Part shown: positions 1 to 64,000 of the stretch, one piece after another | How positions within the stretch are numbered: the stretch's first letter is position 1 | How the letters are laid out: every line of letters starts with the position of its first letter | NCBI RefSeq assembly: GCF_001677475.2 | Contig: NZ_CP015229.1 | From: Escherichia coli | GTDB lineage: Bacteria; Pseudomonadota; Gammaproteobacteria; Enterobacterales; Enterobacteriaceae | Direction: 5' to 3' (one strand) | DNA length: 64,000 nucleotides | Notes under the pieces: generated by a model | What the model was told of the DNA's origin: nothing | Seen by the model: the letters and a program-made list of their open reading frames with translations, nothing else | Database searches by the model: none | Position numbers and translations under genes: made by a program

Positions 1-10595: not shown

Positions 10596-11048
10596 TTAAT
10601 GCAGCCAATGAACGCCCTCGGCAGGCTGAAAGAACGCGTTATAGCGCATCTGAAAAGCATTAATATCCTGCATTTCAGGTTCGGTTTCGCGCAGAAAACC
10701 CAGCGCCAGCCTGACCTGAGCATCGGTAATCGGCGCGGCAAGGCGGGCTTTTTGTAAAATCCGATGCCATTGCAGCAGGTTCTGTTCGCTACCATCGACA
10801 ATGACAATTTGCCAGATGAGCAACACCTGCGCGGCGTTTTGCAGGTGCGACTCATCCGGGCGATGCAAATAACGTAAAAATTCGTCACCGGCTGACTTTC
10901 CCATTTGATCGACCATCGACTCCACGGGTACGACATCGATGTTCAGCCGATCGCTGAGACGGCGAATCGCTTTTCTGGCCCCGGATGTCAGCACCCGAAA
11001 ACCAATCACAAACACTACCGCCAGCGTGGCGAGCATTATCCAGATCAT
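10596..11048 (-). CDS. yicN: DUF1198-family small membrane-anchored protein YicN (copy 1)
   Basis: 150-aa product from MIWIMLATLAVVF; N-terminal TM helix; position between nepI and adeQ. Confidence 0.75.
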   Translation of the reverse strand: MIWIMLATLAVVFVIGFRVLTSGARKAIRRLSDRLNIDVVPVESMVDQMGKSAGDEFLRYLHRPDESHLQNAAQVLLIWQIVIVDGSEQNLLQWHRILQKARLAAPITDAQVRLALGFLRETEPEMQDINAFQMRYNAFFQPAEGVHWLH

Positions 11049-11100
11049 GAGTTCTCCTGCGTAATCAGAACTCATGATATCTGGAAACCCTCGCCAGTTA

Positions 11101-12435
11101 CTAATCCACCAGAATAATCTTCAGTGCAAACAGAGCTGCGACCACCACCACACACAGGTTCAGATCGCGCCAGCGCCCGGTGCATACTTTCATGATGCAG
11201 TACGACATAAAGCCGAGTGCAATCCCTTCGGTGATCGAAAAAGTAAAGGGCATCATCACCGTGGTAATAAATGCGGGCACCGATTCGGTAAAATCATCCC
11301 AGTTAACGCGCGCCAGGCTCGAAGTCATCAGCACGCCAACAAAGATTAACGCTCCAGCGGTTGCGTAAGGAGGAACCATCGCCACCAGCGGTGAGAAGAA
11401 CATAACCAACAGGAACATAACGCCAACCACAACCGCAGTCAGCCCCGTGCGACCACCGACTGCCACACCAGAAGTACTTTCAATATAGGCAGTAACAGAC
11501 GAGGTGCCGATAAACGCACCCGCCACCGAACTGACGCTATCAACATATAGCGCCTTATTCATATTGGGGAATTTACCGTTACTATCTATTAAGCCAGCTT
11601 TATCAGTTACACCAATTAATGTTCCTGATGAATCAAATAGGTTGATCAGCATAAAGGAGAAAATGATACCGGCGAGTTCAAGTGTTAACGCGCCGCTCAA
11701 ATCTACTTCACCAATGACGCCGCTAATATCAGGCGGAATGGAATAGACGCCGCTAAAATGAACATCACCGAAAAATAATCCGCAGCAGGAAGTGACGACG
11801 ATGGAAACCAGCACCGCGGCATGAAAATGACGTGATGACAATACGGTTATAATAAAAAAACCTAATATACCTAATAACACGCCGTGAGAGCTTAAATCGC
11901 CAATCATCACCAGGGTGTCTTTATTGGCGACAATAACGCCAGTGTTTTTTAATCCCATTAAGGCAATAAATAATCCGATTCCACTGGTGATACCAATACG
12001 TAAACTTAAGGGAATGTTGGAGATCATCCAGTACCGGATACGAAACAGCGTGAGCAAAAATAGCCCAATTGCGCCCCAGAATATCGCGCCCATCCCGGTC
12101 TGCCAGGAGATACCCATCGCCCCCACGACCACGAACGCAAAGAAGGCGTTCAGCCCCATTGCCGGAGCCAGCGCCACGGGTAAGTTAGCAAATATCCCCA
12201 TCGCAATACTGCCGATACCGGCAATCAAACAGGTGGTAACAAACACCACTTTCGGGTCCATTTGTGCCGCGCCGAGGATTTGCGGGTTCACAAAAACGAT
12301 GTACACCATGGTTAAAAAAGTGGTCATCCCCGCAATCAATTCTGTGCGGACGGTGGTCCCATGCTGAGGTAGTTTAAATAATCGCGAAAGCGTCCCTGAT
12401 TCATTACTCACGTAATCGGTATTGTCATTATTCAT
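11101..12435 (-). CDS. adeQ: Adenine permease (NCS2/AzgA family)
   Basis: 444-aa polytopic transporter; start at MNNDNTDYVSNESG inside the longer ORF; divergent from adeD. Confidence 0.85.
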   Translation of the reverse strand: MNNDNTDYVSNESGTLSRLFKLPQHGTTVRTELIAGMTTFLTMVYIVFVNPQILGAAQMDPKVVFVTTCLIAGIGSIAMGIFANLPVALAPAMGLNAFFAFVVVGAMGISWQTGMGAIFWGAIGLFLLTLFRIRYWMISNIPLSLRIGITSGIGLFIALMGLKNTGVIVANKDTLVMIGDLSSHGVLLGILGFFIITVLSSRHFHAAVLVSIVVTSCCGLFFGDVHFSGVYSIPPDISGVIGEVDLSGALTLELAGIIFSFMLINLFDSSGTLIGVTDKAGLIDSNGKFPNMNKALYVDSVSSVAGAFIGTSSVTAYIESTSGVAVGGRTGLTAVVVGVMFLLVMFFSPLVAMVPPYATAGALIFVGVLMTSSLARVNWDDFTESVPAFITTVMMPFTFSITEGIALGFMSYCIMKVCTGRWRDLNLCVVVVAALFALKIILVD

Positions 12436-12609
12436 TTTTTTGTCCATTGGAGGAGATTTAATCCCTTGCTTTTGTAAAACAAATGACAACAACGGTTCAG
12501 TGATAATTATCACATTTCAATTGCGCATTAATGGATATTCTTTAATAATCTCGCGACGTTTCTTTATGATAAATAATAATCAAATTGATAAAATCAAAAT
12601 GAGAAAAAT

Positions 12610-14376
12610 ATGAATAATTCTATTAACCATAAATTTCATCACATTAGCCGGGCTGAATACCAGGAATTGTTAGCCGTTTCCCGTGGCGACGCTGTTGCCG
12701 ATTATATTATTGATAATGTCTCTATTCTCGACCTGATCAATGGCGGAGAAATTTCCGGCCCAATTGTGATTAAAGGACGTTACATTGCCGGTGTTGGCGC
12801 AGAATACACTGATGCTCCGGCTTTGCAGCGGATTGATGCCCGCGGCGCAACGGCGGTGCCAGGGTTTATTGATGCTCACCTGCATATTGAATCCAGCATG
12901 ATGACGCCGGTCACCTTTGAAACCGCTACCCTGCCGCGCGGCCTGACGACCGTTATTTGCGACCCTCATGAAATCGTCAACGTGATGGGCGAAGCCGGAT
13001 TCGCCTGGTTTGCCCGCTGTGCCGAACAGGCAAGGCAAAACCAGTACTTACAGGTCAGCTCTTGCGTACCCGCCCTGGAAGGCTGCGATGTTAACGGTGC
13101 CAGTTTTACCCTTGAACAGATGCTCGCCTGGCGGGACCATCCGCAGGTTACCGGCCTTGCAGAAATGATGGACTACCCTGGCGTAATTAGCGGGCAGAAT
13201 GCGCTGCTCGATAAACTGGATGCATTTCGCCACCTGACGCTGGACGGTCACTGCCCGGGTTTGGGTGGTAAAGAACTTAACGCCTATATTGCTGCGGGTA
13301 TTGAAAACTGCCACGAAAGTTATCAGCTGGAAGAAGGACGCCGGAAATTACAACTCGGTATGTCGTTGATGATCCGCGAAGGGTCCGCTGCCCGCAATCT
13401 CAACGCTCTGGCACCGTTGATCAACGAATTTAACAGCCCGCAATGCATGCTCTGTACCGATGACCGTAACCCGTGGGAGATCGCCCATGAAGGACACATC
13501 GATGCCTTAATTCGCCGCCTGATCGAACAACACAATGTGCCGCTGCATGTGGCATATCGCGTCGCCAGCTGGTCGACGGCGCGCCATTTTGGTCTGAATC
13601 ACCTCGGCTTACTGGCACCCGGCAAGCAGGCCGATATCGTCCTGTTGAGCGATGCGCGTAAGGTCACGGTGCAGCAGGTACTGGTGAAAGGCGAGCCGAT
13701 TGATGCGCAAACCTTACAGGCGGAAGAGTCGGCGAGACTGGCACAATCCGCTCCGCCGTATGGCAATACCATTGCCCGCCAGCCCGTTTCCGCCAGCGAC
13801 TTTGCCCTGCAATTCACGCCCGGAAAACGCTATCGGGTCATTGACGTCATCCATAACGAATTGATTACGCACTCCCGCTCCAGCGTCTATAGCGAAAATG
13901 GTTTTGATCGCGATGATGTGTGCTTTATTGCCGTACTTGAGCGTTACGGGCAACGGCTGGCTCCGGCCTGTGGTTTGCTCGGCGGCTTTGGCCTGAATGA
14001 AGGTGCGCTGGCTGCGACGGTCAGCCATGACAGCCATAATATTGTGGTGATCGGTCGCAGTGCGGAAGAGATGGCGCTGGCGGTCAATCAGGTGATTCAG
14101 GATGGCGGCGGGCTGTGCGTGGTACGTAACGGCCAGGTACAAAGTCATCTGCCGTTACCAATTGCAGGGCTGATGAGCACCGACACGGCGCAGTCGCTGG
14201 CGGAGCAAATTGACGCCTTGAAAGCCGCCGCCCGTGAATGCGGTCCGTTACCCGATGAGCCGTTTATTCAGATGGCGTTTCTTTCCCTGCCAGTGATCCC
14301 CGCGCTGAAACTAACCAGCCAGGGGCTGTTTGATGGCGAGAAGTTTGCCTTCACCACGCTGGAAGTCACGGAATGA
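12610..14376 (+). CDS. adeD: Adenine deaminase
   Basis: 588-aa amidohydrolase with metal-binding HxH motif ([13 protein letters not shown]). Confidence 0.9.
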
Positions 14377-14568
14377 AAAAAAGACCGTATTAGCTGATTT
14401 ACGGAAAATATGTACTCCACAAGCGTCAATATCAGACGAGGCCTGGGAAAAGATGATGTTGTCTGATGAAAGTAATCAGCAGCACATCCGTGAGGCTATT
14501 GTGGCGATGGAACGCAATAACCAGAAAAATTACTGGGAAGCGTTAGGCAAGGTTGAATGCCCGGATAT

Positions 14569-14598
14569 GTAGACGTGAAGCCGCAGCTTCACGTCTAC
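14569..14598. terminator. Perfect 13-bp stem / 4-nt loop palindrome between convergent adeD-side and LacI-family genes
   Basis: gtagacgtgaagc-cgca-gcttcacgtctac; no strong U-tract, so terminator function is uncertain. Confidence 0.35.
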
Positions 14599-14607
14599 AT
14601 TTAGCAC

Positions 14608-15567
14608 TTAACGTGAACGTATATCGGGAATAATTAAATCACCACGCAGAACATATGAACCCAGCATCGTCTGTGTCTTCTCGTTAAGCCAACTGACTAT
14701 CCGGGCGGCCATTTCGTCCAGCGAATACTCTATCGCCGGAATGGTCGGTATCCCCGGAAGATGAACAGTACCCGCCAGACTAAATACCATAATGTCCTCA
14801 GGAACAGATTTATTAAACGCCTGCAATTGCGGTATCACCCGCTGCGCTTGCTGTTCATCAGCAACTAATAACGCATTAAAGTTCAGTGTTGAGGCGTTAT
14901 TTAGCAGCTCCTGCAAAGCCACTGAGGAAGATATTGCTTCCATAAAAACCAGATTACGGTTAAAGGGAAGAAAGTTTTTCTCCAGCGCGTGTTTATAGCC
15001 CAGTAAGACCTGGTCAGAAAATCCCATACCGTGTGGGTGGATGAGGGCGATTTGTCGTCTGTTCTGACTTATCAGATAGTTACAAGCGGTTTCAGTCGCG
15101 AATGTGTGATCGAACTGAATACTGTTAACATCATTACCCGTCTCAAGGCAGTCCACCAGTATCACGTTTTCCTGATGAATATTCAGTGGGAAACGCGCAC
15201 CAATAATCAGTACGTCATCACACAAACCACAGCTCAGCTCATCAAGGGCGTTCTTTACCTCGGCTTTATTGCTGGCGAAGCGAAGAAGTAGATGTTTTTG
15301 ATGCTGGCTGAGATGTTTTTCCAGAGCGTAAAGATAACCGGTGGTCTGATTAATGTTTTCCTGAGCACAAATTACACCGATACAGCCCGTAGATTGCGTC
15401 AGCAGTGACTGCGCAATGACATTGGGACGATAGTTTAGCTCTTCGACGGCTTTCAATACCGCGAGACGGCTGGCTTCTTTAACACCACGCGATCCGCTCA
15501 ACACCCGAGAAACCGTCGCTTTTGAAACGCCAGCCAAACGCGATACATCATTGATAGTAGACATCAT
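14608..15567 (-). CDS. LacI-family transcriptional regulator (probable repressor of the adjacent beta-glucoside PTS operon)
   Basis: N-terminal HTH MSTINDVSRLAGVSKATVSRVLSG; periplasmic-binding-protein-like effector domain; divergent from the PTS operon. Confidence 0.8.
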   Translation of the reverse strand: MMSTINDVSRLAGVSKATVSRVLSGSRGVKEASRLAVLKAVEELNYRPNVIAQSLLTQSTGCIGVICAQENINQTTGYLYALEKHLSQHQKHLLLRFASNKAEVKNALDELSCGLCDDVLIIGARFPLNIHQENVILVDCLETGNDVNSIQFDHTFATETACNYLISQNRRQIALIHPHGMGFSDQVLLGYKHALEKNFLPFNRNLVFMEAISSSVALQELLNNASTLNFNALLVADEQQAQRVIPQLQAFNKSVPEDIMVFSLAGTVHLPGIPTIPAIEYSLDEMAARIVSWLNEKTQTMLGSYVLRGDLIIPDIRSR

Positions 15568-15855
15568 TCTCCCCTGACAGAGCGGCCCTGGCTCCCACAA
15601 TCCTGAATTCCTGTTGGCTTAAATATTAGCCATTCGCAGTATAACTGTTTCCGTTTTTTAATGGAAACCGATTTTCCATGACACCTCAAAACTGAGCTAA
15701 TAATGATAAAGATGTGAACAGAATCGAAATATTAACGCGACTTTATAGCGAAATCGGATAGCCGTCACAGTTTGTGTTTCCATGAATGGAAACCGGTTTC
15801 CAAATGATATCAAATCAATTGCGAAATAGATTTTTACATTCAGAGGATGTGTCAG

Positions 15856-16170
15856 ATGGTCAGGATTATGTTGTGTTGCTCTGCGGGGATGTCAACCAGT
15901 CTGCTGGTGAAAAAAATGGTCGAGGCCGCAGAAAGCAGAGAGCTACCGGTAGAGATAGATGCCTACGGAGTTTCCGAATTTGATATTCAGTTTCCAAAAT
16001 ATCAGGTGGTGCTACTCGGACCGCAGGTAAAGTATATGTTAAACATGCTCGCAGAAAAGGCCGCCCCCCAGGGAATACCCGTAAAAGCCATTGATATGGC
16101 GGACTACGGAATGCAACGGGGTGACAAGGTGCTGGATTACGCTCTGTCGCTCATTGCAGCGACACATTAG
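15856..16170 (+). CDS. PTS EIIB component, lactose/cellobiose family
   Basis: MVRIMLCCSAGMSTSLLV with active-site Cys motif; GAGGA RBS about 8 nt upstream. Confidence 0.8.
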   Translation: MVRIMLCCSAGMSTSLLVKKMVEAAESRELPVEIDAYGVSEFDIQFPKYQVVLLGPQVKYMLNMLAEKAAPQGIPVKAIDMADYGMQRGDKVLDYALSLIAATH

Positions 16171-16182
16171 AAAGGTGTCATT

Positions 16183-17514
16183 ATGAGTTCGTTATATCAA
16201 TCAATGGTTGCCGTTATTGAACAATCCATCACACCGCTTGCCGGGAAGCTGGGGCAGCAAAAATATGTGATTGCCATCCGGGACGGTTTTACTGCCGCTC
16301 TACCGTTTATGATCATCGGTTCGTTTATGCTGGTGTTCATTTTCCCACCGTTTTCGGCTGAAACAACCAACAGTTTTGCCCGAGGCTGGCTGGATTTCTC
16401 CGCCACCTACCGTGAACAGCTAATGTTGCCATTTAACCTCAGTATGGGAGTGATGACTTTCTTCATCTCAGTAGGAATCGGTGCCAGCCTTGGGCGACAG
16501 TTTAATCTCGATCCGATTATGTCTGGCTTGCTGGCATTTATGGCATTTTTACTGGTCGCAGCGCCTTACGCTGACGGCAAGATATCGACTCAATATCTTT
16601 CCGGGCAAGGTATTTTCACGTCGCTGATTACTGCGATTTATGCCACTCGTGTGTACGCCTGGTTAAAACAACACAACGTGACAATCCGCTTACCCAAAGA
16701 AGTCCCTACTGGGGTGGCGCGTTCCTTTGAGATCCTTATCCCGGTTCTGGTGGTCATTGCTACGCTACACCCACTGAATCTGTTTATTGAGGCCCAGACT
16801 GGAATGATTATTCCTGAGGCGATCATGCATCTTTTAGCGCCACTGGTCTCTGCCTCTGATTCCCTGCCTGCAATTCTGCTGTCTGTTCTGATGTGTCAGA
16901 TTTTCTGGTTCGCAGGTATTCATGGTTCACTGATTGTAACCGGCATCATGAATCCCTTCTGGATGGCAAACCTGTCGGCAAATCAGGCAGCTCTTGCCGC
17001 TGGCGCAGCACTTCCTCACGTTTATCTGCAAGGTTTTTGGGATCACTACCTGCTGATTGGTGGTGTCGGCTCGACGCTACCGCTGGCGTTCTTGCTGTTA
17101 CGCAGTCGCGTTGCTCACTTGCGCACCATCGGAAAAATGGGCGTTGTCCCCAGTTTTTTCAACATTAATGAGCCTATTCTGTTCGGTGCGCCGATCATCA
17201 TGAATCCGATGTTGTTTATCCCGTTCGTTTTCGTGCCAATTATTAACGCCATCCTGGCCTATACCGCGACCAGACTGGGCTGGCTGGCACAGGTTGTCTC
17301 ATTAACGCCATGGACCACACCTGCTCCAATTGGTGCCTCCTGGGCTGCCAACTGGGCACTTAGCCCGGTAGTGATGTGCATTATCTGTATGGTGATGTCG
17401 GCGCTGATGTACCTCCCATTCTTGCGCGCCTATGAACGCTCATTGCTAAAAAGCGAAGAACAAAAAGCGCAGGATACCGTCTCCGTGGCCAATGCAGCCC
17501 GTAGCAACTCATAA
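16183..17514 (+). CDS. PTS EIIC component, lactose/cellobiose family
   Basis: 443-aa polytopic membrane protein directly following EIIB. Confidence 0.8.
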   Translation: MSSLYQSMVAVIEQSITPLAGKLGQQKYVIAIRDGFTAALPFMIIGSFMLVFIFPPFSAETTNSFARGWLDFSATYREQLMLPFNLSMGVMTFFISVGIGASLGRQFNLDPIMSGLLAFMAFLLVAAPYADGKISTQYLSGQGIFTSLITAIYATRVYAWLKQHNVTIRLPKEVPTGVARSFEILIPVLVVIATLHPLNLFIEAQTGMIIPEAIMHLLAPLVSASDSLPAILLSVLMCQIFWFAGIHGSLIVTGIMNPFWMANLSANQAALAAGAALPHVYLQGFWDHYLLIGGVGSTLPLAFLLLRSRVAHLRTIGKMGVVPSFFNINEPILFGAPIIMNPMLFIPFVFVPIINAILAYTATRLGWLAQVVSLTPWTTPAPIGASWAANWALSPVVMCIICMVMSALMYLPFLRAYERSLLKSEEQKAQDTVSVANAARSNS

Positions 17515-17534
17515 TGAATCAAGGAGTAAGAACA

Positions 17535-18932
17535 ATGAGATACCGTTTTCCCGACAACTTCTGGTGGGGTAGTGCCTGCTCTGCGCTGCAAACCGAAGGG
17601 GATAGTCTGAACGGCGGCAAAAGCCAAACCACCTGGGATGTATGGTTCGAGCGCCAGCCAGGCCGCTTCCATCAAGGTATTGGCCCGGCGAACACATCAA
17701 CCTTTTATCAACACTGGCAACAAGATATTGCCCTGCTGAAACAGTTAAAACATAACAGTTTTCGCACCTCGTTAAGCTGGTCTCGCCTGATACCAGACGG
17801 TACTGGTGACGTAAATCCTGAAGCGGTGGCGTTCTATAACAATGTCATCGACGAGCTGCTGGCGCAGGGCATCACACCGTTTATCACCTTGTTCCACTTT
17901 GATATGCCGATGGTGATGCAGGAAAAAGGTGGCTGGGAGAGTCGTGAAGTCGTAGAAGCTTTTGGTGAATATGCCCGTACCTGCTTTGAACTGTTCGGCA
18001 ACAGAGTGAAGCACTGGTTTACCTTTAACGAACCGATTGTGCCGGTAGAGGGCGGTTATTTATATGACTTCCACTATCCGAACGTTGTTGATTTTAAACG
18101 TGCTGCGACAGTGGCTTACCATACCGTTCTTGCGCACGCCACGGCAGTTCGGGCATTTCGCCGCGGTAATTTCGAAGGTGAAATTGGCGTGGTGCTCAAC
18201 CTGACGCCTTCTTATCCGCGCTCGCAAAATCCGGCTGATGTTAAAGCCGCACACTGCGCTGACCTTCTGTTTAACCGCAGCTTCCTCGATCCGGTGCTAA
18301 AAGGAGAATACCCGGCAGACCTTGTAGCATTACTGAAAGAGTACGATCAGTTGCCGCAATGCCAGCCTGACGATAGTCAGCTAATCGCCGACGGAAAAAT
18401 CGACCTGCTGGGGATAAATTATTATCAACCCCGTCGAGTTAAATGCCGGGATAGCGCCGTAAACCCCAATGCTCCCTTTATGCCGGAGTGGTTATTTGAC
18501 TATTACGAGATGCCTGGGCGAAAAATGAATCCTTATCGGGGATGGGAAATTTATGAACCCGGTATTTACGATATCATCACCAATCTTCGCGATAATTATG
18601 GTAATCCTCGTTGTTTTATTTCTGAAAATGGGATGGGTGTAGAAAACGAGCAACGTTTTATTCAGGAAGGGCAAGTCAACGATAGCTATCGTATTGAATT
18701 TGTCGCTGAACATTTAAAATGGCTGCATAAAGGAATTAGCGAAGGGTGTAATTGCCTTGGCTATCATATGTGGACGTTTATCGATAACTGGTCATGGCTT
18801 AATGCTTATAAAAATCGCTATGGATTTGTTCAGCTTGATCTGGAAACGCAAACACGCACGATTAAAAAAAGTGGTGAGTGGTTTGCGACAGTTGCAGAAA
18901 ATAACGGTTTTGATTGCGAGAAACAAAAATGA
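17535..18932 (+). CDS. 6-phospho-beta-glucosidase (glycoside hydrolase family 1)
   Basis: FPDNFWWGSACSALQTEGD, TFNEP and ENG motifs typical of GH1; AAGGAG RBS 8 nt upstream of ATG at 17535. Confidence 0.85.
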   Translation: MRYRFPDNFWWGSACSALQTEGDSLNGGKSQTTWDVWFERQPGRFHQGIGPANTSTFYQHWQQDIALLKQLKHNSFRTSLSWSRLIPDGTGDVNPEAVAFYNNVIDELLAQGITPFITLFHFDMPMVMQEKGGWESREVVEAFGEYARTCFELFGNRVKHWFTFNEPIVPVEGGYLYDFHYPNVVDFKRAATVAYHTVLAHATAVRAFRRGNFEGEIGVVLNLTPSYPRSQNPADVKAAHCADLLFNRSFLDPVLKGEYPADLVALLKEYDQLPQCQPDDSQLIADGKIDLLGINYYQPRRVKCRDSAVNPNAPFMPEWLFDYYEMPGRKMNPYRGWEIYEPGIYDIITNLRDNYGNPRCFISENGMGVENEQRFIQEGQVNDSYRIEFVAEHLKWLHKGISEGCNCLGYHMWTFIDNWSWLNAYKNRYGFVQLDLETQTRTIKKSGEWFATVAENNGFDCEKQK

Positions 18933-19231
18933 TCGAACTAGAAGATGCTGTTATGGAAATAATCGTCAATGCCGGCCAGTCACGCAGCCTCTGTTTTGAA
19001 GCGTTACACGCGGCACGTGCCGGGAACTTTGATGAAGCCAAACAGCTGCTACATGAAGCTGACGGTTATTCGCGTCAGGCTCACCATATGCAAACCAAAT
19101 TGATCGAACAGGATGCTGGTGAGGCCCGTCAGCCAATGACATTAATTATGGTACATGCACAGGATCATTTAATGACATCGATGCTGGCACGAGAATTAGC
19201 AGAAGAAATAATTCATCTTTATCAAAGATAA
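18929..19231 (+). CDS. PTS EIIA component, lactose/cellobiose family
   Basis: ~100-aa helical protein; ATGA start/stop overlap with the GH1 gene. Confidence 0.7.
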   Translation: MIELEDAVMEIIVNAGQSRSLCFEALHAARAGNFDEAKQLLHEADGYSRQAHHMQTKLIEQDAGEARQPMTLIMVHAQDHLMTSMLARELAEEIIHLYQR

Positions 19232-19432
19232 TTAATTAATGCTTAGTGAGGAACATCTATTTGATAAAATAAAACCCCTGCTTTACCCAAGAATAAAATA
19301 GATAAACCACCCTGTTTCGGCAGTTAAAAACAAACCGAAACAGGCTGCTTATTATCATAAAACAAATTAATACACACCTTATATTTATTATGCCTAACGC
19401 ATAATGAATTATAACGTGTGCGTGAGATAATT

Positions 19433-20812
19433 ATGAAAAAGATAAATACACTTCCAGTTACCCTAGCGGTTATTGCCGCTTTGTACTCAATATCTGCCCA
19501 AGCTCAGGAATTTACTCAGGAACAAATAGACGCCATTGTGGCAAAAGCCGTCGATAAAGCATTAGCCGAAAGGCAAGAAAAAATGGATGCCGCGGCAGCG
19601 AAAAAAGTGGATGTTATTAACGAACCGGAAAGTGCTGCGCAGTCTCCGGATATGGCAATTCCCTTTGGCGTAAAATTTAGTGGTTATGCCCGTTATGGGG
19701 CTCACTTTCAAAGCGGCGATCAAAAATATGTTGCTGTAGACGGCTCCTATAATGGTGCATCTGCAATTGGTCGTCTGGGGAACGAAGGTAACGGCGGAGA
19801 GTTTCAGTTATCAAAAGCCTTCAAGAGCGATAACGGCGCAATCTGGGATGTCAATGTCATGATTGATCACTGGGGCGACGAAGTTAACCTGAAAAAAGCC
19901 TACGCTGGTGTCACCAATGTTTTGGCATCCAATCCTGACGCCTATATCTGGGCTGGTCGTGACTTCCACCAGCGCCCGCAACAGGGCATTAATGACTACT
20001 TCTGGATGACTCACGATGGTCAGGGTGCCGGGGTGAAAAATTTCGACATTGGTGGCATCAAGTTTGACCTTGCTACTGTCGCAGCGGTTGAATCCTGTAA
20101 TCCTGAAGTGATGGAGGATGAGACCAATCCGTCACGCATTACCTGTACTGGCGGGTCAGGAACGGGCGACAAAGGCAATTATGCGGTAACGTCCAAAATC
20201 CATGGTATGAAACTGGGGCCACTGGATCTTGAGTTGTACGCTAACTACGGCTTCGACTCAAAAGCGGTCGAAGGTGAAGACAAACTGAAAGCCTGGCAGG
20301 GGGCATTTGTTGTAAGCCATAGCAATGACAGCGGAGTGAATAAAGTCATTGCCCGCTACTCTGATAATTCCGATAACAGTGTTTACAATAAAACTGACGA
20401 TCTCACGACAATTTACGCCAGTTTTGAAGGTAGTCATAAATTTACCCAGCAGGCGCAAATCGAGTATTTACTGGCCTTCCATGATTACGACAACAGTTCT
20501 ATTAAGAGTGATAACCGCAAAAACTATGGCGTAATTGTCCGTCCTATGTATTTCTGGAATGACGTTCACTCCACCTGGCTTGAGGCGGGTTATCAACGGG
20601 TTGATTATGATAAAGGCGGAGATAATTCCGGCTGGAAGCTGACGCTGTCACAGAACATTTCTATTGCGATGGGCCCGGAATTCCGCCCAATGCTACGTTT
20701 CTACATGACGGGCGGGCAAGTTGATAATGACCGGACTGCACGCGTCAACGGTACAAAAGAGGAAACGCTTGACGACTTTAACCTTGGCGCGATGTGGGAA
20801 GCCTGGTTCTGA
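19433..20812 (+). CDS. Carbohydrate-specific outer-membrane porin (LamB/BglH-like)
   Basis: Signal peptide MKKINTLPVTLAVIAALYSISAQA; beta-barrel-like sequence ending in aromatic WEAWF. Confidence 0.7.
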   Translation: MKKINTLPVTLAVIAALYSISAQAQEFTQEQIDAIVAKAVDKALAERQEKMDAAAAKKVDVINEPESAAQSPDMAIPFGVKFSGYARYGAHFQSGDQKYVAVDGSYNGASAIGRLGNEGNGGEFQLSKAFKSDNGAIWDVNVMIDHWGDEVNLKKAYAGVTNVLASNPDAYIWAGRDFHQRPQQGINDYFWMTHDGQGAGVKNFDIGGIKFDLATVAAVESCNPEVMEDETNPSRITCTGGSGTGDKGNYAVTSKIHGMKLGPLDLELYANYGFDSKAVEGEDKLKAWQGAFVVSHSNDSGVNKVIARYSDNSDNSVYNKTDDLTTIYASFEGSHKFTQQAQIEYLLAFHDYDNSSIKSDNRKNYGVIVRPMYFWNDVHSTWLEAGYQRVDYDKGGDNSGWKLTLSQNISIAMGPEFRPMLRFYMTGGQVDNDRTARVNGTKEETLDDFNLGAMWEAWF

Positions 20813-20830
20813 CAGGCCACTCACATTGAG

Positions 20831-21283
20831 TTAATGCAACCAAAACACGCCTTCTTCTGGCTGGAAGAGGGCGTTATAGCGCATTTGGAAGGCATTAATC
20901 TCCTGCATATCTGGCTCTAACTCACGGAGAAAACCCAGCGCCAGACGGACCTGGGCATCAGTGATCGGCGCAGCAAGACGCGCTTTTTGCAACAACCGAT
21001 GCCAACGTAACAGGTTCTGCTCACTACCATCGACAATCACAATTTGCCAGATAAGTAACACCTGAGCAGCATTTTGCAGATGAGATTCATCCGGGCGATG
21101 CAAATAATACAAAAACTCTTTACCAGGCATTTTACCCATCTGATCGATCATCGATTCTACGGGTACAACATCAATATTAAGTCGTTCGCTTAAACGGCGA
21201 ATCGCCCGTCGGGTGCCTGACGTCAGAACCCGAAAACCAACCACAAACACCACCACGACGGTGGCAAGCATTATCCAGATCAT
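20831..21283 (-). CDS. DUF1198-family protein, second yicN paralogue (copy 2)
   Basis: 150 aa, roughly 85-90% identical by eye to copy 1 at 10596..11048 (about 19 substitutions); similarity extends into the flanks. Confidence 0.75.
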   Translation of the reverse strand: MIWIMLATVVVVFVVGFRVLTSGTRRAIRRLSERLNIDVVPVESMIDQMGKMPGKEFLYYLHRPDESHLQNAAQVLLIWQIVIVDGSEQNLLRWHRLLQKARLAAPITDAQVRLALGFLRELEPDMQEINAFQMRYNALFQPEEGVFWLH

Positions 21284-21355
21284 GCGTTCTCCTGCGCATC
21301 AACTTTTGATGATATCTGGAAAACTCCCCCAGGCGTTAATCTGGTCAAATTGAAT

Positions 21356-21386
21356 AAAAAAAGCCCGGCGTCATGCCGGGCAAAAG
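21356..21386 (-). terminator. Rho-independent terminator downstream of uhpT
   Basis: Hairpin gcccggcatgacgccgggc followed by a T-run on the minus strand. Confidence 0.6.
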
Positions 21387-21399
21387 TCACCAGTTACGT

Positions 21400-32242: not shown

Positions 32243-32382
32243 CAAAAAACCCCGCCGGAGCGAGGTTTCGTCAGCCGCCCGCGGCTGGTAACCGCAAAGC
32301 ACACTGTATTATGTCAACACTGAAAGTATACGTGTTCCGCGCAGAACGCGCAATTTCGGCACGAATTTTGACGTATTTAGGG
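32243..32382 (-). ncRNA. istR: IstR antisense sRNA (IstR-1/IstR-2), antitoxin RNA of tisB; coordinates approximate
   Basis: Placed from the known divergent tisAB/istR architecture: LexA box at 32425..32444, tisB at 32679, T-run on the minus strand at ~32241-32250 taken as the 3' end. Not derived from a sequence match. Confidence 0.4.
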
Positions 32383-32424
32383 CATAGTTGAGTATCGATC
32401 ACAGTTTGCGTTTTGTCCAAATAT

Positions 32425-32444
32425 TACTGTTTATTTATACAGTA
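32425..32444. promoter_or_regulatory. LexA (SOS) box
   Basis: tACTGTttatttatACAGta matches CTGT-N8-ACAG; located between istR and tisAB. Confidence 0.75.
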
Positions 32445-32678
32445 AACTTCTATAATATCACTGTACGCAATGTGTTATGCGGGGGCCGCATCGTTACCCG
32501 GCGCACTAAGTCCTGGCTGAAACGGGTGGTGCCGTCAGCGCCTTAACCCCGCGTGAGCACACTGTGTTATGTCAACAAGCACAACGTTTCTCCTTGAGAT
32601 ACCGCGTGCACAACAGCTGGCAACAGGCAGCGGAAAGGTACGTCAGCTGGCAGTGCTCCTGAACCACAGGAGACGCGT

Positions 32679-32768
32679 ATGAGCCTGGTGGATATCGCCA
32701 TTCTTATCCTCAAACTCATTGTTGCAGCACTGCAACTGCTTGATGCTGTTCTGAAATACCTGAAGTAA
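32679..32768 (+). CDS. tisB: Type I toxin TisB (SOS-induced membrane peptide)
   Basis: 29-codon ORF MSLVDIAILILKLIVAALQLLDAVLKYLK; too short for the ORF track. Confidence 0.85.
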   Translation: MSLVDIAILILKLIVAALQLLDAVLKYLK

Positions 32769-32787
32769 TTCAGATTCAAGTCGCACC

Positions 32788-32816
32788 AAAGGGGAGCGGG
32801 TAACCGCTCCCCTTTT
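32788..32816 (+). terminator. Rho-independent terminator of tisAB
   Basis: aaaggggagcgggtaaccgctcccctttt hairpin plus U-tract. Confidence 0.7.
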
Positions 32817-33047
32817 ATATTTAGCGTGCGGGTTGGTGTCGGATGCGATGCTGACGCATCTTATCCGCCCTACCATCCCTTCCGGCAACATTTATTGCCG
32901 CTTTTGTTTACATATTCTGCCGCTAAACAATTCCCCATTCCTGGCGTATATCTGGCTAACATTCATCAATGTGATAGATTCCTCTCCCGCATTTATGGGA
33001 ATGCGTAGTGACTTATTCTAATTATTTTTATAAAAGCATCCGTGATA

Positions 33048-34232
33048 ATGAAAAGGCATAGAAACGTCAATTTGTTATTGATGTTGGTATTACTCGTGGC
33101 CGTCGGTCAGATGGCGCAAACCATTTATATTCCAGCTATTGCCGATATGGCGCGCGATCTCAACGTCCGTGAAGGGGCGGTGCAGAGCGTAATGGGCGCT
33201 TATCTGCTGACTTACGGTGTCTCACAGCTGTTTTATGGCCCGATATCCGACCGCGTGGGTCGCCGACCAGTGATCCTCGTCGGAATGTCCATTTTTATGC
33301 TGGCAACGCTGGTCGCGGTCACGACCTCCAGTTTGACGGTATTGATTGCCGCCAGCGCGATGCAGGGGATGGGCACCGGCGTTGGCGGCGTAATGGCGCG
33401 TACTTTGCCGCGTGATTTATATGAACGGACACAGTTGCGCCATGCTAACAGCCTGTTAAACATGGGGATTCTTGTCAGTCCGTTGCTCGCACCGCTAATC
33501 GGCGGTCTGCTGGATACGATGTGGAACTGGCGCGCCTGTTATCTCTTTTTGTTGGTTCTTTGTGCTGGTGTGACCTTCAGTATGGCCCGCTGGATGCCGG
33601 AAACGCGTCCGGTCGATGCACCGCGCACGCGCCTGCTTACCAGTTATAAAACGCTTTTCGGTAACAGCGGTTTTAACTGTTATTTGCTGATGCTGATTGG
33701 CGGTCTGGCCGGGATTGCCGCCTTTGAAGCCTGCTCCGGCGTGCTGATGGGTGCGGTGTTAGGGTTGAGCAGTATGACGGTCAGTATTTTGTTTATTCTG
33801 CCGATTCCGGCAGCGTTTTTTGGCGCATGGTTTGCCGGACGTCCCAATAAACGCTTCTCCACGTTAATGTGGCAGTCGGTTATCTGCTGCCTGCTGGCTG
33901 GCTTGCTGATGTGGATCCCCGACTGGTTTGGCGTGATGAATGTCTGGACGCTGCTCGTTCCCGCCGCGCTGTTCTTTTTCGGTGCCGGGATGCTGTTTCC
34001 GCTGGCGACCAGCGGCGCGATGGAGCCGTTCCCCTTCCTGGCGGGCACGGCTGGCGCGCTGGTCGGCGGTCTGCAAAACATTGGTTCCGGCGTGCTGGCG
34101 TCGCTCTCTGCGATGTTGCCGCAAACCGGTCAGGGCAGCCTGGGGTTGTTGATGACCTTAATGGGATTGTTGATCGTGCTGTGCTGGCTGCCGCTGGCGA
34201 CGCGGATGTCGCATCAGGGGCAGCCCGTTTAA
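33048..34232 (+). CDS. emrD: MFS multidrug efflux transporter
   Basis: 394-aa 12-TM MFS protein from MKRHRNVNLLLMLVLL. Confidence 0.85.
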   Translation: MKRHRNVNLLLMLVLLVAVGQMAQTIYIPAIADMARDLNVREGAVQSVMGAYLLTYGVSQLFYGPISDRVGRRPVILVGMSIFMLATLVAVTTSSLTVLIAASAMQGMGTGVGGVMARTLPRDLYERTQLRHANSLLNMGILVSPLLAPLIGGLLDTMWNWRACYLFLLVLCAGVTFSMARWMPETRPVDAPRTRLLTSYKTLFGNSGFNCYLLMLIGGLAGIAAFEACSGVLMGAVLGLSSMTVSILFILPIPAAFFGAWFAGRPNKRFSTLMWQSVICCLLAGLLMWIPDWFGVMNVWTLLVPAALFFFGAGMLFPLATSGAMEPFPFLAGTAGALVGGLQNIGSGVLASLSAMLPQTGQGSLGLLMTLMGLLIVLCWLPLATRMSHQGQPV

Positions 34233-34239
34233 GCTCACG

Positions 34240-34737
34240 TCACCGCAGCATCGTCATCAGCTCCATGGGAGAACGATGCTGCTTTATCAGATCACGCATT
34301 ACCCGCATATGCGGTGCGGAGTAAGAATAAAATGCCTGATAGCCCGCACAAAGCACGTTGTCTGGCGTCTCCTCCCGAGCGTGCGGACACAGCCGATGCC
34401 AGTCGCACGCCTGGCAGTCACGGCGCGATTGCGGGTTTTCGCTGCCACACCATTTTTGTAGGGTGGCGTCAAAAAGCTCAATCGAAATACGACTGATATC
34501 TGCCCGCACCCAACACTCAAACAGGGCAATTAAAAATTTCCCCCACAGCTCTGCTGTCACCGAAGCGGCCGTCATATCGCCCCGGTCATCAAATTCAAGA
34601 TGGGGAATGAGCTGTACGGAGCGGATGCCCCGTTGTTTGAAATTGTGATAAAAATCGGCAGGTTGCAGAGCATCCTTGTACTCTACAACCAGTTTATGCC
34701 TGTCCTCTTCAGCATCAATGACCTGACTTCCTGTCAT
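34240..34737 (-). CDS. yidF: Cys-rich protein YidF (radical-SAM/SPASM-like C-terminal Cys cluster)
   Basis: 165-aa ORF; synteny with yidGH. Confidence 0.65.
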   Translation of the reverse strand: MTGSQVIDAEEDRHKLVVEYKDALQPADFYHNFKQRGIRSVQLIPHLEFDDRGDMTAASVTAELWGKFLIALFECWVRADISRISIELFDATLQKWCGSENPQSRRDCQACDWHRLCPHAREETPDNVLCAGYQAFYSYSAPHMRVMRDLIKQHRSPMELMTMLR

Positions 34738-35096
34738 GCGACTCTCTCAATAAATACGATAAGTTGATGTATATGCGTTACAGCAAACAGTATTGCGAGA
34801 GATAACACCGCGAGGGAGATCAAAAATTTGTCACGGACTACGTGAAATTGGGAAAAATCGCTATTCGTGACATCCATTAAATTGCGATTACGGGTGTAGT
34901 GCCAGAGGATCAGCGCCACGATGGCGAGGATGCCAATCGAAATCCAGAATAACATGCCCGCCTGGTGCCAGTTGTGTTTGATAGCCAACGCCATCAACGC
35001 GCCGTAGCCCAGCATGGTACGAAACCACGCCAGTGATGTGCGCTCCGGCTGCAGCCCTGGGTCGGCAATGCGTCTGGCTTTGCGGCTATCCGGCAT
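34734..35096 (-). CDS. yidG: Inner-membrane protein YidG
   Basis: 120-aa, three predicted TM helices; 4-nt overlap with yidF. Confidence 0.65.
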   Translation of the reverse strand: MPDSRKARRIADPGLQPERTSLAWFRTMLGYGALMALAIKHNWHQAGMLFWISIGILAIVALILWHYTRNRNLMDVTNSDFSQFHVVRDKFLISLAVLSLAILFAVTHIHQLIVFIERVA

Positions 35097-35433
35097 ACAA
35101 CACCAGTCCCATAACGATCACCGCCACGACCATCAATATTAAGCTGATGATTAATAAGCTGTTGGTATAGGGCAGGTCCTCTTTCAGACGCATCGCTTTT
35201 TCATTGCGTAACCAGCGCAAGTAGCCATACATCGCTAACCCGCCGGAAAACAGACACAACAACAACGCCAGCAGTTCGCGAATGACGGGCGTGGCGAAAT
35301 CTGGCGCAAGTTGGTCAAGCCCAACCCCCGCCGCCAGAAATCCTAGTGCGGTACGGATCCACGCCAGAAAAGTACGCTCATTAGCCAGCGAGAAGCGGTA
35401 ATCGGGCGCTTCTCCGAGGCGGGAAATTTTCAT
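35086..35433 (-). CDS. yidH: Inner-membrane protein YidH (DUF202)
   Basis: 115-aa membrane protein overlapping the yidG start. Confidence 0.65.
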   Translation of the reverse strand: MKISRLGEAPDYRFSLANERTFLAWIRTALGFLAAGVGLDQLAPDFATPVIRELLALLLCLFSGGLAMYGYLRWLRNEKAMRLKEDLPYTNSLLIISLILMVVAVIVMGLVLYAG

Positions 35434-35603
35434 TGTTGCTCCTTTGCAATTTCACTAACGCTCTATCTTTAGCGGTTTTTTTTAAGAATTTCGTCCGCCC
35501 GTTTCCTGATATGCTTTTGCCATCCGCTGCAAGGAGGTCAGATGGGTATCATAGCGCAAATTGACATCCTCCACGCCCTGAAGGACGAGGATCCCTGCTA
35601 CGT

Positions 35604-36812
35604 TCAGGCTGTCGCCTGAATCATTTCGGTGGGTTCCTGCTTCAACGAGCGGCCTGACTGCACCATCTCTCCACAGGCAAGAACGGCGTGCCCCGCCGCT
35701 AAAATGTTACGAGCGCCATTTACATCGGCGTTCGCTGTATATCCACATACCTGGCATCTGAATTTACTTTGTGACAGGCGATTTTCTTTCGCTGTATGAC
35801 CACAGCACGCGCAACGCTGGCTTGTGTACGCTGGCGGAACAGCAAGCACCTGACCGCCACTCCAGAGCTGCTTGTACTCAAGCTGGCGGCGCATTTCATA
35901 CCAGCCCTGATCCAGTATCGTACGGTTTAAACCTGATTTTGCCCGGACATTGCGCCCCGGCTGGCTGACCGTACCCGCTGCTGACTTTGACATGTTGCTG
36001 ACCTTCAAATCCTCAATGACTATCATTGCGTGGTTTTTACTGACGGTCGTTGTGACTTTGTGAAGGTAGTCCCTGCGGATATTTGCGATACAGGAATGCA
36101 GTCGCTGTATTTTGCGTTTCTGCTTCTGCCAGTTGTTGCTGAATTTGACCTTGCGGCTTAACTGTCGCTGAAGTCTCGCCAGCGTCTTCTGGTTTTTCTG
36201 AAAACTGTTTACAGGCCCAAAGACTGTGCCATCTGACAGCGTGGCGAGTTTAGCCACGCCAGCATCCAGCCCGACCATTGATGCTGAAGGGTGAACCGGA
36301 GTTGATACTTCACTTTCAGTCTGAATACTGATGTACCACTTACCGCAGGACTGGCTGACAGTGACATTTTTCACAACACCCGTGACCTGACGGCTATTCC
36401 GGTAGCGCATCCAGCCAAGTTTCGGCAGAAAAATACGGCTTTTTTCCTGATCGAGCTTAACGCCCTGCGGGTAGCGGAATGCATCATTCTGTCCCCGCTT
36501 TTTGAATCGGGGAAAAGCAGCCCGCTTCTGGAAGAAGTTTTTGTAAGCCCGCTCAAGGTCTTTCAGTGACTGTTGCAATGGCTGTGAGGGCGAATCTTTA
36601 AGCCATTGCATTTCAGTGGCGTTTTTCCACTCAACCAGCCAGGAAGCCATTTTCCCGTAAGGGATGTATTTATTACCGGCCTCATGATTCTCATTCTGAA
36701 GCGCCAGAGCACGATTGAAAACGAAACGACATGCGCCTGCGAAGCGCCTCATTTCACGCTCCTGTTGGCCACCTGGTCTTAACTGGAATTTAAATGCCTG
36801 TAGTCGTTTCAC
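35604..36812 (-). CDS. tnpB: TnpB (OrfB) RNA-guided endonuclease-like protein, RuvC-like plus zinc finger
   Basis: 402 aa; N-terminal [16 protein letters not shown]...FNRAL; C-terminal CxxC...CxxC (CACCGH...CQVCGY). Confidence 0.85.
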
Positions 36813-36819
36813 AGGCCAA

Positions 36820-37251
36820 ATGATACTTTGGTCTGTGAATAAAGAAACCGATATCCGACGGGGAAGGCATTGTGTTTTCCTGATGCATGTTCACCTGGTC
36901 TTTGTCACCAGATACCGACGTCAGATTTTTGACTATGACGCGACAGAAAAACTACGCACTTACTTTTCAAATGTATGTGCTGATTTTGAAGCTGAACTGG
37001 TTGAAATGGATGGCGAACCAGATCACGTCCATTTGTTAATTAACTATCCTCCCAAACTGGCGATATCCAGTCTGGTAAACAGCCTCAAAGGCGTATCGGG
37101 TAGGTTACTGCGACGAGATCGACCAGATATTGCAGTCAGGTATTACTACAAAGGCGTTTTGTGGAGTCCTGGCTATTTTGCCAGTAGCTGCGGAGGTGCG
37201 CCAATATCCGTCATCCGCCAATACATTGAACAAAAGCAAACACCTGGTTAA
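36820..37251 (+). CDS. tnpA: IS200-type Y1 (HUH) transposase TnpA
   Basis: HCVFLMHVHLVFVTRYRR (HUH motif) and catalytic Tyr region; start chosen at MILWS inside the longer ORF. Confidence 0.8.
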   Translation: MILWSVNKETDIRRGRHCVFLMHVHLVFVTRYRRQIFDYDATEKLRTYFSNVCADFEAELVEMDGEPDHVHLLINYPPKLAISSLVNSLKGVSGRLLRRDRPDIAVRYYYKGVLWSPGYFASSCGGAPISVIRQYIEQKQTPG

Positions 37252-37381
37252 GTGGAAAACCTCGCCTTATATCCCCGCCCTGAAGGACGGGGTTTTACGG
37301 CGCACCGGATAAATTTGGTTATGCGCCGTCAGCCGTGCTGAAGAATAGGGACCAGCACCCAACGGATGCCAGTCCACACAA

Positions 37382-40320
<2,939 letters not shown>

Positions 40321-40615
40321 TTCCACATCCTCTTTTCTCAATTCTGTAAGTAGGAAGCCTGATTGGTTATGCGGCAGGCCTGGAGCGAGGATAGGAAGAT
40401 GCGATCGGCAGAACATGACGACCCAATGGGATTCGTGATCGCTTTCATGCTTTTCGTTGGGCGGTAGAGATCTACGTTTTCGCGAAAAAGTAGACATCTG
40501 TGAGCACTGGTACACAGCATCGAACACATCTTTAAAAAAAAGATGTTTTTTCAATCGATTAAGCAGAACTTGTGGGCGCATTACCCAGGCTTGCAGGCAA
40601 AAAAGAGATCTAGAG

Positions 40616-41332
40616 ATGATCTACAAAAGCATTGCGGAGCGGTTAAGAATTCGACTTAATTCCGCAGATTTCACGCTAAACAGCCTTCTTCCCGGTGAAA
40701 AAAAGCTGGCGGAAGAGTTTGCGGTATCGCGGATGACCATCCGTAAAGCCATTGATCTGCTGGTAGCGTGGGGGCTGGTGGTCCGCCGCCACGGTAGCGG
40801 CACTTACCTGGTGCGCAAAGATGTACTGCATCAAACCGCCAGCCTGACCGGGCTGGTGGAGGTGTTAAAACGCTAGGGAAAAACGGTCACCAGCCAGGTG
40901 CTGATTTTTGAAATCATGCCTGCGCCTCCGGCCATTGCCAGCCAGTTACGGATTCAAATCAACGAGCAGATCTACTTCTCCCGTCGCGTTCGTTTTGTGG
41001 AAGGGAAACCGCTGATGCTGGAAGACAGCTATATGCCGGTAAAACTGTTCCGTAACCTTTCGCTGCAACATCTGGAAGGGTCGAAGTTTGAATATATTGA
41101 ACAAGAGTGCGGGATTCTGATTGGCGGTAATTATGAAAGCCTGACGCCGGTGCTCGCCGATAGACTGCTGGCGCGGCAAATGAAGGTAGCGGAACACACG
41201 CCACTGCTGCGGATCACCTCGTTGTCATATAGCGAGAGCGGGGAGTTTTTGAATTATTCAGTGATGTTCAGAAATGCCAGCGAATACCAGGTGGAGTACC
41301 ATTTACGGCGACTCCACCCGGAAAAGAGTTAA
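40616..41332 (+). pseudogene. yidP: GntR/HutC-family regulator yidP interrupted by an in-frame amber codon at 40874..40876
   Basis: N-terminal GntR HTH ORF ends at TAG after ...TGLVEVLKR; the UTRA-like C-terminal domain continues in the same frame (40898..41332 ORF). The 717-nt span fits a ~238-aa protein. Confidence 0.65.
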
Positions 41333-42990
41333 CCGATACTCCAGAAGAGCACCGCCAGTAATTGGGGGGTGATAATGCGCAGGAACATCACTAACGGATA
41401 GACAGTGGCGTAAGAGAGCGCCGCCGCACCGCTAGTTGGATGAAGATTATTAGCAAACGCCAGCGCCGGAGGATCGGTCATGGAGCCAGCCAGCATCCCG
41501 CACATGGTCAGGTAATTCATTTTGGCTAACATCCGCGCCAGAATGCCAACAGTAATCAGCGGAACGGCGGTGATCAGGGCACCATAACCAATCCAGCTTA
41601 GCCCTTCGCCATTGACCAGGGTATTCACAAAATCCCCACCAGATTTCAGACCAACGACCGAGAGGAACAGCACGATCCCCAGCTCCCGCAGCGCGAGGTT
41701 GGCACTTGGCGGCATAAACCAGTACAGCTTGCCGATACTGCCGATACGCCCGAGGATCAACGCCATAATCAGCGGACCGCCCGCCAGCCCCAGTTTCAAC
41801 GCGGCCGGGAATCCTGGCACAAAGACGGGAATAGAACCTAACAATACGCCAAGCCCGATGCCAATAAACACTGGCAGCATCTGAACCTGTTGCAGTTTTT
41901 GCTGCGCATTCCCCAGCACATTGGCAACGGCATCAATTGCGGACGGACGCCCCACCAGGTTGAGAATATCGCCGAACTGCAGGCTGATATCGCCACTGGC
42001 GACCAGTTCGACCCCGGCACGGTTCAGGCGCGAGATAACAACGTCATAGCGTTCTTTAAAGTGCAGGTCGCGAATACGTTTTCCGAGCACGTTTTCATTG
42101 GTGACCACCACACGCTCGACGCGCAAATCAGTGCCTTTCGTGGACAGCGAAGTATCGACCTCCTGACCAATCACCAGTTGCGCATTATGTAAATCCGCTG
42201 GCTGCCCCACCAGATGCAGCAAATCGCCCAGTTGTATAATGGTATCTGGCGAAGGTACTTTTAGGGTTTCTTCGCGTTTCAGACGCGAGCAGATAATTTT
42301 GTCGCCGTTGAGAATCGGTACATCTTTAATGGCTAAATCATGCAGGTTAGGGTTCTCAACGCGAATATTGATAGTCCTGATCAGCGCGCCGCCATTGGTG
42401 CGTGAAGACTCGTGCTGCTGGGCTTCTGTCTCGACATTGACGCGGAAAATAACCCGCAACATCCACATGGTGAACAAAATCCCGCAAATGCCGAATGGAT
42501 ACGCCATCGCGTAACTCATCCCCATCTGATCGACCATTTCCATTGGTGTACCCAGGTCGCGCAAGATCTGCTGCCCTGCCCCCAGTGCTGGCGTATTGGT
42601 TACCGCACCGGAGAAAATCCCCAGCACTACCGGCAGTGGAATATCAAACAGTTTATGCAGGATGGCGGTAACCAGACCACCGATGATGACGATCAGAACA
42701 GCAAACAGGTTGAGGCGTAATCCGGAGACGCGCAATGAGGCAAAGAAGCCCGGCCCTACCTGAATCCCGATAGTATAAACGAACAGGATCAGGCCAAATT
42801 CCTGAATAACATGCAGCATATCGCTACTTAATGTCATCCCCGCCTGAGAAACAAAATGGCCGACGATGATCCCACCAAACAGCACGCCGCCAATACCTAA
42901 TCCTATGCCGCGAAATTTGACGTTGCCGATAAACAAACCGACGACTGCCACCAAAGCCAGAATACTGACCGTTAATGCTATATCACTCAT
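41329..42990 (-). CDS. yidE: AAE-family transporter with two TrkA-C domains
   Basis: 553 aa from [14 protein letters not shown]; duplicated membrane halves separated by cytoplasmic domains. Confidence 0.8.
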
Positions 42991-43185
42991 CGTCCATTTC
43001 TCTTGAGATAACATTTTAATTGCTACGGATTATGGCTGAATCGGTGAAGCAGATTTGCCTTATAGCGCACATTATCACGGGAAAGAACGTGCCGAAATAT
43101 CTTAAACAGGCGAAATTTAATGCATTGTTAAAGAAGAAAGACAAAAAAAGCCCCACCAGAATGGCGGGGCAAAGAGAATAGCTAG

Positions 43186-43614
43186 TTAGCTATTTAACGC
43201 GGGACGTTCGCTGATAGCGATACGCTGCGCTGCGATGGGTTCAGGCTCATTACGAATTAAATCAATATGCAGTAAACCGTTTACGAAGGTTGCACCAGAG
43301 ACTTCCATATTTTCAGCCAGCGTAAAGCTCAGGCTAAATGGCTGATTCATAAGCCCTTGATGCAGCCATTTTTTCTCTTCTTTTGGCTGCTCCGGCGTGC
43401 CTTTTACGCTCAGGCGCGTACCTTCCAGTTGAATCTCTAAATCTTCCTGACGAAAACCTGCCAGCGCGAGGGTAATGCGGTAGTGGTTATCGTCGCTTTT
43501 CTCAATGTTGTACGGCGGGAAGCTCTGGCTTTCACCGGCGTTTTGCAGTGCGTTGGCCAGTTTGTCAAAACCGATCCATTGACGCATCAGTGGGGATAAA
43601 TCGAAGTTACGCAT
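43186..43614 (-). CDS. ibpB: Small heat-shock protein IbpB
   Basis: 142 aa from [17 protein letters not shown]; alpha-crystallin domain; downstream of ibpA. Confidence 0.9.
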
Positions 43615-43725
43615 AGTCATTTCTCCTTCTAAGAAGCGAGTAATTACCTGCAAATCCGAAGATTCGCATATGCTCCCTGACGGCGAGCATGGAGATGCCA
43701 GGCCGCGCCAGGCGGCCTTAGGGAA

Positions 43726-44139
43726 TTAGTTGATTTCGATGCGGCGCGGTTTTTTCGCTTCCGGAATCACGCGTTCGAGATCGATATACAGCAGACCATT
43801 CACCAGGTTAGCACCACGAACATGAATGTTCTCAGCTAACTGGAATTTACGTTCAAAGTTGCGTTCAGCGATGCCCTGGTACAGATAGGTGCGCTCTTTT
43901 TGTTCGTCGGCGTGAGCACCTTTCACCACCAGAAGATTATCCTGGGCGGTAATTTCCAGTTCGCTCTCAGCAAAACCAGCCACAGCGATAGCAATGCGGT
44001 AATGGTTTTCGTCTACCAGTTCAACGTTATACGGAGGGTAGCCGCCATTACTCTGGCTCTGGTTGTTTTCTAAGTGGTTAAACAAACGGTCAAATCCAAT
44101 AGCAGAACGGTAAAGCGGGGATAAATCAAAGTTACGCAT
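43726..44139 (-). CDS. ibpA: Small heat-shock protein IbpA
   Basis: 137 aa from [17 protein letters not shown]. Confidence 0.9.
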
Positions 44140-44242
44140 AATCAATAGCTCCTGAAATCAGCGAGAATGTAAGACCTTCCACAATGGACAGGTCAGGTAG
44201 CCAGAACCCCCATCAGGCGCGTCCTCATCGGCTACGATGTAA

Positions 44243-44270
44243 AAATGGGTCTGGAAATGAACTTTTCAAG
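44243..44270 (-). promoter_or_regulatory. Sigma-32 heat-shock promoter of ibpAB
   Basis: Minus-strand CTTGAAA (-35) then ~13 nt then ACCCATTT (-10), matching the sigma-32 consensus CTTGAA / CCCCATnT. Confidence 0.65.
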
Positions 44271-44444
44271 CCTTATCAGCGGACTTTTTTTTGCAGTTTA
44301 TGGTCTATTGCATAGACTGAGGGGGCAGCACGAAACGTTAAAGTGCGATAGCCGCCACAGTGCGACGTAATGATGATGTTATTTTCAGCAAGGGATCGCT
44401 ATAACTCATCAGGCCAACACCCACGATCAACAGATGAATTTATT

Positions 44445-44777
44445 ATGATAAGAAATGTGTTGTTAGCGTTCATGATATGCAGCGGAATGACATTACTCGG
44501 AGGATGCTCCAGCGTGATGTCCCATACCGGGGGGAAAGAAGGAACGTATCCTGGCACCCGCGCCAGCGCCACCATGATTGGCGACGATGAAACCAACTGG
44601 GGCACTAAGTCGCTGGCGATTCTCGATATGCCGTTTACCGCTGTGATGGACACGCTTTTACTGCCGTGGGATGTGTTCCGCAAAGACAGCTCGGTGCGCT
44701 CGCGCGTTGAAAAAAGCGAAGCCAACGCGCAAGCCACCAATGCGGTTATTCCACCCGCCAGAATGCCTGATAACTGA
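44445..44777 (+). CDS. yidQ: Lipoprotein YidQ (DUF1375)
   Basis: Signal peptide with lipobox LLGGC; start at MIRNVLLAF. Confidence 0.7.
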   Translation: MIRNVLLAFMICSGMTLLGGCSSVMSHTGGKEGTYPGTRASATMIGDDETNWGTKSLAILDMPFTAVMDTLLLPWDVFRKDSSVRSRVEKSEANAQATNAVIPPARMPDN

Positions 44778-44778
44778 T

Positions 44779-46029
44779 TTAGCGATCAGTTTCGGTGATC
44801 CACAGCTGGCCACCTTCCATCCACGCCAGCCACTGACCATCCGGCGAGAAGACCACGGCGTCCGCAGAAGGTGGATTGGCGTGGTTTTCGGTTAAATACT
44901 CAACCTCGCCGCTTTGCGCATGGGCGCAAGCAATTCGATTATCCAGCACAAAGCCCAACCATTCTCCTGACGGATGCCAGTTAAATGCAGACTGAATATC
45001 CGTTTTGTTATGGGTTAACTGGCGCGGCTCGCCGCCTTGTGCCGAGATAAGCCACAGTTGCACAATGCCGTTATCATCACGCATTAAAAACGCGATTTGC
45101 GTACCCTGCGGATTACAGCGCACCCAGTGGCGCGGGACGTTGACTAACCCCGGATAAGCCCGATGGTGGGTAAAGGTTAAACGTCGCTGCACGACGCCAC
45201 GCGGTGGCGCGGGCAGGGTTGTTTCCGTTCCACTTAACGGCGCATCACCTGCCGCTTTCCAGCCAGCTTCATCTTGCGGTAACTCAACGATAAACAGCTC
45301 CGGCACTTTCTCGCCCTTTGGCGAAAGTGTGTCGCCAATAAACGCCAGCGCGTGATTTCCTACCCATCCTTCTTCATAAGCACGATTGATTTCATCGCTG
45401 CCAGGCTGCGGCGTGGGCGTTGTTTTACTCACCAGCACACACCAGTGGCTACCGCTGTATTCACGCGGATGCTGCTTTTGTACATTGACCGGGCCAAACG
45501 GTGCAGCAACACCGACGTTTCGCAAATCCAGCGCCGGATCGAGTTGATGCATTACATGGTCGTTATAGGTAAAGCTCACCCTTTCACCGTTCGGGTTAAA
45601 GACATGCACATGGCTGCCACCGCGCAGCGCCCCTGGCGTATACGGCGCGGTAATATCCATCGCATCAAGGTTACTCACCTTGCCGCCTTCAACAATCACT
45701 CCGCGCCGATGATGGAAGTCGTAATGCCATGTTTCATCAGGATTTTCCGGGCCGTGAATGAAGACATATTTTTCTGACTTCGGATGAACGGTCACCACGC
45801 CGACGTGTGCGCCCTGTGACGCGCGATAGATAACCTCGACCTCGCCGGTATGGATATTCACACGCTCAATGGTCTCGCCGGTAAACGACGCCCCAGAAGG
45901 ACGCACGTCAAATACCAGCCACTGGCTGTCGGGCGTCCAGGTATTGGTATTGGTGAGCAGGTGATTACGGGGAGCAAAGGTTATCTGTTTCATGGCGCGG
46001 TCCTGATACAAAACGGTTCCCGCCATCAT
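44779..46029 (-). CDS. yidR: Beta-propeller-like protein YidR
   Basis: ~416-aa ORF; synteny between yidQ and cbrA. Confidence 0.7.
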   Translation of the reverse strand: MMAGTVLYQDRAMKQITFAPRNHLLTNTNTWTPDSQWLVFDVRPSGASFTGETIERVNIHTGEVEVIYRASQGAHVGVVTVHPKSEKYVFIHGPENPDETWHYDFHHRRGVIVEGGKVSNLDAMDITAPYTPGALRGGSHVHVFNPNGERVSFTYNDHVMHQLDPALDLRNVGVAAPFGPVNVQKQHPREYSGSHWCVLVSKTTPTPQPGSDEINRAYEEGWVGNHALAFIGDTLSPKGEKVPELFIVELPQDEAGWKAAGDAPLSGTETTLPAPPRGVVQRRLTFTHHRAYPGLVNVPRHWVRCNPQGTQIAFLMRDDNGIVQLWLISAQGGEPRQLTHNKTDIQSAFNWHPSGEWLGFVLDNRIACAHAQSGEVEYLTENHANPPSADAVVFSPDGQWLAWMEGGQLWITETDR

Positions 46030-46093
46030 ACTTCACAAGGACTTCACTTTCAGACAATAGTCTTTTGCCATCGTGATGAATGTGAGTAAAAAG

Positions 46094-47194
46094 ATGGAAC
46101 ATTTCGACGTGGCGATTATTGGCCTCGGCCCGGCGGGGTCGGCGTTGGCGCGGCAGTTAGCAGGCAAAATGCAGGTGATCGCGCTGGATAAAAAGCACCA
46201 GTACGGTACTGAAGGTTTCAGCAAGCCTTGTGGTGGTCTGCTGGCACCGGACGCGCAGCGTTCTTTTATTCGCGATGGACTGACGCTTCCTGTCGATGTA
46301 ATCGCCAATCCGCAGATTTTCAGCGTCAAAACCGTCGACGTCGCCGCATCGCTCACGCGTAACTACCAGCGGAGCTATATCAATATTAATCGCCATGCTT
46401 TCGACTTGTGGATGAAATCGCTGATCCCCGCCAGCGTTGAGGTTTATCACGACAGCCTGTGTCGAAAAATCTGGCGTGAGGATGATAAATGGCATGTCAT
46501 TTTTCGTGCAGACGGCTGGGAGCAACATATTACTGCCCGCTATCTGGTCGGTGCCGATGGCGCAAACTCGATGGTGCGGCGACATCTCTACCCGGATCAT
46601 CAAATCCGTAAATATGTCGCTATCCAGCAGTGGTTCGCAGAGAAACATCCGGTGCCGTTCTACTCCTGCATCTTTGATAATTCGATAACTAACTGTTATT
46701 CATGGAGTATCAGCAAAGACGGTTATTTTATCTTTGGCGGTGCCTATCCAATGAAAGACGGTCAGACGCGTTTCGCGACGCTGAAAGAGAAAATGAGCGC
46801 CTTTCAGTTCCAGTTTGGTAAGGCGGTGAAAAGCGAAAAATGCACGGTGCTGTTTCCCTCACGCTGGCAGGATTTTGTCTGCGGTAAGGACAACGCCTTT
46901 CTGATTGGCGAAGCGGCGGGATTTATCAGCGCCAGCTCGCTGGAAGGGATTAGCTATGCGCTGGATAGCGCAGAGATTCTGCGTGCGGTGTTCCTGAAAC
47001 AGCCGGAGAAGAGCAACGCCGCTTACTGGCGCGCCACCCGCAAACTGCGTTTAAAACTCTTCGGCAAGATAGTAAAAAGCCGATGCCTGACCGCACCGGC
47101 TTTAAGAAAGTGGATTATGCGCAGTGGTGTGGCGCATATTCCACAGTTGAAAGATTATCCAACGCGCTTCACATCGCCCACCAGCAGGATGTAA
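46094..47194 (+). CDS. cbrA: FAD-dependent oxidoreductase CbrA (geranylgeranyl-reductase-like)
   Basis: Rossmann motif [12 protein letters not shown] near the N-terminus; start uncertain (46073 or 46094). Confidence 0.7.
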
Positions 47195-47268
47195 GAGAGT
47201 GCGCCAATCAACGCGACGACGGAGATATAAACCAGTGCAGGCGCGAAGCCATAGCCTTGCAACAGATA
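47155..47268 (-). pseudogene. Orphan 3'-terminal fragment of a membrane-transporter gene (probably a dgoT remnant), convergent with and overlapping the cbrA 3' end
   Basis: Minus-strand frame encodes a hydrophobic C-terminal peptide (...[39 protein letters not shown]) bounded upstream by an in-frame stop with no start codon. Assignment to dgoT is from K-12 gene order recalled from memory, not from an alignment. Confidence 0.35.
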
Positions 47269-47404
47269 TTAGTCCACAAAAAAACAACTCATAAGAAAAG
47301 GTCTTATATCGGGCAGAAATCTGAAAAGGGAGATCAGGCGCTAAACAGGAGGGAAAGAAGAGTATGCTTTCAACGGCTTAGCGATCTTGTTTAAAGGATT
47401 AATC

Positions 47405-48061
47405 ATGAATTTGAATTTTAAGGGATTTTTTAAGGCTGCCGGTTTATTCCCACTGGCGCTGATGCTTTCGGGCTGTATCTCGTATGCCCTGGTTTCCCAT
47501 ACCGCAAAGGGTACTTCAGGAAAGTATCAATCGCAGTCAGACACCATCACGGGGCTATCGCAGGCAAAGGATAGTAATGGAACAAAAGGCTATGTTTTTG
47601 TAGGGGAATCGCTGGATTACCTTATCACTGATGGTGCCGATGACATCGTTAAGATGCTCAATGATCCAGCACTTAACCGGCACAATATTCAGGTTGCTGA
47701 TGACGCAAGATTTGTTTTAAATGCGGGGAAAAAGAAATTTACCGGCACAATATCGCTTTACTACTACTGGAATAACGAAGAAGAAAAGGCACTGGCAACG
47801 CATTATGATTTTGCCTGTGGTGTTCAACACTGTACCAGGTCACTGGAAAACCTAAAAGGCACAATCCATGAGAAAAATAAAAACATGGATTACTCAAAGG
47901 TGATGGCGTTCTACCATCCATTTAAAGTGCGATTTTATGAATACTATTCACCCAGAGGCATTCCGGATGGTGTTTCCGCAGCATTACTGCCAGTGACTGT
48001 TACGCTGGACATCATTACTGCACCGCTGCAATTTCTGGTTGTATATGCAGTAAACCAATAA
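47405..48061 (+). CDS. yidX: Lipoprotein YidX
   Basis: 218 aa from MNLNFKGFF; lipobox LSGCIS. Confidence 0.7.
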
Positions 48062-48106
48062 TCAGTAAGCGGGCAAACGCGTTTATGCTGTTTGCCCGTC
48101 CACTGA

Positions 48107-48919
48107 TTAATTCAGCACATACTTCTCAATAGCAAACGCCACGCCATCTTCAAGGTTGGATTTGGTGACAAAGTTCGCCACTTCTTTCACCGAAGGAATA
48201 GCGTTATCCATCGCCACACCGACGCCTGCATATTCAATCATTGCGATGTCGTTTTCCTGATCGCCAATCGCCATGATTTCTTCCGGTTTAATACCTAACA
48301 CGTCGGCCAGTGATTTCACACCCGTACCTTTGTTAACGCGTTTATCGAGGATTTCGAGGAAGTACGGCGCACTTTTCAGCACGGTATATTTCTCTTTCAC
48401 TTCCTGCGGAATACGCGCGATCGCCTGGTCGAGGATGGCGGGTTCATCAATCATCATCACTTTCAGGAACTGGGTATTGGGGTCCATTTTCTCCGCTTCG
48501 CAGAATACCAGCGGAATGGTGGCAACGAAGGATTCATGCACCGTGTAGTAGCTGATATCGCGATTTGCTGTATACAGCGTGGTGCGGTCCAGGGCGTGGA
48601 AATGAGAACCGACTTCGCGAGAGAGTTTTTCCAGGAAACGGTAGTCGTCATAGCTGAGAGCGGTTTGCGCCACGGTGCTACCATCAGCGGCCTTCTGTAC
48701 CAGCGCGCCGTTATAAGTAATGCAGTAGTCGCCCGGCTGTTCCATATGCAGCTCTTTCAGGTAATTGTGCACACCTGCATACGGGCGACCCGTCGTTAGC
48801 ACGACATTCACGCCACGGGCGCGAGCTGCGGCAATCGCATTTTTAACAGCGGGTGAAATGGTGTGATCGGGCAGCAGAAGGGTGCCATCCATATCGATAG
48901 CAATGAGTTTGATAGCCAT
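48107..48919 (-). CDS. yidA: HAD-family sugar phosphatase (Cof subfamily)
   Basis: 270 aa; N-terminal DMDGTLL HAD motif. Confidence 0.85.
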   Translation of the reverse strand: MAIKLIAIDMDGTLLLPDHTISPAVKNAIAAARARGVNVVLTTGRPYAGVHNYLKELHMEQPGDYCITYNGALVQKAADGSTVAQTALSYDDYRFLEKLSREVGSHFHALDRTTLYTANRDISYYTVHESFVATIPLVFCEAEKMDPNTQFLKVMMIDEPAILDQAIARIPQEVKEKYTVLKSAPYFLEILDKRVNKGTGVKSLADVLGIKPEEIMAIGDQENDIAMIEYAGVGVAMDNAIPSVKEVANFVTKSNLEDGVAFAIEKYVLN

Positions 48920-49033
48920 GAGTTCCCCAGGTAGATTGGTTCCTGACTCATGCTAACGCGATTCCGCTCAAAAATCAGTACAACACCCGAGGGAAAAGGG
49001 GGATGCAACGCGTGTTGCGTGCTCCCCTTTTGC

Positions 49034-49432
49034 TTAGCGGAAGAGTTTCCCTTTCAGCAGTTCCATACCTGCGGAAAGCAGATCGTTATTGGCTTGTGGT
49101 GACACTTCACCTTGCGGTGAGAGTGCATCAATAATCTTCGGCAATTGCTCTGCCAGTAAGCTGGAAGCCGTACTGGTATCCACGCCCAGTTTTTGCCCGA
49201 GATCGGACACCGCATTTGTGCCGAGCGCTGATTCCAGTTGCTCGCCGCTAACTGGTTGGTTGCCCTGTTGATTACTCAACCAGGTTGAGAGAATGGCACC
49301 TAAACCGCCACTTTGCAGTTTTTCCAGCAGCACCTGGATGCCTCCCTGTTCCTCAACCCAACTTAAAATCGCCTGATATTTTCCCGCATCGCCTTTCAGA
49401 AAGGCACCGACAACTTCATCAAAAAGCCCCAT
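49034..49432 (-). CDS. yidB: DUF937-family protein YidB
   Basis: 132 aa from MGLFDEVVGA; position between yidA and gyrB. Confidence 0.7.
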   Translation of the reverse strand: MGLFDEVVGAFLKGDAGKYQAILSWVEEQGGIQVLLEKLQSGGLGAILSTWLSNQQGNQPVSGEQLESALGTNAVSDLGQKLGVDTSTASSLLAEQLPKIIDALSPQGEVSPQANNDLLSAGMELLKGKLFR

Positions 49433-49509
49433 GATAATCACCTGTAAAGCGTTACGTGTTGACCCAAAAAGTATAGATCTGCGGGATGATAATTGCGGAT
49501 TGCAGAAAT

Positions 49510-49541
49510 AAAAAGGGCGGAGATGATCTCCGCCCTTTTTT
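49510..49541 (-). terminator. Bidirectional-looking rho-independent terminator downstream of gyrB
   Basis: aaaaagggcggagatgatctccgccctttttt; symmetric hairpin flanked by A/T runs. Confidence 0.7.
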
Positions 49542-49551
49542 ATAGCTTCTT

Positions 49552-49586
49552 GCCGGATGCGGCGTTAACGCCTTATCCGGCCTACA
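49552..49586. repeat. REP (repetitive extragenic palindrome) element
   Basis: gccggatgcggcgttaacgccttatccggcctaca closely matches the enterobacterial REP consensus. Confidence 0.65.
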
Positions 49587-49670
49587 AAATCATGCAAATT
49601 CAATACATTGCAGGAGTCTCGTAGGACTGATAAGCGTAGCGCATCAGGCACGCTCGCATGGTTAACGCCA

Positions 49671-53186
<3,516 letters not shown>

Positions 53187-53187
<1 letters not shown>

Positions 53188-54287
53188 TACAGTCTCATTG
53201 GCATGACAACATAGGCAGCCGACTGTGATGCGGCATCTTCAATCTGCACGCTGGAAACCGAATCGGTCAGCATCATGCGGACGTTTTCACATTTCAGCGC
53301 GTTCAGAACATCCAGCACATAGCTGACGTTGAAGCCGATTTCCATCTCCGCACCGCTATAGATAACGTCGAGGATCTCTTCCGCTTCTTCCTGTTCCGGG
53401 TTGTTGGCGGTGATTTTCAGCTGGTTTTCGCTGACATAAAGACGTACGCCGCGGAATTTCTCGTTAGAGAGAATTGCCGCGCGAGCAAACGCCTGCTTGA
53501 GGAGATCGCAACCTGCTTCCAGATGTTTGTCCGGGTTCTTCGGCAGAACGCGGCGATAATCCGGGAAGCGACCATCCACCAGTTTGGAGGTGAAGATAAA
53601 GTCGCCAACGTGGGCGCGAATGTTGTTGCTGCCAATCTGCACGCGCAGCGGACTGTCGCCGCCGTCGAGCATACGCATCAGTTCAATCACGCCTTTACGC
53701 GGTACGATCACCGAATGGCTTGGCAAAGATTGACCTATTGGCATTGAACAGACCGCCAGACGGTGGCCGTCGGTCGCCACGGTGCGCAGTTCTTCACCTT
53801 CGGTTTCAAACAGCATACCGTTTAAGTAATAGCGAACGTCCTGATGTGCCATAGAAAACTGGGTCGCTTCAATCAGACGCTTCATCGTCGCCTGCGGCAG
53901 GGTAAATTCGACTTCGCTCTGCCAGTCATCGAGGTTCGGGAAATCTGCCGCTGGCAGGGTAGACAGCGAAAAACGGCTGCGCCCGGAGCGCACCAGCATC
54001 CGCTCACCTTCCAGCTGCACGGCAATTTCCGCGCCTTCAGGCAGACCACGGCAGATATCAAAGAATTTGCGCGCCGGAACGGTCGTCGCCCCTGGTTCGT
54101 GCGGCTGAACCAGCGCAACGCGTGCCACCATTTCCATCTCGAGATCAGTACCGGTCAGCGACAACGTACCGTCAGCAACCTGTAACAGCAGATTACCGAG
54201 AATCGGTAGCGTAGGACGACCACCTAACGGACCGCTCACCTGTTGTAGCGGTTTTAATAAATGCTCACGTTCTACGGTAAATTTCAT
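53187..54287 (-). CDS. dnaN: DNA polymerase III beta sliding clamp
   Basis: 366 aa from [21 protein letters not shown]. Confidence 0.95.
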
Positions 54288-54291
54288 AGGT

Positions 54292-55695
54292 TTACGATGA
54301 CAATGTTCTGATTAAATTTGAAAAATCTTCTTTGATATCGTGGCTCTCTTCACGCAACTGCTCGATCTTCCGGCAGGCATGAAGCACCGTCGTGTGGTCA
54401 CGACCACCAAACGCATCGCCAATCTCCGGCAGACTGTGGTTAGTCAGCTCTTTCGCCAGCGCCATCGCCATCTGGCGCGGACGCGCCACCGAGCGGGATC
54501 GACGCTTGGAAAGGAGATCCGCGACTTTGATCTTGTAGTACTCCGCCACCGTCTTCTGAATATTGTCGATGGTGACCAGTTTTTCCTGCAATGCCAGCAA
54601 GTCGCGCAGCGCCTCACGCACGAAGTCGATGGTGATCGCCCGTCCGGTAAAGTTGGCGTTGGCAATGACGCGGTTCAGCGCGCCTTCCAGCTCACGTACG
54701 TTAGATCGTAGACGCTTGGCGATAAAGAACGCCACTTCGCCTGGCAAACGAATGTCGTTTTCGTCGGCCTTTTTCATCAGGATCGCCACGCGGGTTTCCA
54801 GCTCTGGCGGTTCGATCGCCACAGTCAGTCCCCAACCGAAGCGGGATTTCAAACGATCCTCAACGCCGTTGATCTCTTTCGGATAGCGATCCGAGGTGAG
54901 AATGATCTGTTGATTACCTTCCAGCAGGGCGTTGAAGGTGTGGAAAAACTCTTCCTGAGATCGTTCTTTATTAGCAAAAAACTGAATATCGTCGATCAGC
55001 AGTGCATCTACGGAACGGTAGTAGCGTTTAAACTCTTCGATCGCGTTATTTTGCAGGGCTTTAACCATGTCCTGAACAAAGCGCTCGGAGTGCATATAAA
55101 CCACTTTGGCATTCGGCTTGCGCGCCATAATGCCGTTACCCACCGCATGCAGCAGGTGAGTTTTACCCAGACCCGTGCCGCCATAAAGGAACAACGGGTT
55201 ATAGGCACCGCCAGGGTTATCTGCCACCTGGCGAGCCGCCGCGCGCGCCAGTTGGTTAGATTTACCTTCGACGAAGTTATCAAACGTGTGTTTGACGTTT
55301 ACGTTAGAACGATAGGTCGGTTCTGCCGGGGCCGGGACGTTATCCCAACCTGAGCGCGTAGAAGGCGCAGCACGTTGCGGCTGCGTTTGCGCCACCTGTG
55401 CAGGGGCCGCGACGTTGCTCGTCACTGCCGCTTGTGGCGTTTGCGTCACCGGTTTGGTGCCCACTTCAAAACGCAGCTGTGGGGCATCCGCTCCGCAGAA
55501 ACTGGTTAGCAGTCCATTGATATTATTAAGGTACTTGTCCCGTACCCAATCGAGGACAAAACGGTTTGGCGCGTACAGGGCCAGCGTGTTATCGCTCAGT
55601 TCCGCCTGCAATGGGCGTATCCACATACTGAATTCTGTGGCTGGTAACTCATCCTGCAATCGGGCAAGACACTGCTGCCAAAGCGAAAGTGACAC
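54292..55695 (-). CDS. dnaA: Chromosomal replication initiator DnaA (GTG start)
   Basis: 467 aa from the GTG-encoded start at [15 protein letters not shown]+ Walker [12 protein letters not shown]-terminal DNA-binding domain. Confidence 0.95.
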
Positions 55696-55818
55696 GGCGG
55701 ACTCCACTCGAACAAAAGTCGATAATGACTAAGGCTGAAACATTCATGATTGTTGACGTACGTCGAAAAGACCCTGCATGAGGGTGACGCACGAACCGCT
55801 GTCTGCGGTTATATGCCC

Positions 55819-55913
55819 GATCAAGATCCTGCAAAACGATCGGGACCGCGGATCATAGCCTAAACTGCGCAAGAGATCTTCTGTTTCTCACAGATTTTCC
55901 CGATTTATCCACA
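55819..55913 (-). promoter_or_regulatory. dnaA promoter region: cluster of four GATC (Dam/SeqA) sites and a consensus DnaA box
   Basis: GATC at 55819, 55825, 55838 and 55851; TTATCCACA at 55905..55913. Confidence 0.6.
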
Positions 55914-56289
55914 GGACTTTCCAGAACTCGCTAAGTGTAAACGATCCTGCCGCGGGGCGGGCACGATTTACGCCGCATATTGGAAAATTTAATGACCATA
56001 GACAAAAATTGGCTTAATCGATCTAATAAAGATCCAGGACGATCCTTGCGCTTTACCCGTCAGCCCGTATAATCCTCCACCCGGCGCGCCATGCTGGTTT
56101 TCACTGGTGTGAGGCCGTACGTTTTCCCCGCGAAAAGGTGCGGAAAAGCGCGGTAAATAAGGAAAGAGAATTGACTCCGGAGTGTACAATTATTACAATC
56201 CGGCCTCTTTAATCACCCATGGCTTCGGTGTCCATCGTTTCATTTTTCGGCGGATATCCAATAAAGCCATTGAATTTATTCAAGTTTAG

Positions 56290-56442
<153 letters not shown>

Positions 56443-56458
56443 TAAAGCTAACCCCTGA

Positions 56459-56818
56459 GTGGTTAAGCTCGCATTTCCCAGGGAGTTACGCTTGTTAACT
56501 CCCAGTCAATTCACATTCGTCTTCCAGCAGCCACAACGGGCTGGCACGCCGCAAATTACCATTCTCGGCCGCCTGAATTCGCTGGGGCATCCCCGTATCG
56601 GTCTTACAGTCGCCAAGAAAAACGTTCGACGCGCCCATGAACGCAATCGGATTAAACGTCTGACGCGTGAAAGCTTCCGTCTGCGCCAACATGAACTCCC
56701 GGCTATGGATTTCGTGGTGGTGGCGAAAAAAGGGGTTGCCGACCTCGATAACCGTGCTCTCTCGGAAGCGTTGGAAAAATTATGGCGCCGCCACTGTCGC
56801 CTGGCTCGCGGGTCCTGA
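56459..56818 (+). CDS. rnpA: RNase P protein component
   Basis: 119-aa basic protein immediately after rpmH. Confidence 0.9.
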
Positions 56819-57039
56819 TAGCCCTCATTCGGGTCTATCAACGCCTGATTAGTCCGCTACTCGGGCCGCATTGTCGTTTCACTCCAACCTGTTCAAGCTA
56901 CGGAATTGAGGCATTGCGCAGGTTTGGAGTGATAAAAGGCAGTTGGTTGACGGTGAAACGCGTATTAAAATGCCACCCTTTACACCCTGGTGGTGACGAT
57001 CCCGTCCCGCCCGGACCATTTGATACCAGAGAACACTAA
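56782..57039 (+). CDS. yidD: Membrane protein insertion efficiency factor YidD
   Basis: 85 aa; overlaps the rnpA 3' end; precedes yidC. Confidence 0.85.
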
Positions 57040-57041
57040 CG

Positions 57042-58688
57042 ATGGATTCGCAACGCAATCTTTTAGTCATCGCTTTGCTGTTCGTGTCTTTCATGATCTG
57101 GCAAGCCTGGGAGCAGGATAAAAACCCGCAACCTCAGGCCCAACAGACCACGCAGACAACGACCACCGCAGCGGGTAGCGCCGCCGACCAGGGCGTACCG
57201 GCCAGTGGCCAGGGGAAACTGATCTCGGTTAAGACCGACGTGCTTGATCTGACCATCAACACCCGTGGTGGTGATGTTGAGCAAGCTCTGCTGCCTGCTT
57301 ACCCGAAAGAGCTGAACTCTACCCAGCCGTTCCAGTTGCTGGAAACTTCACCGCAGTTTATTTATCAGGCACAGAGCGGTCTGACCGGTCGTGATGGCCC
57401 GGATAACCCGGCTAACGGCCCGCGTCCGCTGTATAACGTTGAAAAAGACGCTTATGTGCTGGCTGAAGGTCAAAACGAACTGCAGGTGCCGATGACGTAT
57501 ACCGACGCGGCAGGCAACACGTTTACCAAAACGTTTGTCCTGAAACGTGGTGATTACGCTGTCAACGTCAACTACAACGTGCAGAACGCTGGCGAGAAAC
57601 CGCTGGAAATCTCCACCTTTGGTCAGTTGAAGCAATCCATCACTCTGCCTCCGCATCTCGATACCGGAAGCAGCAACTTCGCACTGCACACCTTCCGTGG
57701 CGCGGCGTACTCCACGCCTGATGAGAAGTACGAGAAATACAAATTCGATACCATTGCCGATAACGAAAACCTGAACATCTCTTCGAAAGGTGGTTGGGTG
57801 GCGATGCTGCAACAGTATTTCGCGACGGCGTGGATCCCGCATAACGACGGTACCAACAACTTCTATACCGCTAATCTGGGTAACGGCATCGCCGCTATCG
57901 GCTATAAATCTCAGCCGGTACTGGTTCAGCCTGGTCAGACTGGCGCGATGAACAGCACCCTGTGGGTTGGCCCGGAAATCCAGGACAAAATGGCAGCTGT
58001 TGCTCCGCACCTGGATCTGACCGTTGATTACGGTTGGTTGTGGTTCATCTCTCAGCCGCTGTTCAAACTGCTGAAATGGATCCATAGCTTTGTGGGTAAC
58101 TGGGGCTTCTCCATTATCATCATCACCTTTATCGTTCGTGGCATCATGTACCCGCTGACCAAAGCGCAGTACACCTCCATGGCGAAGATGCGTATGCTGC
58201 AGCCGAAGATTCAGGCTATGCGTGAGCGTCTGGGCGATGACAAACAGCGTATCAGTCAGGAAATGATGGCGCTGTACAAAGCTGAGAAGGTTAACCCGCT
58301 GGGCGGCTGCTTCCCGCTGCTGATCCAGATGCCAATCTTCCTGGCGTTGTACTACATGCTGATGGGTTCCGTTGAACTGCGTCAGGCACCGTTTGCATTG
58401 TGGATCCACGACCTGTCTGCACAGGACCCGTACTACATCCTGCCGATCCTGATGGGCGTAACGATGTTCTTCATTCAGAAGATGTCGCCGACCACCGTGA
58501 CCGACCCGATGCAGCAGAAGATCATGACCTTTATGCCGGTTATCTTCACCGTGTTCTTCCTGTGGTTCCCGTCAGGTCTGGTGCTGTACTATATCGTCAG
58601 CAACCTGGTAACCATTATTCAGCAGCAGCTGATTTACCGTGGTCTGGAAAAACGTGGCCTGCATAGCCGCGAGAAGAAAAAATCCTGA
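57042..58688 (+). CDS. yidC: Membrane protein insertase YidC
   Basis: 548 aa; N-terminal TM, large periplasmic domain, conserved C-terminal 5-TM core. Confidence 0.95.
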
Positions 58689-58711
58689 TTCGGTGAGTTT
58701 TCGCTAAAATA

Positions 58712-58738
58712 AGGGCGGTCAGTTGACCGCCTTTTTTC
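58712..58738 (+). terminator. Rho-independent terminator after yidC
   Basis: ggcggtcagttgaccgcc hairpin followed by tttttt. Confidence 0.7.
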
Positions 58739-58793
58739 TTTTCGTAGGGCGGATAAGCACCGCGCATCCGCCACACAAAGCAACAGGAACATC

Positions 58794-60158
58794 ATGAGCG
58801 ATAATGACACTATCGTAGCCCAGGCCACGCCTCCGGGACGTGGCGGTGTTGGCATCCTGCGCATCTCCGGCCTCAAAGCCCGTGAAGTTGCCGAAACCGT
58901 GCTGGGTAAACTGCCTAAGCCACGCTACGCCGATTATCTTCCGTTTAAAGACGCCGACGGCAGCGTGCTCGATCAGGGGATTGCGCTATGGTTCCCTGGC
59001 CCGAACTCGTTTACTGGCGAAGATGTGCTGGAACTGCAAGGTCATGGCGGTCCGGTGATCCTCGACCTGCTGTTAAAACGCATTCTGACCATTCCCGGCC
59101 TGCGGATTGCTCGCCCTGGTGAGTTTTCCGAACGCGCGTTTCTTAACGATAAACTCGACTTAGCCCAGGCCGAGGCGATTGCCGATCTTATCGACGCCAG
59201 TTCGGAACAGGCAGCCCGTTCGGCACTTAACTCGCTGCAAGGCGCATTCTCCGCACGGGTCAACCATCTGGTGGAAGCCCTCACCCACTTGCGCATTTAC
59301 GTCGAAGCGGCAATTGATTTCCCCGATGAAGAGATCGATTTCCTCTCCGACGGAAAAATTGAAGCCCAGCTCAATGACGTGATTGCCGATCTTGATGCTG
59401 TGCGCGCCGAAGCTCGTCAGGGTAGTTTGTTGCGCGAAGGGATGAAGGTGGTGATTGCCGGACGTCCTAACGCCGGTAAATCGAGCCTGTTAAACGCGCT
59501 GGCGGGCCGTGAAGCGGCAATCGTGACTGATATCGCCGGAACCACGCGTGACGTGCTGCGTGAGCATATCCACATTGACGGAATGCCGCTGCATATCATC
59601 GATACCGCCGGGCTACGTGAAGCCAGTGACGAAGTGGAACGTATTGGTATCGAGCGCGCATGGCAGGAAATTGAACAGGCCGACCGCGTGCTGTTTATGG
59701 TCGATGGCACCACGACAGACGCCGTTGATCCGGCAGAGATCTGGCCGGAATTTATCGCCCGTCTGCCAGCGAAACTGCCGATCACCGTGGTGCGCAATAA
59801 AGCCGATATCACCGGCGAAACGCTGGGAATGAGTGAAGTGAACGGTCACGCGTTAATTCGTCTCTCGGCAAGGACTGGTGAAGGCGTGGACGTGCTGCGT
59901 AACCATCTCAAACAGAGCATGGGCTTTGACACCAACATGGAAGGCGGCTTCCTGGCGCGCCGTCGCCACCTACAGGCACTGGAACAGGCAGCGGAGCATT
60001 TGCAGCAAGGTAAAGCGCAACTGTTAGGTGCCTGGGCGGGCGAACTGCTGGCGGAAGAGTTGCGCCTGGCGCAGCAGAACTTAAGCGAAATCACCGGGGA
60101 ATTTACTTCTGATGACCTGCTGGGGCGGATTTTCTCCAGCTTCTGTATTGGTAAGTAA
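58794..60158 (+). CDS. mnmE: tRNA modification GTPase MnmE (TrmE)
   Basis: 454 aa; G-domain [15 protein letters not shown]-terminal CIGK. Confidence 0.95.
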
Positions 60159-60181
60159 CTCGTCTAAATTGATATAAAGGG

Positions 60182-60236
60182 CACTGTTCCGTTCTGGGGA
60201 AACTAACTATCAGAACGGAACAGCGCTTGTTTTTTT
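60182..60236 (+). terminator. Rho-independent terminator after mnmE
   Basis: cactgttccgttctg ... cagaacggaacagcg stem followed by ttttttt. Confidence 0.65.
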
Positions 60237-60306
60237 ATGAGTATTCTGCACCAAAACTGCATTTGCTACTGGCTGGAGCGACTTTAAACACCTTGCAGTC
60301 CTGTCT

Positions 60307-64000: not shown

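Follow-up and report, generated by a model that had tools for sequence, protein, structure and literature searches.

A rare putative beta-glucoside-type sugar operon and a second yicN between adeD and uhpT in Escherichia coli: probable one-time gain by one-sided illegitimate recombination

Three sugar systems of Escherichia coli come closest to the operon described here. The chb operon has a phosphotransferase system (PTS) of the lactose/cellobiose family with IIB, IIC and IIA components; bgl has the GH1 enzyme BglB and the LamB-type porin BglH; and asc has the LacI-type repressor AscG. The bgl operon has reportedly had a variable evolutionary fate, as described in one study. Foreign genes can be added to a chromosome by homology-facilitated illegitimate recombination (HFIR), a process that relies on RecA and an anchor sequence. 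One study is said to have called on it to explain additive gene arrays in Vibrio cholerae. In E. coli it has been measured in conjugation, and clones without homology at the new junction have been reported (PMC3240628). The other gene of concern here is yicN. Its product is a membrane protein with one span, whose function is not known and which is found together with SecYEG on purification (PMC8082313), and the family, DUF1198, comprises proteins of about 15-17 kDa with a single N-terminal membrane-spanning segment (membrane description: PMC8082313).

The window, by which we mean the whole stretch of 64,000 nucleotides of E. coli DNA that was analysed, holds an operon that shares something with all three sugar systems: the PTS IIB/IIC/IIA type with chb, a GH1 enzyme and LamB-type porin with bgl, and a LacI-type repressor with asc. 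Its combination is nevertheless unlike that of chb/cel, bgl or asc, and its chromosomal location is different. The operon's LacI-family regulator (14608..15564, minus strand; PF00356 and PF13377, NCBIfam LacI subfamily below cut-off) is followed on the plus strand, at 15862..19231, by genes of the lactose/cellobiose family for IIB (15862-16170), IIC (16183-17514), a GH1 glycosidase (17535-18932) and IIA (18929-19231), and then by a LamB-family carbohydrate porin (19433..20812, plus strand; PF02264 at 249 bits and annotation). PF02302, PF02378, PF00232 and PF02255 were found in the IIB/IIC/GH1/IIA segment, as separate components of a Lac/Cel-family PTS. IIC matches TIGR00410 at 367 bits (cut-off 236); the glycosidase matches PF00232 at 445 bits but reaches no NCBIfam equivalog or subfamily cut-off (BGL comes highest, at 417 against 478.5). 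The operon most likely imports and cleaves a disaccharide of the beta-glucoside or cellobiose type.

This 'island' and the yicN beside it form a single insert of 6,977 bp, 14375-21351, running from the adeD stop codon to the uhpT terminator. The empty site of K-12-type genomes reads ...ACGGAAT|AAT-AAAAAAAGCCCGG; the window has the same bases, parted by the 6,977-bp insert, and no recipient base was lost at insertion. Island-free genomes match only the 48-nt terminator piece (21352..21399), at 100%. This piece consists of GAAT and the uhpT/adeD bidirectional terminator (hairpin at 21363-21381 by terminator scan), is conserved across genera, and coincides in its start with the right boundary of the insert. 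Beyond it, uhpT (21400..22791, minus strand) is an ordinary E. coli allele without donor tract.

The left joint (14372..14376) can be read against both of its parents. The recipient runs ...ACGGAAT|A(AT)AAAAAAAGCCC, the donor-type yicS, found in a genome we call L018, runs ...CGGCAAAT|GAAAAAAAGACCG, and the product is ...ACGGAAT|GAAAAAAAGACCG, with recipient bases up to ...ACGGAAT (14374) and donor bases from the G at 14375. The microhomology is 3-4 nt (AAT/GAAT, with AAT common to both parents), inside 22 nt that are about 77% similar. The joint fuses the adeD stop codon to codon ~34 of yicS, and adeD (adenine deaminase; 12610..14376, plus strand) consequently ends in TGA, not TAA, its last two bases coming from the insert and its protein unchanged; 14375-14376 are the only fixed differences between island-bearing and island-free genomes in the final 700 nt of adeD. 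At its left end the insert thus has a donor yicS reduced to its C-terminal two-thirds, and at its right end a donor yicN with its own leader. The yicS piece, yicS' (14378..14572, plus strand), comprises 64 C-terminal codons and the stop, of donor type, without start codon or signal peptide. It is 98.4% identical at the amino acid level to the C-terminus of the full-length 97-aa YicS in L018, 81% identical to the resident-type yicS, and annotated in relatives as a partial YicS-family pseudogene.

ORF, Pfam and NCBIfam searches found no integrase, transposase or phage genes among the ORFs of the insert (14375-21351), all of which are assigned to yicS', lacI, IIB, IIC, GH1, IIA, porin or yicN. 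Nor did a repeat scan find terminal direct or inverted repeats at the insert beyond a 4-nt GAAT at both ends. The target is a spacer between protein genes, not a tRNA, and the insert has a GC content of 0.42-0.51, its flanks one of 0.44-0.57.

The two yicN genes are intact ORFs, exactly where the initial annotation had placed them: copy 1 at 10596..11048 and copy 2 at 20831..21283, both on the minus strand and so in direct orientation, 10,235 nt apart by a repeat scan of the window, with copy 2 indeed lying between the porin gene and uhpT. Each encodes a full-length, 150-aa DUF1198 protein (PF06711; 240.9 bits for copy 1 and 247.0 for copy 2, cut-off 25) covering profile positions 1-142/143. 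Each begins with MIWIMLAT(L/V)(A/V)VVFV(I/V)GF, a hydrophobic stretch that, read by inspection, fits a single N-terminal membrane span; in length and N-terminus both resemble K-12 YicN. Aligned in the same register, the coding sequences are 79.9% identical (91 mismatches in 453 nt). The earlier count of about 19 differing positions was correct, with 19 replacement codons, and a further 55 codons differ only synonymously, which indicates that purifying selection still acts on both copies. Similarity had also been claimed for both flanks, and this is true of one of them: it extends upstream of the ATG for about 58 nt, to ~11106 and ~21341 (69% identity in that stretch), but not past the stop codons at 10596 and 20831, and outside these limits identity is at a background of 20-45%. 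The homologous leader includes GCAGGAGAAC, a ribosome-binding site, and TTTCCAGATATCAT in both copies. In copy 1 the leader and spacer occupy 11049..11100 (minus strand), up to the stop codon of adeQ (adenine permease; 11101..12435, minus strand; PF00860 and annotation). In copy 2 the leader is of donor type (21284..21351, minus strand) and fully conserved (100%) in every carrier examined; the 17 nt farthest from the gene (about 21335-21351) may be the scar of a deleted adeQ-adeD pair, a candidate of ~17-20 nt that aligns only with two indels. Between nepI and copy 1 sits a pair encoding a RelE/ParE-type toxin and an HTH antitoxin (9814..10480, plus strand; ORFs and best-match annotation, with NCBIfam MqsA-family/HTH matches below cut-off). 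It belongs to the resident neighbourhood, is strain-variable, and is missing in K-12-type matches (query coverage from 722).

Copy 1 is the resident E. coli allele ('K-type'), nested inside the Escherichia yicN clade and 98% identical in nucleotides to K-12 yicN. Copy 2 is the donor-type allele ('D-type'): its nt 1-375 are 78-81% identical to every Escherichia and Citrobacter yicN compared, and its last 75 nt ~96% identical to the yicN of the clade to which L018 belongs. A neighbour-joining tree gives an Escherichia yicN clade that excludes copy 2 with 100% bootstrap and has copy 2 as its sister with 87%. Set against YicN of K-12, copy 2 differs at 19 residues, at most of which it has the Citrobacter or Salmonella state, the Escherichia allele being derived. 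We considered in-genome paralogues arising by local duplication and rejected them: the copies are not closest relatives, and copy 2 falls outside the Escherichia clade. To judge from sequence and surroundings, the two yicN are xenologues, two lineages' alleles of a single locus, because copy 2 is the donor neighbourhood's own yicN, matched by the truncated donor yicS at the other end of the insert.

Among 5,426 complete E. coli genomes the full island is present in 25, with 24 at adeD|uhpT and one ectopic (LH50-c); two further genomes have IS1-truncated remnants, and the insert is missing from about 99.5%. The island is strain-variable, as this ~0.5% shows, and the divergent source that the initial annotation proposed is borne out by the position of copy 2 outside the Escherichia yicN clade. 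The left breakpoint is identical in 25 of 25, beside adeD or an adeD fragment, and the event was accordingly a one-time event; the right end is also covered in the 24 adeD|uhpT carriers. The ectopic second copy in LH50-c has 183 nt of adeD attached, with the same left joint, and so is a copy taken from a carrier chromosome, not an element that moved. All other Escherichia species examined have a clean adeD-stop|terminator site. Other insertions are known in the adeD|uhpT spacer, IS200C in SCU-109 for example.

Elsewhere the genes of the insert are at home. Of 80 species representatives, 24 have the order yicS-lacI-IIB-IIC-GH1-IIA-porin-nepI-yicN, and they span at least 10 enterobacterial genera; in many representatives yicN directly adjoins uhpT. 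The genes, order and orientation in Citrobacter sp. MGH106 (L021), Enterobacter hormaechei (L040), Leclercia, Kosakonia and Lelliottia match those of the insert, and the proteins are 77-95% identical to the window's; the locus is bounded by yicS and yicN, with uhpT beyond yicN. In those genera it is single-copy, with nepI between porin and yicN and a full-length yicS, whereas the window has a truncated second copy, after adeD and without nepI.

The native arrangement is also found in a divergent Escherichia clade (L018, labelled E. coli SCPM-O-B-8794, and L091-L100, two complete chromosomes included). This clade, which L018, CP057162.1 and CP057688.1 represent, carries the unbroken parent of the left joint, a full-length yicS-operon-yicN, in the ancestral position yicL-yicS-operon-yicN-adeQ-adeD-uhpT. 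In the stretch corresponding to yicS', in the operon and over the final 75 nt of yicN, identity to the insert is 95-98.5%, and porin and yicN meet at the same junction, while the core flanks match E. coli at only 92-95%. The clade has a single yicN whose 5' 375 nt are of copy 1 type, a naturally occurring crossover of the two allele types within this gene, and as sampled the clade is therefore not the direct donor. Scaled to the distance to Citrobacter, E. coli and this clade are separated by 0.05-0.25 in island genes and 0.27-0.33 in core genes; the island genes are relatively closer, which points to recent sharing by later transfer. No complete donor haplotype (full yicS, operon and full copy 2-type yicN beside uhpT) came up in a search of species representatives, an exact-protein index and one metagenome scan.

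Our preferred reading, to which we would give a probability of roughly 70%, is that 14375-21351 is a second, divergent version of the enterobacterial yicS-[sugar operon]-yicN neighbourhood, added once to the right of the resident version (yicS ... nepI-yicN-adeQ-adeD) by one-sided illegitimate recombination of the HFIR kind. On the left, the joint to the adeD stop codon would have been illegitimate; on the right, the exchange would have been completed in sequence that donor and recipient share (remnant adeD stop, uhpT terminator, uhpT), since yicN presumably adjoined uhpT directly in the donor haplotype. The usual E. coli haplotype would have lost the sugar operon and the donor haplotype nepI, so that a carrier again has every gene of the ancestral set, along with a redundant yicN. 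A SNP comparison found no residual donor tract in uhpT or the 3' end of adeD in carriers; the right-hand homologous crossover is thus one we only infer, and it would have to lie within ~50 nt of the terminator or have been erased by later recombination. Reverse polarity, a resident-type segment entering a donor-type E. coli, gives an identical final structure.

The same donor segment could instead have been inserted by illegitimate joining at both ends, with the match between right end and terminator fortuitous or owed to the 4-nt GAAT. GAAT at both ends of the insert suits this, as do a uhpT without donor tract and a spacer that accepts other insertions (IS200C in SCU-109), but it requires two independent illegitimate joints that together lost no recipient base, and a right boundary falling exactly where cross-genus conservation starts, as if the donor yicN already stood beside uhpT; we consider it unlikely. 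An ancient tandem duplication in the Escherichia stem, from mid-yicS to the adeD stop, would make the copies old paralogues after reciprocal loss, the left unit losing the operon and the right unit nepI and adeQ-adeD. An adeD end fused to mid-yicS has the form of a duplication junction, a possible adeQ/adeD remnant lies right of copy 2, and copy 2 as sister to all Escherichia yicN is the topology of a stem duplication. Yet the clean site in the other Escherichia examined and in ~99.5% of E. coli would demand a polymorphism kept through several speciations, and recombination between the two yicN cannot restore the K-12 type, as it would also delete adeQ-adeD. Nor do the units look to be from one genome (yicN 79.9% and yicS' 81% identical to the resident type), and island genes closer than core genes between E. 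coli and the L018 clade speak for later transfer. A full-length yicS of the same type also exists, a weak point since yicS is highly variable. All told, we find duplication quite improbable.

The initial annotation saw the yicN pair as bracketing adeQ-adeD and the island, and proposed that the island came in by homologous replacement from a divergent donor and that the direct repeat is a substrate for deletion or amplification; in such a model yicN would serve as the recombination arm. The divergent source stands, and the L018 clade documents a crossover of the two allele types within yicN. The remainder is highly unlikely, and the junction sequences already contradict it: no recipient sequence was replaced, and the bases of the empty site are intact; the insert, 14375-21351, lies 3.3 kb from copy 1, past the resident adeQ-adeD; its left end is a broken yicS, not yicN; and copy 2 is cargo of the insert instead of a recombination arm. 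The repeat is a weak substrate for deletion or amplification (longest identical run 21 nt, at ~79% identity). None of the 5,426 genomes has the deletion hybrid, copy 2's 5' part minus the porin, none shows amplification of the yicN-bracketed interval, and the sole candidate for a repeat-driven deletion, H30, is an IS1 deletion. A genomic island moved by integrase, transposase or phage into the adeD|uhpT spacer might account for the sporadic distribution (0.5%), the ectopic second copy in LH50-c and a slightly low GC (0.42-0.51). It is already contradicted by the gene content, which includes none of those functions, by ends that are gene fragments without terminal repeats beyond 4 nt, and by the LH50-c copy, which with its 183 nt of adeD and the same joint came from a carrier chromosome; we put its chances close to nil.

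On the preferred reading of a one-sided addition, a bolder proposal can be made, which we hold tentatively and at somewhat below even odds. The insert would stem from a 'ghost': a lineage, Escherichia-like and unsampled, older than the split between E. coli and E. albertii, whose yicS-operon-yicN haplotype survives only piecemeal, as introgressions in ~0.5% of E. coli and a single cryptic Escherichia clade. What the window preserves would then be a natural joint of the one-sided illegitimate (HFIR-type) kind, both parents identifiable, that restored an ancestral sugar operon lost by E. coli.

The gain of copy 2 is a well documented but fairly ordinary case of gene gain, a known kind of event, and leaves current understanding unchallenged. 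It corrects an easy misreading: the 'paralogues' that seemed to bracket an island are two lineages' alleles of one locus, lying adjacent. It also offers a base-precise natural case of additive gene gain in E. coli without mobile-element machinery, with empty site and filled site both identified, together with an unbroken parent of the joint on the donor-type side. A beta-glucoside-type PTS operon that is ancestral at this position in Enterobacteriaceae would have been lost in mainstream E. coli and regained, rearranged, in rare strains. The common left joint can serve as a marker by which PCR or k-mer searches recognise this lineage of the locus, and the carriers are natural two-allele strains for the SecYEG-associated YicN.

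Set beside HFIR as described, the event in the window differs in being natural and old, inferred from sequence alone, with a homologous side that is not demonstrable. It is like HFIR in what it left behind: foreign DNA added to the resident genes, one joint with little or no homology, the other side presumably in common sequence, and no mobile-element functions.

The segment at 14375-21351 of the window, which we call the island, is a divergent allele of the neighbourhood beside which it was inserted; the insertion is rare, non-mobile and of single origin. The two yicN genes are the visible sign of it. Both are minus-strand ORFs of 150 codons, and a profile search identifies each as a full-length DUF1198/YicN protein: copy 1, the resident gene, at 10596-11048 (PF06711, 241 bits against a cut-off of 25) and copy 2 at 20831-21283 (247 bits, cut-off 25). 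YicN, a membrane protein with a single span and no assigned function, has been co-purified with SecYEG (PMC8082313). As the initial annotation had it, the genes lie in direct orientation. They form a repeat with a spacing of 10,235 nt, and between them are adeQ, adeD and genes for a LacI-family regulator, for lactose/cellobiose-family PTS components IIB, IIC and IIA, for a GH1 glycosidase and for a porin of LamB type; uhpT comes next after copy 2. The sugar genes would make up a system for taking up and cleaving a beta-glucoside or a cellobiose-type sugar. In register, the two coding sequences are 79.9% identical, with 55 codons differing synonymously only and 19 by an amino-acid change, a balance that indicates purifying selection on both. 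Similarity had also been claimed for both flanks, and here only half of the claim stands. It continues upstream of the ATG for about 58 nt at 69% identity, spanning GCAGGAGAAC and TTTCCAGATATCAT, and then drops to background, but it begins precisely at the stop codons with nothing beyond them, so the flank homology is one-sided. No sigma-70 promoter of consensus type was predicted ahead of either copy, and Rfam gave zero matches in window 9500-23500.

What the island is becomes plain from its two ends and from other genera. Its first 195 nt encode, in frame, the last 64 residues of YicS (relatives carry the annotation of a truncated YicS-family pseudogene here), and its other end is yicN. The gene order in K-12 is nlpA-yicS-nepI-yicN-adeQ-adeD-uhpT, so at either end of the insert lies a homologue of a gene that borders the resident region. 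We searched with the copy 2 protein in a single genome for each bacterial species and then examined the 80 loci that came back, using the window proteins as probes. In 24 of the 80 species, spread over at least 10 genera (among them Citrobacter, Enterobacter, Leclercia, Kosakonia, Lelliottia, Phytobacter, Silvania, Pseudenterobacter, Huaxiibacter and Superficieibacter), the order is yicS-lacI-IIB-IIC-GH1-IIA-porin-nepI-yicN, followed by uhpT at once or with adeQ-adeD in between. It is therefore this "island" that natively fills the interval between yicS and yicN. The sugar operon has gone from mainstream E. coli, and the insert adds another version of that neighbourhood, without nepI. Within it we found no integrase, transposase or terminal repeat, and its GC content is unremarkable. 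The interval varies in other genera too. Several Citrobacter loci (L012, L014, L015, L019, L020, L022, L024, L027, L029, L030 and L034) have kept GH1 as the only gene between yicS and nepI, apparently a pared-down operon. Short adeQ 3' remnants lie upstream of yicN in L014, L015 and L075, evidence that other genera have repeatedly lost adeQ-adeD by deletion.

The resident region has its own peculiarities. The window starts inside iatC, a giant inverse-autotransporter gene (1 to about 8200, minus strand), and the closest complete genome (L085) has the ETT2-associated eip/eilA cluster plus iatC between resident yicS and nepI, so that the resident yicS-to-yicN interval is itself enlarged by about 18 kb here. 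Between nepI and copy 1, at 9814-10480, is a RelE/ParE-type toxin with an HTH (MqsA-like) antitoxin; some E. coli, such as O157:H7 and SCU-109, have this pair, and K-12-type genomes do not.

Across 5,426 complete E. coli genomes, the island sits between adeD and uhpT in 24 and elsewhere in one; two have cut-down remnants, of which one is bounded by IS1 according to its annotation. All others match only a 48-nt terminator piece, which means that adeD abuts uhpT in island-free genomes. The empty site of K-12-type genomes reads ...ACGGAAT-AAT-AAAAAAAGCCCGGCG. In the window, ...ACGGAAT meets GAAAAAAAGACCG... at the left joint, and ...CAAATTG meets AATAAAAAAAGCCCGGCG at the right, giving an insert of 6,977 bp. 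Not one recipient base is missing at the site, and the adeD stop codon, TAA before the insertion, became TGA. Where island-free strains have only one AAT at the empty site, as some do, GAAT borders the insert at both ends. The left breakpoint is identical in all 25 complete genomes with a full island, the donor-type match starting at the same base, next to adeD or, in the ectopic copy, to a 183-nt adeD fragment; the right end is likewise common to all 24 genomes with the insert between adeD and uhpT. The insertion was one event with a single origin. Carrier flanks are diverse, ordinary E. coli haplotypes and the island differs by about 1-1.5% between carriers, so the insertion is either old or has spread by recombination in its flanks. 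Across the region, two draft assemblies match the window at 100% identity. We found no published description of the island or of the arrangement in the literature.

Individual genomes add some colour. In E. coli LH50-c (L003, NZ_CP100500.1 921-928 kb, locus 5818-12437), the ectopic island lies among unrelated sugar genes. It keeps 183 nt of adeD with the identical adeD-yicS' joint (the prime denoting the yicS fragment), has the 3' half of the porin swapped for sequence about 70-75% identical, and is without yicN; the strain's own adeD-uhpT site is empty. In 14EC033 (L004, locus 4288-4985), IS1 is annotated as truncating the island porin, which is joined to tnaA, with copy 2 intact, and the partial match in CUWW06 resembles it. 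SCU-109 (L103, locus 4689-5147) has IS200C in the adeD-uhpT spacer, and together with the IS1 of 14EC033 this marks the small adeD-uhpT region as repeatedly rearranged. The annotation of E. coli O158:H23 CFIAFB20140388 (L001, locus 14032-14484) gives copy 2 an internal stop and lists it as a pseudogene; the window and the other carriers whose annotation was read have an intact gene. Further along, the uhpC-uhpT spacer (22792-23046) is 255 nt long against 137 nt in K-12. The extra 118 nt or so (about 22812-22930), in the uhpT promoter region, starts with TTCAAGCCGCAGG, ends with CCTGCAACTTGAA, is like a small intergenic repeat or MITE, and has no Rfam match. It is present in H1 and missing from two other carriers, and is thus unlinked to the island.

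A direct repeat around adeQ-adeD and the operon had been thought to drive deletion or amplification, an expectation the genomes do not bear out: among the 5,426, there is no hybrid, deleted or amplified form. The longest identical run between the copies is 21 nt at an overall identity of 79%. RecA-dependent exchange in E. coli is usually said to need at least about 23-27 bp to be efficient, which is more than that run, and divergence of this order strongly suppresses recombination. EC96 was considered as a product of deletion through the repeat and rejected; it has an IS1-mediated deletion ending inside copy 1. Over evolutionary time a crossover in yicN between the two allele types can occur, as a mosaic gene in the L018 clade, a divergent Escherichia clade with a single, unbroken locus, demonstrates.

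That clade also bears on the source. Its order, yicL-yicS (full length)-operon-yicN-adeQ-adeD-uhpT, is common to the whole lineage, including two complete 4.3-Mb chromosomes, and its core flanks share about 92-95% identity with E. coli. The C terminus of its YicS is 98% identical to the window fragment, and across the breakpoint its yicS runs from ...CGGCAAAT straight into GAAAAAAAGACCG; L018-type yicS is the unbroken parent of the left joint. Its yicN is copy 1-type over the 5' 375 nt (95.5%) and copy 2-type over the last 75 nt and the porin-side flank (96%). Directly 5' of this crossover, a 150-nt stretch (window 10746-10895) has 1 mismatch to E. coli, where other Escherichia species have 6-12, which hints at a short E. 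coli-derived conversion patch in a pattern too short to interpret. Over nt 1-375, copy 2 is 78-81% identical to Citrobacter yicN and to every Escherichia yicN compared (E. coli, E. albertii, E. whittamii and three further species). A neighbour-joining tree places it outside the Escherichia yicN clade (100% bootstrap) as its sister (87%), and its protein retains residues in common with Citrobacter and Salmonella where the Escherichia allele is derived. The complete donor haplotype turned up in no genome: species representatives had nothing above 91% amino-acid identity, an exact-protein look-up returned window-type contexts only, and a metagenome scan with the degenerate, copy 2-specific motif KMPGKEFLYYLH gave one contig, with the same segment. 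The proposal of homologous replacement from a divergent donor thus survives in its donor but not in its replacement, since the recipient lost no base.

Could both copies instead descend from an ancient tandem duplication on the Escherichia stem? The adeD-yicS' joint is shaped like a duplication junction and the yicN tree topology fits. What speaks against this origin is that the site is clean and empty in all other Escherichia species examined and in 99.5% of E. coli, and that collapse of a stabilised form to the K-12 type through the yicN repeat would delete adeQ-adeD too. The relative similarity of the island between lineages also points to later transfer: the distance between E. coli and the L018 clade, divided by that to Citrobacter, is 0.05-0.25 for island genes and 0.27-0.33 for core genes, which argues that the segment passed between Escherichia lineages after their split. 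The hypervariability of yicL and the 5' part of yicS across Escherichia makes them uninformative between duplication and a foreign haplotype.

For insertion of a divergent allele, the joints suggest a route. The left one has 3-4 nt of microhomology within a 22-nt patch, about 77% similar, between the adeD stop/terminator region and mid-yicS. The right boundary is the exact start, at the uhpT terminator, of sequence conserved in all genera, and the 17 nt before it resemble a degraded adeD 3' end and then the adeQ stop. This scar, weak evidence because the stretch is so short, suggests a donor haplotype that had lost adeQ-adeD, with yicN beside uhpT. Homologous exchange on the right is what we infer, in carriers whose uhpT has no donor-type tract and whose pairwise profiles are flat; a comparison of 6 carriers with 6 E. 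coli that lack the island, the divergent E69 among them, and with 4 further Escherichia showed no fixed differences beside the junctions except two stop-codon bases. Illegitimate insertion at both ends, or the reverse polarity, would leave the same final structure. In the route we propose, the left end of the donor fragment would have been joined illegitimately and the right end would have entered by ordinary homologous exchange. Such a combination is homology-facilitated illegitimate recombination, whose frequency in E. coli has been measured as about 3e-10 per recipient; clones without homology at the new junction are reported (PMC3240628).

Follow-up and report, generated by a model that had tools for sequence, protein, structure and literature searches.

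The closest described relative of the locus presented here is yicS of E. coli K-12 (b4555), a member of the family NF041639 / PF27428 that is complete in K-12, with 97 codons and a signal peptide, and lies between nlpA and nepI. The functional information on YicS that we found in the literature is limited. One paper describes yicS as AggR-regulated in EAEC 042 and, citing Verma et al. 2018, as implicated in biofilm formation and in the virulence of avian-pathogenic E. coli (PMC6392122). When YicS proteins of Escherichia, Citrobacter, Lelliottia, Leclercia, Huaxiibacter and Enterobacter are aligned, they have an N-terminal signal-peptide-like segment in common and share a conserved ...AWEKMM... 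motif, and two cysteines (Cys45 and Cys94 in the 97-aa numbering) are invariant in 12 homologues from at least six genera. In E. fergusonii, the species to which CP079884 (PMC9204285) and CP042945 (PMC10740950) belong, yicS encodes the full-length protein P0002 and stands in the order yicL-yicS-lacI-IIB-IIC-GH1-IIA-porin-yicN-adeD. The divergent Escherichia L012 has the order yicS-island-yicN-adeQ-adeD-uhpT and Citrobacter sedlakii the order yicS-island-nepI-yicN, and the adjacency of yicS and lacI is also found in Citrobacter, Lelliottia, Leclercia, Huaxiibacter and Enterobacter, so that it is widespread among other Enterobacteriaceae. This native order in relatives implies that the segment belongs between yicS and nepI/yicN, the position from which it is missing in K-12. 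In the E. fergusonii loci (L004-L011, positions 15007-15291) adeQ is missing between yicN and adeD, where a 285-bp spacer holds a degenerate adeQ 3' remnant.

Here we characterize a fragment of this gene in a stretch of 64,000 nucleotides from an E. coli chromosome (contig NZ_CP015229.1 of assembly GCF_001677475.2), which we call the window. The original prediction had described a 39-codon ORF behind a weak ribosome binding site, followed by a perfect 13-bp palindrome, at the junction between adeD and a PTS island. This setting is borne out by a 98.5%-identical genome, in which RefSeq annotates adeD on one side and the PTS island on the other. The genome in question, 19KM1831, is the closest complete E. 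coli genome (98.5% identity over 12.6 kb), and it annotates the adenine deaminase gene adeD, which in the window is a 588-aa ORF at 12610..14376 on the plus strand. The ORF itself (14453..14572, plus strand) also reads as predicted, with 39 sense codons between the ATG at 14453-14455 and the TAG at 14570-14572 and exactly the peptide that had been quoted. The ribosome binding site is indeed weak, as GGGA at 14445-14448 is all that is on offer upstream of ATG14453; it sits 4 nt upstream of this ATG and 7 nt upstream of ATG14456. The surrounding 6 kb contain 63 ORFs of at least 25 aa, and the 39-codon ORF on its own is not significant.

What the ORF belongs to is a truncated gene. It runs from the internal Met60 of YicS, the Met60 of the AWEKMM motif, to Met97, and it is the 3' part of a 5'-truncated YicS-family relic at 14375..14572 (plus strand) that comprises codons E33-M97 of a 97-codon gene and its TAG stop. 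The translation of 14366-14569 matches the NCBIfam profile NF041639 (YicS family) with 100.7 bits (E=3.8e-29) over profile positions 31-96 of 96, and the 39-aa ORF by itself scores 58.5 bits over positions 58-96; both exceed the curated family cut-off of 45 bits. In a database search the relic was 96% identical to the full-length 97-aa YicS P0002, and all matches of this search carry the PF27428 label. A Pfam scan of the fragment gave no match in the Pfam copy used, and we assign the family from the NCBIfam match together with these precomputed labels. Compared with K-12 yicS, the relic DNA is 81% identical over 14378-14571, and its protein is 87% identical to E. coli YicS sequences such as P0019. 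The window copy differs from the K-12 gene in that it is without codons 1-32, lies after adeD and is nearer to the E. fergusonii allele (96%).

The relic lacks the start codon, the ribosome binding site, the signal peptide (residues 1-21, MKPTMLLLITAFFILPGLALA) and 11 mature residues. Hence, while it passes the family score, it falls short of a complete member, which would have roughly 97 aa and start with a Sec-type signal peptide, since residues 1-32 are gone. For these reasons (completeness, signal peptide and start codon) it is a YicS-family pseudogene fragment and not a functional member. RefSeq/PGAP lists the site in 19KM1831, between adeD and the LacI-family regulator, as 'YicS family protein, incomplete, missing N-terminus', and a PGAP pseudogene call stands at the same site in all ten carriers fetched (19KM1831 and nine others). 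Upstream, the relic frame continues without a stop as far as 14330 and overlaps the 3' end of adeD; compared with adeD, ATG14453 is in the +1 frame. We rejected, on the sequence, a frameshift that would fuse adeD to the relic, because the adeD TGA precedes the A-run and GAA-UGA offers no slippery re-pairing.

A search within the window by tblastn yielded no second YicS copy, and an ORF at 6073-6369 that was checked as a resident yicS is not yicS. The resident gene lies outside the window: where K-12 has nlpA-yicS, the window has iatC (the name used in the 19KM1831 annotation), a very large inverse autotransporter gene from 1 to about 8200 on the minus strand that abuts nepI. Between nepI and yicN, the same annotation places a RelE/ParE-family toxin gene and a DNA-binding antitoxin-like gene (9814-10173 and 10157-10480, plus strand), a pair (9814-10480) that is not in the K-12 layout.

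The idea that the ORF encodes a junction-associated small protein, independently translated, did not hold up, and we consider it extremely unlikely. The window and four of the other aligned carriers keep its frame intact, the weak GGGA precedes two ATGs, read-through from adeD could supply an mRNA, and gene callers in automated pipelines have predicted 'proteins' from the relic, namely P0090 (39 aa) and P0091 (59 aa). However, such a product would amount to Met60-Met97 of a secreted 97-aa protein, deprived of its signal peptide and of one of its two invariant cysteines: the 39-codon ORF retains Cys94 but not its partner Cys45, and the longer relic frame, which retains both, has no start codon. 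The bases that resemble a Shine-Dalgarno sequence are present because they encode the conserved W-E-K of YicS, and a promoter scan of the plus strand upstream of the ORF returned no promoter-like site. The comparison of carriers is also unfavorable. When the 198-bp relic is aligned across 11 carriers and the changes are polarised by E. fergusonii and L012, ATG14453 has changed to ATA in six, two have a 1-bp deletion in the A-run, one has a 7-bp deletion, and in one an additional T abolishes the stop codon, a variant that corresponds to P0091. The point changes comprise five replacements and a single silent change, whereas the intact yicS genes of E. fergusonii and L012 differ in one residue over the same 65 codons. 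Neither the start nor the frame of the ORF is thus conserved among carriers, as would be expected of a functional small ORF, and the pattern of changes in the alignment is that of an unconstrained pseudogene in neutral decay. Ribosomes may still start at a low level at ATG14453 or ATG14456 when adeD mRNA reads through. As a matter of annotation hygiene, the ORF should not be listed as a new small protein.

The point at which the relic begins was located by comparing the window with island-free E. coli genomes (a K-12 derivative, 042, AF39 and TUM14771). In these, the spacer between adeD and uhpT reads ...GTCACGGAAT AAT AAAAAAA(A)G CCCGGCGTCATGCCGGGC..., and the window reads ...GTCACGGAAT[G14375 AAAAAAAGACCG ... 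GGTCAAATTG21352]AATAAAAAAAGCCCGGC... across the insertion. Written around the joint, the empty sites have ACGGAAT^AATAAAAAAAGCCCGG and the window has ACGGAAT[G14375...G21352]AATAAAAAAAGCCC, so that 6,978 bp (14375..21352) sit exactly between GGAAT and AATAAAAAAAG, with zero recipient bases lost. The left crossover falls in an AAT microhomology (14372..14374), with ACGGAAT^AAT... in the recipient and GCAAAT^GAAAAAAAG in donor yicS, which reads GCAAATGAAAAAAAGACC at this joint. G14371 is the final recipient-only base and G14375 the first donor-only base, and an A7G run stands beside the crossover in both partners. As a consequence, the end of adeD has changed from GAA TAA TAA AAA AAG CCC in island-free genomes to GAA TGA AAA AAA GAC in the window, and its stop codon (14374-14376) is chimeric: the shared AAT supplies the T, and the yicS codon GAA of the donor contributes the GA. 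On the far side, the recipient sequence resumes at 21353..21381 with the AAT, the A7 run and the hairpin GCCCGGC-GTCAT-GCCGGGC (21363-21381). This hairpin, which is intact, is the intrinsic terminator of uhpT (minus strand), as its U7 tail lies on the strand of uhpT; where E. coli has no island, it starts 10 nt past the adeD stop.

These joints also bear on the suggestion that the palindrome at the end of the relic might mark the edge of the island, be it as an attachment site, as a hotspot of recombination or as a scar left by the insertion. It lies less than 200 bp from the junction, and its perfect arms are unusually long. Similarity to island-free genomes, however, stops at 14374/14375, which is 192 bp upstream of the hairpin; the hairpin is therefore inside the island and not its boundary. 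Moreover, the same hairpin follows the intact native yicS in E. fergusonii, L012, Citrobacter and Lelliottia, a second copy of it is absent from the window, and the island bears no integrase or mobility gene. By the empty-site and donor sequence comparisons this reading is refuted already, and we put its probability at virtually nil. The two ends of the island (14383-14392 and, in reverse complement, 21334-21343; GACCGTATTA / GACCAGATTA) agree as inverted sequences in 8 of 10 bases, which is probably chance, and there is no transposase.

The island carries the yicS relic, a lacI-family regulator (14608..15564, minus strand, convergent with the relic), PTS IIB, PTS IIC, a GH1 glycosidase, PTS IIA, a LamB-type porin and, at its right end, a second copy of yicN (DUF1198; 20831..21283, minus strand), which is about 81% identical in DNA to the resident copy at 10596-11048 (minus strand). 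No integrase, recombinase, tRNA target or other mobility gene was found in it. A literature search on an island between adeD and uhpT found nothing. Most of the segment (14372-21323, 6.95 kb) is 98.2-98.4% identical to the E. fergusonii loci L004 and L007, compared with 91.4-91.8% for adeD, and both flanks are E. coli-like up to the joints (98.07% to K-12). The locus shares with native E. fergusonii the gene order, the orientation and the core of the hairpin after yicS; it differs in that E. fergusonii has yicS intact and the segment in the syntenic yicL...yicN position. Given the missing mobility gene and flanks that are E. coli-like right up to the joints, we infer an illegitimate, microhomology-assisted integration.

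The last 29 bp of the island (21324..21352, CTCCCCCAGGCGTTAATCTGGTCAAATTG) have no E. fergusonii match. By blast they matched none of the loci fetched, including eight of E. fergusonii. An exact-protein look-up of the island yicN returned the same E. coli context alone, and an exact 23-mer scan of metagenome contigs gave one contig with the identical E. coli junction, so that no donor of these 29 bp was found. By eye, the 29 bp look like a diverged yicN-adeQ spacer with the final adeQ codons.

Among 5,426 complete E. coli genomes, the left junction occurs in about 25, identical in all carriers, and the right junction in 26, and 5,384 have the empty site. In strain 14EC033 (L107, NZ_CP024147), an IS1 in the region 6402-9613 is flanked by tnaA and the island porin gene, both truncated, and an IS1-associated deletion apparently took everything that had lain between these two genes, including adeD, the yicS relic and the island PTS genes. 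One might ask whether the island is ancestral at adeD in E. coli and has been deleted from most strains, as the carriers are 1-4% divergent in the region and come from varied hosts, and the flanking A7G runs could mediate a deletion. An ancestral island would nevertheless have to be reconciled with its 98.3% identity to E. fergusonii against about 91.5% for the flanks, and with a non-syntenic position, given that other Escherichia and Citrobacter place the segment between yicS and nepI/yicN. In addition, yicS is truncated here, although 19KM1831 has a second yicS-like match elsewhere in its chromosome, yicN is present in two copies, and the overwhelming number of genomes have the empty site. 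We therefore regard an ancestral island as very unlikely, and prefer acquisition from an E. fergusonii-like source.

The hairpin lies where it had been predicted (14569-14598, GTAGACGTGAAGC-CGCA-GCTTCACGTCTAC), but its perfect arms are 15 nt long and not 13: the stem spans 14567..14600, with arms at 14567-14581 and 14586-14600 around a 4-nt loop. It includes the last sense codon of the relic and the TAG stop, and ends 7 nt from the stop codon (14608-14610) of the convergent LacI-family gene. As RNA it folds with -24.3 kcal/mol (z = -6.7 against dinucleotide shuffles), and the opposite strand is equally stable. A perfect repeat of 15-nt arms is not expected by chance in 64 kb, and no further copy of the arm was found within the window. 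At the orthologous site, a hairpin with the core GCGTGAAGC...GCTTCACGC (GACGTGAAGC...GCTTCACGTC in Escherichia) stands directly 3' of the yicS stop in E. fergusonii, L012, three Citrobacter, three Lelliottia, Huaxiibacter, RIT714 and one metagenome-assembled genome. In 13 aligned sequences from at least six genera, 94.6% of the cells in the 10-bp core form pairs, versus 25-52% in slid controls. Two of the 10 pairs are altered on both sides (A-U to G-C and G-C to A-U), and the loops differ in sequence and length between genera. This covariation is supportive, not strong, as it reflects essentially one lineage split, Escherichia against the rest. K-12 yicS is without this hairpin, and DNA similarity to it ends at the stop codon. 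At the position after yicS, Leclercia has a different canonical terminator, and in Enterobacter spp. (L019-L030) a REP-like palindrome, GCCGGGTGGCG...CGCTTACCCGGC, replaces the hairpin about 20-60 nt past the yicS stop.

The other reading offered in the original prediction, a terminator region only, is essentially right. Like an intrinsic terminator, the locus has a stable G+C-containing stem-loop at a stop codon (overlapping the TAG of the relic), the hairpin at the yicS stop is conserved in Enterobacteriaceae, and a T-run follows it in several genera, with six to eight T in Lelliottia and RIT714 and a U-rich tract also in L033. In the window, however, a U-tract follows the stem on neither strand (tails AUUUAGCAC on the plus and AUAUCCGGG on the minus strand), a terminator consensus scan did not call the hairpin on either strand, and an Rfam scan of 14200-14800 at E<=1 matched no family. 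The stem is the conserved yicS terminator stem of Enterobacteriaceae, with a T-run that is degenerate in Escherichia. Its length differs between species and carriers: E. fergusonii and L012 read GTCACAC and form a stem of 10 bp (-17.5 kcal/mol), in six E. coli carriers the sequence is GTCATAC and the stem is bulged, with 10+5 bp (-20.5 kcal/mol), and the window with four other carriers (five of 11) has GTC-TAC and 15 perfect pairs (-24.3 kcal/mol). Read along this series, the perfect 15-bp stem is a derived state that arose by a 1-bp deletion in part of the E. coli carriers.

The varying loops also speak to the question of whether the palindrome might act as DNA that a protein binds, such as an operator for the LacI-family regulator next to it, and not as an RNA structure. 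It is perfect, it lies beside a LacI-family gene, and it has TGAA...TTCA half-sites. Yet the loop varies while compensatory changes keep the pairing, which points to a structure and not to a fixed DNA motif. The location, at the 3' ends of two convergent genes and not at a promoter, also speaks against an operator, and unrelated hairpins occupy the equivalent place in Enterobacter and Leclercia. The palindromes of LacI type in the island are different ones, and both are in the divergent promoter region. We noted a perfect 16-bp palindrome, TGGAAACCGGTTTCCA (15787-15802), and a near-copy, TGGAAACCGATTTTCCA (15662-15678), in the spacer that separates the divergent lacI-family and PTS IIB genes, and these two are probably operators of the island regulator. 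The hairpin, GTGAAGC...GCTTCAC, is unrelated to either of them. An operator role is scarcely credible on these grounds.

Taken as a whole, the ORF and the hairpin are very probably the 3' end of yicS and its own terminator stem, brought in together with foreign DNA. In the native layout, as in E. fergusonii, another Escherichia and Citrobacter, a yicS of 97 aa, apparently secreted, is followed by the hairpin and faces a convergent lacI-family regulator, with the PTS/beta-glucosidase/porin operon and yicN beyond. A piece of about 7 kb of an E. fergusonii-like chromosome, which begins with yicS codon 33 and stops about 70 bp upstream of yicN, entered a minority lineage of E. coli, landing between the adeD stop and the A-tract of the uhpT terminator. 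Judged from the junction sequence, the left joint would have formed by illegitimate recombination through the 3-nt AAT by the A7G run; the insertion turned the adeD stop TAA into the chimeric TGA and kept all recipient bases. The relic would since have been transcribed solely by adeD read-through, presumably with no productive translation, and the hairpin would be a former yicS terminator whose T-run was lost in Escherichia. After the insertion, transcripts of adeD would cross 190 nt of yicS relic before reaching this hairpin, in place of the uhpT terminator. Its present role is probably to pause transcription, to terminate it in part, or to stabilise the 3' ends of the read-through adeD and lacI-family mRNAs. 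A further step, that the relic hairpin has been co-opted as a 3'-end-forming or insulating element for adeD that shields the lacI-family gene from antisense read-through, and that the stem-perfecting 1-bp deletion was selected and did not spread by drift, seems to us unlikely, if conceivable.

In conclusion, the feature is ordinary and of known kinds, and RefSeq had annotated the relic beforehand. Its value lies in what it marks: the relic points to an E. fergusonii-like donor and pins the left breakpoint of the beta-glucoside-type PTS island to the base. It is an example of an exact, integrase-free insertion at an A-rich microhomology in which the stop codon of adeD was rebuilt, which will not surprise a specialist. 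With Rho-independent terminators between convergent genes the hairpin shares a stable stem-loop at the stop, a convergent spacer of 35 bp and conserved pairing, but the stem in the window has no U-tract on either strand and fails the consensus scan; at 15 bp and -24.3 kcal/mol it exceeds the stem of E. fergusonii with its 10 bp and -17.5 kcal/mol. With gene relics at the borders of acquired islands the locus shares a truncated donor gene that abuts an intact recipient gene at a 3-nt microhomology, and there is no integrase, tRNA or att site. It differs from them in that the insertion is exact, without recipient loss and with the adeD stop recreated, and in that the donor segment is homologous to a region that is missing from the recipient chromosome at a place 5.5 kb away.

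Follow-up and report, generated by a model that had tools for sequence, protein, structure and literature searches.

Between adeD and uhpT, which are separated by a spacer of only 45 bp in K-12-type genomes, the Escherichia coli chromosome analyzed here carries a set of sugar utilization genes, raising the question which sugar they may serve and how they came to lie between two core genes. In the window, by which we mean the whole analyzed stretch of 64,000 nucleotides, positions 14608-20812 hold six uninterrupted ORFs, coding for a divergent LacI-family regulator, the PTS subunits IIB and IIC, a GH1 enzyme, IIA and a LamB-family porin. The preliminary description of the locus had recognized this LacI-regulated EIIB-EIIC-GH1-EIIA-porin arrangement and its insertion relative to K-12, and both observations are borne out by the intact ORFs, their Pfam families and the short K-12-type spacer. 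The six-gene span given there also stands, but its boundaries were drawn too narrowly: the DNA inserted relative to K-12 extends from approximately 14372 to 21352 and includes a yicS gene truncated at its 5' end and an additional copy of yicN (DUF1198), both of which had been missed. We consider it probable, judging from sequence comparison, that this interval is a chromosomal accessory block encoding a self-contained, repressor-controlled pathway for a beta-glucoside, probably cellobiose, and that it is of E. fergusonii-type origin. Its features and flanks are listed below, with the likely starts of the regulator (15564), IIB (15856), GH1 (17535), IIA (18929) and porin (19433) taken from RefSeq homologues, slightly inside the mechanically called ORFs.

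12610-14376, plus strand: adeD (adenine deaminase), left core flank; 98.6% identical to K-12, 94% to E. fergusonii
14371-14383: left junction GAATGAAAAAAAG, short A-rich microhomology at which the adeD 3' end continues into internal yicS sequence
14372-14572, plus strand: 5'-truncated yicS-family gene of E. fergusonii type, approximately the C-terminal 66 codons (NCBIfam YicS_fam, E 7e-30)
14608-15564, minus strand: LacI-family transcription regulator, 318 aa (Pfam LacI HTH PF00356, 67.5 bits; Peripla_BP_3 PF13377, 42 bits)
15565-15855: divergent control region, 291 bp
15856-16170, plus strand: PTS EIIB, lactose/cellobiose family, 104 aa (Pfam PF02302, 64 bits)
16183-17514, plus strand: PTS EIIC, lactose/cellobiose family, 443 aa (PF02378, 184 bits)
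17535-18932, plus strand: GH1 6-phospho-beta-glycosidase, 465 aa (Pfam PF00232, 445 bits)
18929-19231, plus strand: PTS EIIA, lactose/cellobiose family, 100 aa (PF02255, 119 bits)
19305-19350, plus strand: stable RNA hairpin with core stem CCCTGTTTCGG / CCGAAACAGG (-18.4 kcal/mol, z -5.7)
19433-20812, plus strand: LamB-family carbohydrate porin, 459 aa (PF02264, 250 bits over residues 87-464 of the longer ORF)
20831-21283, minus strand: second DUF1198 (yicN-type) gene of E. fergusonii type, intact in the window (Pfam, 247 bits)
21324-21352: 29-bp remnant resembling the yicN-adeQ spacer and last adeQ codons, right end of the imported block
21352-21381: GAATAAAAAAAG, which repeats the left junction imperfectly in direct orientation, and then the adeD/uhpT bidirectional terminator hairpin GCCCGGCGTCATGCCGGGC
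21400-22791, minus strand: uhpT, right core flank

The left junction was defined by a three-way comparison of the window, the empty K-12 site and E. fergusonii yicS. It falls on the stop codon of adeD, which is therefore TGA in the window instead of TAA as in K-12. The truncated yicS, a partial pseudogene according to the annotation of RefSeq homologues, is 98.5% identical to E. fergusonii yicS at the DNA level and 81% to K-12 yicS, and no second yicS-like sequence was found anywhere in the window. The additional yicN is likewise 98.9-99.3% identical to E. fergusonii yicN and approximately 80% to the window's own yicN (10596-11048), so that both genes reveal the source of the block. The right-end junction with the 29-bp remnant is also present in E. 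fergusonii genomes without adeD. The GC content of the block, 0.40-0.53, is mildly below that of the flanks, and the sole flanking repeat is imperfect, A-rich and 12-13 bp long. A mobile genomic island bounded by an integrase, a tRNA or IS elements was considered and rejected: there is no integrase or transposase ORF in 14300-21400, no tRNA in the window and no repeat of the att type.

All six proteins align over their full length with 98-100% identity to the annotated copies in E. coli O158:H23, which means that the six genes are free of the frameshifts that the preliminary description had envisaged as a possible objection. The Pfam scores of IIB, IIC and IIA all exceed the gathering thresholds, and by their sequences these separate subunits fit the lactose/cellobiose (Lac, TC 4.A.3) family of PTS transporters. 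In translation, IIB, which is preceded by an AGAGGA Shine-Dalgarno sequence at 15842-15847, contains the cysteine motif CSAGMSTS near its N-terminus, and IIA, the start of which overlaps the GH1 stop, contains the histidine motif HAQDHLM; by analogy with ChbB and ChbA we take this Cys and this His to be active-site residues. IIC scores 367 bits with TIGR00410 (cut-off 236) and matches the B. cereus ChbC structure 3QNQ with an E-value of 1e-66. The dedicated outer-membrane channel proposed earlier is recovered as a porin that, with its barrel domain and export signal, fits the LamB/carbohydrate porin family: its N-terminus MKKINTLPVTLAVIAALYSISAQA has the features of a signal peptide (…SISAQA/QEF), an N-terminal extension of approximately 55 residues precedes the barrel, and maltoporin structures match at E 1e-13. 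It is 99-100% identical to E. fergusonii porins.

The GH1 protein contains the motifs TFNEP (residue 163), SENG (363) and SWLNAYKNRYG (420), and both catalytic glutamates are present, the acid/base in NEP and the nucleophile in ENG. The closest PDB entries, 4B3K and 5FOO, represent SPy1599 of S. pyogenes (also 4B3L; 50% identity over 453 aligned residues, E 2e-150), which has the NEP, ENG and SWLNAYKNRYG motifs in common with the cluster enzyme and an identical phosphate-binding segment DNWSWLNAYKNRYG. We assume phosphate-binding roles for Ser, Lys and Tyr in this segment, as in LacG and BglA structures; it takes the place of the Glu present in non-phospho GH1 enzymes. The shared glutamate pair and SWLNAYKNRYG fit a phospho-beta-glucosidase acting on a PTS-phosphorylated sugar and agree with the earlier assignment of the gene. 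The paper on the structure of SPy1599 (cited in PMC10360150) calls it a 6-phospho-beta-glucosidase; it is a Gram-positive enzyme from a different operon, and the same specificity is putative for the enterobacterial enzyme.

The divergent control region was analyzed by footprinting across 69 distinct orthologous regions and in an alignment of 11 genera, and contains the following elements.

15638-15643, minus strand: conserved -10 TATACT of a candidate regulator promoter
15662-15678: predicted operator O2, TGGAAACCGATTTTCCA, invariant in the 11-genus alignment
15713-15728: putative CRP-like site 1, TGTGAACAGAATCGAA, with conservation of the left half (GTGA invariant, ATC nearly so)
15754-15769: putative CRP-like site 2, TCGGATAGCCGTCACA, TCACA invariant
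15787-15802: predicted operator O1, perfect palindrome TGGAAACCGGTTTCCA
15803-15813: conserved -10-like AATGAT/TATCAA, directly 3' of O1

The minus-strand gene was correctly described before as a divergent LacI-family regulator and has both the LacI HTH and the Peripla_BP_3 domain; it reaches no NCBIfam equivalog cut-off, and its dN/dS relative to E. fergusonii is 0.02. O1 and O2 lie 125 bp apart at fixed positions, invariant or nearly so across the genera of the 69 orthologous regions, and O2 overlaps the -35 element of the candidate regulator promoter. As palindromes with a central CG at a regulated promoter, both are likely repressor sites, and the regulator is predicted to repress its own gene as well as the operon. 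Allowing up to three mismatches, a search of the 64-kb window for O1 returned three sites compared to 0.24 expected by chance, with O1 itself as the only exact match. Position 15756 in CRP-like site 2 is G in the window alone and a near-invariant T elsewhere. The hairpin between the IIA and porin genes is possibly an intra-operon attenuator or stabilizer. It matches no Rfam family, and a related conserved element is present in the IIA-porin spacer of other genera.

Four beta-glucoside operons are recognized in E. coli, chb, asc, bgl and bgc (PMC4488073), and the comparison suggested in the preliminary description showed that the cluster matches none of them; we regard it as practically certain that it is not one of these described operons. 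The beta-glucoside cluster of some E. coli lineages to which it had been likened is bgc (bgcEFIHA and bgcR; Neelakanta, Sankar and Schnetz, 2009), as it is described in PMC3585215 and PMC4488073. It consists of IIB, IIC, IIA, a porin, a phospho-beta-glucosidase and a divergent regulator (PMC3585215), hence the same parts list of Lac-family subunits, porin, GH1 and divergent regulator, and both are accessory in E. coli. However, direct comparison with the CFT073 locus refuted an identity with bgc: BgcR is a GntR-type activator and not a LacI-type protein, the order is IIB-IIC-IIA-porin-GH1 instead of IIB-IIC-GH1-IIA-porin, the operon lies between marB and eamA, and the proteins are only 43% (IIB), 30% (IIC), 43% (IIA) and 30% (GH1) identical, while the porins give no BLAST match. 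In addition, bgc was reported to be common in phylogroup B2, whereas the cluster occurs in 0.46% of complete genomes. The chb operon (chbBCARFG) of K-12 has a PTS of the same family (IIA 52% identical to ChbA, IIB 46%, IIC 30%), but combines it with the AraC-type ChbR, the GH4 enzyme ChbF and the deacetylase ChbG, all absent from the cluster, and has no porin; the cluster IIC scores 199 bits with the chitobiose model NF007634, below its cut-off of 760. A sensitive blastn search with the operon found matches in 5,156 of 5,426 genomes, which in genomes without the island consisted of a 70-bp chbC match only; bgc gave no match at the DNA level. The bgl and asc operons also pair a beta-glucoside PTS with a GH1 phospho-beta-glucosidase, and bgl has the LamB-type porin BglH and asc the LacI-type repressor AscG. 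Their EII permeases are single-chain proteins of the Glc family, and antitermination controls bgl. Such Glc-family EII proteins are absent from the cluster, which, unlike the BglF/AscF, BglB/AscB, BglG/AscG systems, has three lactose/cellobiose-family subunits. Very unlikely in our estimate is the import of a beta-galactoside such as lactose (LacEF/LacG-type) or of chitobiose instead of a beta-glucoside. The gluco and galacto signals of the GH1 enzyme do differ: the best PDB match is a glucosidase, while NCBIfam favors BGL and 6-phospho-beta-galactosidase models, with 355 bits for the 6-phospho-beta-galactosidase subfamily compared to approximately 195-229 bits for the enteric 6-phospho-beta-glucosidase subfamilies (cut-offs >620), no curated cut-off being reached. 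The best score of IIA is with the lactose-specific IIA subfamily, and the S-W dipeptide of GH1, which also occurs in LacG-type enzymes, counts in the same direction. A discussion in PMC10360150 bears on this dipeptide. Against these points stand the name of the closest characterized enzyme, a 6-phospho-beta-glucosidase, the lack of GH4 ChbF and ChbG, and the low IIC score with the chitobiose model. Furthermore, E. fergusonii, the native carrier of the cluster, is described as a non-lactose fermenter. The likely substrate, as far as homology can indicate it, is cellobiose or an aryl-beta-glucoside. At the cluster locus, the type strain of C. werkmanii (NBRC 105721, which we take to be the same as DSM 17579) retains the GH1 gene only. 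This type strain is cellobiose-negative (PMC7395625), and fermentation of cellobiose serves to distinguish E. fergusonii from E. coli (PMC5454151, PMC9895846).

The same six genes, with the operators and the neighboring yicN, form the native locus of E. fergusonii (e.g. ATCC 35469, CU928158, 4.056-4.064 Mb; 98-99% DNA identity), in the order yicL, full-length yicS, cluster, yicN, (adeD), uhpT. In Citrobacter and Enterobacter the cluster similarly lies between a full-length yicS and yicN and adjoins uhpT. Of the 80 best GH1-related loci, 54 have the complete set of six genes in the same order, in genera ranging from Citrobacter to Yersinia, Serratia and Erwinia. This synteny, which includes Leclercia, would suit a cluster that was already present in the ancestor of Escherichia and that most E. 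coli then lost, without re-import from an E. fergusonii-like donor, as would the 84-95% identity of its proteins to Citrobacter, similar to core neighbors (uhpT 95%, adeQ 89%, adeD 82%), and differences of 1-5% among the E. coli island alleles. Nevertheless, we consider such a history improbable. In E. fergusonii the block is at the ancestral position after yicL, whereas in E. coli it sits in the adeD-uhpT spacer, downstream of adeD, with the 5' part of yicS cut off, and its yicN matches the E. fergusonii gene at 99% but the resident E. coli yicN at only 80%. Identity to E. fergusonii is 98.1-98.3% for the island and 94% for adeD, and the island's dS of 0.04-0.09 is two to four times below that of adeD (0.20) or uhpT (0.15). 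Since the island is closer to E. fergusonii than its flanks are, a donor resembling E. fergusonii is the probable source of the block. For uhpT, the similarity to some E. fergusonii nearly equals that to K-12, and for this reason no crossover point could be located. Among E. coli, the cluster was found in 25 of 5,426 complete genomes (0.46%); with a query spanning the island, 5,402 genomes match its last ~48 bases only. Island alleles differ by 1-1.6% within E. coli and by 5% for LH50-c, values that come close to the divergence from E. fergusonii and indicate an event that is either old or occurred more than once. The LH50-c copy sits elsewhere in the chromosome, yet keeps the adeD-3'::'yicS junction, and this junction thus has a single origin. 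Compatible with the proposed coding content, though in our view unlikely, is that E. coli carries the block, despite its intact sequence, as a passenger that is silent or in decay. Some carriers do decay: the DUF1198 gene of O158:H23 has an internal stop, 14EC033 has lost everything upstream of the 3' part of the porin gene through IS1, and CUWW06 retains a similar remnant. The T-to-G change in the putative CRP half-site is private to the window, and crypticity of the known beta-glucoside operons of E. coli (PMC4488073) suggests that this cluster may be silent too. In the literature we found no report of expression of the cluster or of an effect on growth in any organism. On the other hand, the six genes are intact and differ from E. 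fergusonii by 80 synonymous and 7 non-synonymous changes (dN/dS 0.00-0.06), and the operators and promoter elements are the same as in cellobiose-positive E. fergusonii.

Taken as an imported beta-glucoside pathway, the cluster would operate as follows. The sugar would cross the outer membrane through the LamB-type porin and be imported and phosphorylated at O-6 by the Lac-family PTS (IIA to IIB to IIC, fed by housekeeping EI and HPr), and the GH1 enzyme would cleave the 6-phospho-beta-glucoside to glucose-6-phosphate and glucose or an aglycone. The LacI-family protein would repress the operon at O1, which overlaps the promoter, and its own gene at O2; repression would probably be relieved by the phosphorylated sugar, and a requirement for CRP is also probable. 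The yicS-[cluster]-yicN locus, native to E. fergusonii and other Enterobacteriaceae, would have entered a minority of E. coli through homologous recombination on the uhpT side and illegitimate recombination at the A-rich microhomology on the adeD side, thereby leaving behind the truncated yicS and the duplicate yicN.

In other respects, the cluster is a catabolic operon of an ordinary and well-understood kind. It adds to the four E. coli beta-glucoside operons recognized so far (PMC4488073). Tentatively, and with somewhat less than even confidence, we propose that it is at once a fifth system for beta-glucosides in the E. coli pan-genome, the genetic basis of the cellobiose-positive reaction by which diagnostic laboratories recognize E. 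fergusonii and, in related genera, the carrier of a porin-tuning spacer RNA; this RNA may be a conserved two-state element that is locked in the hairpin form in the Escherichia copy. The block probably represents a clean case of gene flow from E. fergusonii to E. coli through one homologous and one illegitimate junction without mobile-element machinery. That the cluster causes the difference in the cellobiose test between the two species is plausible. If it is functional, it would provide a gene-level explanation for this classical test, in which E. fergusonii is positive and E. coli negative, and would predict which E. coli isolates break the rule: the approximately 0.5% of E. coli that carry the cluster would score as atypical cellobiose fermenters.

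Between adeD and uhpT, which are separated by 45 bp in K-12-type genomes, the window carries inserted DNA that a base-level comparison delimits to about 14372–21352. The preliminary description had rightly recognized an insertion relative to K-12 at this place, and its six genes at 14608–20812 are indeed uninterrupted reading frames whose products are all placed by Pfam, but its boundaries were too narrow and two further genes had been overlooked. The insertion contains:

14372–14572: yicS-family gene without its 5' third (NCBIfam)
14608–15564, minus strand: LacI-family regulator (Pfam)
15856–16170, plus strand: IIB (Pfam)
16183–17514, plus strand: IIC (Pfam, NCBIfam)
17535–18932, plus strand: GH1 glycosidase (Pfam)
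18929–19231, plus strand: IIA (Pfam)
19433–20812, plus strand: LamB-family porin (Pfam)
20831–21283: second DUF1198/yicN gene (Pfam)

All six products of the cluster exceed the Pfam gathering score and IIC also exceeds the NCBIfam cut-off for the lactose/cellobiose IIC subfamily; a named NCBIfam equivalog was reached by none of the six. Regulator and IIB are divergent with a 291-bp spacer, and 201 bp separate IIA from the porin. The six proteins align over their full length with 98–100% identity to annotated RefSeq proteins from another E. coli, and thus the frameshifts that had been considered as a possible objection are not present. Compared with E. fergusonii, the six genes of the window show 80 synonymous and 7 non-synonymous differences, which argues for purifying selection on the cluster.

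By sequence comparison, the island is probably an E. fergusonii-type yicS–yicN locus transplanted into E. coli. The flanks of the window are about 98% identical to K-12, and therefore the host is E. coli. Identity to E. fergusonii is 98.1–98.3% for the island, 94% for adeD and 93.5–95% for uhpB, and synonymous divergence from this species is 0.04–0.09 for the six genes, 0.20 for adeD and 0.15 for uhpT. The island yicN shares 99% identity with E. fergusonii and only about 80% with the resident yicN of the window (10596–11048), and the porin is 99–100% identical to E. fergusonii porins, including that of the type strain. The gene order in E. fergusonii is yicL, full-length yicS, regulator, IIB, IIC, GH1, IIA, porin and yicN, followed by adeD–uhpT or directly by uhpT. 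GH1 orthologues across Enterobacterales, scanned with one genome per species, are 77–93% identical, and 54 of the 80 best loci have the complete set of six in an unchanged order. Citrobacter, Enterobacter, Leclercia and Silvania have the cluster flanked by yicS and yicN and adjoining uhpT. Since these genera share the arrangement with E. fergusonii, it is ancestral and that of E. coli is derived. Four loci (L004, L005, L008 and L025, from Citrobacter werkmanii, C. youngae and relatives) have retained GH1 alone at the syntenic position and have lost regulator, IIB, IIC, IIA and porin, which is a lineage-specific decay of the cluster. In E. fergusonii locus L085, yicS and yicN are about 80% identical to their K-12 orthologues at the DNA level, and the neighboring adeD and uhp genes 94–97%; the history of yicS and yicN, or of the whole yicS–yicN segment, is deeper than that of the core around them.

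At the left junction, the end of adeD (…GGAAT) is fused to yicS at GAAAAAAAGACCG, turning the adeD stop codon from TAA into TGA; K-12 has GGAATAATAAAAAAAGCCC at this position, which places the joint within a short A-rich microhomology. At the right junction, a 29-bp remnant resembling the yicN–adeQ spacer and the 3' end of adeQ abuts AATAAAAAAAG and the shared terminator, and the identical joint is found in some E. fergusonii genomes without adeD (L089). A search for an integrase, IS element, tRNA or long repeat detected none at the island. In the simplest reading, the island would have entered by homology-facilitated illegitimate recombination, anchored by homology on the uhp side and sealed at the microhomology on the adeD side. 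No breakpoint of the right-hand crossover could be called from mismatch profiles along uhpT–uhpA, because in uhpT the window is at nearly the same distance from K-12 as from some E. fergusonii. The uhpT–uhpC intergenic region (22805–22944) is a variable spacer, which has no alignment of at least 85% identity to K-12 or most E. fergusonii and aligns with E. coli O158:H23 and three E. fergusonii loci (L087–L089). A full-length second yicS, expected upstream, is absent from the window, in which 14372–14572 is the only yicS; upstream of nepI, the window shows none of the K-12 genes yicS, nlpA and yicL.

Among 5,426 complete E. coli genomes, the cluster was found in only 25, of which 24 have it next to uhpT in exactly the same way as the window. 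In the remaining carrier, LH50-c (95% identity), it resides at another chromosomal place and retains a 183-bp adeD tail joined to the cut yicS; the presence of this joint in a displaced copy indicates that the junction arose once. The LH50-c porin (L083, 13035–14414) has 82.5% DNA identity to that of the window, with about 99% for the other cluster genes, which suggests a recombinant allele. Two genomes retain only the porin 3' end and DUF1198, in 14EC033 following an IS1-associated deletion. In a sensitive blastn search with the operon, 5,156 of the 5,426 genomes gave any match, and outside the 25 carriers this was only a 70-bp match to chbC.

Relative to K-12, the window also carries 3.4 kb of inserted DNA between uhpA and ilvN (26530–29927), with two paralogous minus-strand reading frames of 508 aa (26630–28156) and 435 aa (28370–29677), neither with a Pfam match; E. 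coli 14EC033 seems to have a related insertion. Between nepI and yicN, a RelE-family toxin (9814–10173) and an HTH/MqsA-like antitoxin (10157–10480) form a pair that is present in E. coli O158:H23 and absent from K-12. An inverse autotransporter adhesin, with homologues annotated as iatC or air, is encoded on the minus strand by a long gene rich in repeats, which occupies 1–5100 and extends past the left window end. A run of plus-strand reading frames at 1526–5085 was considered as a broken gene and rejected, as translation revealed it to be a shadow of the minus-strand gene.

Four beta-glucoside systems are recognized in E. coli, chb, asc, bgl and bgc (PMC4488073), and the parts list of bgc equals that of the present cluster (PMC3585215). 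Identities to ChbB, ChbC and ChbA are 46%, 30% and 52%, respectively, but chb encodes a regulator of the AraC type, a GH4 enzyme and a deacetylase and lacks a porin, in contrast to the LacI-type regulator, GH1 enzyme and porin found here. We compared the cluster directly with bgc of CFT073. There, bgc lies between marB and eamA instead of adeD and uhpT, is ordered IIB-IIC-IIA-porin-GH1 instead of IIB-IIC-GH1-IIA-porin, and has a divergent GntR instead of a LacI-family regulator. Protein identities are 43% for IIB, 30% for IIC, 43% for IIA and 30% for GH1, and BLAST gives no match between the porins. We therefore reject an identity with bgc, which we take to be the similar cluster meant in the preliminary description; the cluster is none of the four systems. 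Literature searches on the E. fergusonii cellobiose PTS, an adeD/uhpT island and K. pneumoniae celB did not reveal a named or characterized version.

Footprinting of 69 distinct orthologous control regions revealed two LacI-type palindromes that are nearly invariant and keep fixed positions:

15787–15802: candidate operator O1, TGGAAACCGGTTTCCA, directly upstream of a conserved -10-like element
15662–15678: candidate operator O2, TGGAAACCGATTTTCCA, overlapping the -35 element of a conserved minus-strand regulator promoter

The only exact match to the O1 palindrome in the 64-kb window is O1 itself, and allowing up to three mismatches yielded 3 sites in the window, compared to 0.24 expected by chance. 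The LacI-family regulator would probably act at these palindromes. Two conserved CRP-like half-sites lie between O1 and O2. At position 15756, within one of these putative CRP half-sites, which precedes the PTS operon promoter, the window has G in place of a near-invariant T, which is present in all other aligned E. coli, E. fergusonii and other genera; this private exchange could lower expression in this strain. The IIA–porin spacer (19232–19432) contains a stable hairpin (-18.4 kcal/mol, z -5.7). Rfam gave no match over 14300–21500, RNAalifold predicted zero pairs on a MAFFT alignment of the spacer, and a re-anchored alignment likewise yielded no consensus RNA structure. Among the spacers compared (L003–L075), those of Citrobacter, Enterobacter, Kosakonia, Phytobacter and Atlantibacter share a conserved element, cTTGTTyTGrTGATAGC…GGGATGGTTATTGTCTGA, at the same position. 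Two alternative, mutually exclusive folds are possible for it, with about 81% pairing each (slid controls 44–57%) and a few compensatory pairs in the same 17 sequences from which the folds were derived by hand, and these counts are suggestive of two alternative structures. The Escherichia copy, which is without the TGATAGC segment, forms a simple hairpin only. From its sequence, the element may act on porin expression as a switch resembling a terminator/antiterminator.

Uptake would probably be mediated by the PTS components, with the LamB-family porin serving the outer-membrane step and the GH1 enzyme hydrolyzing the imported sugar. IIB and IIA carry the cysteine motif CSAGMSTS and the histidine motif HAQDHLM, IIC matches the structure of B. 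cereus ChbC (E 1e-66), and in the porin a signal peptide precedes a divergent LamB barrel. Among solved structures, GH1 comes closest to S. pyogenes SPy1599 (4B3K) and to 5FOO (E 2e-150, 50% identity); the catalytic motifs NEP and ENG are present, and the segment SWLNAYKNRYG is identical to SPy1599, a 6-phospho-beta-glucosidase according to a reference within PMC10360150. A glucoside specificity can be assigned to GH1 only tentatively, because its NCBIfam scores lean to generic BGL and 6-phospho-beta-galactosidase models. We found no paper linking the cluster to a cellobiose phenotype. With these amendments to boundaries, relation to bgc and origin, the preliminary interpretation was essentially right, and the cluster, itself uncharacterized, belongs to a very familiar class. 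In the standard test for cellobiose fermentation, E. fergusonii is positive and E. coli negative (PMC5454151, PMC9895846); the cluster, native to the former species, is missing from more than 99% of the latter. The cellobiose-negative type strain of C. werkmanii (PMC7395625) has kept only the GH1 gene of the cluster (L004). As a correlation, these observations point to cellobiose or aryl-beta-glucosides as substrate.

Follow-up and report, generated by a model that had tools for sequence, protein, structure and literature searches.

The locus at the junction of yidH and the glv genes raises the question of which mobile element occupies the place where Escherichia coli K-12 carries yidI-yidL, at which bases it begins and ends, and whether it took part in the loss of these genes. 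All coordinates refer to the 64-kb stretch of DNA that was analysed (henceforth the window). The initial annotation had described a single IS200/IS605-family element at 35560-37300, with genes for a Y1 HUH transposase and a RuvC-like, zinc-finger TnpB, and had suspected that the insertion went along with a loss of yidI-yidL, which K-12 carries at this place. The family, the gene pair, the junction and the gene loss (4,666 bp carried by K-12 and absent here) were all borne out, whereas the ends had to be moved to 35561 and 37308. Taken as a whole, the locus is best explained by a copy of IS609 whose TnpA and TnpB would act in the manner of IS608 and ISDra2 and whose neighbouring genes were most likely lost in a transposase-type deletion (probability about 0.9).

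Identity, genes and ends of the element

Homology of the flanks to genomes with other arrangements breaks at 35560/35561 and at 37308/37309, delimiting a full-length IS200/IS605-family element of 1,748 bp (35561-37308), within which both transposon genes lie. The active "top" strand corresponds to the minus strand of the window, which makes 37308 the left end (LE) and 35561 the right end (RE) of the element (Table 1). The copy in FORC_041 (NZ_CP016628.1, 2129599-2131346; TnpA WP_024203821.1) served as the IS609 reference, its name resting on the RefSeq product name of its tnpA, "IS200/IS605-like element IS609 family transposase". The two copies are colinear without gaps over 1,748 bp at 97.9% identity with identical termini, and have in common the divergent gene order, the 7 bp between the start codons, the LE start CCGGTGCGCCGTAAAACCCCG..., the RE end ...GGAGGATGTCAA, and the TTAT target. 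They differ by 37 substitutions, which result in 3 amino-acid changes in TnpA and 13 in TnpB, and by their location, i.e., yeaQ/yoaG in FORC_041 and yidL/yidI with a 4.67-kb deletion here. Judged by this comparison, 35561-37308 represents IS609 (an ISfinder entry) in full length, an element already catalogued and with its allele already in GenBank. IS609 has been used in published TnpB work, in which an IS609 TnpB was purified (PMC12781874). With the element catalogued, its TnpB purified by others and the exact allele in GenBank, little is left to discover about the element itself.

Table 1 Features of the IS609 copy and its flanks (window coordinates)
Feature	Position	Strand	Remarks
tnpA	36820-37251	+	143 aa; full-length Y1 HUH transposase; HUH = H69-V-H71 in DHVHLL, catalytic Tyr in RQYIEQ
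tnpB	36812-35604	-	402 aa; GTG start; predicted RNA-guided nuclease
Target/TAM pentanucleotide TTTAT	37309..37313	-	Retained yidL 3' end, outside the element; junction defined against intact yidL of MINF_1A and K-12
Left guide tetranucleotide G_L, AAAA on top strand	37293..37296	-	Immediately 5' of the foot of the LE hairpin
LE subterminal hairpin	37273..37292	-	Top strand CCCCGTCCT-TC-AGGGCGGGG; read from sequence; conserved in 18 related loci
RE subterminal hairpin	35570..35591	-	Top strand TCCTCGTCCT-TC-AGGGCGTGGA; one U/U (U/T) mismatch in this copy
Right cleavage tetranucleotide TCAA	35564-35561	-	After the RE hairpin, then GGATG, then TCAA
Predicted guide-RNA (omega RNA/reRNA) scaffold	about 35699-35561	-	Shares ~95 nt with the 3' end of the tnpB coding sequence; also covers RE
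RAGATH-18-like core	35634-35677	-	Within the predicted scaffold
Predicted 16-nt guide TTTGCGCTATGATACC	35560-35545	-	Flanking DNA; reverse complement of yidI nucleotides 4-19
Retained yidI remnant	35542-35560		Borders RE

The two genes are divergent, as had been noticed initially, with start codons 7 bp apart. TnpA matched Pfam Y1_Tnp over positions 1-120 of 121 (E = 1.2e-40) and NCBIfam transpos_IS200 at 144.6 bits (cut-off 55), aligned to the TnpA structures of IS608 and ISDra2 with HVH and Y present, and differs from the RefSeq IS609 TnpA at 3 of 143 residues. A longer, mechanically called ORF (36715-37251, 178 aa, TTG start) was rejected as tnpA; the first 47 residues lie outside the domain, which begins at residue 48, and the annotated homologue uses the ATG at 36820 as its start. 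TnpB matched Pfam HTH_OrfB_IS605, OrfB_IS605 and Cas12f1-like_TNB as well as NCBIfam guided_TnpB (383.6 bits, cut-off 100), and a phmmer comparison with the ISDra2 TnpB structures 8bf8/8ex9/8h1j gave E = 1.1e-52 with catalytic residues aligned. Because the RuvC triad D183, E267 and D363 (D191, E278 and D361 in ISDra2) and the CxxC...CxxC zinc finger (C334, C337, C353, C356) align to ISDra2 TnpB, tnpB is regarded as not inactivated. The exact TnpB protein is present in NCBI (EFI6952718.1 and others). A scan for promoters and terminators gave no more matches than shuffled sequences and no prominent sigma-70-like promoter, so that no promoter was assigned to tnpA, tnpB or the RNA.

At both ends, terminal inverted repeats are absent and same-strand subterminal hairpins are found instead. 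The motif noted initially near both ends in direct orientation, the 14-mer CGCCCTGAAGGACG, has just two copies in the 64-kb window (35574-35587 and 37276-37289), both on the plus strand. An independent repeat search returned a 21-nt direct repeat (35570-35590 and 37272-37292, 90% identity), each copy of which is self-complementary. The 14-mer is the apex of the LE and RE hairpins and not a terminal repeat. LE lies directly 3' of TTTAT on the top strand, the right end terminates at ...GGATGTCAA, and the flanks (...AAATTTAT and TTTGCGC...) carry no target-site duplication. Related elements adjoin YTTAY, and 15 related insertions lie next to TTAY.

Pairing of the target tetranucleotide with a guide located 5' of the LE hairpin is a rule established for IS608 (PMC3201880), and by the same rule the AAAA of G_L would pair with TTAT, the target of the present element. 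Among 15 independent insertions, guide and target covary as TTAT/AAAA in eight and TTAC/AAAG in five, with two exceptions, i.e., 13/15 obey the IS608 rule. Y1 HUH TnpA, same-strand subterminal hairpins, a specific target without duplication and the G_L rule together place the element in the IS200/IS605 family. IS608 of Helicobacter pylori likewise combines a Y1 HUH TnpA with subterminal hairpins on one strand, an identical right cleavage site (TCAA), and similar hairpin spacing (LE, 19 nt vs. 16 nt here; RE, 10 nt vs. 9 nt here). Its target/guide pair is TTAC/AAAG instead of the TTAT/AAAA found here, a variant that also occurs among the relatives of the present element; its tnpA and tnpB are in tandem whereas they are divergent here, and the two TnpA proteins are related at family level only (phmmer E = 1.1e-18).

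Predicted guide RNA at the right end

The initial annotation had expected a TnpB guide RNA downstream of tnpB at 35450..35620; an RNA at the right end is indeed predicted, but that interval is only partly right, as the scaffold lies mostly inside the 3' coding region of tnpB, with the guide directly beyond RE (Table 1). In an alignment of 34 loci from ~25 species, conservation ends exactly at the RE boundary (...GGAGGATGTCAA), the terminal GAGGATGTCAA is invariant in 34/34 loci, and the sequences beyond the boundary bear no relation to one another. A structure of 40 pairs was tested on these loci: 93% of cells were paired compared to 39-52% with partners slid, compensatory changes were seen at 17 pairs compared to 3-8 in the slid controls, and none of 500 shuffles attained the observed values. 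Within the RAGATH-18-like core, covariation is seen in the inner stem as well as in the outer one (CCUGU/GCAGG), and helices 6 and 7, which form the RE hairpin, are 97.5-98% paired with compensatory changes. Codons of tnpB likewise covary at synonymous wobble positions that pair with each other (AU in 19 loci, GC in 14, one exception). Helix 4 (CCC/GGG) is weak at 73.5% paired and is not to be trusted. Folding the 220-nt right end as a single sequence gave only a slight advantage over shuffled sequences (z = -2.18), too weak to count by itself.

Two alternative structures were set aside. The minimum free energy (MFE) register of the terminal hairpin with its AGGA/UCCU pairing conflicts with the comparative structure and was dropped. 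The RNAalifold consensus, in which alignment gaps hid the central long hairpin and which contained an invariant pairing of columns 43-47/220-224 without covariation, was replaced by the manual structure.

A search of Rfam at permissive thresholds returned two sub-threshold matches only, RAGATH-18 (RF03064; 29.5 bits vs. a gathering threshold of 44.9, E = 0.011) and HgcC (RF00062; 19.3 bits vs. 50, E = 0.24), which were treated as leads and not as family membership. RAGATH-18 is the core of the reRNAs of IS607-family TnpBs (PMC11061315). The stretch 35634-35677 matches the entire 71-position RAGATH-18 model end to end; RAGATH-18 was published with IS607 (serine-recombinase) elements, whereas the element here has a Y1 TnpA.

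The covarying structure supports a guide RNA whose guide would be read from the flank. What is predicted at this end is characteristic of a TnpB-type RNA, i.e., a structured RNA over the tnpB 3' end and RE that stops at the boundary and is followed by a variable guide. For the copy studied here, the only exact match of TTTGCGCTATGATACC in the 64-kb window is its own site, and in intact yidI the same sequence is directly preceded by TTTAT. The predicted layout, with an RNA overlapping the tnpB 3' end and RE and a guide taken from the flank, resembles that of ISDra2 from Deinococcus radiodurans, whose TnpB is of similar size and aligns in its RuvC triad and zinc finger. The ISDra2 RNA is unrelated in primary sequence to the predicted one, and the ISDra2 TAM is TTGAT in place of the TTTAT found here. 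The resulting map of IS609 is base-exact, comprising ends, hairpins, TTAT target, guide tetranucleotide, predicted guide-RNA scaffold and guide, with covariation drawn from ~25 species.

Proposed activity and present mobility

Following the IS608/ISDra2 paradigm, TnpA would bind the hairpins on the lagging-strand template and locate the cleavage sites through the tetranucleotide 5' of each hairpin, which would pair with TTAT on the left and TCAA on the right. The top strand would be excised as a circle and reinserted 3' of another TTAT. The predicted RE-LE circle junction is ...GATGTCAA joined to CCGGTGCG..., i.e., ...GGAGGATGTCAA joined to CCGGTGCGCC..., and the predicted sealed donor site is ...AAATTTAT joined to TTTGCGCTATG.... 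TnpB loaded with the right-end RNA, the last ~16 nt of which would come from the flank (TTTGCGCTATGATACC), would cut a site consisting of TTTAT plus guide, as found in a donor site after sealing or in a yidI allele without the element, and the element would thereby be copied back.

Whether this copy still moves is a separate matter, and it may be an immobile, fixed remnant whose genes are intact only because decay has not yet arrived. The allele is old and vertically inherited: the junction of RE with yidI is found at the identical position in 288/5,426 complete E. coli genomes (~5%). The exact proteins occur on 55 NCBI contigs, with 24/24 contigs examined carrying them at this locus. In three strains the same-locus tnpA has become a pseudogene, through a -1 frameshift plus TAA in both E. 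coli C and LHM10-1 and through a TGA in A30, i.e., it was inactivated independently at least twice. Since tnpA is dead in three strains with the element at this position, the element may be a fixed fossil, and intact reading frames are no proof of mobility. In addition, mutation-accumulation lines of K-12 showed no movement of its only IS609 copy (PMC5009759). By annotation, tnpB is still intact in E. coli C and A30, and a role at the host level or in selfish retention might maintain TnpB and its RNA even if the element no longer transposes. Against a remnant stand the full-length tnpA with HUH and catalytic Tyr, only three residues off the RefSeq IS609 TnpA, the hairpins, G_L, TAM and TCAA, which are all in place, and the occurrence of IS609 in E. 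coli at several distinct sites, on chromosomes as well as on plasmids. On balance, we consider immobility a serious but somewhat doubtful reading. The lineage studied here retains both genes at a locus whose tnpA is defunct in the three other strains that were examined, which makes its IS609 copy a natural candidate for testing IS609 activity.

Loss of yidI-yidL and the right-end junctions

Compared to K-12, 4,666 bp from codon 7 of yidI to the 3' end of yidL are replaced by the element; comparison of the junction with genomes lacking the element, as foreseen in the initial annotation, defined both this deletion and the TTTAT target. The suspected tie between insertion and gene loss thus stood in that the element replaces yidI-yidL, but a simple insertion would not by itself have removed these genes; their loss was a separate event, or two such events, anchored at the right end. 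In addition to the RE/yidI junction, a shorter deletion ending in yidJ (RE/yidJ junction) was found in 16/5,426 complete E. coli genomes, and the left junction in yidL is common to both forms. In intact genomes, the sequence preceding the right-end flanks is GATTTTAT in yidI and CAGTTAC in yidJ, both TTAY sites.

These junctions suggest that the transposase itself made the deletion. As the left junction in yidL is that of a normal insertion and the flank of RE is the yidI sequence that follows TTTAT, the most likely origin is one insertion into yidL followed by a transposase-type joining of RE to a downstream target site, with order and mechanism reconstructed from the junctions. In a one-ended reaction, TnpA would cleave the resident RE and a downstream TTAY on the same strand and join both, and the DNA between them would be discarded as a circle. 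That the nested deletions record exactly such a one-ended reaction, i.e., a RE-anchored adjacent deletion activity of IS200/IS605 transposases, is put forward tentatively, as a specific version that may well prove wrong; a literature search on IS608 and TnpA did not find the phrase "adjacent deletion" alongside either term.

Homologous recombination between two or three IS609 insertions in the same orientation (in yidL, in yidI and, for the variant of 16 genomes, in yidJ) that left a single hybrid copy could produce the same arrangement. Each junction does resemble a bona fide insertion (TTTAT followed by LE in yidL, RE followed by post-TTTAT sequence in yidI or post-GTTAC sequence in yidJ), and deletions in E. 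coli have been documented to result from recombination between IS copies (PMC5009759). For this scenario, IS609 would have had to insert three times into a 4.7-kb stretch, always in the same orientation, with three simple insertions as intermediates; none of the three simple-insertion junctions, which include GGAGGATGTCAA joined to TTTTAAAGGCTTTGC (yidL) and GATTTTAT joined to CCGGTGCGCC (yidI), was present in any of the 5,426 complete E. coli genomes, and because of these missing intermediates the scenario is unsupported. IS609 copies are, moreover, few and mostly fixed (a median of four matching sites per genome, and no movement in the K-12 lines), and one insertion with right-end-anchored deletions needs fewer events. 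We regard recombination between copies as the less likely alternative.

An ordinary illegitimate deletion that ended at the IS by chance is highly improbable: although the region is variable without any IS (yidI is missing from the IS-free locus of MINF_1A, and in B2 strains the sequence diverges beginning at 35444), two independent right junctions begin exactly at the last base of RE and both join post-TTAY sequence on the active strand, for which the chance is ~1/128 per junction and ~6e-5 jointly.

An insertion into yidL followed by transposase-type joining of RE thus remains the preferred origin, and its deletion endpoints with the signature of the transposase target provide a natural example through which transposase-made adjacent deletions become a testable idea. 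Pairwise SNP counts among four same-locus alleles gave a mosaic pattern without a clear order of the two deletion forms. E. coli C and LHM10-1 have their tnpA lesions in common and differ in their right junctions, so that recombination is needed under any scenario. For annotation, the replacement described here accounts for the missing yidI, yidJ, yidK and yidL in E. coli C, ATCC 8739 and their relatives.

Identity, ends and gene products of the element

Flank homology with other genomes stops at 35560/35561 and 37308/37309, which sets the length of the element at 1,748 bp. It is colinear across these 1,748 bp with an IS609 copy of FORC_041 (97.9% identity, 0 gaps, identical termini, differences at 3 of 143 TnpA and 13 of 402 TnpB residues), which lies between yeaQ and a DUF1869 gene and is named 'IS200/IS605-like element IS609 family transposase' in RefSeq. 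IS609 is listed in ISfinder and is present in K-12 as one copy that was never mobile in mutation-accumulation lines (PMC5009759), and one of the nine TnpB orthologues purified in a 2026 study derives from IS609 (PMC12781874). Element-like sequence was detected with megablast in 5,083 of 5,426 complete E. coli genomes (median, 4 places per genome), and NCBI already contained sequences identical to the window TnpA and TnpB on 55 contigs, with the same yidH/glv context in 24 of 24 contigs examined. The object is an insertion sequence that is already catalogued, in an allele that is already sequenced, and novelty is therefore low. The initial annotation, an IS200/IS605-family element with TnpB at the yidH/glv junction, was correct in its finding and supported in its interpretation.

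The start codons of the two element genes are separated by 7 bp (table). The 402-aa protein matched Pfam HTH_OrfB_IS605, OrfB_IS605 and Cas12f1-like_TNB as well as NCBIfam guided_TnpB (383.6 bits; cut-off 100), and the 143-aa protein covered Y1_Tnp over 120 of 121 positions and also matched NCBIfam transpos_IS200. Among solved structures, ISDra2 TnpB was aligned (E = 1.1e-52), its RuvC residues corresponding to D183, E267 and D363 of the window TnpB, in which both CxxC pairs are present; the IS608 and ISDra2 transposase structures aligned with TnpA, which has the HUH histidines and the C-terminal tyrosine. Judged from the sequence, the catalytic motifs of both proteins are intact.

Features of the element and its surroundings (window positions)
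Feature	Position	Strand	Remarks
IS609 copy	35561-37308		LE at 37308, RE at 35561
tnpB	36812-35604	minus	402-aa ORF, GTG start
tnpA	36820-37251	plus	143 aa from ATG at 36820 (domain-bearing part of the ORF); divergent to tnpB
Motif CGCCCTGAAGGACG	35574-35587; 37276-37289		both on one strand
Predicted guide-RNA scaffold	35699-35561	minus	covariation-supported span
Ala/His covarying pair	35680-35699	minus	alignment columns 75/81
RAGATH-18 (Rfam)	35634-35677	minus	29.5 bits, gathering score 44.9
HgcC (Rfam)	35548-35671	minus	19.3 bits, below threshold
Predicted guide TTTGCGCTATGATACC	35560-35545	minus	16 nt, directly beyond scaffold
yidI remnant ATGGGTATCATAGCGCAAA	35542-35560		first 19 nt, beside RE
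6-phospho-alpha-glucosidase gene	37382-38704	minus	440 aa, intact
PTS EIICB gene	38704-40320	minus	intact

Terminal hairpins, target and predicted guide RNA

The shared motif initially noted near both ends was confirmed, with exactly two occurrences in the 64 kb, and was extended to 21 nt by a repeat finder. On the active strand (window minus), the left junction reads ...AAATTTAT/CCGGTGCGCCGTAAAA-CCCCGTCCT-TC-AGGGCGGGG... and the right junction ...TCCTCGTCCT-TC-AGGGCGTGGA-GGATGTCAA/TTTGCGCTATGATACC... (slash, boundary of the element). By this layout, the motif is the apical half of both subterminal hairpins, and the direct orientation of these agrees with the requirement of the family.

A TnpB-based scan with one genome per species yielded 33 further loci (Citrobacter, Serratia, Yersinia, Morganella, Xenorhabdus, Photorhabdus, Klebsiella, Pantoea, and others), in which conservation reaches an invariant GAGGATGTCAA and the sequence past it is unrelated in every locus. 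The LE of related elements adjoins TTAT or TTAC, and the final base of this target and that of the tetranucleotide directly 5' of the LE hairpin covary (independent insertions: TTAT with AAAA, 8; TTAC with AAAG, 5; exceptions, 2). This pattern equals the target rule of IS608, in which AAAG recognizes TTAC and cleavage on the right occurs at TCAA (PMC3201880). In a second subfamily of related elements (L025, L027-L030, L032 and L043; Photorhabdus and Klebsiella pneumoniae), the RAGATH-18-like core recurs and the final 12 nt of RE are identical; its terminal hairpin region is different and longer, and its LE (CTCCAAAGGGTA...), also different, adjoins CTTTAT, CTTTAC or CTTAAC. Isolated 42-43-nt matches to the LE/RE hairpin region were found on E. 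coli plasmids NZ_AP035758.1 (29869-29910, match H60) and NZ_AP042571.1 (38075-38117, matches H121 and H133), where the rest of the element is absent and one match adjoins a recombinase gene. Such matches may represent remnants of element ends or mobile units that consist of a hairpin only.

Rfam searches of the minus strand gave no match above threshold, RAGATH-18 and HgcC being sub-threshold only (table). The guide RNAs of IS607 TnpBs are RAGATH-18-derived RNAs (PMC11061315). A 40-pair structure was tested on the 34-locus alignment, with partners slid by 1-3 columns and 500 shuffles as controls. Standard pairs occupied 93.0% of cells (39-52% with slid partners), compensatory changes were observed in 17 pairs (3-8) and 76 cells (3-18), and none of the 500 shuffles reached any observed measure; helix 4 of the structure is weak. 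Within tnpB, the third positions of an Ala (GCR) and a His (CAY) codon covary (A-U in 19 loci, G-C in 14, one exception). As these positions are synonymous, protein coding cannot explain the pair, which on the aligned sequences clearly exemplifies synonymous sites constrained by RNA structure. Read as its reverse complement, the predicted guide corresponds to yidI nucleotides 4-19, and no further site with fewer than 3 mismatches was found within the window. The guide-RNA interval originally proposed (35450-35620) covers the guide and the last hairpin, but the scaffold lies mostly within tnpB. No promoter could be assigned in a search at the element.

By analogy with IS608, ISDra2 and related work, TnpA would excise the top strand and insert it as a circle beside TTAT, and the RE RNA would guide TnpB to cut TTTAT followed by TTTGCGCTATGATACC, i.e., the sealed donor site or an unoccupied yidI allele; such cutting would favour retention of the element, as outlined in the model of bioRxiv 10.1101/2023.03.14.532601.

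The yidI-yidL deletion and its junctions

The gene order of K-12 at the locus is yidH, yidI, yidJ, yidK, yidL, glvG. The suspected loss of yidI-yidL was borne out by comparison with K-12, 4,666 bp of which are absent from the window; the missing segment begins at yidI codon 7 and ends 75 bp short of the yidL stop. On the left, the element joins yidL at TTTAT as in an ordinary insertion. Its right flank differs from the sequence after this TTTAT and corresponds to that directly after another TTTAT in intact yidI (GATTTTAT/TTTGAGCTATG...). In a second allele (LHM10-1 and 15 other genomes), the left junction is unchanged and RE is joined to yidJ sequence that follows CAGTTAC in intact genomes. 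Junction-specific searches of 5,426 complete E. coli genomes recovered the RE-yidI junction of the window in 288 (including E. coli C, ATCC 8739 and WG5) and RE-yidJ in 16, and the simple-insertion junctions RE-yidL, yidI-LE and yidJ-LE in 0 genomes each.

The economical reading of these junctions is one insertion of IS609 in yidL at TTTAT, after which one or two transposase-type joining events would have linked the resident RE to a target site downstream. The sole lead of wider interest here is that the deletion endpoints bear a target-site signature, through which the idea of a right-end-anchored deletion made by the transposase becomes testable. The main alternative is that the deletion arose by recombination between separate insertions. 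A random deletion is very unlikely, as the chance of two independent breakpoints each falling directly after an active-strand TTAY is ~(1/128)^2.

At this locus, strains differ in how tnpA was inactivated. E. coli C and LHM10-1 have tnpA lesions in common (a 1-bp deletion causing a -1 frameshift at window 36866, and TAA at ~37003) and unlike right junctions, a combination that implies gene conversion or recombination. In A30, the closest complete genome (98.9% over 7.6 kb), the tnpA lesion is a different one (TGA at 37106, normal stop codon lost), and the window tnpA has none of these lesions and is intact. The tnpB annotation indicates an intact gene in E. coli C and A30, and the LHM10-1 tnpB contains an internal stop. 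When A30 is compared with E. coli C, 6 of 1,561 bases differ in the left flank (34000-35560) and 41 of 1,748 in the element, i.e., about six times more, an excess that might be due to relaxed constraint or to gene conversion by other IS609 copies. Together with the lesions shared across different junctions, this contrast indicates that the alleles are mosaic, so that the order of events is not readable from four sequences.

Some E. coli are without yidI and without any IS609 at the locus, e.g., MINF_1A (2634-2694, compared with 1708-2312 of the K-12 locus), in which yidJ directly follows yidH, and in B2 strains homology to the window is lost from 35444 onward, so that variation in the yidH-yidJ interval does not depend on the element. 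As tnpB and the predicted RNA share the orientation of the downstream yidH-yidG-yidF, read-through into this operon is possible. On the other side, the element is adjoined by the 6-phospho-alpha-glucosidase and PTS EIICB genes, the K-12 counterparts of which are annotated as frameshifted or with an internal stop.

Follow-up and report, generated by a model that had tools for sequence, protein, structure and literature searches.

The window analysed here is a 64-kb stretch of Escherichia coli DNA, in which yidP occupies positions 40616..41332 on the plus strand. The gene comprises 238 codons plus a stop and encodes a GntR/HutC-type regulator in which codon 87 has become a stop codon. The name yidP was given according to the position of the gene and its annotation in K-12 and in thousands of other E. 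coli genomes, and the assignment as a pseudogene is based on translation and on a Pfam search with the repaired protein. The amber codon TAG at 40874..40876 (plus strand, designated Q87*) is in frame with both the ATG at 40616 and the terminal stop at 41330..41332, and it results from a C>T change at 40874. Codon 87 reads CAG in K-12 MG1655 as well as in GMF065, the nearest complete-genome yidP allele, from which the ancestral context of codon 87 was taken. Compared with K-12, the gene of the window shows 10 nucleotide differences over 717 positions; nine of them are synonymous, and the remaining one is the C>T change of Q87* itself. The initial annotation had proposed that a single TAG parts an HTH reading frame from an effector-domain reading frame in the same frame, that the whole span matches a regulator of about 238 residues, namely yidP, and that orthologues should carry a sense codon such as CAG at this position. 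Translation, the Pfam domains, the K-12 annotation and the orthologous codons confirmed this description.

The domain content was determined with Pfam on the repaired 238-aa protein. The GntR winged-HTH domain covers residues 3-64 (PF00392, 74.1 bits, cutoff 27) and the UTRA domain covers residues 87-224 (PF07702, 106.6 bits, cutoff 23.8), so that the position of the stop coincides with the start of the UTRA effector domain. The residual product (40616..40876, plus strand) is 86 aa long by translation and consists of the winged HTH and linker only; exactly this product is also found in public assemblies. Downstream, gene callers predict an in-frame remnant of 144 aa starting from a GTG (40898..41332, plus strand), which carries the UTRA domain. 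A member of the HutC subfamily holds both domains uninterrupted on a single polypeptide, while here the TAG at codon 87 separates them. Therefore, the locus is a pseudogene of a GntR/HutC family member and no functional member of that family. The architecture of winged HTH plus UTRA is common to YidP, NagR/YvoA of Bacillus subtilis, DasR and YydK, and the closest solved structure is that of the HutC-type repressor NagR/YvoA, which was aligned over residues 2-233 with E = 3e-24. Unlike NagR/YvoA, the YidP of the window ends before the UTRA domain. In K-12, YidP (b3684) is a putative GntR-family regulator encoded by the same gene at the same position with the same neighbours as here. It is listed in the literature among uncharacterised GntR regulators, and our literature search found no study of the function, targets or mode of action of YidP.

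Two intact genes lie next to yidP on the minus strand. The first, at 38704..40320 and divergent from yidP, encodes an alpha-glucoside PTS EIICB of 538 aa, identified by Pfam and by the NCBIfam model TIGR02005 for alpha-glucoside-specific PTS EIICB (959.2 bits, cutoff 607.3, all 524 model positions covered); the protein is identical to the GMF065 copy. The second, at 37382..38704, encodes a GH4 6-phospho-alpha-glucosidase of 440 aa with both the N- and C-terminal GH4 domains in Pfam (PF02056, 223.6 bits; PF11975, 190.1 bits). Orthologues from other Enterobacteriaceae are 86-92% identical to it and that of Proteus about 80%, and the orthologue is named 6-phospho-alpha-glucosidase in RefSeq. The predicted activity of such an enzyme is the hydrolysis of phospho-alpha-glucosides dependent on NAD+ and Mn2+; no NCBIfam equivalog model reached its cutoff. 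Both genes are full-length, in agreement with the initial annotation, with no stops in the GH4 gene and no lineage-specific amino-acid substitutions in either protein.

In K-12 the situation is the reverse. The GH4 counterpart glvG is a pseudogene with an internal deletion of about 490 bp, equivalent to positions 37611..38104 of the window, and glvC and glvB are the two parts of a split EIICB gene, while the regulator is intact. Opposite halves of the same system have thus decayed in the two genomes. The contrast between an intact operon here and a cryptic one in K-12, as drawn in the initial annotation, therefore holds, but the intact operon has no special status: GH4 is full-length in 1,650 of 5,426 complete E. 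coli genomes (~30%), about 2,600 (~48%) have it with the K-12-type deletion, and about 1,150 (~21%) are without the whole locus. The yidP-glv locus is visibly in flux across E. coli. At 35561..37308, where K-12 has yidI-yidJ-yidK and the greater part of yidL, the window has an IS200/IS605-family element instead, with tnpB at 35604..36812 (minus strand) and tnpA at about 36820..37251 (plus strand); many genomes are annotated with this arrangement, E. coli C and ATCC 8739 among them.

Arbutin had been named as an alpha-glucoside suitable for growth tests, but it is a beta-glucoside; the relevant substrates are those reported for the Klebsiella homologues. In Klebsiella (aglA/aglB), Raoultella and other genera, orthologues of EIICB (~80% identity) and GH4 (~89% identity) are found in the same order with a divergent YidP orthologue. 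Substrate range and inducibility are known from experiment for the aglA/aglB genes of Klebsiella pneumoniae only. The glv genes of K-12 have been called cryptic or truncated homologues of Klebsiella aglA and aglB (PMC5309279), and the substrates given for the Klebsiella homologues in that paper, which cites Pikis 2006, are methyl-alpha-glucoside, isomaltose and the sucrose isomers.

Comparison across species indicates what YidP might control. A scan of one genome per species detected YidP orthologues in about 65 Enterobacterales species, and the regulator was divergent to EIICB-GH4 in 65 of the 65 loci with enough upstream DNA, which come from about 20 genera. Even in Proteus, where the YidP orthologue is only 53% identical and yidE is no longer adjacent, the divergent arrangement with EIICB-GH4 is retained. 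Together with a conserved inverted repeat in the spacer, this conserved divergent synteny makes the EIICB-GH4 operon most likely the target of YidP, and the initial proposal of glv as the probable target is thus backed by other genera.

The sites predicted in the glv-yidP spacer were recorded without strand. A CRP-like site, CGTGA-N6-TCATG at 40434..40449, is a consensus match only, and its GTGA-N6-TCA core recurs in 64 of 64 orthologous spacers. A repeat search further revealed a candidate YidP operator, the inverted repeat ATCTA-N16-TAGAC at 40470..40495, which in E. coli is situated within a 34-bp palindrome (40466..40499). In other genera the repeat reads GTCTA-N16-TAGAC, and it was found in 41 of 64 spacers, 0.3 being expected from shuffled sequences. 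Of the three GTCTA half-sites in E. coli, two are ATCTA. The arms are always separated by 16 nt, and in each of the 41 spacers with the repeat, which come from many genera, the distance to the centre of the CRP-like site is exactly 41.5 nt. So rigid a phasing suggests joint action of the regulator and CRP. Seen from the EIICB gene, the repeat lies beyond the CRP-like site, upstream of it with respect to the likely glv promoter. The same search returned a second copy of AGAGATCTA at 40604..40612, which abuts the yidP start codon and overlaps the Shine-Dalgarno region. It is possibly a candidate autoregulatory half-site, and 46 of 64 spacers have G[GA]TCTA within 16 nt of the regulator ATG. As another operator, the palindrome TCTAC-N-GTAGA of E. 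coli was considered and rejected, since only 1 of 64 spacers has this pattern. A consensus scan of the spacer for promoters and terminators found none, including no sigma-70 consensus promoter, and no Rfam family matched in the spacer. The core of HutC-type operators is GT-N-TA-N-AC. The candidate half-site GTCTA/TAGAC of YidP resembles one half of this core, but the two half-sites are 16 nt apart, whereas those of HutC-type operators abut.

The initial annotation had left room for a sequencing error, in which case the gene would be intact in the organism. In favour of this, only one base differs; however, the change is a substitution and no homopolymer indel, and the same base occurs in two separate assemblies of the window's own lineage. 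L004 (GCA_018682865.1) matches 12,261 nt of the stretch except for one private SNP at 43121, and L012 (GCA_002516285.1) matches 7,548 nt except for one private SNP at 39355; both carry the same TAG. In addition, the same allele recurs in the collection in about 40 blocks for which the longest contig with the allele is at least 10 kb. Because three related but non-identical genomes all have the TAG, a sequencing error was excluded as the cause, and a sequencing or assembly artefact is hardly credible. The allele is nevertheless rare. Among 3,632 complete genomes with a match to a 57-mer around codon 87, none has the version with CGC at codon 86 followed by TAG, and the CGC-TAG haplotype was found in 0 of 5,426 complete RefSeq E. 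coli genomes; Q87* after CGG at codon 86 was found in 2 of these 5,426, LR-25 and PSJ-36. A TAG-bearing 33-mer gave no exact match in contigs of one genome per species, as is expected when a single genome represents each species. The yidP Q87* allele is a genuine, rare and ordinary lineage-specific pseudogene allele.

Q87* was found on at least seven yidP haplotypes, which differ from each other by 3-22 of 717 nt. Codon 86 is CGC in four of the seven haplotypes and CGG in three, so that base 258, which adjoins the TAG, differs between the two groups. Between pairs of Q87* haplotypes, the identical tract around the TAG extends over just 11-524 nt. Because of the short shared tracts and the difference at base 258, several independent C>T events are the more parsimonious explanation. 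Spread of one TAG allele by recombination was also considered; it is less likely in view of base 258 and of tracts as short as 11-80 nt.

5-Methylcytosine deamination at Dcm sites is a textbook source of amber hotspots in E. coli, and such hotspots at CCWGG were reportedly first described in lacI by Coulondre and Miller in 1978. With the ancestor reconstructed from GMF065, the wild-type sequence CGC-CAG-GGA holds the Dcm site CCAGG, position 40874 is its inner C, and the mutation converts CCAGG to CTAGG. On the CGG background, by contrast, codons 86 and 87 give GCAGG, which is outside the Dcm context. As for the allele of the window, the chances are about even that it originated by deamination of 5-methylcytosine at the Dcm site, judging from this sequence context. 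Since three of the seven Q87* haplotypes are without Dcm context, Dcm does not explain every origin and is only part of the Q87* recurrence. The dcm gene itself is outside the 64-kb window. The likeness to the lacI hotspots lies in the change of CCAGG to CTAGG at the inner cytosine, giving TAG on several backgrounds; the differences are the three haplotypes without Dcm context and an excess that comes from a small, non-random sample.

For comparison, other transition-type nonsense sites of yidP served as controls, and only genuine stops were counted in a small, non-random sample of public contigs. Q87*, with Dcm context on CGC and none on CGG, was represented by seven haplotypes with a genuine stop. 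Q110* and Q73*, both without Dcm context, were represented by two haplotypes each, and Q94*, the other site sampled with Dcm context, by only three haplotypes, which were nearly identical and came from a sample where one clone predominated; this last count speaks against the Dcm reading. These counts fit a baseline of about two origins per site with extra origins of Q87 on the Dcm-context background. Raw contig counts of truncated products were dropped as a hotspot test, as most of the control 'truncations' proved to be cuts at contig ends. It should be pointed out that many apparent truncated proteins in the public protein collection are contig-end artefacts of this kind, which calls for caution among users of such counts.

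Several other truncated YidP products were noticed in public records. Q94*, which yields a 93-aa product, is genuine in five loci and its codon is in CCAGG context; in the public protein collection, 190 contigs carry an A45D variant of this product. A 224-aa product matching Q225*, whose codon is likewise in CCAGG context, is named in Shigella flexneri records and is found on 270 contigs.

The yidP gene is under strong purifying selection in E. coli, judging by the 32 synonymous and 3 non-synonymous segregating sites among its haplotypes (pN/pS ~0.03). Internal stops are absent from all 69 orthologues from other species, 57 of which retain Q87. A lone stop in an otherwise perfectly conserved ORF under such selection argues that the interruption is not a chance feature. 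The TAG haplotypes show no further damage downstream of the stop. The absence of downstream decay, together with the low pN/pS, indicates that the Q87* events are recent. The Q87* alleles are thus, by this sequence evidence, young nulls of a gene that is usually kept intact.

Taken together, the reading we regard as likely is that Q87* is a recent, lineage-specific null of yidP, caused by one C>T change, through which regulated control of the intact EIICB-GH4 operon was lost. A single transition from CAG to TAG, for which deamination at the Dcm site is the likeliest route, created the stop. According to the mechanism we propose, translation ends after 86 residues and leaves the winged-helix DNA-binding domain without UTRA. 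As suggested by the domain map and by homology to NagR/YvoA, effector binding and dimerisation would be lost with UTRA, and regulated control would be gone. If YidP is a repressor, as HutC-type precedent suggests, the operon would become constitutive while still depending on CRP. Loss of regulation is the likely outcome, and the altered glv expression suggested in the initial annotation is plausible; its direction is deduced by analogy, with derepression predicted for a repressor and silencing for an activator.

The opposite direction therefore deserves weighing. YidP might be an activator, or a co-activator with CRP, in which case Q87* would silence the intact glv operon and render it functionally cryptic. 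We consider this unlikely, although several features of the spacer speak for it. The distance between the repeat and the CRP-like site is constant at 41.5 nt, and the repeat is on the side that faces away from EIICB; this puts it about 100 nt upstream of the tentatively assigned glv transcription start, as is often the case for activators. The spacer without a consensus promoter suggests dependence on an activator. A position upstream of the CRP-like site fits activators or anti-activators at least as well as it fits simple repressors. However, the promoter positions come from a tentative consensus reading, the best structural relative is named a repressor, and to our knowledge the characterised HutC-type sugar regulators (NagR, DasR, TreR, MngR, FrlR and PhnF) are repressors. 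Retention of function, either by amber readthrough or suppression or by two halves acting as a split protein, seems very improbable. An amber suppressor that inserts glutamine would yield exactly the wild-type protein, but there is no tRNA gene in the window, hence no local suppressor, and suppressors are rare in natural isolates. As to a split protein, an in-frame 144-aa ORF over the UTRA domain is called downstream, and the DNA-binding domain of NagR alone (78 aa) has been solved as PDB 4u0y; on the other hand, no evident ribosome-binding site precedes the GTG at 40898, and dimerisation and allostery would, by analogy with NagR/YvoA, need a covalent link between the domains.

It may further be asked whether the loss of YidP is adaptive, with nonsense alleles recurring because constitutive alpha-glucoside uptake and hydrolysis are selected in some niche. 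The recurrence of Q87* on at least seven backgrounds, the many other truncating yidP alleles in public data (Q94* and Q225* among them) and the undamaged target genes in the lineage of the window would be in keeping with this idea, but on balance we find it improbable. Q87* also occurs where GH4 is already broken in the K-12 manner (L003, L006-L008 and L010), and derepression gives no catabolism there. The excess is confined to one site, which points to mutational bias, while selection would enrich all nonsense sites. Moreover, the alleles are shallow and very rare, being present in just 2 of 5,426 complete genomes, and the gene itself is under strong purifying selection. Strong expression of GlvC, the Bacillus subtilis homologue of EIICB, appeared toxic in E. 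coli (PMC5309279). A more far-reaching version is that YidP loss is repeatedly selected in E. coli lineages whose alpha-glucoside PTS is intact, as a natural switch that turns a normally silent CRP-dependent system constitutively on, with GTCTA-N16-TAGAC, at its constant distance from the CRP site, as the operator of a CRP-coupled HutC-type mechanism; we regard this combination as quite improbable. Recurrent mutation followed by loss fits the data better than adaptive spread, and Q87* looks like a transient product of mutation and no adaptation.

The Q87* allele of yidP contains nothing outside known categories, as it concerns a known family, a known type of PTS operon and an ordinary transition. 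The finding alone matters little, being one more strain-specific pseudogene in a fluctuating locus. Nevertheless, the strain is a natural yidP-null with intact EIICB-GH4 and thus a ready test of an uncharacterised K-12 transcription factor, for which the comparative data yield a concrete predicted target operon and a candidate operator. The allele also serves as an example of a Dcm-site codon that produces the same amber allele repeatedly.

Several other features of the window were noted, many of them in comparison with K-12. At its left end, positions 1..8202 (minus strand) form one open frame of 2,734 aa that runs past the left edge; it matches the giant inverse autotransporter adhesin EaeX/Air with only 93% identity, in about 709 complete genomes. 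Four plus-strand ORFs at 1526..4783 were considered as genes and rejected, as they gave no hits in Pfam, PADLOC or NCBIfam and are shadow ORFs of the adhesin gene on the opposite strand. Between nepI and yicN, a stretch of about 840 bp (9680..10521) is without a K-12 counterpart in the region compared. An insertion of about 7 kb between adeD and uhpT (14382..21353) contains genes for a LacI-family regulator, a PTS EIIC, a GH1 family glycosidase and a LamB-like porin. The glycosidase is likely a phospho-beta-glucosidase, and the whole insertion looks like a beta-glucoside utilisation cluster. Two ORFs of 508 and 435 aa (26630..29677, minus strand) are inserted between uhpA and ilvN; they had no match in Pfam, PADLOC or NCBIfam, and both are RefSeq hypothetical proteins found with at least 80% coverage in about 641 complete genomes.

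On the other side of yidP, the D-galactonate utilisation operon dgo (most of dgoT, together with dgoD, dgoA, dgoK and dgoR), which corresponds to about 4.75 kb at 3870543..3875297 in K-12, is absent at 47260..47262, and cbrA adjoins the region upstream of yidX almost directly at this gap. Between mnmE and tnaC, positions 60307..62493 (minus strand) hold an inserted ORF of 728 aa, in which Pfam recognises the N-terminal domain of the ShET2 enterotoxin (PF07906, 171 bits). Finally, Rfam identified four complete and expected RNA elements in the window, namely istR at 32244..32373, the ROSE_2 thermosensor upstream of ibpA at 44133..44205, ES036 at 49586..49628 and the dnaA antisense RNA AsdA at 55105..55185.

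Follow-up and report, generated by a model that had tools for sequence, protein, structure and literature searches.

This locus raises the question of what became of the D-galactonate genes that separate cbrA from yidX in most E. coli. Uptake and catabolism of D-galactonate in E. coli are known to proceed through the dgo operon (PMC7674646, PMC12288454). K-12 MG1655 and the majority of E. coli have cbrA-dgoT-dgoD-dgoA-dgoK-dgoR-yidX at this site, which agrees with the five-gene dgoRKADT operon that a sequence-only reading of the DNA had given for K-12. The operon serves D-galactonate catabolism via the DeLey-Doudoroff route and is repressed by DgoR and activated by CRP. In the 64-kb stretch of E. 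coli DNA that was analysed here, referred to as the window, cbrA and yidX are neighbours. It is very probable that the window carries a loss-of-function D-galactonate allele produced by one deletion of ~4.75 kb, and that this event is common to the carriers of the O157:H7 type.

The ORF list and profile matches placed the region 47151-47400 within the gene order ibpA-yidQ-yidR-cbrA-yidX-yidA-yidB-gyrB. The cbrA gene (46094..47194, plus strand), for the colicin M resistance lipid reductase, is intact, with 366 codons and a score of 681.8 bits against the NCBIfam NF008519 cut-off of 303, and its product is exactly the protein ANO91660.1 (CbrA, Escherichia coli). The yidX gene (47405..48061, plus strand) is also intact and encodes a putative lipoprotein of 218 aa with the lipobox LSGC; the product is exactly ANO91661.1 (‘protein YidX’) and the synteny is as in K-12. 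The gene is now co-oriented with cbrA, and 210 bp separate the cbrA stop from the K-12-equivalent yidX ATG at 47405, or 192 bp if the upstream in-frame TTG at 47387 is taken as the start. The gap had been put at about 200 bp, and both values bear this out.

A start-less minus-strand frame, convergent with cbrA and overlapping its 3' end, had also been described and attributed to the tail of the galactonate permease; the attribution proved to be correct. The frame (47155-47268, minus strand) is open, lacks a start codon and a promoter, and consists of 37 codons and a stop. It shares 40 bp (47155-47194) with the 3' end of cbrA and is convergent with that gene, as dgoT is in K-12. By tblastn, K-12 DgoT residues 394-430 aligned to window positions 47268-47158 with 35 of 37 residues identical (94.6%, E = 1.4e-14), i.e., the frame has homology to DgoT at the orthologous locus. 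The likeness is homology and not chance. The frame does not, however, encode a full-length DgoT, for which ~430 aa with 12 TM helices, an initiation codon and a score that passes the cut-off of NCBIfam TIGR00893 (D-galactonate transporter) would be expected: it matched positions 373-399 of the 399 in that model, at 15.3 bits against a cut-off of 395. In functional terms the remnant is neither a dgo operon nor a DgoT transporter, and its sequence is that of a dead pseudogene fragment. The same 114 bp are marked ‘incomplete; missing N-terminus’ by PGAP in A30, O157:H7, O145:H28, O169:H41 and others, and lineage-specific replacements have appeared in them (A-to-V in the window, K-to-T in O157). 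The only other DgoT-like matches in the window by tblastn were distant MFS paralogues at 21-24 kb, at uhpC and uhpT.

The extent of the loss was obtained by BLAST alignment to the K-12 locus extract (L004). The alignment ends at window position 47268 (L004 4552), 114 bp into dgoT counted from the stop, and restarts at 47269 (L004 9303), 141 bp upstream of the dgoR start. Zero bases overlap and zero are left unaligned at this point, both against K-12 and against EC958, so that the breakpoint previously placed near 47268 is located exactly at 47268/47269. The junction corresponds to K-12 MG1655 3,870,551 / 3,875,302, and the 4,750 bp that are missing relative to K-12 (3,870,552-3,875,301) contain dgoT codons 1-393, the genes dgoD, dgoA, dgoK and dgoR, and the 141 bp that precede the dgoR ATG. 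Of dgoT, 8.6% is left and 92% is gone. The distance between conserved anchors is 103 bp in the window versus 4,854 bp in K-12, and the reference cbrA-yidX spacing is ~5 kb, not 200 bp. Homology to DgoD, DgoA, DgoK and DgoR was absent throughout the 64-kb window (tblastn), as was the DNA of the deleted K-12 segment (blastn), which upholds the proposed absence of the operon from this locus. Right of the junction, the spacer between dgoR and yidX survives in its distal 136 bp (47269..47404, aligned to L004 9303-9438), and these presumably hold the yidX promoter.

An IS remnant, an att-like remnant, filler DNA and a direct repeat were sought at the junction and none was found, and microhomology at the deletion ends is at most 1-2 bp when K-12 is used as a proxy for the pre-deletion sequence. 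The event is best described, from the anatomy of the junction, as a single illegitimate (non-homologous) deletion of ~4.75 kb. Such a deletion would have removed the dgo promoter, the DgoR operator, dgoR, dgoK, dgoA, dgoD and the first 393 dgoT codons, and would have joined the last 37 dgoT codons to the half of the dgoR-yidX spacer that lies nearer yidX, leaving nothing of the pathway functional at the locus.

The fate of the regulatory region can be read from the promoter map of Belliveau et al. (2018), in which the DgoR site lies at -140 to -110 and the CRP site (TGTGA) at -160 to -140 from the dgoR ATG, with the RNA polymerase sites downstream of the DgoR site (PMC6003448). As the breakpoint is at -141 from this ATG, the DgoR operator and the RNA polymerase sites were therefore removed. 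The window has no promoter with DgoR operators of the kind found upstream of dgoR, and dgoR itself is also absent. The deletion ends just before the CRP half-site, where the K-12 sequence TGTGA is degenerate (TGTGG at 47274-47278, minus strand). An Rfam scan of 46900-47600 at E <= 1 gave zero matches and thus no sRNA or riboswitch at the junction. A consensus scan of 46900-48200 gave no sigma-70 promoter, nor did it place a plus-strand terminator in the cbrA-yidX gap; transcriptional read-through from cbrA into yidX is possible, albeit unsupported.

The proposal that related genomes be examined for the same deletion could be followed directly, and the identical deletion was found in them. A 96-bp junction probe matched 413 of 5,426 complete E. 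coli genomes (~8%), and all matches were full-length. A 1.1-kb probe spanning the junction was collinear in 412 complete E. coli genomes; elsewhere, it matched in two separate places, with dgoT beneath the left one. Ten of the places matched by the longer probe were on plasmid records. The carriers include O157:H7 (EDL933, EC4115), O145:H28, O169:H41, O157:H16 Santai, the baboon strain A30 and the pig strain F2_81. The exact junction 26-mer, TTGCAACAGATATTAGTCCACAAAAA, was present in 10 loci examined; exact copies were found in Shigella dysenteriae 1617 and also in Escherichia sp. E1V33. The latter genome represents a separate species and aligns collinearly with the window along 9.4 kb, at only 92.3% identity. 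Draft assemblies that are 99.97% identical to the window carry the junction, and the closest complete RefSeq genomes are at most ~98% identical to it.

The K-12 dgoDAK genes gave a complementary count: they were missing from 405 complete E. coli genomes, a number close to that of the carriers, and the operon was at the site in about 89-92% of E. coli. The junction and a dgoDAK match coexist in at least 8 complete genomes (413 + 5,021 > 5,426), and some strains must therefore hold extra or relocated dgo copies. The dgoDAK probe matched 5,380 places in 5,025 records, with up to 5 per genome and 5 on plasmids.

The window allele is a member of the already annotated O157:H7-type dgo deletion allele. 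The breakpoints in the O157:H7 type (FRIK804 EJB16_RS28650, EDL933, EC4115, Sakai-type), O145:H28, O169:H41 and S. dysenteriae 1617 are the same as in the window, and so are the 114-bp remnant, the SNP core around the junction and the ibpA-to-gyrB synteny. The O157 locus differs from the window by ~3% in this region, and has neither the stop-loss (TAT) that the window has in cbrA nor the A-to-V replacement in the remnant. A further difference is a 1-bp insertion near 47383 in the window, which breaks a 325-aa junction-spanning ORF present in O157. In O157:H7 this ORF (L002:3384-4361; window 47083-47394) starts in the cbrA 3' end, crosses the junction and continues in frame with yidX; its counterpart in the window is a 103-aa ORF plus yidX. 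The EDL933 protein AAG58893.1 (325 aa, ‘putative replicase’, YidX cluster) is probably this ORF, which is itself probably an annotation artefact. Beyond what had been read from the window, the comparisons show a common allele of the O157:H7 type, a remnant already annotated in RefSeq as a pseudogene, the loss of promoter and operator, and the occurrence of the junction in other Escherichia species.

The intact K-12 dgoRKADT operon occupies the same chromosomal site between the same flanking genes, with homologous counterparts of the last 37 dgoT codons and of the distal 136-bp spacer; the difference is that its five genes and promoter/operator are absent from the window save for 8.6% of dgoT. 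Other natural dgo lesions in E. coli have structural genes missing or pseudogenised and dgoR intact (PMC12288454). These lesions entail the same loss of D-galactonate potential as the deletion in the window, but in the window dgoR and its operator are deleted as well, so that no orphan regulator is left.

Unless a second dgo cluster lies elsewhere in its genome, outside the 64 kb analysed, the carrier strain is predicted to be unable to take up, catabolise or grow on D-galactonate, because the locus has lost the promoter, the regulator, the kinase, the aldolase and the dehydratase, along with 92% of the transporter. Sabarly et al. (2011) reported that the yield of phylogroup E on D-galactonic acid lactone was 0.40 versus 0.82-1.01 (P = 8e-7; PMC3147056). 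This low yield is consistent with the predicted phenotype. Two of the carrier types, O157:H7 and O145:H28, presumably belong to phylogroup E. An explicit statement that O157:H7 lacks dgo was not found in the open-access literature.

The genes next to the junction vary in other respects. The K-12 cbrA stop, TAG, is TAT in the window (47156-47158), so that the gene runs on for 12 codons (47156-47191) within the dgoT remnant. TAT is likewise found in EC958, O145:H28, 14EC033, AHM8C212RI and E. albertii, and TAG in K-12, O157, A30 and E1V33. Because both forms cut across carriers and non-carriers, the stop polymorphism is independent of the dgo deletion; the long form of cbrA may be ancestral. Two highly divergent allele classes of yidX exist in E. 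coli and both occur among the deletion carriers (pi among carriers = 0.087), with the yidX genes of EC958 (L003:13457-14113), CREC7837 and O145:H28 sharing only 57-80% identity with the K-12/window type along most of their length (window 47440-48061). In S. dysenteriae 1617 (L024:3806-4761, CP006736.1), IS1 InsA-type ORFs lie directly after the annotated yidX ORF and before yidA; the yidX gene of this carrier would have been hit by IS1 as well. A 73-bp piece of the spacer (47309-47381) matches alone, at 95.9%, in the 186-kb contig NZ_JBXRYH010000003.1 of EC20, where there is no annotated feature. Finally, the window shows unusual divergence at and around yidB (48999-49441), with 90-96% identity to A30, O157 and K-12; the dS of yidB against K-12 is 0.22, compared with 0.03-0.12 for the adjacent genes, and the stretch looks like another local recombination patch.

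The origin of the allele was sought in the sequence around the junction. In the alignments, all carriers examined have an identical breakpoint and the same linked SNPs, and a single origin is indicated by this shared breakpoint and its junction-linked substitutions. The allele was not made in the source strain of the window, and derives from the same event as those of O157:H7, O145:H28, O169:H41, S. dysenteriae 1617 and E1V33. Every fixed difference between carriers (E1V33 included) and intact loci falls within a 69-bp core (47242..47310): there are 14, of which 6 are in the 27 bp left of the junction (dgoT) and 8 in the 42 bp right of it (spacer), and there are none in ~1,900 bp of cbrA, distal remnant, spacer and yidX. 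Over dgoT codons 394-399 the core SNPs give TAT CTG nnn CAA GGC TAT. The core differs from K-12 and ws5-3 by 0.28-0.31 (~0.29), and the flanks by ~0.03. Even between intact E. coli (K-12 versus EC958), however, the intergenic half of the core is hypervariable, and the apparent divergence of the core is inflated for this reason.

Synonymous p-distances in the flanking genes give a scale for this value. Those between K-12 and the window or O157 are mostly 0.01-0.14 (0.19 for the window yidB); K-12 lies at 0.17-0.26 from E1V33 and at 0.25-0.56 from E. albertii. The core was also followed with a 47-nt probe for the end of the remnant, the matches to which fell into two classes: 413 genomes at >= 90% identity, all carriers among the matches listed, and 4,826 genomes at 80-90%, beneath intact dgoT in all matches listed. 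No intact dgoT with the core allele was found, the E. coli matches under intact dgoT being all at 80-90% among those listed. A scan of species representatives for the core allele returned E1V33 only, itself a carrier, and a metagenome scan returned nothing. No E1V33-like genome was found in the E. coli collection, in which the best identity was 94.9%, and a protein search with a 44-aa chimeric query gave short fragments only, none with YLLQGYGF.

The relationship to E1V33 is closest at the junction itself. E1V33 is identical to A30 and 14EC033 over 129 bp across the junction, compared with ~5.6% divergence from them over the surrounding 3 kb (P ~6e-4 before correction for eight comparisons). 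At the 356 informative sites that set E1V33 apart from K-12 and from ws5-3, carriers follow K-12 in ~85% of cases; at the junction they follow E1V33, in a single run of 18-22 sites that has one interruption, in the window. In O157:H7 FRIK804 (L002), there are also E1V33-type runs in yidR (45574-46017, 15 sites) and cbrA (46561-46639, 6 sites). Over 45600-45799, O157:H7 is 99.5% identical to E1V33, compared with 88-91% for other E. coli. The O157:H7 patches suggest inter-species mosaicism beside the deletion.

The chances are about even that the allele is old or derives from a divergent Escherichia lineage. Such an origin is suggested because the fixed differences are confined to a 69-bp core at ~29% divergence, because this divergence matches the synonymous p-distances of K-12 to E1V33 and E. 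albertii and exceeds those of K-12 to the window and O157, and because of the identity of E1V33 with A30 and 14EC033 over 129 bp, the E1V33-like run at the junction and the patches in O157. The allele would then have spread between species, in either direction, with the conserved flanks cbrA and yidX-yidA serving for homologous recombination. Exchange with intact-type E. coli would since have overwritten these flanks, sparing only 27 bp to the left of the junction and 42 bp to its right, and this replacement would stop at the core because going further would restore the operon. The fullest form of this proposal, i.e., one old cross-species allele that introgressed into E. coli from a divergent lineage and kept only its 69-bp core, with the E. 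albertii deletion possibly part of the same event, is put forward tentatively, its probability being somewhat short of even.

An alternative, rather unlikely, is that the deletion arose within E. coli, for example in the ancestor of phylogroup E, that the core diverged later by drift or error-prone repair, and that E1V33 was a recipient. The left-core changes could indeed post-date the deletion, because no constraint acts on a pseudogene such as the remnant, because intact strains, too, are hypervariable in the intergenic half of the core, and because the left side by the junction is K-12-like in E. albertii. However, drift should touch all 114 bp of the remnant, whereas the 6 fixed differences there are all in the proximal 27 bp and the distal 87 bp have 0. 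Five of the 7 left-core changes are at synonymous third positions, although this bias is marginal (P ~0.045). A core divergence of 0.29 is also far above the synonymous distance within E. coli, and the additional E1V33-type patches in O157, up to 1.7 kb away, are likewise at odds with an origin within the species.

It is very unlikely that the deletions in the window lineage, O157, E1V33 and E. albertii arose by recurrent, independent events at a hotspot. The E. albertii locus is one reason to consider this. In E. albertii TW07627 (L016:4001-4123, CH991859.1), a protein search found a 40-aa ORF annotated ‘D-galactonate transport’; as in the window, dgo is missing between cbrA and yidX, and a dgoT tail of 34-36 codons is kept. 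The anchor distance is 102 bp, compared with 103 bp for the carriers; the two loci are collinear when aligned without gaps, and both ends of the deletion lie within ~6 bp of those in the window. The junction sequence, however, is different: the central ~33 bp are only ~60% identical to the window, and the left side is K-12-like, not carrier-like. The right end of the deletion also abuts the palindromic DgoR operators. Against recurrence, the carriers among E. coli, Shigella and E1V33 have base-identical breakpoints with 14 common linked substitutions, and there is no direct repeat or microhomology of more than 1-2 bp (with K-12 as proxy) and no IS or att-like remnant. Independent deletions among the E. 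coli and E1V33 carriers are ruled out by the shared haplotype. For E. albertii, it is plausible from the position of the ends that its deletion and that in the window were one very old event, since two independent 4.75-kb deletions with ends so close would be a striking coincidence.

It is scarcely credible that the short cbrA-yidX spacing is ancestral and that dgoRKADT was inserted in K-12-like lineages: a bare presence/absence polymorphism would permit it, but the in-frame, start-less 37-codon piece of dgoT left behind, with its 35/37 identity, contradicts it, as do the presence of the operon at the site in the great majority of E. coli (the 89-92% above) and a right flank that is the distal half of the dgoR upstream region with a relic of the CRP half-site. 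The chance that an assembly error or a collapse in the source record produced the junction is negligible, given the same junction in 413 independently finished genomes and in drafts 99.97% identical to the window.

The loss of dgo from this locus is real, and is an ordinary, already annotated kind of gene loss; a single deletion shared with the O157:H7-type carriers leaves current understanding unchanged and is a confirmation, not a discovery. Only the sharing of the allele across species and its sharply bounded divergent core are mildly new. The scar is a simple and stable PCR or k-mer marker of the O157:H7, O145:H28 and Sd1-type allele, and the 69-bp core illustrates both the erosion of the flanks of an indel by recombination and the movement of a loss allele between Escherichia species. 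D-galactonate is a limiting nutrient in the gut. Knock-outs of dgoR have been repeatedly selected during adaptation of E. coli to the mouse gut (summarised in PMC12288454). For these two reasons, a lineage without the operon has a different nutrient niche. If it is true that the allele was introgressed and has persisted, the loss of D-galactonate use would be tolerated or even favoured in some niches, such as that of ruminant-associated EHEC.
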